Assembly (NCBI RefSeq): GCF_035594765.1
Contig: NC_085842.1
Coordinates: 17,398,782-17,462,781, forward strand
Reading direction: 5' to 3'
DNA from: Anolis carolinensis
Taxonomy: Eukaryota
Length of the DNA: 64,000 nt
A program made the translations under genes and the position numbers. Shown in pieces: positions 1 to 64,000 of the stretch. The notes under the pieces are model-generated. The model did not search any database and was not told the DNA's origin. It saw only the letters and a program-made list of their open reading frames with translations. Position 1 is the stretch's first letter. Every line of letters begins with the position of its first letter.

Positions 1-427
1 ATTGTTAAATGCAAGCTGTGAGGAGAGGTGGGTAAGGAATAAAATTACTATTATTTGCTGCCACGGCTCCATTGGCTGCCCATCTGTTTCCACACAATTC
101 AAATAGCTGGTTATGACCTATAAAGACCTAATGTCTCAGGTTCAGCCTGTGTGATTGATTGTATCTCCTTATACAAACATACGTGGGCGCTACAATCCCC
201 AAGAGAAGCCCTTCTCTTACTCTCACCACCATGACAAGCATGGTTGGTGGATGGAAAATAACCACTGCCTAGAATTCATCTAATGTGGCAACTCCACCCA
301 AGTGCCAATTGTCTTCTTTGGCTGGCCCCTATATGGATATGGAATGAGCTTGTTTTCTATGGCTTCAGAGGAAGAGACCTGAAACACTGGATAATGTTGA
401 GAACTTGTAAACTGACTTGGTTAACTA

Positions 428-2582
<2,155 letters not shown>

Positions 2583-2914
2583 TTTGGTTCTGTGCTTCTA
2601 GGCTGCTGCCAAAATGGATGAAGATGTGTCCACCTCTTCCCTCAAATGACTTTCAAAGTGTGAGGCCTGGGAGAACTGGTGGAGCCTGCAAAGAAAAGGA
2701 GAGGAATGAGCTCACATAAATATCCTTGAGCAAGGACAATGTTTTGTCATGCATGTTGAATTGCTAGCTGCCTTCTGGATGTGAAGGGAATAGATTCAGG
2801 AGGGATCCTCTCCTTCCCAAAGACCAAAACCATCACCCGGGTCTTGTCCATTACTTGGTCCGTTTCCAGGCAGGTCCTCGGGGGGGGGGGGGGGGCGCTT
2901 GGGCTGTGGGTGGC

Positions 2915-3000
2915 CCTTCCTTCCTTCCTTCCTTCCTTCCTTCCTTCCTTCCTTCCTTCCTTCCTTCCTTCCTTCCTTCCTTCCTTCCTTCCTTCCTTCC
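2915..3000. repeat. (CCTT)n microsatellite
   Basis: Perfect tetranucleotide run. Confidence 0.95.
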
Positions 3001-3054
3001 GGCTTCCCCTCTAGGAACTCCTCCTTCTCCAACCTCCCTCTTTCTCCCATTGTC

Positions 3055-3176
3055 TTACCTCTAGGTGTTTTCGACTTCACCTCCCACAATAACTTCCTGG
3101 AGCCAGAAGCCTGTTAGGAATTGTGGGAGTTGAAGTCCAAAACACCTGGAGGGAAGGCCAAAGTGTTCCCATGCCT
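3055..3176. mobile_element. Palindromic hAT-type (URR1-like) MITE remnant; related copies near 13525-13702, 38952-39063, 49964-50035
   Basis: Inverted arms ggtgttttcgacttcacctcccacaat / attgtgggagttgaagtccaaaacacc, ending cccatgcctg. Confidence 0.6.
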
Positions 3177-3299
3177 GGGCTAGCCTGTTTCCACTATTTT
3201 CCTCATAATCAACCAAATGTATCCTGCTAATTTTCCCTTCACTGGAGTTCCTCTATTTTGAAGCAGATGAAAGCCTCAGCGGGACCTAGCAACTGTACC

Positions 3300-3844
3300 C
3301 CAAACTTTATCAAACTAAACCCTTCAATAAATGCATTCAATGATACTTTGGGGTATACTGTATTAATATTGTATCAGGTCAGAATCAAATGTATTGTGAA
3401 GGCACTTGTTCCCCAGGGATGATAACCCAATATAGACTAAAGAGGAAAATGAAACAAGAAAAGAAACAATAAGTGATGTTTATAAATTATTGCTAGAAGA
3501 TAAACAGAAACAAGATCACCTTAGAAAATTATAGGGAAAAAATTGAATAAACAAGAATGGAAAAGAATATGGAATTTTTGTATTTAAAAAAAAATAAGTC
3601 TATAAGAATTAAGGGAAATTATTATAAAGGAATATGGAGGTGGTATTTAATGCATTAGATTAAATCAGATAGACAAGAAATACTCTAACCAATGTTGGAG
3701 AGGTTGCCAGGAAGCAGGTCCATACATTCCTATGCGGTGGTCATGTAAATTTATTTTTAAAAATTAGAAGACAATACTTAAAGAAATAAGGGCAATAATA
3801 TAAATAAAATTAAAAATGCACCAGAACAATGATTTTATAAGCTA
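3300..3844 (+). mobile_element. L1/Tx1-clade LINE ORF2 C-terminal fragment (continues 4428-4550; paralogous copies about 13830-14520 and 50150-51760)
   Basis: A-rich decayed coding sequence reading KQEWKRIW..ENYYKGIWRWYL..CWRGCQE.G...W.C (RT zinc-knuckle region). Confidence 0.6.
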
Positions 3845-3998
3845 CTAGCTGTGCCCGGCCACGCGTTGCTGTGGCGAAGTTTGGTGGTATGGGAAATAAA
3901 GTATTTAGGAATTGGTGGTAGTTAAGGTAAAGGGTAAAGGTTTACCCTTTACCTTGAGTCCCCTGATGGGTAAGAAGGGCAGGGTAGAAGTGATGTAA

Positions 3999-4033
<35 letters not shown>

Positions 4034-4427
4034 ATGTTTTACCTTACATTAAGTCCATTATAAATGGGTTATATAGCTGTGTGGAAGGGCCTTGAGTCTA
4101 CACTGCCATATAATCCAGTTAAAATCAGATAATCTGTATTTTATAGGCAGTGTGGAAGAGGCCTAAGTGAGGCCTAACTCTGCCTGTCCCCTGGGTTGAA
4201 TGGATTGCTAGGAGACCAAGTGGGTGGAGCTTAGCCTTCTAACTGACAGCAATTGGATAAAAACAATTATTCCTCTTCCTCTAATTAGGACTTTATTTTT
4301 TTCTTTTTGTTGTATGAACATAGAGGCATGGATGAGGGGTTGTGCTACCAAGTTTAGGTTTTCTGGGATGTGTAGTTTTGTTGTTTTGTCCTAGGCCGAA
4401 ATTTCATTACCCTTTTATATATATAGA
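3845..4427 (-). mobile_element. Non-autonomous Helitron
   Basis: Minus strand starts TCTATATATATAAAA and ends with hairpin GCCACAGCAACGCGTGGC followed by CTAG. It is inserted between A and T with no TSD; the empty site gcta|tatt is seen at about 14355 and 51591. Confidence 0.85.
3956..4037 (+). mobile_element. Short retroposon 3' end with (TAAA)n tail nested in the Helitron
   Basis: gagtcccc..gtaagaagggcaggg..(taaa)n flanked by the 8-bp direct repeat tttacctt (3948-3955 and 4038-4045). Confidence 0.65.
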
Positions 4428-4550
4428 TATTAAGACATCAATAATTTTTGTCTTGTTTAAATATAATGTACCATAATTTTTAAAAAGGAGGACCTAGAAA
4501 CTGTATCCCAAACTTTATCAGCCTTCAAGCCTCCACTGGTAATTTGTTTG

Positions 4551-4554
<4 letters not shown>

Positions 4555-4589
<35 letters not shown>

Positions 4590-5057
4590 CTTTATTTATA
4601 CCCTGCCACCATCTCCCCAATGGGGACTCGGGGCGGCTTACATGGGGCCACGCCCAAAACAATGTAATGTAAACAGCATATAAAAGAACAGCACAACACA
4701 ATACAATAAACAATACAGTAAATAATATCCATTACAAAATAAAACAAGGAGACAATAAAAACAAGGGCAGACCACATGAACATTAAGTAAAAACTCGGGG
4801 TGAGAAAGACATAAAAATAAAAACCAAAAATAAAGACCAGCGAACAGGGTCATAAGGGAGTGGGGTATTCTGGAGGATAGATATTAGGGGGAGCAACGGA
4901 AAAGAAATATAAAATGGTTACTCTCCAAAAGCGCAGTGAAAGAGCCATGTTTTCAAGTCTTTCTTGAAGGCTGCTAGTGTGGGGGCTTGCCTAATCTCCG
5001 CGGGCAGAGAATTCCACAATCGGGGGGCCACAGCAGAAAAGGCCCTCTCCCTTGTTC
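4555..5057 (-). mobile_element. L2 LINE 3' fragment with (TTA)n tail
   Basis: Minus strand encodes ERAFSAVAPRLWNSLPAEIRQAPTLAAFKKDLKTWLF (L2 ORF2 C-terminus), then 3'UTR and a microsatellite tail. Confidence 0.8.
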
Positions 5058-5806
5058 CACAAGGCGGGTCTGGAATTTCGGGAGTGGGGACAGGAGAGCT
5101 TCCCCTGATGAGCGATTCTGATTCTGTTTGCTGGAGTTCTCCTGTCGCATCATTACTATGTGCCAGGAGAGCTCCGGCACCACTCTAATGGAGGCTGGGT
5201 AAGTTATTTTAGTTTTAAAAGGGGGGCTGGAGAGTTTGAGGGAAAGGCTTGGTATCCTCGCTGTTTTATGGACTAACTTAACCCGGAAGAACACGGGAAT
5301 ATTGTCCAGACCTTTTGAGGGAACAGTCCAGAAAGCAAGTAGTGGCTTTGTCCCACATCTTCCACGAAGGCGCAGAATAAACCCACTAACAAATTAATTC
5401 TTGACAAACCAAAGTTTTCCTGGTTTCTGGTGAATTAATTCGTTTTTCTGTGCGACTTCATCTGAACATCCCGCTTTAAAGTGTGGGAACTCCCGCTTTA
5501 AAACGGCTGTCTGGATGTGCCCAAGGTTATCAGTCTAACAAATGGAAACCAAATTGCTTTGCATAAGTACATGTGATTATATACCACTGAAAAGAAGATT
5601 TTAACTCAAACAAGTTTTTGGCTCTTCTCTGGAAGATCATACTTTTACAAAAAGTTATGATTTTTCAAATGGTTGTGAATATCATTTTTCTCCAAAAGGT
5701 TATGGAGATTCTGGTTTTCCAAAAGGTTATGATCTCTAAAATCTCCTGTGTGGATCCTCTGATGGGAACGTAGACTGTCATTCCAACTGAAACCCTTTAC
5801 ACATTA

Positions 5807-5995
<189 letters not shown>

Positions 5996-6061
5996 CTACG
6001 TGGCTCCCTTGATGGGAATGCAGATTGTTGCTGAGACTGAAGTTCTTTCCATATTCTTGGC

Positions 6062-8931
<2,870 letters not shown>

Positions 8932-9121
8932 ATTTGGGTTTGGGAGGTAGAGGACTTGCCATTCTTTTACATTTATAATTCAAATACTGTGCCAGGTGTT
9001 CACAGATATTACCTACTGAACAGCACCGTGGTCTTGGCGCTGCTGTAGACTTCTGCTGGCTTTCTGCTGGCGCCGTTACCTTCCCGCCGGAGCGGTACCT
9101 ATTGATCTATTGACATTTGCA

Positions 9122-9620
9122 TGAGGGAGGGGCCGAGGAGGGGCAGAAAGCAGACCCTGCCGGACAAAGGCCTGGCGGCATCCCGGGTGGGTGGTGCGTG
9201 GAGGGAAGCGGGCAAGGGATCCAGAGGGAGAGGCAGGAGGTGGGCCGTGGCTGAAGGGGCCGGGAAAGCCCGTCTCTCCCTCGGGGCCAGGCCTGGGCAC
9301 ACTCACCGGCTGCGGGGCGAGAGGCTCCGGCCCTGAGGAGGGCGAGGCTGAGGGAGTCGGAGCCCCCAACACACCCACCGAGGGAGGGCCAGGCCTGGCC
9401 AAGATGGCGCCCGAGCCCAGGCTCCTCTCCTCCAAAAGGGAGCTGGGGAGGAAGTGCGTCACGGCCTCCTCCCCTCTGAGCACTTCCTGCCTCTCTGGGA
9501 AGCGGAGCCCCTCTCGCTCTACTTCCGCCTGGCCCAGAGGCGTGCCAAAGAAGGCGGGGCTCAGCGTTAAAAGAACCGCAAAGGGGGAGAGAGCCAGCCC
9601 GCCAAGACGCAGTAGGAGCC
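9122..9620 (-). promoter_or_regulatory. CpG-island promoter and non-coding exon 1 of gene A (donor after 9307)
   Basis: GC/CpG-rich; YY1 motif CAAGATGGCGCC at 9400-9411; ETS/CRE composite GGAAGTGCGTCAC and further ACTTCC sites; minus-strand donor CCG|GTGAGT at 9301-9307. Confidence 0.7.
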
Positions 9621-9866
9621 GCCTGCCTGCCTTCCTCCCCTTTCTTCTCTTCTTCACTCCCTCCCTTCTTCCCCTCTTCCTTCCCCCTTCTACTCTTCCC
9701 ACCTCCCTCCTTCCTCAGCTCTTTAAGCCGCTCCTCATAGGGATTCATGGTTTCCAGACCTTTGATCGTTTGAGTCTCCCTCCTCTGGACACTTTCCAGC
9801 TTGTTAATACATTTCTTGAATTGTGGTGCCCAGAATTGCAGGGTATTCTAGGTGAGGTCTTACCAT

Positions 9867-10180
9867 AAAGGTGAAGGATTTCCCCTGACTTTAGAGATCC
9901 AGTCATGTCCAACTCTGGGGGTTGGTGCTCATCTCCATTTCTAAGTCAAACAGCCGACGTTGTCCATAGACACCTCCAAGGTCATGTGGCCATAGGCATG
10001 TCTGCATGGAGCGCCGTTACCTTCCCGCCAAAGCGGTACTTATTGATCTATTGACATTTGCATGTTTACGAGCTGCTAGGTTGGCAGAAGCTGGGGCTAA
10101 CAGCGGGAGCTCACCTCGCTCCCCGGATTTGAACTGCCGACCTTTTGGTCAGGAAGTTCAACAGCTCATCGGTTTAACCA
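9867..10180 (-). mobile_element. Sauria SINE
   Basis: Family-typical body (ctctgggggttggtgctcatctccatttctaag...ggagcgccgttaccttcccg) with an aaaggt tail on the plus strand; a fragment also at 9068-9122. Confidence 0.8.
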
Positions 10181-10199
10181 AGGGCTTACCCTAGGCGTC

Positions 10200-11240
10200 A
10201 TTTTTTCCCTTGATCATTCTAGACACTATACTCGGTTTGATAAAGCCCAAAGCACCGTTGGGTTTTTTAGCTTCTGCATCCCATTGTTGGGTCATGTTTA
10301 ACTAGTTGTCCACTAAGATCTCTTTCACATGCACTGTTGTTGAGCCAATCATCACCCATCCTGTATCTTTCAATTGTATTTTTTCTGCTCAAGTATAGTG
10401 TTTTACATTTCTCTTTGCTGAAATTCATTTTGTTGCTTTAGGCCCAACTCTCTAATCTGTTAAGGTTGTTTTCAATTCTGATTCTGTCTTCTGTAGTAAT
10501 TAGCTTTCCCTCCTAATTTGGTGTCATCTGCAAACTTGATAGTCATGCCCTCTTAACCTTCATCCAACACATGAATAAAGAGGTTGAACAGAACTGGGCC
10601 CAGGACCGATCCCTGCTTATGGCACTCCACTAGATACTTATTTCCAGGATTAAGAAGAACTATTGGTGAACACCCTTTGGGTTCGGTCGCTTAACCTATA
10701 ACAAATCCACCCAACAATAGTATTATCTAGCCCGAATTCTACTAGTATATTTGAAAGGAGATCAGGGGGGACCTTGTCAAAGGCCTGACCGAAATCAAGA
10801 TATACTACGTCCACAGCCTTTCTTGCATCTACAAAGTTTATAACTTCCGCAAAAAAATGAAATAAGATCAGTCTACCATGACTTCTTTTGGAGAAATCCG
10901 TGTTGACCTTTAGTGATCATACCATTCTTTTCTAAGTGATCACAGACTGCCTTCTTAACAATCTGTTTCTGCATCTTTCATAGTATTGATATCAGGCTGA
11001 ACATAGTGTAATTGTTCTGATCCCCTTTTTCCCTTATTGAAGATAGGAATAATTTTCCCCCCTCCAGTCTGCTGGGACTTCTCTCGTTCTCCAAGAATTC
11101 TCAAGATTTATTGCTAGTGGTTCTGAAACAACTCCTGCTAGTTCCTTCAATACTCTTGGGTGTAGTTCATCTGCCCCTGGAGACTTGAAGTTGTCTAGAG
11201 TAGCCAGGTAAACTACTTCCTTACATAGTTTGGGTTGCAT
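10200..11240 (-). mobile_element. Old CR1 LINE RT fragment
   Basis: Decayed minus-strand [17 protein letters not shown]...EVPADWR and DFGQAFDKVP / FADDTKL motifs. Confidence 0.8.
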
Positions 11241-11780
11241 GTCCCCTTTTGCATCATCCGCCCCATATCACCCCCTCTGCATTCTGCTTTCCACCTGCTT
11301 TTTTCCCAACAGGCCACAGATGTTGGGGTGGAGCGGTAGGTTTAGAGCCAAATGAATCACTCAGATAAATCTATGCCAATCTAAGGCCCCGCTCTGGGTT
11401 GAATAATTTCAAGTCATTTCCGTATCATTTGGTAACCTTGATTGATGGCCTACAGAGGGACAAAGACAGATGTGGAGGATGTGTCCCTATTGATTCCAAT
11501 GAACATTTCGGCAGGTAATAATACCATCAACAATGGTATCCTTCCTTGGTATGTGGGAATTGGAGGAATTTTACAGCGGCTTTGTTACTTCCTGGAGAGG
11601 CAAACCCAGAAAGTGCTGATGGGTTTGCCTGTTCGATCCCTTGCCCATTGACTGTGGGATCCCCCGACCATCTGTCTTGTCCCCTATGTATTTAACAGAT
11701 ATGGGAGAGCTCATCCAGAAATTTGGAGTGTGGTGCCTCTATATGCAGATGACACCAAGCTCTACTCCTCCTTTCCAACT

Positions 11781-12078
11781 TTTTTTATTTCGTGTCAAAA
11801 GCATTGCATAATAAATAAGTTTAAAAGTGATAAAATAAAGGAATCACAAACAGCTAAATAGTTTTGGATCAAAAGCGGGCAACAGCAATCGCATTGTCCG
11901 GAGCTTTAAACAACTCCTCCTCCATGCATGAGGGAACACGGAAAGAGCCTCCTCGAAGACTGAGTAAATCCAGTTGGGCGTCCCCTGGGCAACGTTTCTT
12001 GTAAACGGCTGATCTTTCCAACCCAAAAGCATTGCATTGCTTTTAAACATTTTTTAACATTTTAAATGTGTTTTATCT
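11781..12078 (-). mobile_element. Short Vingi-derived insertion with an inverted 5' end
   Basis: 13-bp TSD ctcctttccaact (11768-11780, 12079-12091); empty sites at about 25910 and 43490. 11781-11930 is the reverse complement of the 3' end of the Vingi at about 51330-51480. Confidence 0.8.
11931..12019 (+). ncRNA. HDV-like self-cleaving ribozyme fold (Vingi 5' end)
   Basis: Nested double pseudoknot: P1 AGGGAAC/GTCCCCT (6 of 7 pairs), P2 GGAAAGA/TCTTTCC, P3 GCC/GGC, P1.1 CC/GG, P4 CGTTT/AAACG, J4/2 GCTGA. Confidence 0.6.
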
Positions 12079-14687
12079 CTCCTTTCCAACTAAACCAATG
12101 TCTCTCACTCGTAATGGGCTGGAGGGGGCAAATTGAAACTTAATCCAGAGTAGATAGAGGTGCTACAGGTCGCTCAGAAGGCAGATAAGGGAATAGGGAT
12201 TCAGCCTGTGATGGATGGGGTTACATTACCACTGAAGACACGGTTCCGCAGTTTGGGGGGTGCCCCGGACTTGGCATGGAATCTGGAGTCCCTGGTTTTA
12301 TGCATGGCCAGGAGTGCCTTGCACATTACACATTTTTGCACCTACTGCAGCTGTTCCTTGAGAGGCCAAATCTGCCCTTGGTGTTACATGTCTGTTCTCT
12401 CCCATTTGGAATATTATAATACACTCTACCTGGGGCAGCCTTTGAAGATTTTTAAAATCTTTGGCTGGTCCAAAGAATTGCAATCAGACTGTTAACTAGG
12501 GCTGGTTACAGAGAGAACACAAGTCATTTTTGGGCTTTACATTGGGATACATTTGTACCAAGTTCAGAAATTCCAGTTGTTTCAAAATCCGGCAGCCTCT
12601 TTGGTTACAGGAAGATCCATGAGCGAACATATTACATATATTCTAATGTCACTCCACTGGCTACCAATTAGATTCTGGGCAAAGTGCAAAGTGTTGGCTT
12701 TGACCTTTACAGTCCTACATGCTTTGGGTCCAGGTTACCTACAGGAATGCCTTCTCCCGTACAATCAGCCCCAAAAACTTAGGTCCTCGGGGGGGGGGGG
12801 GGGGTCGGGGGGATCTGCTCCAGCGTGCCAGAACCCGACTGTCAACCGCCATCCAGAGGGCCTGTTCATCAGCAACCCCAAGACTGTGGAATTACCTGCC
12901 ATTAGAGCTCCAACAGCTAGATCAGCTGTTCAAATTTAAGACACAAGTGAAGACCTATCTCTTCCAGAAGACCTACCCAGTCAGTTCTAATGATGAATTT
13001 CTAACTTCAACTATACGTCAAACATTTTTATTGTTTATATTAATAATTTAAAATATGTATTTTTGCAGTGTTTTCAAATGATGATTATGTGTTTTAACAA
13101 TGCTATATCCCACCTCAAGCTGTGAGGAGAGGTGGGTAAGAGATAAAATTACTTTTATTTGCTGCCATGGCTCCACTGGCTGCCCATCTGTTTCCACACA
13201 ATTCAAATTGCTGGTTATGACCTATAAAGACCAAAATGGCCAGATTGAGCCTGTTTGATTGATTGTATCTCCTTGAGCAAGGATAATGTTTTGTCATGCA
13301 TGTTGAATTGCTGACTGTCTTCTGGATGTGGAGGGAATAGATTCAGGAGGGATCCTCTCCTTCCCAAAGACCTAAACCATCACTCAGGCCTTCTCCATTA
13401 CTTGGTCCGTTTCCAGGCAGGTCCTCCGGGGGGGGGGGGGCTTGGGCTGTGGGTGGCCTTTCCTTCCTTCCTTCCTTCCTTCCTGCTTCCCCTCTAGGAA
13501 CTCCTCCTTCTCCAACTCGGGCCCCAGCCATGGGCAAACCTCCCTCCCTCCCTTCCCTCTCCCTCCTTCTCCCATTGTCTTACCTCCAGGTGTTTTCGAC
13601 TTCACTTCCCACAATAACTTCCTAGAGGCAGAAGCCTGTTAGGAATTGTGGGAGTTGAAGTCCAAAACACCTGGAGGGAAGGCCAAAGTTTGCCCATGCC
13701 TGGGCTAGCCTGTCTCCACTGTCTTCCTCCAAATCAACCAAATGTAACCTGCTAATTTTCCCTTCACTGGAGTTCCTCTATTTTGAAGCAGATGGAAGCC
13801 TCAAGAGGACCTAGCAACTGTACCCTCAAACTAAACCCTTCAATAAGTGCCTTGAATGATACTTTGGGGTATACTGTATTAATATTGTATAAGGTCGGAA
13901 TCAAATGTATTGTGAAGGCACCTGTTCCCCAGGGATGGTAACCCAGAGAGAGACTAAAGAGGAAAATGAAACAAGAAAAGGAAAAATAAGTGATGTTTAT
14001 AAATTATTGCTAGAAGATAAACAGAAACAAGATCACCTTAGAAAATTATTGGGAAAAATTGAATAAACAAGAATGGAAAAGAATATGGAATTTTGTATTT
14101 TTCAAAAATAAGTCTATAAGAATTAAGGAAAATTATTATAAAGGAATATGGAGGTGGCATTTAACCCATTAGATTAAATCAGATAGACAAGAAATACTCT
14201 AACCAATGTTGGAGAGGCTGCCAGGAAGTAGGTTCATACATTCCTATGTGTTGGTTATGTAAATTTATTTTTTAAAAAATTGGAAGACAATATTTAAAGA
14301 AATAAGGCAATAATAAAAATAAAATAAAAATACACCAGATCAATGATTTTATAAGCTATATTAAGACATCAATACTTTTTGTCTTGTTTAAATTTAATGT
14401 ACCATAATTTTAAAAAAGGAGGACTTAGCAACTGTATCCCAAACTTTATCAACCTTCAAGCCTCCACTGGTAATTTGTTTGTATGTGATTCTGATTGCTT
14501 ACTGTATTGTATATGTATGTTTTTTGTATGCAGCTTTCCCTTTATTCTGTTTCTTGAGCTTGTGAGAAGGGCTGCAGACCACATGATCAGATCTGAGACT
14601 GCTCAGAGCTCAGACTCCATTTAGGAGAACAGACTCCAATAGACTCTCAGACTGAAACGATGCCATGTAGACTACGGACTGTTAAGA

Positions 14688-16971
14688 CCCCCTCGATGGA
14701 TTGTCACCTTGCCGTGGTGAGGGGGCTTGCGTGTTCTGATGAACCTGCGGGTACAACCACTGGAGTCACACACTCCCAGGAGTGGCCGCAGGGGAGGTTC
14801 CAGACCAAGCACAATCCGAAGACCCAAAGACCTCAATGGCGGAGCAGGTGGAGGATAACATGATACATGTTACAACGGCTGTGAAGGCGGAAGAAGGCTG
14901 CAACAGACTGAGAAGCCACTCTCGTTGTGTTAACCACACCACTGCTGGGACCTCATTCTGTGAAGACTGTGTGTTGACCGGCCGTGCACCGACCTCCACA
15001 CATCACGCATAGGCATCTTCCAAGAAAAATTAAAACAAACCAAAAAAGTCCCATGGCGATTAGCAAGTGGCGACAGGGGCAGGACTGTGAAATCTGGAAG
15101 CCCCTAGTCACAGACTGGCACATGGGCGGTGGATATGGACTCAGTCGTTCTACCTCAAGGATCGAGGCAGTTGAGTAGTCCGGGAGCTGTATCCATGACT
15201 AAGCAGCCCTTTTTAGGATCCGCTCTGCTCACCCCACATGGGGAAGGGGCTAGAAAAGGTGCCCTAAACATAGACTGTCTCTCCTACCCTGACTGGACTG
15301 CCGCGTCCAGAGGGGTCACCACTCTGCGGCCAAAAAAGAGAAATGAACTTTGGAACATGGAACGTATGGACACTGTTGGATAACACTGACAGCGAACGCC
15401 CCGAACACAGGACTGCTATCATTGCAAGGGAGCTGGGACGCTTTAAGATCGACATAGCAGCTCTTCAGGAGACCCGGAGAGCAGGAGAGGGACAGCTGAA
15501 GGTAGAAAAAGGAGGCTACACCTTCTTCTGGAAGGGACTGCCTGAAGAAGAGCGAAGAATACACGGAGTTGGCTTTGCTATCAGAAATGACCTGGTGAAG
15601 CACCTGACTGAAGCACCCACTGGCATTAATGAACGACTCTCAACCCTCCGAATTAACCTTGCCAAAAACCAACAGGCAACCATTATATGTGCCTATGCAC
15701 CAACACTAGATGCTAACGAAGACATCAAGGAAAAATTTTACTGTCAGCTGGACATCATCCTATCGGAGATACCTAAGAAGGACAAAATCACCCTCCTGGG
15801 GGACTTTAATGCAAGAGTCGGACGGGACTCCGACCTGTGGCCAGGGGAAAAGACGGGGTCGGAAACAGCAACTCGAACGGCATCTTGCTTCTTACCAAAT
15901 GTGGACAGCACAACCTTGTCATCACCAACACACTCTTCCACCAGAAAAACAAGCTCAAGACATTATGGAAGCACCCCCGGTCAAAGCATTGGCACCTCTT
16001 GGACTATGTAATTACACGTGCCAGAGACCGCCGCGATGTGCTTCTCACAAGAGCCATGACAGGTGCTGATGACTGCTGGACAGACCACAGGTTAATCCGA
16101 CCTACGATGGCTATCAAGATCATCCCCAAACGCAGACTCCAAGGAAGAAAACAAGGCGTAAAATGAACATCCAAGCCCTTCAGGAGCCCTCCAAACGAGC
16201 CCTTCACCAAACAACACTCAAGGATCATCTTCCCACAGAACACCCCAAAAATGTTGAGGAACACTGGAACAAACTGAATACCTCCATCATCACAGCCTGT
16301 GAAAAAACCATTGGATACCAAACTAAGAAACATCAAGACTAGTTTAACGATAATGACAAAGAGCTCCAACAGCTAATTGATAACAAAAGGAAAGCCTTCC
16401 AAACATGGCAGAGACACACCAACTGTGCTGCCAAGAAAAAGATTTATGCCAGTGCAAAAGCTGAGGTCCAAAGAAGAACCAGAGAACTCAAGAACATCTG
16501 GTGGACAAAGAAGGCTGAAGAAATCCAACACCTTGCAGATACCCATGATGCTCAGGGATTTTTCAAAGCCACAAAGATAATTTACGGACCAAGAAACCAT
16601 GGCATACACCCCCTACGCTCATCAGATGGAACCAAAATTCTGAAGGACAAAACATCAATTGCACTACGTTGGAAAGAGCACTACCAGAACCTGCTGAATT
16701 GCAGCTCCAATGTGGCCGAAGAGACCCTCTCACAAATCCTGCAACAACAAACCAGGGATGAGCTTGCAGCACTGCCTAGTTTGGAAGAAGTTAGCAATGC
16801 CATCAGCCAACAAAAAAACAACAAAGCCAGCGGACCTGATGGGATTCCTGCTGAAATCTTCAAAGAGGGTGGATCTGACCTGAAACAACTACTCCACCAG
16901 CTCATTGAAAAGGTGTGGGTGTTTGAAGAGAAAATCCCAGCAGACTTCAAGGATGCCACCATCATCTCCAC
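14688..16971 (+). mobile_element. RTE-clade LINE, 5' UTR plus AP-endonuclease region, 3'-truncated and frameshifted
   Basis: MNFGTWNV.TLLDN..RPE.RTA..ARELGRF.IDIAALQETR, LLGDFNARVG, HPRSKHWHLLDY, WTDHRLI, KASGPDGIPAE motifs. Confidence 0.9.
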
Positions 16972-17399
16972 TAGGGGTGCATCCAGACAGCCCTTTAAAC
17001 CGAGAACATTCGCGTTTGAAAATCCCCCTCCCCCAAAACCCTGATTGAAAGCCCTGATCTCAATCACACAAAAGGACAGGTTGTTTCCAAAGAGTATCAA
17101 ATAACACAAGAGGCCGCAGTTGGCAATGGCAAAGGAATGAGATTTACTTGGGAATCGGACTCAGGAATCAAAATGGAACCCAGTTTGGGGAAACTTACCT
17201 TACAAATCAGTGTCAGCTCCAGTGAGAGAGAACACACTGAAAACTACCCCCAAATGGTCTCCCTGTCCACTGAAACCCCGCGGGATTCCCACAAGAGTGT
17301 CCCAATTCTGCTGGAGAGATTGCGCCGCCTCACGAGGCGGGGCCCAGGGTGTCTCTCGGGCCCAAGTAAGAGGCCTCAGGGCTGCCAAAGGCCTCGCCT

Positions 17400-17900
17400 G
17401 CACAACAGCGGGGAAGGTCCCGAGGGAGGAAGGGAGGGGCCGAGCAGGGGCTTCTCTCCCGAGTCTCCCCTCCAGGCAGAACGCAGACCCTGCCGGACAA
17501 AGGCCTGGCGGCATCCCGGGTGGGTGGTGCGTGGAGGGAAGCGGGCAAGGGATCCCGAGGGAGAGGCAGGAGGTGGGCCGTGGCTCTGGCTGAGGGGCGG
17601 AGGAAGGGGCCGGGAAAGCAGTCTCTCCCTCGGGGCCAGGCCTGGGCACACTCACCGGCTGCGGGGCGAGAGGCTCCGGCCCTGAGGAGGGCGAGGCTGA
17701 GGGAGTCGGAGCCCCCAACACACCCACCGAGGGAGGGCCAGGCCTGGCCAAGATGGCGCCCGAGCCCAGGCTCCTCTCCTCCAAAAGGGACCTCGGGAGG
17801 AAGTGCGTCACGGCCTCCTCCCCTCTGAGCACTTCCTGCCTCTCTAGGAAGGGAGAGCCTCTCGCTCTACTTCTGCCCGGTCTCAAGGAGGGGGCTGCAG
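17400..17900 (-). promoter_or_regulatory. Duplicated CpG-island promoter/exon 1 (donor after 17656), orphaned from its own coding exons
   Basis: Paralog of 9122-9540 and 54640-55130; YY1 motif at 17749-17760, ETS/CRE motif, CCG|GTGAGT donor. Confidence 0.7.
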
Positions 17901-17928
17901 GGAAGGCGCCCCAAAAACTACGTTAATA

Positions 17929-18251
17929 CAGTAGAGTCTCACTTATCCAACATTCGCTTATCCAACGTTCTGGATTATCCAACTCATTTTTGTAGTCAAT
18001 ATTTTCAATACATCGTGATATTTTGGTGGTAAATTCGTAAATACAGTAATTACTATGTAGCATTACTGCCTATTGAACTACTTTTTCTGCCAAATTTGTT
18101 GTCTAACATGATGTTTTGGTGCTTCATTTGTAAAATCATAACCTAATTTGATGTTTAATAGGCTTTTCCTTAATGCCTCCTTATTATCCAACATATTCAC
18201 TTATCCAACATTCTGCCGGCCCGTTTATATTGGATAAGTGAGACTCTACTG
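17929..18251. mobile_element. Tc1/mariner-type MITE
   Basis: TIR CAGTAGAGTCTCACTTATCCAA / TTGGATAAGTGAGACTCTACTG, TA TSD. Confidence 0.9.
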
Positions 18252-18357
18252 TATTTATATTTTTAGGTGTTCTTCATTGTATGAGTTTTAATGTTAGCTG
18301 CTTTGAGTTTCTCTTTAGAGGGAAGATGTGAGATATAAATAGTATTACTACTACTAC

Positions 18358-18682
18358 TAGGTAAAGGTTTCCCCTGACATTAAGTTCAGTCATGTCTGAC
18401 TCTGGGGGTTGGTGCTCATCTCCATTTCTAAGCCGAAGAGCCGACGTTGTCCGTAGACACCTCCAAGGTCATGTGGCCACTGGCATGACTGCATGGAGCG
18501 CCGTTACCTTCCCACCGGAGCGGTAACTATTGATCTACTCACATTGGCATGTTTTTGAACTGCTAGATTGGCAGAAGCTGGAGCAACAGCGGGCGCTCAC
18601 TTTGCTCCTGGGATTTGAACCTGGGACCTTTCGGTCTGCAAGTTCAGCAGCTCAGCGCTTTAACACACTTCGCCACCGCGGC
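18358..18682 (-). mobile_element. Sauria SINE (duplicate at about 55592-55916)
   Basis: Same body as 9867-10180. Confidence 0.8.
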
Positions 18683-19079
18683 TCCTCCTCCTCCTCCTAC
18701 TACTACTACTAATAATAACAATAATAATAATTACTCCTCCTATCTGAGAAATATGGTCACAGGCTTTGAGCAATTTGGTGAAATTTAGCCACGTGTTTAT
18801 AGCCAAAGCATTCATTGAGTTAAATCCTCATAGAATTGGAAGCGACCTCTTGGCCATCTAGTCCAAACCCCTGCCTTGCAGGAAAAGCACAAAGCATCCC
18901 TGGCAAATGGCCATCCAGCCTCTGTATATAAGCCTCCAAAAAAAGAACTTCCACCATACTCCGAGGCAGAGAGTTCCACTGTTGAACAGCTGATAGGGTC
19001 AGGAAGTTCTTCCTAAAGTCCAAGTGAAATCTCCTTTCCTGCTATTTTAACCAATTACTCTGAGCCCTAGTTTCCACTG

Positions 19080-19350
19080 TGACACTGAGTCCTTGGATAC
19101 TTCCTCATTCCAAATGCTGGTGGGCGATTTTTATGGTGTCATAAATTAAATTATCCTCCCCGCATAAGCGGTACCTAAATTCCTAGTTGATAGATGCAAC
19201 TATCTTTCGGTTGCTTAGGTCAACAACGAGCAGGGCTACTTTTTAATAGTCGGGGGCTCACTCCGACACGGGCTGGCTTTGAACTCATGACCTCTTGGTC
19301 ATAATGATTTATTGCAACTGGCTACTAACCAGCTGCACCACAGCCTCACC
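19080..19350 (-). mobile_element. tRNA-derived SINE (duplicate at about 56314-56585), flanked by CR1 fragments 18830-19075 and 19365-19600
   Basis: Minus strand has a Pol III box A TGGTGCAGCTGG and box B GAGTTCAAAGCC. Confidence 0.65.
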
Positions 19351-20251
19351 CCTACTACAGAATCTTTCATGGTATTGATGGCGGGTGGAATGTAAGGTAA
19401 TGGTTTGGATCCCCATTTTCCCTTCTTGAAGATAGGAACATTTGCCCTCCTCCAGTCTGCTGGGACTTCTCTCGTTCTCCAAGAATTCTCAAAAATTACT
19501 CCTAATGGTTCCGAAACAACGTCTGCTAGTTCCTTCAATACTCTGGGGTGTAGTTCATCTGGCCCTGGAGGTTTGAATTTGTCTATAGAGTAGCCAGGTA
19601 AACTACTTCCTTACATATTTTGGGTTGCATGTCCCCTTTTGCATCATCCGCCCCATACTGTCTCCTCTGCATTCTGCTTTCCACTCGCTTCTTTTTTCAA
19701 TGGGCCACAGATGTTGGGGTGGAGCAGTAGGTTTAGAGCCAAATGACTCACTGAGATAAATCTATGCCAATCTAAGGCGTTGAATAATTTCAAGTCATTT
19801 CCGTATCATGCCAACTCCATCACAGGATTTTTATGGCAATATTTGTTCAGAGGGGTTTGCCATGGCTGAGAGTGTGTGGCTCATCCATGGTCAACCAGTG
19901 GGTTTTGATGGCCAGCCAGAACCTTGGTCTGCAGAGTCATAGTTATGCGCTCAAATCCACCGCACAACACTGGCTTCATTCTACACAGAAGGAAATCTGA
20001 ACCCATTTTGAATACATAATTGGATTTGTTACTTATCCACTGCTAGGCAATTGGAATTTAGCTTTGAATATACATCAAATATATTTGAATAGTTTTAAGT
20101 GTGAATCTTTTCAAGCTGTTTATATTTAATTTTGTTTTGATACCTGCATATTTGTTTGTTTTGAATGGTGTGCTAACTCCATTCCAGTTCTCTCTTTCTT
20201 TCTATCTGTCTTTATAGACCACACGCACCCTATTCTAACAAAAACAGTATA

Positions 20252-20465
20252 CAGTGTTCCCTCACTTATCACAAGGGTTACGTTCCAGGACCACCTGTGA
20301 AAAGTGAAAATCTGCGAAGTAGGGACATTATATTTGTGTTGTTTTCAATCTCACCGATCCTGCCCGACTGTGTTGTTTACAATCTCACGAAGCTGCTTCA
20401 GCCTCCCTTTCTCTCCCTTCGGCTTCTTCGCGAAAAGCAAACTGCAAAGTAGTGAGGGAACACTG
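20252..20465. mobile_element. Tigger/pogo-type MITE (duplicate 57499-57712)
   Basis: TIR CAGTGTTCCCTCACT / AGTGAGGGAACACTG, TA TSD. Confidence 0.85.
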
Positions 20466-21133
20466 TACATCCTAAGACAGGATCTGTGAGTATTCCACCT
20501 GAAAGCACCTCATCCTTCATCAATAGCCTTTCAAATTAATACCAACCACCATTAAAAAAAAATCAGGTTGTTTGAAGAGCAAGTAAATTGAGTCATGCCG
20601 AGAATGATGAAAAGCAAGAGAAAGCAGAGGACAGGTGCCAATAATTCACAAAAGCTTAGTTGAACAGATCCTATATATTAGGGTAGTCTTTCCCAATATG
20701 ATCGTTTCTAGACATGTTACATTACCAATGTCCCTTGCAAAATCTTAATAGATTGTTTTCTAGTCAGTCTGGAGTAAAGATCAAGGTTGAGGAAAGTTGC
20801 TTTAAAGGACAAGAGCAATACTAGTTATTAGTTGCCACAACTACTGCACTTTATCACACTCCACTCTTATTAATTGAACTCTGTAATGAGATCCTTAATT
20901 CCCTCTTGTAGAATCTGCTGAATTTTATCTTACAGTTTGTATATTATGTTCAGACTCTAATGTTATGTTTTGATGTTGATGTTTTATGCTGGTTTGTATG
21001 TTTATACTATTTTACTTGTTTTACATTGGTTTAATTATGCTGTGTTTTATTGTATGTTGAAACTGGGCTTGTCCCCCATGTGAGCTGCCCCGAGTCCCCT
21101 CTGGGGAGATGGGAGCGGGATATAAAAATAAAG

Positions 21134-21179
<46 letters not shown>

Positions 21180-21181
<2 letters not shown>

Positions 21182-21762
21182 TGTATGACACAGCAAACAA
21201 GATAGATATGCTGGATTTCGTATCACAAAATCACAAATCGAACACTTCCCAAGTGTCTAGGACTGTGTAATGTATTTTCGGATGATGCGCGCAGATCCCA
21301 GTAGGGTGGCCTTTTGCAGTTGACAGATCGTAATTTTGTCAATGTCTATTGTTTCCAAATGCTGGCTGAGATCTTTTGGCACGGCACTCAGTGTGCCAAT
21401 CACCCCCAGGACCACTTGCACTGGTTTCTGCCAGAATCTTTGAAGTTCAATCTTGAGGTCCTGATAGCGGCTAGGTTTTTCCTGTTGTTTTTCGTCAATG
21501 CGACTGTCACCTGGGATGGCAACATCAATGATCCAAACCTTTTCCTTTTCCACAACTGTGATGTCTGGTGTGTTTTGTCCCAGAACTTAGTCTGGATTTG
21601 GAAGTCCCACAGTATCTTTGCGTGCTCATTTTCCATTACCTTTGCAGGTTTGTGATCCCACCAGTTCTTTACTGCTGGGAGGTGGTACTTGAGGCATAAA
21701 TTCCAATGAATCATTTGGGCCACATAGTTGTGCCTCTGTTTGTAGTCTGTCTGTGCGATTTT
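21180..21762 (-). mobile_element. Dong/R4-clade non-LTR element 3' end (restriction-like endonuclease), inserted in (TAA)n
   Basis: IHWNLC..Y..ENEHAKILWDFQIQT..PD..WIIDVAIP.D..EK..RYQDL RLE motifs; both flanks are TAA/TAT microsatellites, the known Dong target. Confidence 0.8.
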
Positions 21763-21768
21763 CTTCTT

Positions 21769-21799
<31 letters not shown>

Positions 21800-22772
21800 T
21801 TATTATTATTATTATTATTATTATATTAATACTAAGTGGGAATAACCTTATCTCCCTGTTTGAATGGATTAAATTTGCCTAATTAATTTTCAGCCACAAT
21901 ATTCCAAGCTCACAACTAACCAGATTCTTTCCTTTAGACCTGTGTAAACAGACTAAGAGCAAAATCATTCTGTTAATATCATAACATACAGAAGAGATTG
22001 AGAATTCTAAACAAGCCTTTTCTTCAGGTTAAACTAGATTTTCACCTACATATTTTAAGAAACACCATATTTTTTTTTACATTTAATACACACACAAACA
22101 CATCACTTATTGGATTTATTATTATTTATATGTTATAGATAGGACATGAAACATTTGCAGAAACCATTATGCATGAACAGATAGAAAACAGTTTATCAGT
22201 GATTCTTTCTTAGTTATTTCATACAAGAAAATTCAGTCCCACATACATATAACTACATGAAACACAGGGCTGTTAGTCATTAATTAAACCCATTCCCACA
22301 CTTCAAATCAAACATCTCAATTAAATGTATTTTAAACCCTGAATATACATGACAGGAAATATTTGCAGTAACTAATGTTCATGAATGGGTAAAAGAAAAC
22401 CTGAAATATCTTTCGTTTAGCTCTCAAAATATTATCACTTTTGCTTAATGAGATATTTCATCAAAGAAAATTGGTCAGATTATTACTTCCCCCAAAAGCC
22501 ACAGCTTTTTAAATCAGTGTTACCATAACTAAGATGCAAGCCACCTTTGATTTAAAACAAAGAAACTTCTCTTTACCCCATTTCTTTCGTATGGGTTGAC
22601 AATTAAAAACAAGGCTTGTCTTTCAACTGCAGATCTTTGCACACTCCAGTTTTTCTCCACTGCGAGTTGCTTGATGTTAAACAAGGTATGATTTTCGACT
22701 GAAGCTCTTTCCACACTCTGAGCATTTAAATGGCTTCTCTCCTGTGTGAGTTGCCTAATGACTAATAAGTCT

Positions 22773-24433
22773 TCAATTTTGGTTAAAGCTCTTTTCATAC
22801 TGAAAGCATTTTAAAAGTTTCTCTCCTGTGTGAGTTGCCTGATGACTAATAAGGACGTCCTTTCGACTGAAGCTCTTTTGACACACTGAGCATTTAAATG
22901 GCTTCTCTCCTGTGTGAGTTGCCTGATGACGAATAAGGACTTGCTTGTGACTGAAGCTCTTTTGACACACTGAGCATTTAAATGGCTTCTCTCCTGTATG
23001 AGTGGCCTGATGATTATGAAGTGTTCCCTTCTGACTGAAGCTCTTTTCACACTGCAAGCATTTAAATGGCTTTTCTCCTGTGTGAATTGCCTGATGTTTA
23101 ATAAGTGTTCCCTTTTGACTGAAGCTCTTTTCACACTGCAGACATTCAAATGGCTTCTCTCCTTTGTGAGTTGCCTGATGATGGATAAGGTCTTGCTTGT
23201 GCCTAAAGCACTTTTCACACTGCAAGCATTTAAATGGCTTCTCTCCTGAGTGAGTTGCCTGATGAGAAATAAAGGTTCCCTTTCGACTGAAGAACTTTCC
23301 ACACTGCAAGCAATGAAATGGCTTTAATCCCGTGTGAGTTGCCTGATGACTAATAAGGCTTCCCTTTTGGCTAAAGCTCTTTTCACACTGCACACATTTA
23401 AATGGCTTCTCTCCTGTGTGAGTTGCCTGATGACTAATAAGGACGTGTTTTTGACTGAAGCTCTTTTCACACAGCAAGCATTTAAATGGCTTCACTCCTG
23501 TGTGAGTTGCTTGATGACGAATAAGGACGTGCTTGCGACTGAAGCCCTTTTTACACTGCAAGCATTTAAATGGTTTCTGTTCTGTGTGAGTTGCCTGATG
23601 ACTAATAAGGTTACTCTTTTGAGTGAAACACTTTTCACACACTAAGCATTTAAATGGCTTCACTCCTGTGTGAGTTGCCTGATGACTAATAAAGGTGCTT
23701 TTGTGACTGAAGCTCTTCTCACACTGCAAGCAATGAAATGGCTTCACTCCTGTGTGAGTTTCCTGATGACGAATAAGGATGTACTTGTGACTAAAGCACT
23801 TTTCACACTGCAAGCATTTAAATGGCTTTACTCCTGTGTGAGTTGCCTGATGAGCAATAAGGTTTCCCTTTTGGCAAAAGCTCTTTTCACACTGTACACA
23901 TTTAAATGGCTTCTCTCCTGTGTGAGTTGCCTGATGACGAATAAGGCTTCTCTTTTGACTGAAGCTCTTTTCACACTGCAAGCATTTAAATGGCTTCTCT
24001 CCTGTGTGAGTTGCCTGATGACTAATAAGGATGTGTTTGCGACTAAAGCTCTTTTCACACTGCAAGCATTTATATGGCTTTACTCCTGTGTGAGTTGCCT
24101 GATGAGCAATAAGGTTTCCCTTTTGACAAAAGCTCTTTTCACACTGTACGCATTTAAATGGCTTCTCTCCTGTGTGAGTTGCCAGATGACTAATAAGGTT
24201 TCTTTTATGACTAAACCTCTTTCCATAGTGCGAGCATTTAAATAGCTTCTCTCCTTTGTGAATTGCCCTGTGATGAACATAGCTTATCTTCTGAGAGAAA
24301 CTTTTTCCACATTCCAAAGATTTAAATGGTTCATCCCTTCTGTGAGTTTCTTGAGAAAAGGTGAGCGCTTCCTTACTATTGAAATCCATTCCATTTTCCA
24401 AATATTTAAACGGTGTCTCCTCTATTGGCATGG
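22773..24433 (-). CDS. C2H2 zinc-finger exon of gene B (3 degenerate + 16 intact + 1 truncated finger)
   Basis: 552-aa ORF of 28-aa repeats FKCxxCEKSFSxKxxLIxHQATHTG[EV]KP; polypyrimidine tract with AAG/TAG acceptors upstream. Confidence 0.95.
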
Positions 24434-27400
24434 CTTGAGAACAAGGGAAGGGTGAACATGTGTTGAAAAGAAAAGGTTATATTAAAGTTAAAATGTATAC
24501 CAGTAACAAAAGTGCATTTAGTCGCAACAGCCCTTTCCCACAGCCCTATCCAACACTAGATGCTAAAAGAAAAATATCTGTTTTGTTATTGCTCTAAATA
24601 TTACACCAGGATATAAGTCTCAAAGTAAATTATAATGCAACCAGGGAAGTGGAAAATAGAGTTGTTTTCTTTAGCCCTGGTTTCTCTGGCATTCCCTGTA
24701 CTTCTGGCAAGTAAGGTAAAAACCGTTGATGTGCCTGATGCCACAAAGGTAGGTGAACTTAACCTCATGGTATCAGGAAGCAGAACAAACAGCAGCATTC
24801 AAATTAGAAGCCAGAATTTGTTGCCATTTTTTAAAGAACTGAATGAACACGCACAGGACTGGAGTTTGACATTCTGTTTCTATTTTGTCATTCCTTATAT
24901 TATTGATTAAATGTTATTTCTACCACGAGAAATAACCCATGAGTCTTTTTCTAAAAAGCCCCAACCTATTTTTGATTTGCTTAACTTCAGAATGGGTAGA
25001 GGCATGAGGCAAAACCTATTTTTATATTGTTAGCTTTGCAAGCGTGCACTGGTATTTATTGTATTATTTTTTGTGTATGAAAAAATGATTACATACATAA
25101 ATCAAAGTGTGTATTTATGGATTGCAAAGGCTCCTAAATGGCTTGACAGAACTGGATCAAACTTGGTACATAAACCCTTCATGGACCAATTTAAAATACA
25201 GGCCACATTTTATTTAAAAAAGTCACTCCTCTTGGAGCTTTAGCCCCAAAGACTAAAATAGGTGTATATATAGAGGGAGAAAGAGGGCGCATGTATGTAG
25301 ATTCACTTCTCTTCAAGGCTTGGCATGTACAACCTCGCTCTCTCCTGGAGGCTGTACACATGAGCGGGAATGAACCTGACTAACTGAATTCTCACTAGAG
25401 AGTTGAAGGGGCCAAACAAAGGCCATCCCAGTTTGGACATCAACATGGGATATTGCACCTCATTGGAAAAGATAATAATGTTCTGCAAAGTGGAAAGAAG
25501 GAGGAAAAGAGAAAGGCTGAATTACAGTGGTTTGAGCCACTCAAGGAAACCTGCTTATGCGACAACTTGCTTTGGCAACCTTGGTTGGCGGCCCACAAAG
25601 GGACACAGACAGATGTGGAGAACGTGTCCCTATAGACTCCAATCAACATTTCAGCAGTTCTTAATAGCATCAACGATGGTATCCTTCCTTTGTAGATGGG
25701 AACTGGAGACATTTTATAGTGGCTCTTTTCCTTCCTGGAGAGGCAAACCCAGAAAGTGCTGATGGGGGATTCCTGTTCGATCCCTTGCCCATTGACTGTG
25801 GGATCCCCCGGGCATCTGTTTGTCCCCTATGTAATTAACAGATACAGGAGAGCTCATCCAGAGTTCTGGAGTGTGGTGCCATCTATGGGCAGATGACGCC
25901 AAGCTCTACTCCTCCTTTCCAACTAAACCAATGTCTCTCACCAGTAATGGGCTGGAGGGGGCAAATTGAAACTTAATCCAGAACAGACAGAGGTGCTACA
26001 GGTCAGTCAGAAGGCAGATTAAGGGAATATTCAGCCTGTTCCACAGTTTGGGGGGTTACTCCATGGCCAGGAGTGCCTTGCACATTACAAATTTTTGCAC
26101 CTACTGCGCCTATTCCTTGAGAGGCCAAATCTTCCCCTGATGTTGTTGAAGGCTTTCATGGCCGGGATCACAGGGTTGTTGTATGTCTTTCGGACTGTGT
26201 GGCCATGTTCCAGAAGTATTCTCTCCTGACGTTTCGCCCACATCTATGGATGCCTGCCATAGATGTGGGTGAAACGTCAGGAGAGAATACTTCTGGAACA
26301 TAGCCACACAGCCCAAAAGACATACAACTTCCCCTGGTGTTACATGTCTTTTATATCCCATCTGGATTATTATAATACACTCTACCTGGGGTAGCATTTG
26401 AAGATTTTTAAAACCTTTAGGTGGTCCAAAGAATTGCAGTCACTGTTAATTAGGTCTGGTAACAGAGAGAACACAAGTCATTATTGGGCTTTATATCGGG
26501 ATACATTTGTACCAAGTTCAGAAATTCCAGTTGTTTCAAAATACGGCAGCCTCTTTCGTTGCAGGAAGATCCAGGAGCGAACATATTACACATATCCTAA
26601 TGCCACTCCACTGGCTACCAATTAGACTCTGGGCAAAGTACAAAGTGTTGGTTGTGACCTTTACAGTCCTACATGATTTGGGTCCAGGTTACCTACAGGA
26701 ATGCCTTCTCCCGTACTATCAGCCCCAAACACTTAGGTCCTCTGGGGGGGCGTCTGCTCCAGCCTGCCAGAAACCGACTGGCATCCTCCATCCAGAGGGC
26801 CTTTTCATCGGCCACCCCAAGACTGTGGAATTACCTGCCATTAGAGCTCCAACAGCTAGATTAGCTATTTAAATTTAAGACACAAGTGAAGACCTATCTC
26901 TTCCAGGAGGCCTACCCAGACAGTTCTAATGATGGATTTTAAATTTCAACTCCACGTCTGTTTTTTCTGTATTTCAATATATTTAAATATGTGTTTTTAA
27001 ATGATTATGTGTTTTGATTATGTGTTTTAGCGATGTTGTAATCCACCTCAAGCTGTGAGGAGAGGCGGGTAAGAAATAAAATAATAGTACTAATTATTAT
27101 TATTATTATTTACAGCCATGGTTCCACTGGCTGCTAATTTTTCCCCCAGACACAATTCAAATTGGTGGTTATGACCTATAAAGACCTCAGGTTCAGCCTG
27201 TTTGATTGTATCTCCCTATACAAACCTACCTGGGCACTACAATCCTCAAGAGAAGCACTTCTCTTACTCTCACCAACATCACAACCATGGTCTAGAATTA
27301 ATCTAATGTGGCAACTCCACCCAAGTGCCAATAGTTTTCTTGGGCTGGCCCCTATATGGATATGGAATGAGCTTGTTTTCTATGGCTTCAGAGGAAGAGA

Positions 27401-29131
27401 TCTGAAACACTAGATAATTCTGAGAACTTGTAAACTGATTTGGTTAACTACAAGCATAATGGAGCTTTACCCAGGGATGACACAATCCCTAAATTCTCTT
27501 CCATGATTTGCTGGTGCAAGGCTTTTTGGCTTGGATCCAAGAGGGCCCACTCCTCCTCTGAGAAATCCACAGACACATCTTCAAATATCACCTGAAGACA
27601 AAAAAAAAAGTTATCTGCAAGGAGAAAATGCCAACTAAGTCAGAAAATGATTTACGTCTTTGAGTCAGACATTCATAGAAAGCACCTTGGATTGAAGGAA
27701 TGTAGAAGAAAGAGGTTCATTTAGAGGCAGGACAATAGTCAAGGGACAAGGAGACTCGTCTTCCCCTCCCCTCCACGGATCCTGCTGCCTACCTGATCTG
27801 ATCCTGCAGAATCGCTTCTTAGAAAAGAATCATGGAAAGTTGTGCTACTATCAATTCCCCATGTTTCACTGCCTGTGAAAGAGAGGAAAGACTTCAGGGA
27901 GAGTGAGACTGGTCCCTTTTCCAGGCTGCCCCAGTTTCTTCCCTCGGAAGCCTGCCACTCTCCCCTTGCCCCATGGCCCTCTTTGGAACACCCTCATTAG
28001 ATTTGGGTCTTTAATGTGGACTATTTTGTTTTACGGGGATAGTATGACATAATCCAAGGAAACGTAGAGGGTTGACTGTATTAGGTTCTGTATTTGTGCC
28101 AATGTAGCCAAGAGCATATTTACCACCATAAATATTCCGAGAGAAGCAAAGGAATCAAGTAACTTTGAAAGTGGCACAAATAAGAATTGTAGGGAAATGT
28201 CTCCTGTCAGCAGCATTCTTAAGCTCCCAGGCTCCCCCTTGTTCCCAATTCACACAACTCAGACATTTCAGGTCTACTCAAGAGGAGTTGAGAGAGCAAA
28301 AAGGACCACCGCTATCCCTTACCGGCTATGATATATTCTCCTTCTCCAATATGGACGAGCCAAATGTGTGAAACAGATTCCTCCCCCTGGTTGGTTTCAT
28401 CTGGAAAAGAGTCCTGCACCTGAACAAGCAGCACAAATCACAAAGAAAAAGAAAGATTAGAAAAGGAAGGAGGGCTGTCTTTCTGTTCCAGACCGCTTGG
28501 ATTATGGTTGAGACCCAAGACTTCTTTATTTGGTAGGACAGTCCATCTTTCCATGATTTTGGTGTGGAAATTCAGCCTTCGTTTGGGCATTGCACTCTGC
28601 TTCAGGACTCGATCTGAAGGGAAAGGGCTACTACTGAGTTGAAAGAAGTATTTTATGTCATCCAGGGGTTGTAATTTTGGGCTGCCCTTAGGGGGCTCAT
28701 GGACTAAGTAACCTAAGTCTGTGGATCTGTGCTTTCAGTGCCTGTCGAGTTATCTCTATCTGTGAAGTACATCGTTTCTTAGGGAAAGAATATTCAGAAG
28801 TTGTTCCATCAGTTGCTTCCTCTTAAATACACACCACTGGAATTCTCAGTATGTTCTTTTTAATCTTCCAAGTTTACCATCCTGTAACTTCAGATCATTA
28901 CCCCTGGTTATACCACCCTATGGAATGGAAATGACTGCCCCCTCCTCTCCATGAGAGCCCTTAGGGGATGCAAAGGCGCCAGTCTCTTTTTCATGGTGAA
29001 CAAACTTGGGTCCTCCTTTCCTAATGCTTCTCTGAACTCATTCCAACTAGTATGAATTATTCTTAAAGTTAGTTTTCCAGAACGGAATTCTTCAAAACAA
29101 TTATTCTTGGTTCCTTGAAACAACAAGATGA

Positions 29132-29169
<38 letters not shown>

Positions 29170-29582
29170 TGTGGCTTCTCCCTCTTCCTCTCCTCTTCCT
29201 GACTCAGGAGGAATCCTTCAGCCAAAGCCACGGCCTGGGAACTGGTCTCTGCCCCACATTCCCTCACCCAGCGCTCCGTCTCCGCAGGAAGGACGGCCAG
29301 GAACTGCTCCAGGAGCACCAGGTCCAGCATCTCAGCCTTGGAGTGTCGCTCTGGCTTCAGCCACCGGCAGCAGAGAGAGTGGAGGCGGCTGCAAACCTCC
29401 CGGGGCCCCAAGGCCTCCTCATAGCGGAAATGCCGGAAGCGCTGGCACTGAAGGTCGGAATGGAGGATGCTGCTCTCCTGGTCTTTCCTCCAAGGGTCCC
29501 CCCAGGGTGCTCTATTGTTCTCTGCCTCAACAGCAGAAGGAAATACTTCTAACTGGGTGGCAGCTGGCTCCCGCCCTTCCAT
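22773..29582 (-). CDS. SCAN-KRAB-C2H2 ZnF gene B: exons 29169-29582 (or alternative SCAN 31122-31535), 28323-28419, 27793-27872, 27471-27591, 22773-24433 (or 24421); about 786-790 aa, 16 intact fingers
   Basis: All junctions are GT-AG with matching phases; the spliced CDS of 414+97+80+121+1661 = 2373 nt is open; SCAN, KRAB-A and tandem C2H2 motifs are present. Confidence 0.85.
26140..26328. mobile_element. Penelope-like element remnant as an inverted repeat (duplicate 63406-63594)
   Basis: 72-bp inverted arms 26178-26249 and 26257-26328; 8-bp TSD ttcccctg; same sequence family as 30395-30495. Confidence 0.7.
27471..27591 (-). CDS. KRAB-A exon of gene B
   Basis: [40 protein letters not shown] with AG/GT boundaries. 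Confidence 0.9.
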
Positions 29583-29685
29583 TCTTCTTCTGCGCTTCTA
29601 GGCTGCCTCCAAACTAGATGAAGATATGTCCACCTCTTCTCTCAAATGACATTCAAAGTGGAAAACCTGGGAGAATTGGTGGGGC
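29169..29685 (-). CDS. Proximal SCAN exon of gene B (ATG at 29582)
   Basis: SCAN domain ORF; acceptor at 29685 and phase-0 donor at 29169, followed by a (GA)n tract. Confidence 0.9.
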
Positions 29686-30448
29686 CTGCAAACAAAACAA
29701 GATGAATGAGCTCATGGGAATACACTTGAACAGCGTTTCTGAATGGGACCCCTGAAGGGGGTTCAGAGGGGTCGTATTTCCTGTTGGCCATGGGGGTTCT
29801 TTGTGGGAAGTTTGGCGCAATACGATCATTGGTGGGGTTCAAGGGGCTCTTCAGTTGTACGTGAACTATAAATCCCAGCAACTAGAACTCCCAAACTACA
29901 TCAGTGTTCAAATTTGGGCATATTGAGTATTTGTGTCATGCTTGGTTCAGATCCATCATTGTTTGAGTCCACAGTGCTCTCTGGATGTAGGTGAACTACA
30001 AGTCCTAAACTCAAAGTCAATGCCCACCAAACCCTTCCAGTATTTCCTGGATGGCTATATGTCGGGGGTGCTTTGAATGCGATTTCCTGCTTCTTAGCGG
30101 GGGGGTTGGACTAGATGGCCCATGAATTCTCTTCCAACTCTACTATTCTATGATTCTATGGTGATGGGAGTTCTGTGTGCCAAGTTTGGTTCAATTCCAT
30201 CATTGGTGGAGTTTCAAATGCTCTTTGATTGTAGGTGAACTATAAATCCCAGCAACTACAACTTCCAAATTACAAAATCATTCCGCCCCTCCCCCAACCC
30301 CACCAGTTTTCAAATTTGGATGTATCGGATATTTGTGCCAGACTTGGTCTGGTGAATGAAAATACATCCTGCATATCAGAGATTAACATTACAACTGGGT
30401 TGTTGTATGTCTTTCGGGCTATGTGGCCATATTCCAGAAGTATTCTCT

Positions 30449-30489
30449 CCTGACGTTTCACCCACATCTATGGCAGGCATCCTCAGAGG
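30449..30489 (-). ncRNA. Minimal type-I hammerhead ribozyme in a Penelope-like fragment (about 30395-30495)
   Basis: Minus strand CCT-CTGAGGA-T-GCCTGC-catagat-GTGGGT-GAAAC-GTC-AGG: CUGANGA and GAAA cores, stems I and II, GUC cleavage triplet. Confidence 0.65.
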
Positions 30490-31121
30490 TTGTGAGGGAT
30501 GGAAAAACTAAGCAAGGAATGTTTATATATATCTGTGGGAAGTCCAGGGTGAGGGAAGAACTCTTGTCAGTTGGAAGCCAGCTTAAATGTTCCAGTTAAT
30601 CACTCTAATTTGCATTGAATGGCTACATCTACTGGCTACTCCAGTATTTTTTGGATTTTATTTAATTTATTGGGAACCCTTATGTTTTAACTAATGTTTT
30701 ATATTGCTTATTATTAATCTGTCCATTTTGTTTTATATAGACTTGTGTTATATTTGCCCACATATTTTGCACATATTGTCCACCGTATTTATGTATGTTG
30801 TAAGCTGCTCCAAGTCCTTCAAGGGAGATGGGGCAGGATATAACTCAAGTATATATACAAACATACATATACACACACACCACCCTGGGGAATGGAGAAG
30901 ATGACTGCCCCCTCCTCTCCGTGAGAGCCCTTGGGGGATGCAAAGGGGGCAGTCATGGCCCTCCAAGTCTCTTTTCCAGGGTGAACACGCCTGGGTCCTC
31001 CTTTCTCTGAACTTGTTCCAACTTCTTTGAATTATTCTTAAAGTTAGATTTCCAAAACAGAATCCTTCAAAACAATTATTCTTGGTTCCTTGAACCAACA
31101 AGATGAATCTCTGTCTCTCAC

Positions 31122-31637
31122 CTGTAGCTTCTCCCGCTTCCTCTCCTCTTCCCGACTCAGGAGGAAACCTTCAGCCACAGCCACAGCCTGGGAACTGGTC
31201 TCTGCCCCACATTCCCTCACCCAACACTCCATCTCCACAGGAAGGACAGCCAGAAACTGCTCCAGGAGCACCAGGTCCAGCATCTCCGCCTTGGAGTGTC
31301 GCTCTGGCTTCAGCCACAGGTGGCAGAGAGAGTGGAGGCGGCTGCAAACCTCCCGGGGCCCCAAGGCCTCCTCATAGCGGAAGTGTCGGAAGCGCTGCCA
31401 CTGAAGGTCTGGATGGAGTGAACTGCTCTCCCGGTCTTCCCTCCAAGAGTCCTCCCAGAATGCTCTATAGTTCTCTGCCTCAACAGCAGAAGGAAATACT
31501 TCCAACTGGGTGGCAGCTGGCTGTTGCCCTTCCATCTTTGTTCTGTGCTTCTAAGCTGCTTCAAACTGGATGAAGATGTGTCCACCTCTTCTCTCAGATG
31601 ATATTCAAAGTGGGAGGACTGGGTGAACTGGTGGGGC
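31122..31637 (-). CDS. Second (distal) SCAN exon upstream of gene B (ATG at 31535)
   Basis: Intact SCAN ORF with acceptor TGCAG| at 31637 and donor CAG|GTGAGA at 31122; no separate KRAB exon lies between it and the proximal SCAN exon. Confidence 0.85.
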
Positions 31638-31899
31638 CTGCACACGAAACAAGAAGAATGAGAATACTCTCAAGGCAGGATAGTTTTGTCGTGAGTGTTG
31701 AGTTACTGACTGTCTTCTGAATCTGGAGATAAAAGATTCAAAGGGGGGGGGGGGGGTCCTCTCCTTCCCAGAGACCAAAACCCTCGCCCCAGACCTTCTC
31801 CACGCCTTGGTCCTTTGCTCTCTGCTTCTCCTCCTTTGTGAATCCCTCCCACTCATTTCCCAACCCGGTTCTGTGGGGCAGGTGGTGGGGGCCCTGTCC

Positions 31900-32450
31900 T
31901 TGCGGCCCTTCTCTGCCCTTCTTCAGGCCCCACAGACCCCCCTCCCGGCAGAGGCCCAGGCAGGCCAGGCTGAGGAGGCAGGAGGAGGAGGAAGGGCAGG
32001 GAGGAAGGCCCTCCAGAGCCCGTCCTCAGAGAGAAAGAGGCCGCCATGAGGGAACCCGGAAGGAGGCGGGAGAAGGACGAGGGCAGGAGGCCGCGATGAG
32101 GGAAGGAAGAGAAGGTCGTTGTTTACCCAGGAAGGAGAGGGGCAGGACGACGGGAGGAGTGAACGGGCGGAGATCCGGGAGAGAGGAGAGGAGCTGTCCC
32201 AGCGAGGCCTTTCCTCCGCCAGGCCCGCCCAAGGAGGACTGGCTCCCTTCCGGAAGCGGCGCTCCTGTCTCCCCCCCCCTCTCAGCCCGAGCCTCTTCCG
32301 GTGCCGCTCTAGGAAGCAAAGGGGCGGGGCTTCGCTACTGGGAGGCCCTTCCTTCCTTCCGCCTTCCCTCTCGGTGGCTTTAACCGCCTCCTGCGCCCAG
32401 GCCACGCCCCCTTCCTTCCCAGAGTCAAGACATGGCTGCCCTCCTCCCCT
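31900..32450 (-). promoter_or_regulatory. CpG-island promoter / probable exon 1 of gene B
   Basis: CpG-rich; ETS motifs TTCCGGAAG and CTTCCGG, GC box GGGGCGGGGC, ACGCCCC; possible donor TGG|GTAAAC at about 32127. Not obviously homologous to the gene A/C promoter. Confidence 0.55.
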
Positions 32451-32995
32451 CGGCCTTTGCCATTCTCCTCTATTGAATACTTTTATCGTGTTTATATTTC
32501 TTAGATTTTGATTGACACGTTGTATGATGTTTAGTGTTTGCTGCTCAGAGTTTCCCTTGAGGGTGAAGAAGCGGGATATACAAACTGCTCCTGATATTCG
32601 CTGCTCCTCCTCCCTGACAAAAGGGCCTCAGGCTGTGAGGAACTGGGCGGGATTGAGCCATAGGTTTACAGCCGGGATATTCAAGTGGTTGAATCCTCAT
32701 AAAATCAGAGTTGGTCTAGGCCAACCCCTTTCTGCCATGCTGGAAAAGCACAAAGCACTCCCGACAGATGGCCATCCAGCCTATGTTTAAAGGCTTCCAA
32801 GGAAAGAGCTTCCGCCACACTTCGAGGCAGAGAGTTCCACTGTTGAACGGCTTGTACGGTAAGGAAGTTCTTCCTAATATTCAAGTGAAATCTCCTTCCC
32901 AGAGATTTGAACCCATGGCTCCGAGTCCTAGTCTTCAGGGCAGCAGAAAACAAGCCTAAACCCTCTTCTTTATGACCTCGTTTCTAATATTTATA

Positions 32996-33291
32996 CAGTA
33001 GAGTCTCACTTATCCAACGTAAACGGGCCGGCAGAACGTTGGATAAGTGAATATGCTGGATAATAAGGAAAAGCCTATTAAACATCAAATTAGGTTGTGA
33101 TTTTACAAATTAAGCACCAAAACATCATGACAGAAAAAGTAGTTCAATACACAATAATGCTATGTAGTAATTACTGTATTTAAGAATTTAGCACCAAAAT
33201 ATCATGATGTATTGAAAACATTGACTACAAAAATGCGTTGGATAATCCAGAACGTTGGATAAGCGAGTCTTGGATAAGTGAGACTCTACTG
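32996..33291. mobile_element. Tc1/mariner-type MITE (same family as 17929-18251), within CR1 3' fragments (32715-32990, 33775-33925)
   Basis: Same TIRs, TA TSD. Confidence 0.85.
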
Positions 33292-33319
33292 TACATGCTG
33301 ATCATGTATAAATATTAGA

Positions 33320-33762
33320 AACGCAATGGTATTCCCCATAGTAACCTATGGATGCGAGAGCTGGACCATAAGGAAGGCTGAGTGAAGGAAGAGAGACGCT
33401 TTTGAACTCTGGTGCTGGAGGAAAATCCTGAGAGTGCCTTGGACCTTGGCAAGAAGATCCAACCAGTCCATCCTCCAGGAAAGAATGCCCAATGGCTGCT
33501 CACTAGAGGGAAGGCTATTAGAGGCAAAGCTGAAGTATTTTGGCCACATCATGAGGAGACAGGAAAGTTTGGAAAATATCATGATGCTGGGGAAAATGGT
33601 AGGCAAAAGGAAGAGAGGCCGACCAAGGGCAAGATGGATGGACAGTATCCTTGAAGTGACTGGCTTGACATTGAAGGAATTGGGGGCGGCGACGGCCGAC
33701 AGGGAGCTCTGGTGTGGACTGGTCCATGAGGTCATGAAGAGTCAGAAACGACTATGTGAGTG
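33320..33762 (+). mobile_element. RTE-BovB LINE 3' fragment
   Basis: CWRKILRVPWT.ARRSNQSIL..LKYFGHIMRR.ESLE..MMLGK..GKRKRGRPRARWMD motif. Confidence 0.85.
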
Positions 33763-35946
33763 AGAGAGAGAGATCATGTCTCCTCTCAACCTTCTCTTCT
33801 GCACACTAAACATACTCCTCTCTTCAAGCCACTCCTCACAGGGCATTGTCGCCAGACCATTTTAGTTGCTCTCTCCAGGACACGGTCCAGCTTGTTAATA
33901 TATTTCTTTAATTGTAGCACCCAGAAGGTTGTTAAACACAGCACCCCCACCCTAAGAGATTTATAGTTCACCTAGGACCCACAAGCCAAAAGATATAAAA
34001 TGCTTTCCTTTTCCCTGCTCTGCGAGGTCTCTGAGAGCCCATGACGGGCCAGGCGCAGCCAGTGCCCGTCAGTGCTCTTCCTCCTCCTCCTAGATATTTT
34101 AACTGAAAATCCATGAAGATGTGCCGATTCATGCCAGCGGACTTGCAGACTGAATCATCAGCAGCAGCTCTTACACCACAGACCCAATCCCGCATTTTGA
34201 TAAAATGTATCCTCTTGAACTATACCACTATAGTATTATATAATATTAATTAAATAATTAATTTTATTATATGGTATTATTATTAGTATTATATTGTATA
34301 ACATAATATTATTATCAATAGTATATGTATATACAATATATTATTAAAAGTGATATAAAAATATATTATAAAACTGAGGGCGGGGGCCAGGTAAATGACC
34401 TTGGAGGGCCGCATCCGGCCCCTGGGCCTTAGTTTGGGGACCCCTGCTCTAATGTATCCATTTCTATATACTTTTACCCCCTCCCCGTCTTCTCTTGCAT
34501 GTCTTCCTCTCTGCCTATACCTATATGCCTATCTATGTCTGCACATATGTGCACAACCAGAAAGTTTCTTAACCCCTTCAATGTAATATAACTAATGTGA
34601 TCTGCTTAGACTGTACCCATTCCTCCCTATGTCCTAGTGTATGAAATGTATTAATTGAATATGATTTCTGCACAAAGTCAGGCAGTCATCACCCCTTACT
34701 GATCTTGCTGAGGAATTTCCTGACACATCTGGGATGGGCACGTCCTGAGACGAAGGTGACAATCAAGATCCATTATGTTCACATGCTGGAAAGCAGGCGG
34801 TTTCCTCTGTAAAATTGATAACCACCGGCCGGTGCTTGCCAGCCGATCTCTTTCCTTGAGCCAACTTTGGAAAACAGGAACTCCAAGTTTACACACCTAC
34901 GGGACCCCTTTGTCTGGCACCCAAAGCTTGATTGAAGAGGGTCATCATCTTTTGTCACAGGACACCTCATCCTCACCATTGCCAGGAAACTTCCTCCTCA
35001 CGCAACATTAGGACAATTTAAACCAGTGGTTCCCAAATTTATTTGGCCTACCGCCCCCTTTCCAGAAAAAATACTACCCAGTGCCCCCTGGAAAGGTGGG
35101 CATGGCTTAGAGGGGTGGGCAGGGCTCCTGCTCAAAAGGGCGGGGCTGAGCATCTCCCCACCCAAACCAATAACTGGAAAATTAAAGCGTTGGATAAGCA
35201 AAAATGTTGGATAATGAGGGATTAAGGAAAAGCCTATTAAACATCAAATTACATTATGATTTTACAAATTAAGCAGCAAAACATCATGTTTTACAACAAA
35301 TCAGCAGAAAAAGCAGTTCAATAAATGGTAATGTTATGTAGGAATTACTATATTTGTGAATTTAGCACCAAACATTGAACTGGGATATAGGGCAGTGTGG
35401 ACTCAGATAACCCAGTTCAAATCAGATATTGTAGGTTATTCTGCTTTGATATTTTGTGTTATATGGCTGTGTCGAAGAACCCCGAGGTGCCCAGAATTGG
35501 ACATAGTATTCCAGGTGTGATCTGACCAATACAGAATAGAAGGGTAGATTGACTTCCCTGGACTCCTATTTATGCAGGTCAAAATTCCATTGGCTTTTTT
35601 GCATAGTTGGCTCGTGTTTAACTTGTTGTCCAGGAGGACTCCAAGATTTTATTAACATGTTCTGCTATTGAGCTAAGCACCCCCCCCCCCCCCATTTTAT
35701 ATCTGTGCATTTCATTTTTTCTGCCTAAGTGGAGTATCTTGCATTTGTCTCTATTGAACCTCAGTTTATTATTATTTATTTATTTACGATATTTATATCC
35801 CACCCTTCTCACTCTGAAGGGGACTGGGAGTGGCTTACAAGTACATACAATATATTATGTTATTAGCATAACACAATATTAGTATATATTATTATATTGT
35901 ACTATACTACTATACTGCAATATTATCAGTAATATTACATGTCATA

Positions 35947-36358
35947 CCCTGTTTCCCTGAAAATAAGACATCCCCAAAAAATAAGACCTAGTAGAAGTTT
36001 TGCTGAATTGCTAAATATAAGGCCTCCCCCGAAAGTAAGACCTAGCAAAGGTTTTGTTTGGAAGCAGGCCCGCCAAACAGAACACAAGAGCATGCAGGGT
36101 TGGTAAAGGTACATACCAGCTGTACATGGAAATAATGGTAGTAACAAGAAATTCTTGATAGGATTCAGAGTTTGTCTGGTTATGTTGGTTTGTAATGACA
36201 ACTACTGTACAGTATATAATAAATGTTCATTTTTTGTTAAACAATAAATGTGAATTCTTCTTCATGGAAAAATAAGACATCCCCTGAAAATAAGACCTAG
36301 AGCATCTTTGGGAGCAAAAATTAATATAAGACACTGTCTTATTTTCGGGGAAACACAG
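35947..36358. mobile_element. Tigger-like MITE
   Basis: TIRs CCCTGTTTCCCTGAAAATAAGAC / GTCTTATTTTCGGGGAAACACAG, TA flanks. Confidence 0.75.
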
Positions 36359-36774
36359 TATATAAAATACAATTATTGAATTGTATTCTTATAAGTATTA
36401 CACTGTATTATATTACAATATTATTATCAATATTATATGTATATACAATATGTTAGTTTGTTTTGGCCCCTCTCTAATCTGTTAAGATTGTTTTGAATTC
36501 TGCCCCACTAAGTGGTGTCAAACTACAGTTTGGCTGTCAAGACACAGAGGCCTTAAAGAGCCACACACACCATTTAGTCCAACAAAAGGTTTATTTCAAA
36601 ACAATAATATGCTCAGAGACACTTAACTTCAGAATTTCTGGCCAAAACTCAAAGAATTTGCCCAAACTGGGATCCAAAAAGCAAACGGAAAATAACCCGG
36701 ATTAAACAGAAAGAAAACCCGGATTAAAACACAGTCAAAGCAAACAGCAAGCAAACATCGCTGTAGCAAGAGAG

Positions 36775-37120
36775 TGTTGAAGTGAGAATGATTGTATATA
36801 GAGTTGTTTAAATGTAATTGAGTCATTGTGGTGCAATGTGTGCTGGAGATTGCATCATACGCTGTGTGCTGCTAACTATGCAAGTGTGTAAAGGGTTAAA
36901 CGTGGATTTCATCAGACAGCAGAGGATGAGATAAATAGCCCTCTACTTCCTATCTCTGTCCCTTCCCGTGTGTGCCTGCGTGAGAGCTGTGTATTGTCTT
37001 GTGGATTTCAGTTCGGAAGATAACCTTTGATAGATAACCGAAGACTGCAGCGTTGTTATTTACCCAAAGCTTACTCGCCAGTGACTTCTGCTGCGTGTGC
37101 CTAGCAAAGCCACTCTGACA
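36775..37120 (+). mobile_element. Nested solo LTR (346 bp)
   Basis: TGTTG...TGACA termini, 5-bp TSD GAGAG (36770-36774, 37121-37125). Confidence 0.8.
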
Positions 37121-37438
37121 GAGAGTTCCAACAAGCAGCGCTGCACCCAAAGAGTTAAATGCAAAGAGGAGTTGTCCAAGCCAGCCGAGGTCCCAGAGTC
37201 GCTGTAGAGGAAGTCCAAACAAAGTCGTTTCTAAGGTGGTCAAACAGAGCTGTAGTCGAATCAGTTCAAGAGTCAAGGAAGGGAGAGAGCCACACTCACG
37301 AGAAGCCAGTCTGAGTTGAAGAACCACGAAAACCAGGCTGTAGAACCCGAAACCAAAACCCAACAGGAAAACAGGCAGTGACAATACTGACACTTTGCCT
37401 TCTGCAAAGATTCCCCCATTTCAGAGCCTACTTTTAAC

Positions 37439-37998
37439 TTACACATCATTATCCGATGATGAGATGGCCTCCACCCCATCATCATCTCTTACAGCTGTCC
37501 TTGTCTTCACACATGAACCCCTGTTTCCATCTCTCCAGTTCCTCCATCTCCTGTCAAGACTTAGGTTTCCCCATGACTCGGATGCATCTCCCGTTTGCCA
37601 ATCCTCATGTCCCAAAAACCCCACAAACATCTCACTAGAAGTTGGCTCTGCACATATATCCCTTATCTCTTGTACCTTAGTCCAATTCATTGTGTTCTCC
37701 CCATCCTCATCACTCCCAGAGAAACCCATAAACAACTCCTCATCTGTGGGAGCAGTAAGTATATCCCGGAGCTTTTTCCTCTCCTGTTCCTCATCTGATG
37801 CCTGCTCTCGAGTAACCCTCTTAGTGCCTCTATTTCCATCCATCACATCTCCTTCCTCGCTCATCGACTCCCCGCCACTTAAAAACCCTTCGAATGTATC
37901 TTCATCAGTACCATAAGTATAACCCGGATCCTTTTCCTTTGTTGTTCTTCATCTGACACCTGCTCACGATTAGCCCTTTCCCCCCTACTGGTACTCAT
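37439..37998 (-). pseudogene. LTR U3-encoded acidic protein with three helix-acidic-FxGF repeats (one frameshift near 37910; 141-aa open part 37439-37864)
   Basis: ATG 37998 lies about 40 nt inside the LTR start once the nested LTR is removed, and the stop abuts the TATA-like box. Repeats: RIRVIL../TDEDTFEGF, KLRDILTAPTDEELFMGF, EIRDICAEPTSSEMFVGF. Confidence 0.55.
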
Positions 37999-38022
37999 AC
38001 TACTGCTTGCAAAATTACTTAC

Positions 38023-38864
38023 TGTGATATCTCAGGCACCTTTGGCCCCTGACCCTGTGGCCATTGCTGACCAGGATGAAGATTTGGTTTTCTCCCATGG
38101 CAGCAAGATTCAACTCGTTTCCAGATGCCTTCTATTGACATTTCCGAGCCAGCGCCAATTAAGGATGCCCTTGAAACAGTGCCGGCTCTCTCAGATTCTC
38201 CTGACGGGTTAGTGTTTGATCGCAGGGCTCTTTTGAAAACAGAGAGATCGCAGAGACAAAGCTTGAGGAGAAGCGCCAGATTAGCGGAGCGTGGTGATTA
38301 TGGCTAAGCTCAGTTCTCTTGGGAAAAATTAGGGAGTCAGGCACCTGGCTTGGGGGAGCTTATGAACTTCAATAAAAGTATTGCGCTGGAAACTTTCCTT
38401 TGCCGTGTCAACGTTACCTCTTTCTGAGAAGCATCATCGTCTCTAGCTCCTGAATTCCAAGCGGTCTGACGGTGCGCTTACTCCTGAGTAGACCGGGCGT
38501 CGGTCTACCTTCTTGCCCAAGTTTGGACTGCATTTCAGCTCCACCACATCCAGCTCGTGCCTTGCCTTGAAATCCTGCTTTTGGAAATTTACTCCAGAGA
38601 ACTCATCTGTGCTACTTTGCTCCTTTTCCCCACTCAATACTCAAGCCGAGTTTGAGTGTGTTTCGGTTTCTGGACTTTGGACCTTAATATTGGACATAAG
38701 ACTTTCACTTATTGGACTAATTTTGATCTTTCCTGAAAGGTCAATTGCTTGTTCAACTTTTCTGCTTATTTTCTTTTGGAACTTCATTTGCTTCAATAAA
38801 GATATTATATTGTTATTGGCCTCTGTGTTGGTTTTCAGTGCTCTCGCTGCCTAGGGGTGTAACA
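38023..38864 (+). mobile_element. Nested solo LTR (842 bp)
   Basis: TGTGA...TAACA termini, 5-bp TSD CTTAC (38018-38022, 38865-38869); AATAAA at about 38371 and 38796. Confidence 0.85.
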
Positions 38865-40560
38865 CTTACTGGCTCAACTACAACATTGGCGTTTTGGGAT
38901 TTGGTGAAGCAACTGAACTCTTGGGCAGAGAAGGAGGCCTTCACTCGACAGCAGGCATGGGAACACTCCAGGCCTCCCTCCAGGTATTTTGGACTTCAAC
39001 TCCTATGGGCTGTTAGGAATTGTGGGAATTGAAGTCCAAAGCACCTGAAGTTTGCCCATGCCTGCTCTGCAGTGTAGTTCGGAGGTGTACCCTGGCACAG
39101 AAATGCAAGGGAGAGGCAGGAGCAAGGAGCAGTGCCCGCCGCCGAGGGACTCCCTCACCCCGTTCGTGCATGATCCAGACAGAGCAGGAGCGGGCTCAGT
39201 CTGCCACAGGAGCCATCCAGAGCAACGGAGGATGCGAGAGGGAGTCCCTCGCGGAGGGATGCCGCCGAATGAATCTGAGGGGCTCTGGAGCCGGTTCAGA
39301 GTGAGCGAGGAGAAGGAGGAGAAGAGGAGGAGGCTGCTCGCCAAAGCAAGTCAGGCGAGGCGGGACAGGGGCGGAGCTAGGCAGGTCCCACTCTCTCCAA
39401 AAGTGTCCCATCCCAAGGAAATCCAAAGGTGGGAGGGAAGGTAGAAAGGGGAGGGAGGAGGAGACACAAGCAAGTGCAACAGACACACACAAAGTCTCCT
39501 TGCGGAGATCCTCCATTCGTTCCTGGCGGAAGAAGAGTTCAAGCAGTCTCTGCAGTAGCAAGGGAAGGATTTTGCCTGTTGTTATTTTCCCTCCTCGATC
39601 TCCAAAAGTCTCCAAAGGGAGAGGAGACGGAGACACACACACACACACACACTCTTGCCTGGGAGATTGGGAGGGAGATCTCCCACGATCCCTCCACTCC
39701 TTCGTGGGGGGAGGAGGGTTCAGAGGAGGATGGCTGCAAGCAGAGGTTTCGTGAGCGACCCTGGGAGGAGAAGGCGGGAGCGCCTCAACCCGGGCAATTG
39801 CCTGACTTGGCTCGCCACCCCCCCTGGATCACTCCAGGGAATCACTGATTTAAACAATTGAAGACAGAAGAGACTCAGAATTCTCAACACGCCTTTTCTT
39901 CAGGATAAACTAGATTAATTCTGACTTAGTTTTTCAGAAACACCATGTGTCTTTGGAGGTTGAATACGCACATCTGTAATAGATTTTCTATTATTTATAT
40001 GTTATAGATAGGAAAAGAAAGCCTCACATAACCAGTATGCATGAATTGATAGAAAACAATGTATCAGTTATGCTTTATTAGGTATTTCTTAAAAGAAAAC
40101 CCATTCCCACATACATAGAATTACATGGCACACAGGGCTGTTACTCATTATCAAACCCACTTCTCATCAAACTTCTCAATTAAATGTCTTTTTAATCCTG
40201 ATTATACATGACAGGAAATATTTGCAATAATAAAAATACATGAATGGATGAAAAATCCAGAAATATCTTTCCTTTAGCTCTCAAAATATTATCAGTTATG
40301 CTTAATGAGATATTTCATCAAAGAAAATCAATCAGGCTTTTTAATTCAGTGTTTCTATGACAAGGATTCATGCCCCCTCTGATGTAAAACAAGGGATGCT
40401 GCCTTTAACTCATTTTTATCTTGTGGGTTGACAATTTAAAAAGAAGGCTTGTATTTCAACTGCAGATCTTTCCACACTCTGGTTTGTTTCCACTGTGTGA
40501 TTTCCTTGATGACAACTAAAGCCGTGGTTGTGACTGAAGTTCTCTCCACACACTGTGCAT

Positions 40561-41840
40561 TTAAATGGGCTTTACTTCTGTGTGAGTTGCCTGATGACGA
40601 ATAAGGCTTCTCTTTTCACTGAAGCTCTTTTCACACTGCATGCATTTAAATGGCTTCTCTCCTGTGTGAGTTGCCTGATGACTAATAAGGTGGTGCTTTA
40701 GACTAAAGCTTTTTTCACACAGCAAGAATTTGAATGGATTTACTCCTGTGTGAGTTACCTGATGACTAATAAGGTGGTGCTTGTGACTGAAGCACTTTTC
40801 ACACTGCAAGCATTTGAATGGCTTTACTCCTGTGTGAGTTGACTGATGACTAATAAGGTTTCCCTTTTGACTGAAGCTCTTTTCACACACTGAGCATTTA
40901 AATGGCTTCTCTCGTGTGTGAGTTGCATGATGACGAATAAGGTTTCCCTTATGACTAAAGCTCTTTTCACACACTGAGCATTTGAATGGCTTTACTCCTG
41001 TGTGAGTTGACTGATGACTAATAAGGTGGTGCTTGTGACTGAAGCACTTTTCACACTGCAAGCATTTGAATGGCTTTACTCCTGTGTGAGTTGACTGATG
41101 ACTAATAAGGTGTCCCTTTTGACTGAAGCTCTTTTCACACACTGAGCATTTAAATGGCTTCTCTCGTGTGTGAGTTGCATGATGACGAATAAGGTTTCCC
41201 TTATTACTAAAGCTCTTTTCACACTGCAAGCATTTAAATGGTTTTACTCCTGTGTGAGTTGCCTGATGACAAATAAGGATGTGTTTTTGACTGAAGCTCT
41301 TTTCACACTGCAGGCATTTAAATGGCTTCATTCCTGTGTGAGTTACCTGATGACTAATAAAGTTTCTCTTTTCACTAAAGCTCTTTCCACATTCTGAGCA
41401 CTTGAATGGCTTTATTCCTGTATGAATTGCTACTTGGTGACCAACAAGGCCTCCCTTATGACTGAAGCTCTTTCCGCACTGCGAGCATTTAAATGTCTTT
41501 ACTCTTGTGTGAATTGCCTGATGGCAAACAAGGTATGATTTGTGACTGAAGCTCTTTCCACATTCTTGGCATTTAAACAGTTTTTCTCCTGCGTGAGTTG
41601 ACTCATGACAAACAAGGTCTGATTTCTGACTGAAGCTCTTTCCACACTCTCGGCATTTAAACAGTCTCTCTCCTGTGTGAGTTTTTTGATGGCAAACGAG
41701 GTCTGATTTCTGACTGAAGCTCTTTCCACACTCTGGGCATCTGAATGGTGTCTCTCTTGTGTGAGTTCTGTGATGATAAACAAGGCCAAACTTGCTATAG
41801 AAACGTTTTCCACATTCCAAACATTCAAATGGTGTATCCG
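40561..41840 (-). CDS. C2H2 zinc-finger exon of gene C
   Basis: 419-aa ORF of tandem C2H2 fingers, extendable to the TAG| acceptor at 41840. Confidence 0.92.
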
Positions 41841-42011
41841 CTATTTACATGGTTTGAGAAGAAGCGAAGTGTGACCATGTGTAGAAAAGAAAAGCTTATA
41901 TTAGATTAAAGTTAAAAAGTATACAAATAACAAAATGCATTCAGTTGAGATAGTCCTTTCCTACAATCCTTTACAACACTAGCTGTTAAGAGATCTGCCT
42001 GATGCCACAAA

Positions 42012-42069
<58 letters not shown>

Positions 42070-45000
42070 CTTTATATCTAGACCACCCTTTCTCCCCAGA
42101 GGGACTCAGGGTGGTTAACATACATATAAGCGGCAAACATTCAATGCCACAATTTCATCGCTAATATCAAAAATATAAAATGAAAATAACATACATTATA
42201 ATAAAAATTCCACATTAGAAAAAACAATAAATTTGAACATAACAGTCAGTAAAAACATTATTGCACAGAGTGAGCGCATACCTGGACGTATTTAAATGAC
42301 CAAGTTGCTTAAAATGTTCAGTCTTTGATCTAGTTTCACGTAGACCATAGCTGCTATAGGGTGGCAGTTATGTTAAGGTAGGTGAACTTATGGCATCAGG
42401 CAGCAGAACAAATACCAGCATTCAGGTTAGAAGCCAGAATGAAGTTGCCATTTTAAAAAGGACTGAATGAAGACACACAAAACTGGAGATTGACATTCTG
42501 TTTCTGTTTTGGCACTCGTTATATTATTGATTAAATGTTATTTCTCCCATTTTAACCCCTAGGTCTTTTTTTAAACCACCCAGCTACTGCTCAATTAGTA
42601 GAGGAACAAGGCAAGATCTGTTTTATATCGTCAGCCTCAAAAGTGTGGACTGGTATTTATTGTATTAATTTTTATGTATGGAAAAACAATATATATGCAA
42701 GTCAGAGTGTGTATGAATGAACTAGAAAGGCTCCGGAAATAACTTGAGAGACTTGGCTCAAACCCTTCATGGACTAACTTAAAATACTGGCTAGATTTAA
42801 AATAAAAGTCCACTCATCTTGGACCAAAGATCAAAATATGTGTATATATAGTGGGAGAAAGTGGGTGTATGCATGCTAATTCACTTCTGTTCAATGTCTG
42901 GAGCTTTCAACCCCGGCCTCTCCTGGGGGCTGTACACAGCAGAAACGGGAGTGAACCTGACTAACTGTCTGATTTCTCACTGCAGAGGTGAAGGGGCCAA
43001 ACTGAGGCCATCCTACTTTGGACATAAGCATGGGATATTGCACCTCACTGGAAAAGATAATAATGTTCTGCAAAGTGGAAAGAAGGAGGGAAAGAGAAAG
43101 GTTGAATTACAGTGGTTTGAGCCACCCAAGGAAACTTGTTTATGCAACAGACTGCTTTGGTAACCTTGATTGACGGCCTACAGAGGGACAAAGACAGATG
43201 TGGAGGATGTGTCCCTATTGATTCCAATGAGCATTTCAGCAGGTCTTAATACCAGCAACAATGGTATCCTTCCTCTGTAGATGGGAATTGGAGACATTTT
43301 ACAGTGGCCCCTTTCCTTCCGGTAGAGGCAAACCCAGAAAGTGCTGATTCCTGTTCGATCCCTTGCCCATTGACTGTGGGATCCCCCCGGGCATCTGTCT
43401 TGTCCCCTCTGTAATTAACAGATACAGGATAGCTCATCCAGAGTTTTGGGGTGTGGTGCCTCTATATGCAGATGACACCAAGCTCTACTCCTCCTTTCCA
43501 ACTAAACCAATGTCTCTCACCCGTAATGGGCTGGAGGGGGCAAACTGGAACTTAATCCAGAACAGATAGAGGTGCTACAGGTCGGTCAGAAGGCAGATAA
43601 GGGAACAGGGATTCAGCCTGTGATGGATGGGGTTACATTACCACTGAAGACACGGTTCCGCAGTTTGGGGGATACTCCTTGGACTGGAAATGGAATTTGA
43701 AGTCCCAGGTTTCATGCATGGCCAGGAGTGCCTTGTACATTGCACATTTTTGCACCTACTGCAGCTGTTCCTTGAGAGGCTAAACCTGCCCATAGTGTTA
43801 CATGTCTGTTCTCTCCCATCTGGAATATTAGAATACACTCTATCTGGGGCAGCCTTTGAAGATTTTTAAAACCTTTGGCTGTCCAAAGAATTGCAGTCAG
43901 ACTGTTAACTAGGGCTGGTTACAGAGAGCAAACAAGTCATTATTGGGCTTTATATTGGAATACATTTGTACCAAGTTCAGAAATTCCAGTTGTTTCAAAA
44001 TACGGCAGCCTCTTTGGTTGCAAGAACATCCAGGAGTGAACATATTACACATATCCTAAAGTTGCTCCACTGGCTACCAATTCGATTCCAGGCAAAGTAC
44101 AAAGTGTTGGTTTTGACCTTTACAGTCCTATATGATTTGGGTCCAGGTTATCTACAGGTATGCCTTCTCCCATACAATCAGCCCCAAACATTTAGGTCCT
44201 CTGGGGGGTGTCTGCTCCAGACTGCCAGAACCCGACTGTCAACCGCCATCCAGAGGGCCTGTTCATCAGCAACCCCAAGACTGTGGAATTACCTGCCATT
44301 AGAGTTCCAACAGCTAGATCAGCTGTTTGAATTTAAGACACAAGTGAAGACCTATCTCTTCCAGAAGGCCTTCCCAGTCAGTTCTAATGATGAATTTCAA
44401 ACTTCAACTATACATTAAACATTTGTATTGTTTATATTAATATTTTAAAATATGTGTATTTTACGGAGTGCTTTTAAATGATGATTATGTGTTTTAACAA
44501 TGCTATATGCCACCTCAAGCTGTGAGGAGAGGCGGGTAAGGAATAAAATTACTATTATTTGCTGCCACGGCTCCACTGGCTGCCCATCTGTTTCCACACA
44601 ATTCAAATAGCTGGTTATGACCTATAAAGACCTAAATGTCTCAGGTTCAGCCTGTGTGATTGATTGTATCTCCTTATACAAACATACCTGGGCGCTACAA
44701 TCCCCAAGAGAAGCCCTTCTCTTACTCTCACCACCATGACAAGCATGGTTGGTGGATGGAAAATAACCACTGCCTAGAATTCATCTAATGTGGCAACTCC
44801 ACCCAAGTGCCAATTGTCTTCTTGGGCTGGCCCCTATATGGATATGGAATGAGCTTGTTTTCTATGGCTTCAGAGGAAGAGATCTGAAATACTGGATAAT
44901 GTTGAGAACTTGTAAATTGATTTTGTTAATTACAAGCATAATGGAGCCTTACCCAGAGATGACACAATCCCTAAATTCTCCTCCATGACTTGCTGGTGCA

Positions 45001-48000
45001 AGGCTTTTTGTCTTGGATCCAAGAGGGCCCACTCCTCCGCTGAGAAATCCACAGACACATCTTCAAAAGTCACCTGAAGACAAAAAAATGTTATTTGTGA
45101 GGAGAAAATGCCAACTAAGTAAGAAAAAAACAGGCCATTTGTGATTTATATTTTTGAATCAGTCATTCATAGAAATCATCTTGGATTGAAGGAATGTAGA
45201 AGACAGACGTTTATTTAGAGACAGGGCAATAGTCAAGGGACAAGGAGACTCGTCTTCCCCTCCCCTCCAGGGATCCTGCTGCCTACCTGATCTGGTCCCA
45301 CAGAATCACTTCTTAGAAGAGAATCATGAAAAGTTGTGCTACTATCAATTCCCCATGTTTCACTGCCTGTAAAAGAGAGGAAAGACATCAGGGAGGGTGA
45401 GATCAGTCCCTTTTCCAGGCTGCCCCACAGTTCCTTCCCTCAGAAGCCTGCCACTATCTCCTTGCCCCGTGACCTTTTTTAAAACTCCCTCTTTGGATTT
45501 GGGTCCCAGGTCTTTAATGTGGACTATTTTGTTTGATGGCGGTATTGTGAAGTAATCCCAGGAAATGTAGGGACCACAGAACCACTGGCAATTATCTTCG
45601 AGAGTTCTTGGAGAACGGGAGAAGTCCCAGCAGATTGGAGGAGGGCGAATGTGGTCCCTATCTTCAAGAAGGGAAAAAAGAACGACCCAAACAATTACCG
45701 TCCGGTCAGCCTCACATCAATACCAGGCAAAATTCTGGAAAAGATCATTAAGGAAGTGGTCTGCGAACACTTAGAAACAAATGCGGTCATTGCTAATAGT
45801 CAACACGGATTTACCAAAAACAAGTCATGCCAGACTAATCTGATCTCTTTTTTCGATAGAGTTACGAGTTGGGTCGATACAGGGAATGCTGTGGATGTAG
45901 CGTACCTGGATTTCAGTAAGGCCTTCGACAAAGTCCCCCACGACCTTCTGGCAAACAAACTAGTAAAATGTGGGCTAGAAAAAACTACGGTTAGGTGGAT
46001 CTGTAATTGGCTAAGCGAACGAACCCAAAGGGTGCTCACCAATGCGTCGTCTTCATCATGGAAAGAAGTGACAAGTGGAGTGCCGCAGGGCTCCGTCCTG
46101 GGCCCGGTTCTGTTCAACATCTTTATTAACGACTTAGACGAAGGGTTAGAAGGCACGATCATCAAGTTTGCAGACGACACAAAACTGGGAGGGATAGCTA
46201 ACACTCCAGAAGACAGGAGCAGAATTCAAAACGATCTTGACAGACTAGAGAGATGGGCCAAAACTAACAAAATGAAGTTCAACAGGGACAAATGCAAGAT
46301 GCTTCACTTCGGCAGAAAAAATGGAAATCAAAGATACAGAATGGGGGACGCCTGGCTTGACAGCAGTGTGTGCGAAAAAGACCTTGGAGTCCTCGTGGAC
46401 AACAAGTTAAACATGAGCCAACAATGTGATGCGGCTGCTAAAAAAGCCAATGGGATTCTGGCCTGCATCAATAGGGGAATAGCGTCTAGATCCAGGGAAG
46501 TTATGCTCCCCCTCTATTCTGCCTTGGTCAGACCACACCTGGAATACTGTGTCCAATTTTGGGCACCACAGTTGAAGGGAGATGTTGACAAGCTGGAAAG
46601 CGTCCAGAGGAGGGCGACTAAAATGATTAAGGGTCTGGAGAACAAGCCCTATGAGGAGCGGCTTAAAGAGCTGGGCATGTTTAGCCTGCAGAAGAGAAGG
46701 CTGAGAGGAGACATGATAGCCATGTACAAATATGTGAAGGGAAGTCATAGGGAGGAGGGAGCAAGCTTGTTTTCTGCTGCCCTGCAGACTAGGACACGGA
46801 ACAATGGCTTCAAACTACAGGAAAGGAGATTCCACCTGAACATCAGGAAGAACTTCCTCACTGTGAGAGCTGTTCGACAGTGGAACTCTCTCCCCGGGGC
46901 CGTGGTGGAGGCTCCTTCCTTGGAGGCTTTTAAGCAGAGGCTGGATGGCCATCTGTCGGGGGTGCTTTGAATGCGATTTCCTGCTTCTTAGCAGGGGGTT
47001 GGACTAGATGGCCCATGTGGTCTCTTCCAACTCTACTATTCTATGATTCTATGATTCTATGAGTTAGCGGTATTAGTTTCTGTATTTGTGCCAATTTAGC
47101 CAAGAGCATATTCACCACCATAAACATTCAGAGAAGCAAAGGAATCAAGTAACTTTGAAAGTGGCACAAATAAGTATTGTAGGGAAATGTCTCCTGTCAG
47201 CAGCATTCTTAAGCTCCCAGGCTCCCCAGTTTTTTCCAATTCACACAGCTCAGACATTTCAGGTCTACTCAAGAGGTGAGGAAGCAAGAAGGACCACCAC
47301 CATCCCTTACCAACTGTCAAATATGCTCCATTTCCAGTCTGGGCAACGCACATGGTGTCTGAAGGAGACTCCTCCACCTGACTAGTCTCATCTGCAGAAG
47401 AGTCCTGCACCTGAACAAGCAGCACAGATCACAAAGAAAAAGTAAGATTAGAAATTTGGGAGGGCTCTCTTTCTGCAACCTGTTCCAGACTGTTTGGATT
47501 ATGGTTGGGACCCAAGACCGGTTTTCTTCATTCTTGTCCTTCCTTGATTTTGGTGGGGGAATTCTGCCTTCCTTTGGGCACTGCACTCTGCTTCAGGACT
47601 CAATCTGAAGAGAATGGGCTACTGTTGAGATGAAAGAACTACTTTACGTAATCCTGGGGTTGTTATTTGGGGATACCCTAGAGGGGTTCTTGGGCTGAGT
47701 AACCTAAGTCTGTATATCTGTGCTTTCAGGTCCCTGTTGAGCTATCTCTACCTCTGAATAACATACAGTTTCTTAGGGAAAGAATATTCAGAAATGGCTC
47801 TGAAATCCAGATGTTTCCTCTGAAATACACACCACTGGAATTCTCAATACATTCCTTTTACTCTTAAAAGTTTGCCATCCTATAACTTCAGGTCATCAAC
47901 CCTGGTTACAACCACCCTGGGGAATGGAGGTGACTGCCCCCTCTTCACCATGGGAGCCCTTGGGGGATGCAAAGGGGGCAGTTGTGGCACTCCACGTCTC

Positions 48001-49644
48001 TTTTCCAGGGCTGAGCTAAAGCTCAAAAGTGACATGCACAAGAAGTGGAAAAGGGGAGAAATCACCAAAGAAGAATTCAAACGTATAGCCAACACCTGTA
48101 GGGAAAAGGTTCGCAAGGCTAAAGCGCAAAATGAGCTCAGGCTTGCCAGGGACATAAAAAACAACAAAAAAGGCTTTTTGCTTACGTTGGTAGAAAAAGG
48201 AAGAAAAAGGAGGCGATAAGGCCACTGCAAGGAGAAGATGGGGTGATGGCAACAGGGGACAGGGAAAAGGCAGAACTACTTAATGCCTTCTTTGCCTCAG
48301 TCTTCTCACAAAAAGAAAGCCATCTTCAACCCCAGCAACATGGAATGGACGAAGGATTGGGGGAAATCCAACCCCAAATAGGGAAACAAGTTGTCCAGGA
48401 ACACCTGGCCACTCTAAACGAATTCAAGTCCCCAGGGCCAGATCAGCTACATCCAAGAGTACTGAAGGAACTAGCGGAAGTTATTTCAGAACCACTGGCA
48501 ATTATCTTCGAGAGTTCTTGGAGAACAGGAGAAGTCCCAGCAGATTGGAGGGCGGCGAATGTGGTCCCTATCTTCAAGAAGGGAAAAAAGAACGACCCAA
48601 ACAATTACCGTCTGGTCAGCCTCACATCAATACCAGGCAAAATTCTGGAAAAGATCATTAAGGAAGTGGTCTGCGAACACTTAGAAACAAATGCGGTCAT
48701 TGCTAATAGTCAACATGGATTTACCAAAAACAAGTCATGCCAGACTAATCTGATCTCTTTTTTCGATAGAGTTACGAGTTGGGTCGATACAGGGAATGCT
48801 GTGGATGTAGCGTACCTGGATTTCAGTAAGGCCTTCGACAAAGTCCCCCACGACCTTCTGGCAAACAAACTAGTAAAATGTGGGCTAGACAAAACTACGG
48901 TTAGGTGGATCTGTAATTGGCTAAGCGAACGAACCCAAAGGGTGCTCACAATGCGTCGTCTTCATCATGGAAAGAAGTGACAAGTGGAGTGCCGCAGGGC
49001 TCCGTCCTGGGCCCGGTTCTGTTCAACATCTTTATTAACGACTTAGATGGCCCATGTGGTCTCTTCCAACTCTACTATTCTATGATTCTAGGGCGAACAC
49101 ACCTGGGTCCTAATGATTCTCTGAACTCATTCCACCTTAAAGTTAGCTTTCCAAAATTGAATCCTTCAAAACAATTGTTCTTGGTTCCTTGAAACAAAAA
49201 GAGGAACCTCTCTCTCTCTCTGTCTCTTACCTGGGGCTTCTCCCTCTTCCTCTCCTCTTCCTGACTCAGGAGGAATCCTTCAGCCAAAGCCACGGCCTGG
49301 GAACTGGTCTCTGCCCCACATTCCCTCACCCAGAGCTCCATCTCCACAGGAAGGATGGCCAGGAACTGATCCAGGATCACCAGGTCCAGCATCTCCGCCT
49401 TGGAATGTCGCTCAGGCTTCAGCCACAGGCGGCAGAGAGAGTGGAGGCGGCTGCACACCTTCCGGGGCCCCAAGGCCTCCTCATAGCGGAAATGCCGGAA
49501 GTGCTGGCACCGAAGGTCTGAATGGAAGTGATTGCTCTCCTGGTCTTTCCCCCAAAGGTCCTTCCAGAATGTTCTATTGTTCTCTGCCTCAACAGCAGAA
49601 GGAAATACTTTTAACTGGGCGGCAGCTGGCTCTTGCCCTTCCAT
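40561..49644 (-). CDS. SCAN-KRAB-C2H2 ZnF gene C: exons 49231-49644, 47311-47410, 45287-45366, 44953-45073, 40561-41840; 664 aa, 14 intact + 1 degenerate finger
   Basis: Spliced CDS of 414+100+80+121+1280 = 1995 nt is open with GT-AG junctions; close paralog of gene A. Confidence 0.85.
42016..42377 (-). mobile_element. Retroposon 3' fragment with (TTA)n tail in a gene C intron
   Basis: (aat)n followed by tctccccagagggactcagggtggttaaca; flanked by the direct repeat aaggta; absent from the gene B paralogous site near 24750. Confidence 0.6.
44953..45073 (-). CDS. KRAB-A exon of gene C
   Basis: [40 protein letters not shown] with AG/GT boundaries. Confidence 0.9.
45574..47060 (+). mobile_element. 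Young 5'-truncated CR1 LINE (uninterrupted RT C-terminal frame 45651-46970)
   Basis: [30 protein letters not shown] and KFADDTKL motifs; (ATTCTATG)n tail; absent from the gene A paralogous site near 1083. Confidence 0.95.
48012..49089 (+). mobile_element. Young CR1 LINE, 5'-truncated with an 870-nt internal deletion
   Basis: TSD AGGGC (48007-48011, 49090-49094); near-identical to 45577-46138; ORF2 is joined to the 3'UTR at a TAGA microhomology (49044-49047). Confidence 0.9.
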
Positions 49645-49747
49645 CTTGGTTCTGTGGTTCTAGGCTGCCTCCAAAATGGATGAAGATGTGTCCACCTCTT
49701 CCCTCAAATGACTTTCAGAGTGTGAGGCCTGGGAGAACTGGTGGAAC
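49231..49747 (-). CDS. SCAN exon of gene C (ATG at 49644)
   Basis: SCAN ORF with acceptor at 49747 and donor at 49231. Confidence 0.9.
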
Positions 49748-50587
49748 CTGCAAAGAAAATGAGAAGAATGAGCTCACATAAATATCCTTGAGCAAGGACA
49801 ATGTTTTGTCATGCATGTTGAATTGCTGACTGTCTTCTGGATGTGGAGGGAATAGATTCAGGAGGGATCCTCTCCTTCCCAAAGACCTAAACCATCACTC
49901 GGGCCTTGTCCATTACTTGGTCCGTTTCCAGGCAGGTCCTCGTGGGGGGGGGGGGGGGGGGCTGAAGCCTGTTAGGAATTGTGGGAGTTGAAGTCCAAAA
50001 CACCTGGAGGGAAGGCCAAAGTGTTCCCATGCCTGGGCTAGCCTGTCTCCACTGTCTTCCTCATAATCAACCAAATGTATCCTGCTAATTTTCCCTTCAC
50101 TGGAGGTCCTCTATTTTGAAGCAGATGGAAGCCTCAAGAGGACCTAGCAACTGTACCCTCAAACTAAACCCTTCAATTAATGCATTGAATGATACTTTGG
50201 GGTATACTGTATTAATATTGTATAAGGTCGGAATCAAATGTATTGTGAAGGCACCTGTTCCCCAGGGATGGTAACCCAAAGAGAGACTAAAGAGGAAAAT
50301 GAAACAAGAAAAGGAACAATAAGTGATGTTTATAAATTATTGCTAGAAGATAAACAGAAACAAGATCACCTTAGAAAATTATTGGGAAAAATTGAATAAA
50401 CAAGAATGGAAAAGAATATGGAATTTTGTATTTTTCAAAAATAAGTCTATAAGAATTAAGGAAAATTATTATAAAGGAATATGGAGGTGGCATTTAACCC
50501 ATTAGATTAAATCAGATAGACAAGAAATACTCTAACCAATGTTGGAGAGGCTGCCAGGAAGTAGGTTCATACATTCCTATGTGTTGG

Positions 50588-51482
50588 AACACTGTTTCCA
50601 TCCTAAATACCTTGGTGTCACCTTAGACCGAACACTAACATATAGGAAACACTGCATGAACACCAAGCACAAAGTAGCTGCACGCAACAACATCCTGCGG
50701 AAACTGACTGGCAGCGCATGGGGTGCAGACCCACAAGTAATAAGAACATCAGCCCTGGCCTTGTCTTTCTCAACTGCTGAGTACGCGTGTCCTGTTTGGT
50801 ACAAGTCTGCCCATGCAAAGCAGGTGGACATAGCACTGAACGAAACATGCAGAATCATCACAGGATGCCTTAAACCTACACCTGTTGATAAACTCTACAA
50901 GTTAACTGGCATTGCCCCTCCTGACGTGCGACGGCAAGTTGGTGCTAACTGCGAGAGAAAAAAGGTTGAACATTGTGAAAGCCACCCACTGCATGACTAT
51001 CAGCCTCCTCCCACCAGACTCAAATCAAGGAAGGGCTTCATGAGAACCACCACTCCTCTTGATGTTCCTCCAGCAACAGCAAGGGTGTCTCTCTGGGCAG
51101 CTAAACCTGGCAATTCTAACTGGATGGCCCCCCAAGAGGGTCTTCCTCCTGGGGCAAACCAAGAATGGGCAACTTGGAAGTCCCTGAACAGACTCAGAAG
51201 CGGAGTGGGCAGATCTAAAGACAACTTGGCAAGGTGGCACTACCTGGAGGAATCCTCCACCTTGTGTGACTGTGGAGCAGAACAAACAACTCTGCATATG
51301 TATGCTTGCCCACAATGCCCTGACTCATGTACGGAGGAGGAGTTGTTTAAAGCTACGGACAATGCGGTTGCTGTTGCCCGCTTTTGGTCCAAAACTATTT
51401 AGTTGCTTGTGATTTCCTTCCCCCCGCCCCCATCATTTTGAAATGTATTTATTGTACAATGCTTTTGACACGAAATAAATGA
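50588..51482 (+). mobile_element. Young 5'-truncated Vingi (Ingi-related) LINE
   Basis: PKYLGVTLDRTL..WGAD...AEYACPVW and C-terminal CDCG..QT..H..C motifs with an open frame; 9-bp TSD atgtgttgg (50579-50587, 51483-51491); empty site near 14246. Confidence 0.85.
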
Positions 51483-51923
51483 ATGTGTTGGTCATGTAAA
51501 TTTATTTTTAAAAAATTGGAAGACAATATTTAAAGAAATAAGGCAATAATAAAAATAAAATAAAAATACACCAGATCAATGATTTTATAAGCTATATTAA
51601 GACATCAATAATTTTTGTCTTGTTTAAATTTAATGTACCATAATTTTAAAAAAGGAGGACTTAGCAACTGTATCCCAAACTTTATCAACCTTCAAGCCTC
51701 CACTGGTAATTTGTTTGTATGTGATTCTGATTGCTTACTGTATTGTATATGTATGTTTTTTGTATACAGCTTTCCCTTTATTCTGTTTCTTGAGGTTGTG
51801 AGAAGGGCTGCAGACCACGTGATCAGATCTGAGACTGCTCAGAGCTCAGACTCCATTTAGGAGAACAGACTCCAATAGACTCTCAGACTGAAAAGATGCC
51901 ATGTAGACTACGGACTGTTAAGA

Positions 51924-54214
51924 CCCCCTTGATGGATTGTCACCTTGCCGTGGTGAGGGGGCTTGCGTGTTCTGATGAACCTGCGGGCACAACCACTGGA
52001 GTCGCACACTCCCAGGAGTGGCCGCAGGGGAGGTTCCAGACCAAGCACAATCCGAAGACCCAAAGACCTCAACGGCGGAGCAGGTGGAGGATAACATGAT
52101 ACATGTTACAACGGCTGTGAAGGCAGAAGAAGGCTGCAACAGACTGAGAAGCCACTCTCATTGTGTTAACCACACCACTGCTGGGACCTCATTCTGTGAA
52201 GACTGTGTGTTGACCGGCCGTGCACCAATCTCCATACATCACGCATAGGCATCTTCCAAGAAAAATTAAAACAAACCAAAAAAGTCCCATGGCGATTAGC
52301 AAGTGGCGACAGGGGCAGGACTGTGAAATCTGGAAGCCCCTAGTCACAGACTGGCACATGGGTGGTGGATATGGACTCAGTCGTTCTACCTCAAGGATCG
52401 AGGCAGTTGAGTAGTCCGGCAGCTGTATCCATGACTGAGCAGCCCTTTTTAGGATCCGCTCTGCTCGCCCCACACGGGGAAGGGGCTAGAAAAGGTGCCC
52501 TAAACATAGTCTGCCTCTCCTACCCTGACTGGACTGCCGCGTCCAGAGGGGTCACCACTCTGCAGCCAAAAAAGAGAAATGAACTTTGGAACATGGAATG
52601 TATGGACACTGTTGGATAACACTGACAGCAAACGCCCCGAACACAGGACTGCTATAATTGCAAGGGAGCTGGGATGCTTTAAGATCGACATAGCAGCTCT
52701 TCAGGAGACCCGGAGAGCAGGAGAGGGACAGCTGAAGGTAGAAAAAGGAGGCTACACCTTCTTCTGGAAGAGACTGCCTGAAGAAAAGCGAAGAATACAC
52801 GGAGTTGGCTTTGCTATCAGAAATGACCTGGTGAAGCACCTGACTTAAGCACCTACTGGCATTAATGAACGACTCTCAATCCTCCAAATTAACCTTGCCA
52901 AAAACCAACAGGCAACCATCATATGTGCCTATGGACCAACACTAGATGCTGACGAAGACATCAAGGAAAATTTTTACTGTCAGCTGGACATCATCCTATC
53001 GGAGATACCTAAGAAGGACAAAATCACCCTCCTGGGGGACTTTAATGCAAGAGTCGGACGGGACTCCGACCTGTGGCCAGGGGTCATAGGAAAAGACGGG
53101 GTCGGAAACAGCAACTCGAATGGCATCTTGCTTCTCACCAAATGTGGAGAGCACAACCTTGTCATCACCAACACACTCTTCCACCAGAAAAACAAGCTCA
53201 AGACATTATGGAAGCACCCCCGGTCAAAGCATTGGCACCTCTTGGACTATGTAATTACACGTGCCAGAGACCGCCGTGATGTGCTTCTCACAAGAGCCAT
53301 GACAGGTGCTGATGACTGCTGGACAGACCACAGGTTAATCCGATCTACGATGGCTATCAAGATTATCCCCAAACGCAGACTCCAAGGAAGAAAACAAGGC
53401 GTAAAATGAACACCCAAGCCCTTCAGGAGCCCTCCAAACGAGCCCTTCACCAAACAACACTCAAGGATCATCTACCCACAGAACACCCCAAAAATGTTGA
53501 GGAACACTGGAACAAACTGAATACCTCCATCATCACAGCCTGTGAAAAAACCATTGGATACCAAACTAAGAAACATCAAGACTAGTTTAACGATAATGAC
53601 AAAGAGCTCCAACAGCTAATTGATAACAAAAGGAAAGCCTTCCAAACATGGCAGAGACACACCAACTGTGCTGCCAAGAAAAAGATTTATGCCAGTGCAA
53701 AAGCTGAGGTCCAAAGAAGGACCAGAGAACTCAAGAACATCTGGTGGACAAAGAAGGCTGAAGAAATCCAACACCTTGCAGATACCCATGATGCTCAGGG
53801 ATTTTTCAAAGCCACAAAGATAATTTACGGACCAAGAAACCATGGCATACACCCCCTACGCTCATCAGATGGAACCAAAATTCTGAAGGACAAAACATCA
53901 ATTGCACTACGTTGGAAAGAGCACTACCAGAACCTGCTGAATCGCAGCTCCAATGTGGCCGAAGAGACCCTCTCACAAATCCTGCAACAACAAACCAGGG
54001 ATGAGCTTGCAGCACTGCCTAGTTTGGAAGAAGTTAGCAATGCCATCAGCCAACAAAAAAACAACAAAGCCAGCGGACCTGATGGGATTCCTGCTGAAAT
54101 CTTCAAAGAGGGTGGATCTGACCTGAAACAACTACTCCACCAGCTCATTGAAAAGGTGTGGGTGTTTGAAGAGAAAATCCCAGCAGACTTCAAGGATGCC
54201 ACCATCATCTCCAC
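51924..54214 (+). mobile_element. RTE-clade LINE 5' portion (duplicate of 14688-16971)
   Basis: Same AP-endonuclease motifs, with its own stop at 52846-52848. Confidence 0.9.
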
Positions 54215-54639
54215 TAGGGGTGCATCCAGACAGCCCTTTAAACCGAGAACATTCGCGTTTGAAAATCCCCCTCCCCCAAAACCCTGATTGAAAGCCCTGA
54301 TCTCAATCACACAAAAGGACAGGTTGTTTCCAAAAAGTATCAAATAACACAAGAGGCCGCAGTTGGCAATGGCAAAGGAATGAGATTTACTTGGGAATCG
54401 GACTCAGGAATCAAAATGGAACCCAGTTTGGGGAAACTTACCTTACAAATCAGTGTCAGCTCCAGTGAGAGAGAACACACTGAAAACTACCCCCAAATGG
54501 TCTCCCTGTCCACTGAAACCCCGCGGGATTCCCACAAGAGTGTCCCAATTCTGCTGGAGAGATTGCGCCGCCTCACGAGGCGGGGCCCAGGGTGTCTCTC
54601 GGGCCCAAGTAAGAGGCCTCAGGGCTGCCAAAGGCCTCG

Positions 54640-55130
54640 CCTGCACAACAGCGGGGAAGGTCCCGAGGGAGGAAGGGAGGGGCCGAGCAGGGGCTTCTCT
54701 CCCGAGTCTCCCCTCCAGGCAGAACGCAGACCCTGCCGGACAAAGGCCTGGCGGCATCCCGGGTGGGTGGTGCGTGGAGGGATCCAGAGAGAGAGGCAGG
54801 AGAGGCCATGGCTCTGGCTGAGGGGCGGAGGAAGGGGCCGGGAAAGCAGTCTCTCCCTCGGGGCCAGGCCTGGGCACACTCACCGGCTGCGGGGCGAGAG
54901 GCTCCGGCCCTGAGGAGGGCGAGGCTGAGGGAGTCGGAGCCCCCAACACACCCACCGAGGGAGGGCCAGGCCTGGCCAAGATGGCGCCCGAGCCCAGGCT
55001 CCTCTCCTCCAAAAGGGACCTCGGGAGGAAGTGCGTCACGGCCTCCTCCCCTCTGAGCATTTCCTGCCTCTCTAGGAAGGGAGAGCCTCTCGCTCTACTT
55101 CCGCCCGGTCTCAAGGAGGGGGCTGCAGGG
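54640..55130 (-). promoter_or_regulatory. CpG-island promoter and non-coding exon 1 of gene C (donor after 54884)
   Basis: YY1 motif at 54977-54988, GGAAGTGCGTCAC, ACTTCCG, CCG|GTGAGT donor. Confidence 0.7.
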
Positions 55131-55156
55131 AAGGCGCCCCAAAAACTACGTTAATA

Positions 55157-55479
55157 CAGTAGAGTCTCACTTATCCAACATTCGCTTATCCAACGTTCTG
55201 GATTATCCAACTCATTTTTGTAGTCAATATTTTCAATACATCGTGATATTTTGGTGGTAAATTCGTAAATACAGTAATTACTATGTAGCATTACTGCCTA
55301 TTGAACTACTTTTTCTGCCAAATTTGTTGTCTAACATGATGTTTTGGTGCTTCATTTGTAAAATCATAACCTAATTTGATGTTTAATAGGCTTTTCCTTA
55401 ATGCCTCCTTATTATCCAACATATTCACTTATCCAACATTCTGCCGGCCCGTTTATATTGGATAAGTGAGACTCTACTG
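55157..55479. mobile_element. Tc1/mariner-type MITE (duplicate of 17929-18251)
   Basis: TIRs and TA TSD. Confidence 0.9.
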
Positions 55480-58380
55480 TATTTATATTTTTAGGTGTTC
55501 TTCATTGTATGAGTTTTAATGTTAGCTGCTTTAAGTTTCTCTTTAGAGGGAAGATGTGAGATATAAATAGTATTACTACTACTACTACTACTAGGTAAAG
55601 GTTTCCCCTGACATTAAGTTCAGTCATGTCTGACTCTGGGGGTTGGTGCTCATCTCCATTTCTAAGCCAAAGAGCCGGCGTTGTCCGTAGACACCTCCAA
55701 GGTCATGTGGCCACTGGCATGACTGCATGGAGCGCCGTTACCTTCCCACCGGAGCGGTAACTATTGATCTACTCACATTGGCATGTTTTTGAACTGCTAG
55801 ATTGGCAGAAGCTGGAGCAACAGCGGGCGCTCACTTTGCTCCTGGGATTTGAACCTGGGACCTTTCGGTCTGCAAGTTCAGCAGCTCAGCGCTTTAACAC
55901 ACTTCGCCACCGCGGCTCCTCCTCCTCCTCCTACTACTACTACTAATAATAACAATAATAATAATTACTCCTCCTATCTGAGAAATATGGTCACAGGCTT
56001 TGAGCAATTTGGTGAAATTTAGCCACGTGTTTATAGCCAAAGCATTCATTGAGTTAAATCCTCATAGAATTGGAAGCGACCTCTTGGCCATCTAGTCCAA
56101 ACCCCTGCCTTGCAGGAAAAGCACAAAGCATCCCTGGCAAATGGCCATCCAGCCTCTGTATATAAGCCTCCAAAAAAAGAACTTCCACCATACTCCGAGG
56201 CAGAGAGTTCCACTGTTGAACAGCTGATAGGGTCAGGAAGTTCTTCCTAAAGTCCAAGTGAAATCTCCTTTCCTGCTATTTTAACCAATTACTCTGAGCC
56301 CTAGTTTCCACTGTGACACTGAGTCCTTGGATACTTCCTCATTCCAAATGCTGGTGGGCGATTTTTATGGTGTCATAAATTAAATTATCCTCCCCGCATA
56401 AGCGGTACCTAAATTCCTAGTTGATAGATGCAACTATCTTTCGGTTGCTTAGGTCAACAACGAGCAGGGCTACTTTTTAATAGTCGGGTGCTCACTCCGA
56501 CACGGGCTGGCTTTGAACTCATGACCTCTTGGTCATAATGATTTATTGCAACTGGCTACTAACCAGCTGCACCACAGCCTCACCCGTACTATAGAATCTT
56601 TCATGGTATTGATGGCGGGTGGAATGTAAGGTAATGGTTTGGATCCCCATTTTCCCTTCTTGAAGATAGGAACATTTGCCCTCCTCCAGTCTGCTGGGAC
56701 TTCTCTCGTTCTCCAAGAATTCTCAAAAATTACTCCTAATGGTTCCGAAACAACGTCTGCTAGTTCCTTCAATACTCTGGGGTGTAGTTCATCTGGCCCT
56801 GGAGGTTTGAATTTGTCTATAGAGTAGCCAGGTAAACTACTTCCTTACATATTTTGGGTTGCATGTCCCCTTTTGCATCATCCGCCCCGTATCGTCTCCT
56901 CTGCATTCTGCTTTCCACTCGCTTCTTTTTTCAATGGGCCACAGATGTTGGGGTGGAGCAGTAGGTTTAGAGCCAAATGACTCACTGAGATAAATCTATG
57001 CCAATCTAAGGCGTTGAATAATTTCAAGTCATTTCCGTATCATGCCAACTCCATCACAGGATTTTTATGGCAATATTTGTTCAGAGGGGTTTGCCATGGC
57101 TGCCTTCCGAGGCTGAGAGTGTGTGGCTCATCCATGGTCAACCAGTGGGTTTTGATGGCCAGCCAGAACCTTGGTCTGCAGAGTCATAGTTATGCGCTCA
57201 AATCCACCGCACAACACTGGCTTCATTCTACACAGAAGGAAATCTGAACCCATTTTGAATACATAATTGGATTTGTTACTTATCCACTGCTAGGCAATTG
57301 GAATTTAGCTTTGAATATACATCAAATATATTTGAATAGTTTTAAGTGTGAATCTTTTCAAGCTGTTTATATTTAATTTTGTTTTGATACCTGCATATTT
57401 GTTTGTTTTGAATGGTGTGCTAACTCCATTCCAGTTCTCTCTTTCTTTCTATCTGTCGTTATAGACCACACACACCCTATTCTAACAAAAACAGTATACA
57501 GTGTTCCCTCACTTATCACAAGGGTTACGTTCCAGGACCACCTGTGAAAAGTGAAAATCTGCGAAGTAGGGACATTATATTTGTGTTGTTTTCAATCTCA
57601 CCGATCCTGCCCGACTGTGTTGTTTACAATCTCACGAAGCTGCTTCAGCCTCCCTTTCTCTCCCTTCGGCTTCTTCGCGAAAAGCAAACTGCAAAGTAGT
57701 GAGGGAACACTGTACATCCTAAGACAGGATCTGTGAGTATTCCACCTGAAAGCACCTCATCCTTCATCAATAGCCTTTCAAATTAATACCAACCACCATT
57801 AAAAAAAAATCAGGTTGTTTGAAGAGCAAGTAAATTGAGTCATGCCGAGAATGATGAAAAGCAAGAGAAAGCAGAGGACAGGTGCCAATAATTCACAAAA
57901 GCTTAGTTGAACAGATCCTATATATTAGGGTAGTCTTTCCCAATATGATCGTTTCTAGACATGTTACATTACCAATGTCCCTTGCAAAATCTTAATAGAT
58001 TGTTTTCTAGTCAGTCTGGAGTAAAGATCAAGGTTGAGGAAAGTTGCTTTAAAGGACAAGAGCAATACTAGTTATTAGTTGCCACAACTACTGCACTTTA
58101 TCACACTCCACTCTTATTAATTGAACTCTGTAATGAGATCCTTAATTCCCTCTTGTAGAATCTGCTGAATTTTATCTTACAGTTTGTATATTATGTTCAG
58201 ACTCTAATGTTATGTTTTGATGTTGATGTTTTATGCTGGTTTGTATGTTTATACTATTTTACTTGTTTTACATTGGTTTAATTATGCTGTGTTTTATTGT
58301 ATGTTGAAACTGGGCTTGTCCCCCATGTGAGCTGCCCCGAGTCCCCTCTGGGGAGATGGGAGCGGGATATAAAAATAAAG

Positions 58381-58444
<64 letters not shown>

Positions 58445-58446
<2 letters not shown>

Positions 58447-59027
58447 TGTATGACACAGCAAACAAGATAGATATGCTGGATTTCGTATCACAAAATCACA
58501 AATCGAACACTTCCCAAGTGTCTAGGACTGTGTAATGTATTTTCGGATGATGCGCGCAGATCCCAGTAGGGTGGCCTTTTGCAGTTGACAGATCGTAATT
58601 TTGTCAATGTCTATTGTTTCCAAATGCTGGCTGAGATCTTTTGGCACGGCACTCAGTGTGCCAATCACCCCCAGGACCACTTGCACTGGTTTCTGCCAGA
58701 ATCTTTGAAGTTCAATCTTGAGGTCCTGATAGCGGCTAGGTTTTTCCTGTTGTTTTTCGTCAATGCGACTGTCACCTGGGATGGCAACATCAATGATCCA
58801 AACCTTTTCCTTTTCCACAACTGTGATGTCTGGTGTGTTTTGTCCCAGAACTTAGTCTGGATTTGGAAGTCCCACAGTATCTTTGCGTGCTCATTTTCCA
58901 TTACCTTTGCAGGTTTGTGATCCCACCAGTTCTTTACTGCTGGGAGGTGGTACTTGAGGCATAAATTCCAATGAATCATTTGGGCCACATAGTTGTGCCT
59001 CTGTTTGTAGTCTGTCTGTGCGATTTT
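58445..59027 (-). mobile_element. Dong/R4-clade 3' fragment (duplicate)
   Basis: Same ORFs as 21257-21723. Confidence 0.8.
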
Positions 59028-59036
59028 CTTCTTCTT

Positions 59037-59067
<31 letters not shown>

Positions 59068-60038
59068 TTATTATTATTATTATTATTATATTAATACTAA
59101 GTGGGAATAACCTTATCTCCCTGTTTGAATGGATTAAATTTGCCTAATTAATTTTCAGCCACAATATTCCAAGCTCACAACTAACCAGATTCTTTCCTTT
59201 AGACCTGTGTAAACAGACTAAGAGCAAAATCATTCTGTTAATATCATAACATACAGAAGAGATTGAGAATTCTAAACAAGCCTTTTCTTCAGGTTAAACT
59301 AGATTTTCACCTACATATTTTAAGAAACACCATATTTTTTTTTTACATTTAATACACACACAAACACATCACTTATTGGATTTATTATTATTTATATGTT
59401 ATAGATAGGACATGAAACATTTGCAGAAACCATTATGCATGAACAGATAGAAAACAGTTCATCAGTGATTCTTTCTTAGTTATTTCATACAAGAAAATTC
59501 AGTCCCACATACATATAACTACATGAAACACAGGGCTGTTAGTCATTAATTAAACCCATTCCCACACTTCAAATCAAACATCTCAATTAAATGTATTTTA
59601 AACCCTGAATATACATGACAGGAAATATTTGCAGTAACTAATGTTCATGAATGGGTAAAAGAAAACCTGAAATATCTTTCGTTTAGCTCTCAAAATATTA
59701 TCACTTTTGCTTAATGAGATATTTCATCAAAGAAAATTGGTCAGATTATTACTTCCCCCAAAAGCCACAGCTTTTTAAATCAGTGTTACCATAACTAAGA
59801 TCCAAGCCCCCTTTGATTTAAAACAAAGAAACTTCTCTTTACCCCATTTCTTTCGTATGGGTTGACAATTAAAAACAAGGCTTGTCTTTCAACTGCAGAT
59901 CTTTGCACACTCCAGTTTTTCTCCACTGCGAGTTGCTTGATGTTAAACAAGGTATGATTTTCGACTGAAGCTCTTTCCACACTCTGAGCATTTAAATGGC
60001 TTCTCTCCTGTGTGAGTTGCCTAATGACTAATAAGTCT

Positions 60039-61699
60039 TCAATTTTGGTTAAAGCTCTTTTCATACTGAAAGCATTTAAAAAGTTTCTCTCCTGTGTGAG
60101 TTGCCTGATGACTAATAAGGACGTCCTTTCGACTGAAGCTCTTTTGACACACTGAGCATTTAAATGGCTTCTCTCCTGTGTGAGTTGCCTGATGACGAAT
60201 AAGGACTTGCTTGTGACTGAAGCTCTTTTGACACACTGAGCATTTAAATGGCTTCTCTCCTGTATGAGTGGCCTGATGATTATGAAGTGTTCCCTTCTGA
60301 CTGAAGCTCTTTTCACACTGCAAGCATTTAAATGGCTTTTCTCCTGTGTGAGTTGCCTGATGAGCAATAAGATTTCCCTTTTGACTGAAGCTCTTTTCAC
60401 ACTGCAGACATTCAAATGGCTTCTCTCCTTTGTGAGTTGCCTGATGATGGATAAGGTCTTGCTTGTGCCTAAAGCACTTTTCACACTGCAAGCATTTAAA
60501 TGGCTTCTCTCCTGAGTGAGTTGCCTGATGAGAAATAAAGGTTCCCTTTCGACTGAAGAACTTTCCACACTGCAAGCAATGAAATGGCTTTAATCCCGTG
60601 TGAGTTGCCTGATGACTAATAAGGCTTCCCTTTTGGCTAAAGCTCTTTTCACACTGCACACATTTAAATGGCTTCTCTCCTGTGTGAGTTGCCTGATGAC
60701 TAATAAGGACGTGTTTTTGACTGAAGCTCTTTTCACACAGCAAGCATTTAAATGGCTTCACTCCTGTGTGAGTTGCTTGATGACGAATAAGGACGTGCTT
60801 GCGACTGAAGCCCTTTTTACACTGCAAGCATTTAAATGGTTTCTGTTCTGTGTGAGTTGCCTGATGACTAATAAGGTTACTCTTTTGAGTGAAACACTTT
60901 TCACACACTAAGCATTTAAATGGCTTCACTCCTGTGTGAGTTGCCTGATGACTAATAAAGGTGCTTTTGTGACTGAAGCTCTTCTCACACTGCAAGCAAT
61001 GAAATGGCTTCACTCCTGTGTGAGTTTCCTGATGACGAATAAGGATGTACTTGTGACTAAAGCACTTTTCACACTGCAAGCATTTAAATGGCTTTACTCC
61101 TGTGTGAGTTGCCTGATGAGCAATAAGGTTTCCCTTTTGGCAAAAGCTCTTTTCACACTGTACACATTTAAATGGCTTCTCTCCTGTGTGAGTTGCCTGA
61201 TGACGAATAAGGCTTCTCTTTTGACTGAAGCTCTTTTCACACTGCAAGCATTTAAATGGCTTCTCTCCTGTGTGAGTTGCCTGATGACTAATAAGGATGT
61301 GTTTGCGACTAAAGCTCTTTTCACACTGCAAGCATTTATATGGCTTTACTCCTGTGTGAGTTGCCTGATGAGCAATAAGGTTTCCCTTTTGACAAAAGCT
61401 CTTTTCACACTGTACGCATTTAAATGGCTTCTCTCCTGTGTGAGTTGCCAGATGACTAATAAGGTTTCTTTTATGACTAAACCTCTTTCCATAGTGCGAG
61501 CATTTAAATAGCTTCTCTCCTTTGTGAATTGCCCTGTGATGAACATAGCTTATCTTCTGAGAGAAACTTTTTCCACATTCCAAAGATTTAAATGGTTCAT
61601 CCCTTCTGTGAGTTTCTTGAGAAAAGGTGAGCGCTTCCTTACTATTGAAATCCATTCCATTTTCCAAATATTTAAACGGTGTCTCCTCTATTGGCATGG
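60039..61699 (-). CDS. C2H2 zinc-finger exon of gene D (duplicate of gene B; upstream exons off-window)
   Basis: 552-aa ORF differing from gene B at 4 residues. Confidence 0.93.
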
Positions 61700-64000
61700 C
61701 TTGAGAACAAGGGAAGGGTGAACATGTGTTGAAAAGAAAAGGTTATATTAAAGTTAAAATGTATACCAGTAACAAAAGTGCATTTAGTCGCAACAGCCCT
61801 TTCCCACAGCCCTATCCAACACTAGATGCTAAAAGAAAAATATCTGTTTTGTTATTGCTCTAAATATTACACCAGGATATAAGTCTCAAAGTAAATTATA
61901 ATGCAACCAGGGAAGTGGAAAATAGAGTTGTTTTCTTTAGCCCTGGTTTCTCTGGCATTCCCTGTACTTCTGGCAAGTAAGGTAAAAACCGTTGATGTGC
62001 CTGATGCCACAAAGGTAGGTGAACTTAACCTCATGGTATCAGGAAGCAGAACAAACAGCAGCATTCAAATTAGAAGCCAGAATTTGTTGCCATTTTTTAA
62101 AGAACTGAATGAACACGCACAGGACTGGAGTTTGACATTCTGTTTCTATTTTGTCATTCCTTATATTATTGATTAAATGTTATTTCTACCACGAGAAATA
62201 ACCCATGAGTCTTTTTCTAAAAAGCCCCAACCTATTTTTGATTTGCTTAACTTCAGAATGGGTAGAGGCATGAGGCAAAACCTATTTTTATATTGTTAGC
62301 TTTGCAAGCGTGCACTGGTATTTATTGTATTATTTTTTGTGTATGAAAAAATGATTACATACATAAATCAAAGTGTGTATTTATGGATTGCAAAGGCTCC
62401 TAAATGGCTTGACAGAACTGGATCAAACTTGGTACATAAACCCTTCATGGACCAATTTAAAATACAGGCCACATTTTATTTAAAAAAGTCACTCCTCTTG
62501 GAGCTTTAGCCCCAAAGACTAAAATAGGTGTATATATAGAGGGAGAAAGAGGGCGCATGTATGTAGATTCACTTCTCTTCAAGGCTTGGCATGTACAACC
62601 TCGCTCTCTCCTGGAGGCTGTACACATGAGCGGGAATGAACCTGACTAACTGAATTCTCACTAGAGAGTTGAAGGGGCCAAACAAAGGCCATCCCAGTTT
62701 GGACATCAACATGGGATATTGCACCTCATTGGAAAAGATAATAATGTTCTGCAAAGTGGAAAGAAGGAGGAAAAGAGAAAGGCTGAATTACAGTGGTTTG
62801 AGCCACTCAAGGAAACCTGCTTATGCGACAACTTGCTTTGGCAACCTTGGTTGGCGGCCCACAAAGGGACACAGACAGATGTGGAGAACGTGTCCCTATA
62901 GACTCCAATCAACATTTCAGCAGTTCTTAATAGCATCAACGATGGTATCCTTCCTTTGTAGATGGGAACTGGAGACATTTTATAGTGGCTCTTTTCCTTC
63001 CTGGAGAGGCAAACCCAGAAAGTGCTGATGGGGGATTCCTGTTCGATCCCTTGCCCATTGACTGTGGGATCCCCCGGGCATCTGTTTGTCCCCTATGTAA
63101 TTAACAGATACAGGAGAGCTCATCCAGAGTTCTGGAGTGTGGTGCCATCTATGGGCAGATGACGCCAAGCTCTACTCCTCCTTTCCAACTAAACCAATGT
63201 CTCTCACCAGTAATGGGCTGGAGGGGGCAAATTGAAACTTAATCCAGAACAGACAGAGGTGCTACAGGTCAGTCAGAAGGCAGATTAAGGGAATATTCAG
63301 CCTGTTCCACAGTTTGGGGGGTTACTCCATGGCCAGGAGTGCCTTGCACATTACAAATTTTTGCACCTACTGCGCCTATTCCTTGAGAGGCCAAATCTTC
63401 CCCTGATGTTGTTGAAGGCTTTCATGGCCGGGATCACAGGGTTGTTGTATGTCTTTCGGACTGTGTGGCCATGTTCCAGAAGTATTCTCTCCTGACGTTT
63501 CGCCCACATCTATGGATGCCTGCCATAGATGTGGGTGAAACGTCAGGAGAGAATACTTCTGGAACATAGCCACACAGCCCAAAAGACATACAACTTCCCC
63601 TGGTGTTACATGTCTTTTATATCCCATCTGGATTATTATAATACACTCTACCTGGGGTAGCATTTGAAGATTTTTAAAACCTTTAGGTGGTCCAAAGAAT
63701 TGCAGTCACTGTTAATTAGGTCTGGTAACAGAGAGAACACAAGTCATTATTGGGCTTTATATCGGGATACATTTGTACCAAGTTCAGAAATTCCAGTTGT
63801 TTCAAAATACGGCAGCCTCTTTCGTTGCAGGAAGATCCAGGAGCGAACATATTACACATATCCTAATGCCACTCCACTGGCTACCAATTAGACTCTGGGC
63901 AAAGTACAAAGTGTTGGTTGTGACCTTTACAGTCCTACATGATTTGGGTCCAGGTTACCTACAGGAATGCCTTCTCCCGTACTATCAGCCCCAAACACTT

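What the first reader, a model, noticed from the sequence alone, without database searches (positions are those of the whole stretch)
37439..37998. LTR U3-encoded protein with three tandem LEDGF-IBD/TND-binding-like (helix-acidic-FxGF) motifs
Seen: the solo LTR 36535-38885 carries a sense ORF. It starts about 40 nt inside the LTR (ATG 37998, after removing the nested LTR) and stops at 37439 right against the TATA-like box, so it fills U3. One small frameshifting deletion near 37910 separates MSTSRGERANREQVSDEEQQRKRIRVIL from TDEDTFEGF. The reconstructed protein of about 187 aa has three repeats: RIRVIL..TDEDTFEGF (FxGF at 37883-37894), KLRDILTAPTDEELFMGF (37721-37732) and EIRDICAEPTSSEMFVGF (37616-37627), then a basic segment DRRWRNWR..VKTRTAVR. 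Known: an amphipathic helix plus acidic linker plus FxGF is the motif through which JPO2/CDCA7L, IWS1, MLL1 and PogZ bind the LEDGF/p75 integrase-binding domain and other TFIIS-N-terminal domains. From memory, JPO2 reads EVADIFNAPSDDEEFVGF, close to repeat 2. U3-encoded accessory genes exist in MMTV (sag) and HIV (nef overlap). Inference: a squamate LTR element family may encode a multivalent mimic that recruits LEDGF/HRP2/TFIIS-type elongation factors for integration targeting, transcriptional boosting or anti-silencing. I know of no description of this.
Basis: partly seen in the sequence, partly recalled or inferred. Interest (0 to 1): 0.85.

Follow-up and report, generated by a model that had tools for sequence, protein, structure and literature searches.

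The report
Retrotransposon integrase tail mimicking LEDGF partners
This is a broken solo copy of a lizard retrotransposon's end repeat whose coding stretch is the tail of the element's integrase, and that tail carries three short motifs that likely grip the host chromatin reader LEDGF and so would steer where new copies insert, a goal HIV reaches by a different route.

Summary
The solo LTR, the U3 frame and the three helix-acidic-FxGF repeats are real, but they are not a separate U3 gene. They are the C-terminal tail of a Tf1/sushi-type Ty3/Gypsy integrase. Pol runs through the polypurine tract into U3 in 24 of 29 junctions (2 of 4 with this LTR type), and the predicted transcription start lies just after the stop. 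The tail stands where relatives have a chromodomain, which this lineage lacks. Variants shared between copies show purifying selection (omega about 0.55-0.6, against about 1 for private ones; p=0.02). The motif's best PDB match is JPO2's LEDGF-binding motif (E=7e-5). A folding test against anole LEDGF gave weak support only (0.44, controls 0.00). Best reading: an integrase tether to LEDGF/HRP2 made by mimicking host motifs; binding and targeting are untested. Against it: one sister family has no FxGF, and a young sister family is scarce on the small chromosomes. Plant CRM elements share the layout, and the scan noted a Gypsy LTR-borne gene elsewhere (e1-7556530). Ten literature searches showed no such motif in an integrase.

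The parts
36535..38885 (-). Solo LTR of a Tf1/sushi-type Ty3/Gypsy family, about 1185 bp in other copies, here with two nested LTRs
   Evidence: TG..CA ends and TSD; 1153 first-look candidates in G000; same LTR type lies directly after a Gypsy integrase in L128-L131
38886..38890 (.). Target-site duplication, 5' side of the element
   Evidence: GCCAA on the minus strand, same as 36530-36534
36530..36534 (.). Target-site duplication, 3' side of the element
38865..38884 (-). First codons of the U3-encoded integrase tail, cut off from the rest by the nested LTR
   Evidence: frame opens at LTR base 2 and continues integrase in junction copies
37439..38017 (-). Rest of the integrase tail coding stretch, broken by a frameshift near 37910; stop at 37441-37439
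37883..37894 (-). FxGF of motif 1 (its helix lies on the other side of the frameshift)
37721..37771 (-). Motif 2: amphipathic helix, 8-residue acidic linker, FMGF
   Evidence: unit used in the complex prediction
37616..37666 (-). Motif 3: helix, Ser/Thr-rich linker, FVGF (more diverged, less acidic)
37529..37573 (-). Trp/Arg-rich segment, kept in all tail families seen, including the one without FxGF; partner unknown
   Evidence: translations
37432..37437 (-). TATA-like box directly after the stop
   Evidence: function inferred
37395..37405 (-). Predicted U3/R border (start of transcript), by position and likeness to the self-priming complement of sister families
   Evidence: inferred, no primer site of the window's own family was found
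36590..36595 (-). AATAAA polyadenylation signal
38023..38864 (+). Nested solo LTR of another Gypsy family that keeps a chromodomain and has its own U3 tail
   Evidence: TSD CTTAC; family loci
36775..37120 (.). Second nested solo LTR, 346 bp
   Evidence: TSD GAGAG; absent from other copies

Best explanation
The stretch is a decayed solo-LTR copy of the integrase tail of a lizard Tf1/sushi Gypsy retrotransposon, and in source elements that tail likely binds the LEDGF/HRP2 integrase-binding domain through host-mimicking helix-acidic-FxGF motifs and so would tether integration to chromatin read by these proteins. Shown: Pol (protease, RT, RNase H, integrase with SH3) runs without a stop through the polypurine tract into 3'-LTR U3; no chromodomain lies between SH3 and tail; sister families carry one to three motifs; the frame was under purifying selection in source lineages. 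Inferred: the tail stays on mature integrase; it binds LEDGF or HRP2; Ser/Thr in the linkers are phosphorylated as in host motifs; tethering replaced the chromodomain as the targeting device; tandem copies raise avidity. The window copy itself is broken and lies upstream of its own predicted promoter, so it is a fossil of this device.
For: Junctions: 24 of 29 in frame among 30 loci found by integrase-end DNA, one locus without a junction; 2 of 4 for the window's LTR type, the other two broken close to the tract; 3 of 3 in the two-motif sister. Full-length sisters L125-L127 have identical LTR pairs, a 278-codon gag and a 1214-codon pol ending inside the 3' LTR; Pfam finds no Chromo at E<=1. An 11-nt self-priming complement, with a matched change between L124 and L125, lies 37 nt after the stop in L125, a Tf1/sushi trait (PMC6317226, passages). 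Selection in 43 copies: private variants 64 synonymous, 217 non-synonymous, 10 stops (omega 0.96-1.13); variants in 3 or more copies 38, 71, 0 (omega 0.53-0.62); Fisher p=0.02. Motif: PDB profile hit 6EMO at E=7.2e-5; helix, 8-residue acidic linker and FxGF fit the definition in PMC9987994 (first sixth and passages read), which links FxGF specially to LEDGF and HRP2. Complex of motif 2 with anole LEDGF IBD: weak support, 0.44 against best control 0.00, contacts agree at least 88%, partner pLDDT at least 61. The mark was reached by 51 of 78 solved and 2 of 108 mismatched pairs, but at 0.60 or under by only 5 of 78 solved ones and by all 4 mismatches that passed (of 180); a like complex is solved, so the pass may come from memory. 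The tail clade has support 100 and its sister group (support 98) includes an anole family with a weak chromodomain (E=9e-4).
Against: No binding or targeting was measured. One family inside the clade (L156, L157, L220; LTR pair 97.9% identical) keeps helix and acidic linker but has no FxGF, so FxGF is not needed for mobility. Constraint is modest and not shown to centre on the motif: 2 synonymous and 0 non-synonymous shared variants in the 9 F/G/F columns, against 33 and 67 outside the motif cores, too few to test. At most 5 of 105 LTR-end matches of the young families lie off the six large chromosomes, against 15.3% of the bases (p=0.0007) and 7 of 36 for a chromodomain-bearing family (p=0.012). 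If the small chromosomes are gene-richer (recalled, not tested) this runs against HIV-like gene-dense targeting, though selection after insertion or H3K36me2 domains could explain it. Invariance of FxGF in alignment A2 is by construction.
Confidence: 0.6

Rival explanations
1. The tail is an integrase extension that binds a TFIIS-N-terminal-type domain, but the partner is another one (IWS1, TFIIS, Elongin A, MED26, PNUTS) or the purpose is not site choice, for example holding the complex on chromatin, stimulating integration or shielding the new copy from silencing.
For: TIMs without FxGF bind other TNDs (PMC9987994). The FxGF-less family keeps helix and acidic linker. The chromosome distribution does not look gene-dense. 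The complex tool notes that a pass does not tell which family member binds.
Against: FxGF is described as important specifically for LEDGF and HRP2. The likeness is closest to JPO2's LEDGF motif. The position matches the targeting-domain slot of chromovirus integrases (PMC3059260, passages).
Confidence: 0.2
2. The tail is a disordered acidic read-through extension (spacer or nuclear-import region) kept open only because Pol must end somewhere; the motif likeness is chance or reflects U3 DNA elements, and the three copies are ordinary U3 tandem duplications.
For: omega about 0.6 is weak and spread along the tail. The repeats are DNA duplications about 80% identical. FxGF is a short word: 2 of 109 relatives with a recognisable integrase end carry one within 260 residues, near my rough chance estimate of one to two.
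Against: Across 15 natural units of six families the Gly and Pro are each written with all four codons while the helix pattern and spacing stay (units were picked by the motif). The PDB profile hit is at E=7e-5, and 11 of 18 residues match host JPO2 with none matching in the 20 flanking positions.
Confidence: 0.13
3. One reading: a separate U3 accessory protein like MMTV sag or HIV nef, made from its own ATG on a spliced or internally started RNA, acting in trans on transcription or silencing.
For: An ATG 14 codons into the frame is present in 32 of 41 copies; gene callers have predicted stand-alone products from such LTRs (P0003, P0137).
Against: The frame is continuous with integrase. The ATG is replaced in 9 of 41 copies and absent at that position in sister families. 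The ORF lies upstream of the predicted start of transcription.
Confidence: 0.07

Closest known systems
Plant CRM group A chromoviruses (CR motif; PMC3059260 and PMC3605345, passages read)
   Same: Ty3/Gypsy chromovirus whose pol frame extends into the 3' LTR and encodes there a non-chromodomain putative targeting region in place of the chromodomain.
   Different: Vertebrate Tf1/sushi lineage with self-priming, not a tRNA-Met primer; the motif resembles a defined host LEDGF-binding motif, whereas the CR motif's partner was unknown in those papers; no centromere link was tested here.
LEDGF IBD-binding motifs / TIMs of JPO2 (CDCA7L), MLL1, IWS1, PogZ (PMC9987994; PDB 6EMO)
   Same: Amphipathic helix, acidic Ser/Thr linker of 8 residues and FxGF; 11 of 18 residues shared with anole JPO2 motif 1 in one family; JPO2 also has two such motifs in this genome.
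   Different: Carried by a mobile element's integrase and encoded in LTR U3; binding not measured. PogZ is transposase-derived (recalled) but is a fixed host gene.
Lentiviral integrase use of LEDGF/HRP2
   Same: Same predicted host tether and the same predicted purpose, steering integration (PMC9987994, passage).
   Different: Lentiviruses bind through the folded integrase core (recalled), not through a linear helix-acidic-FxGF motif; this element has no env in the full-length copies seen.
Tf1/sushi (V-clade) chromoviruses of vertebrates
   Same: Gag and frameshifted pol, PR-RT-RH-IN order, SH3_Tf2-1, 5-bp TSD, self-priming site.
   Different: Chromodomain missing; long U3-encoded tail with one to three FxGF motifs.
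Short integrase targeting motifs: Ty1-AC40, Ty3-TFIIIB (search listings); Ty5-Sir4 and MLV-BET (recalled)
   Same: A short C-terminal integrase segment that binds a host chromatin or transcription factor.
   Different: Different partner and motif; tandem amplification within U3.
MMTV sag, HIV nef (recalled)
   Same: Coding sequence inside U3.
   Different: Those are separate proteins from spliced RNAs; this frame is the end of Pol.

Membership tests
Tf1/sushi Ty3/Gypsy LTR retrotransposon | LTRs with TG..CA ends and 5-bp TSD | tested here: met
   24 of 30 loci have a TSD with at most one mismatch, one is a 3' LTR, five had an end not located
Tf1/sushi Ty3/Gypsy LTR retrotransposon | Pol order PR-RT-RH-IN with Tf2-type SH3; Ty3-type capsid | tested here: met
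   Pfam on sister element L125; the window's own family has matching decayed pol at 53-82% identity and is in the same clade, support 100
Tf1/sushi Ty3/Gypsy LTR retrotransposon | Self-priming site instead of a tRNA primer site | tested here: met
   11-nt complement in L124, L125, L223, the 3 of 7 elements in which the script located the site; not seen for the window's own family, where no 5' LTR was found
Chromovirus in the strict sense | Chromodomain at the integrase C-terminus | tested here: not met
   No Chromo hit at E<=1 in L125 pol; no room for one between SH3 and the tract junctions; present or weak in relatives
TIM / LEDGF IBD-binding motif | Amphipathic helix, acidic linker of 8-16 residues, FxGF | tested here: met
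   against the definition; repeat 3 is less acidic
TIM / LEDGF IBD-binding motif | Lies in a disordered region | not tested
   No fold was predicted for the whole tail; acidic low-complexity composition, no Pfam family and no Atlas hit are compatible
TIM / LEDGF IBD-binding motif | Binds a TND/IBD, Phe-dependent and raised by phosphorylation | tested here: inconclusive
   Only a prediction: weak support 0.44 against 0.00, with a like complex already solved
U3 accessory gene (sag/nef type) | Separate ORF with its own start, not fused to Pol | tested here: not met
   In-frame continuation of integrase; ATG not conserved
CRM group A centromeric chromoviruses | CR motif, tRNA-Met primer, plant RT clade, centromeric location | tested here: not met
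   Self-priming site and vertebrate host; works like CRM only in layout; centromere position not testable here

The most novel reading that the evidence does not exclude
Squamate Gypsy retrotransposons have more than once swapped the integrase chromodomain for host-mimicking linear motifs grown in the tail behind it: LEDGF-binding helix-acidic-FxGF motifs, amplified to three copies inside U3 in this anole family and present behind a decayed chromodomain in a separate Podarcis lineage. This would be a second, independent route to the LEDGF tether that lentiviruses use, with U3 serving as a fast-evolving cassette for integration-targeting motifs.
Probability: 0.4. Interest if true: 0.85.

Novelty: new variant of a known kind. 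Interest (0 to 1): 0.7.

Why it matters
LEDGF-guided integration is regarded as a lentivirus speciality, and how vertebrate Gypsy elements choose sites is largely open. A recently mobile vertebrate retrotransposon lineage whose integrase carries a JPO2-like motif would show convergent use of the same host tether by motif mimicry. The lineage offers a natural series in one genome (chromodomain, no FxGF, one, two, three motifs) with many solo LTRs as mapped insertion sites, so the link between motif and site choice can be tested from existing data. It also explains anole gene models of unknown function as LTR-borne integrase tails.

Tried and rejected
Primer-site and purine-tract pattern searches for the window's family gave no common internal flank; the link to integrase came from 3' LTRs of a sister family and locus L006. 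A tRNA-type primer site was rejected in favour of self-priming. Pfam found nothing for the tail and the Atlas gave no usable hit. Protein searches returned only two anole gene models derived from this LTR family. RNA: no RNA holder listed. Contigs of four runs guessed to be RNA cover all 30 bins of the sister element, one bridges the integrase-LTR junction, and the four joints listed lie in the 3' part of the LTR with no GT..AG ends; contigs cannot show absence of splicing. Capture of the motif from host CDCA7L could not be told from convergence: no identity in the flanks for the best-matching family, third bases 5 of 11. One origin for the anole and Podarcis FxGF tails: p-AU 0.0003 without and 0.047 with P0143, which groups with them and whose tail is unknown; quick trees, so only a lean toward separate origins. 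The careful tree did not finish, and one row in it (L219 at 2786) is a different element under a wrong label. Gene-body enrichment could not be tested because G000 has no annotation here. Flank GC differed little (0.38-0.41). No supplementary files were read; Repbase entries and papers outside the library may already list these families.

Full report
Observation. The minus strand from 38885 to 36535 is a solo LTR with TG..CA ends and the 5-bp duplication GCCAA on both sides; two foreign LTRs are nested in it at 38023-38864 and 36775-37120, each with its own duplication. The three FxGF words are at the stated places and share a frame with the stop at 37439-37441; the ATG at 37998 is separated from them by a frameshift near 37910. 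A DNA search of the own genome gave 1153 first-look candidates, of which 40 were scored and 30 fetched; 24 of the 30 are solo LTRs with a target duplication, one is a 3' LTR, and five had an end not located. The frame is unbroken in 16 of 43 natural copies. An exon of this genome's LEDGF gene is 100% identical to proteins named Anolis carolinensis PSIP1, so the host is likely the green anole.

What it is. The frame is open from the second base of the LTR, which pointed to a start further upstream. A search on the LTR end of a young sister family returned 20 of 30 loci with a purine tract before the LTR, and locus L006 of the window's own family has the same tract with a Gypsy integrase directly upstream. 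Among 30 loci found with that integrase-end DNA, 29 have a junction and 24 of these read integrase into U3 in frame; for the window's LTR type it is 2 of 4, the other two being broken near the tract. Full-length sisters are 6.3 kb, with LTR pairs 99.9-100% identical, a 278-codon gag and, in three of four, a 1214-codon pol that ends 418 bases into the 3' LTR. Pfam shows protease, RT, RNase H, H2C2, rve and SH3_Tf2-1 and no chromodomain at E<=1. The sequence after the 5' LTR is not a tRNA site but an 11-nt complement of a site 37 nt after the stop, with a matched change between two copies; self-priming is a Tf1/sushi trait (PMC6317226, passages). By analogy that site marks the start of transcription, so the coding stretch lies wholly in U3 and would be translated only as the end of Pol.

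Selection. In 43 copies, private variants were 64 synonymous, 217 non-synonymous and 10 stops (omega 0.96-1.13 under three mutation models); variants seen in three or more copies were 38, 71 and 0 (omega 0.53-0.62; Fisher p=0.02; five duplicate loci were dropped first, and codons with more than one change were not counted). Copies thus decay neutrally while their sources were constrained. The nine F/G/F columns have no shared non-synonymous variant in three or more copies, but the numbers are too small to test.

The motif. A natural unbroken copy has one PDB hit at E<=10, the JPO2 motif in the LEDGF complex 6EMO; a profile of 30 natural units finds it at E=7.2e-5 with the next hit at 0.45. The units have a helix, an 8-residue acidic Ser/Thr linker and FxGF, as defined in PMC9987994 (first sixth and passages read), which ties FxGF to LEDGF and HRP2. 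The host's CDCA7L has two such motifs; the single-motif young family shares 11 of 18 residues with the first and none of 20 flanking ones. Folding window motif 2 with the anole LEDGF domain gave weak support: 0.44 against a best control of 0.00, contacts agreeing at least 88%, partner pLDDT at least 61, alignments not used. The mark was reached by 51 of 78 solved and 2 of 108 mismatched pairs, at 0.60 or under by only 5 of 78 solved and all 4 passing mismatches, and a like complex is solved. This shows likeness, not binding.

Evolution. The anole tail families form one clade (support 100) whose sister group includes an anole family with a weak chromodomain. Of the 150 nearest library proteins, 109 have a recognisable integrase end and at least 64 of these match a chromodomain pattern. 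Motif number in the clade is zero, one, two or three. The nested LTR's family keeps its chromodomain and also reads into U3, with a different tail. A Podarcis lineage and an ENA protein have a decayed or weak chromodomain followed by an FxGF tail; a common origin with the anole clade is disfavoured but not firmly (p-AU 0.0003 or 0.047 depending on one row).

Results against the reading. A family without FxGF was mobile fairly recently (LTR pair 97.9% identical). Constraint is modest. At most 5 of 105 matches to the young families' LTR end lie off the six large chromosomes, against 15.3% expected and 7 of 36 for the chromodomain family. The families differ in where they lie, which fits different targeting, but the direction is not the gene-dense bias known for HIV if the small chromosomes are gene-richer (recalled). 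Two FxGF words among 109 relatives is close to chance by count alone.

Mechanism and odds. That the stretch is an integrase tail: about 0.95. That the motifs bind LEDGF/HRP2 or a related domain: about 0.8. That this tethers integration through LEDGF/HRP2: 0.6. The steps still inferred are retention of the tail on integrase, binding, partner identity, avidity from three copies and an effect on site choice.

Comparison with what is known. [quoted passage not shown] Short integrase tethers are known from Ty1 and Ty3 (search listings) and from Ty5 and MLV (recalled). The review of these motifs names only lentiviral integrases under viral mimicry and has no mention of transposons. Ten searches showed no FxGF motif in a retrotransposon integrase, judged from listings; of three papers holding both FxGF and 'transpos', I read passages of one (PMC6877644: a host kinase) and saw only listings of the others. 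PMC11011659 (passages) surveys anole metaviral capsids without describing this tail in the passages seen. The library lacks most subscription papers and Repbase.

Verdict. A real feature, misread as an accessory gene: a new variant of the integrase targeting tail, with a convincing sequence case and an untested functional case for LEDGF mimicry. Interest 0.7.

Noticed in passing
window 38023-38864 (+); family loci L179-L191, L194: The nested LTR's family keeps a chromodomain after SH3, shares the same purine tract, and its chromodomain-to-tract segment reads on in frame into a U3 tail of about 95 codons with an acidic FGF and an RRSARL segment like the HMGN nucleosome-binding motif (likeness recalled). 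Read-through into U3 is thus shared by more anole Gypsy families. The window copy is frameshifted.
   Followed up: partly
P0132, P0275, P0276 (Podarcis muralis, UniRef) and P0131 (ENA): Gypsy integrases with a decayed or weak chromodomain followed by an acidic tail holding helix, linker and FQGF or FLGF; a separate clade from the anole tail lineage.
   Followed up: partly
L156, L157, L220: Family within the tail clade that has helix, acidic linker and the Trp-rich segment but no FxGF.
   Followed up: partly
L062-L091 and L092-L121: One young family is solo in 30 of 30 loci at 99% identity, while 20 of 30 loci from a search on the shared LTR end are 3' LTRs with internal sequence.
   Followed up: no
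L002 (G000:C2:17389789-17393346): The LTR, both nested LTRs and the flanks are duplicated 45 kb away at 98.8% identity over 3555 bases, with the same frameshift: a segmental duplication after decay.
   Followed up: yes
codon 178 of the tail grid, 6 of 43 copies: A shared 2-nt loss after the Trp-rich segment; either a hot spot or a source lineage that could spare the last 28 codons.
   Followed up: no
window 40561-41844 (-): C2H2 zinc-finger array exon, 427 codons, 1.7 kb upstream of the LTR on the same strand.
   Followed up: no
L158 (G000:C2:143718346-143718648): Intronless LEDGF/PSIP1 fragment with a stop, likely a processed pseudogene; the exon-split gene is at C2 235.4 Mb.
   Followed up: no
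P0003 (XP_016852620.1) and P0004 (A0A803SSX5): Anole gene models that begin with this LTR-borne tail and continue into unrelated sequence.
   Followed up: partly
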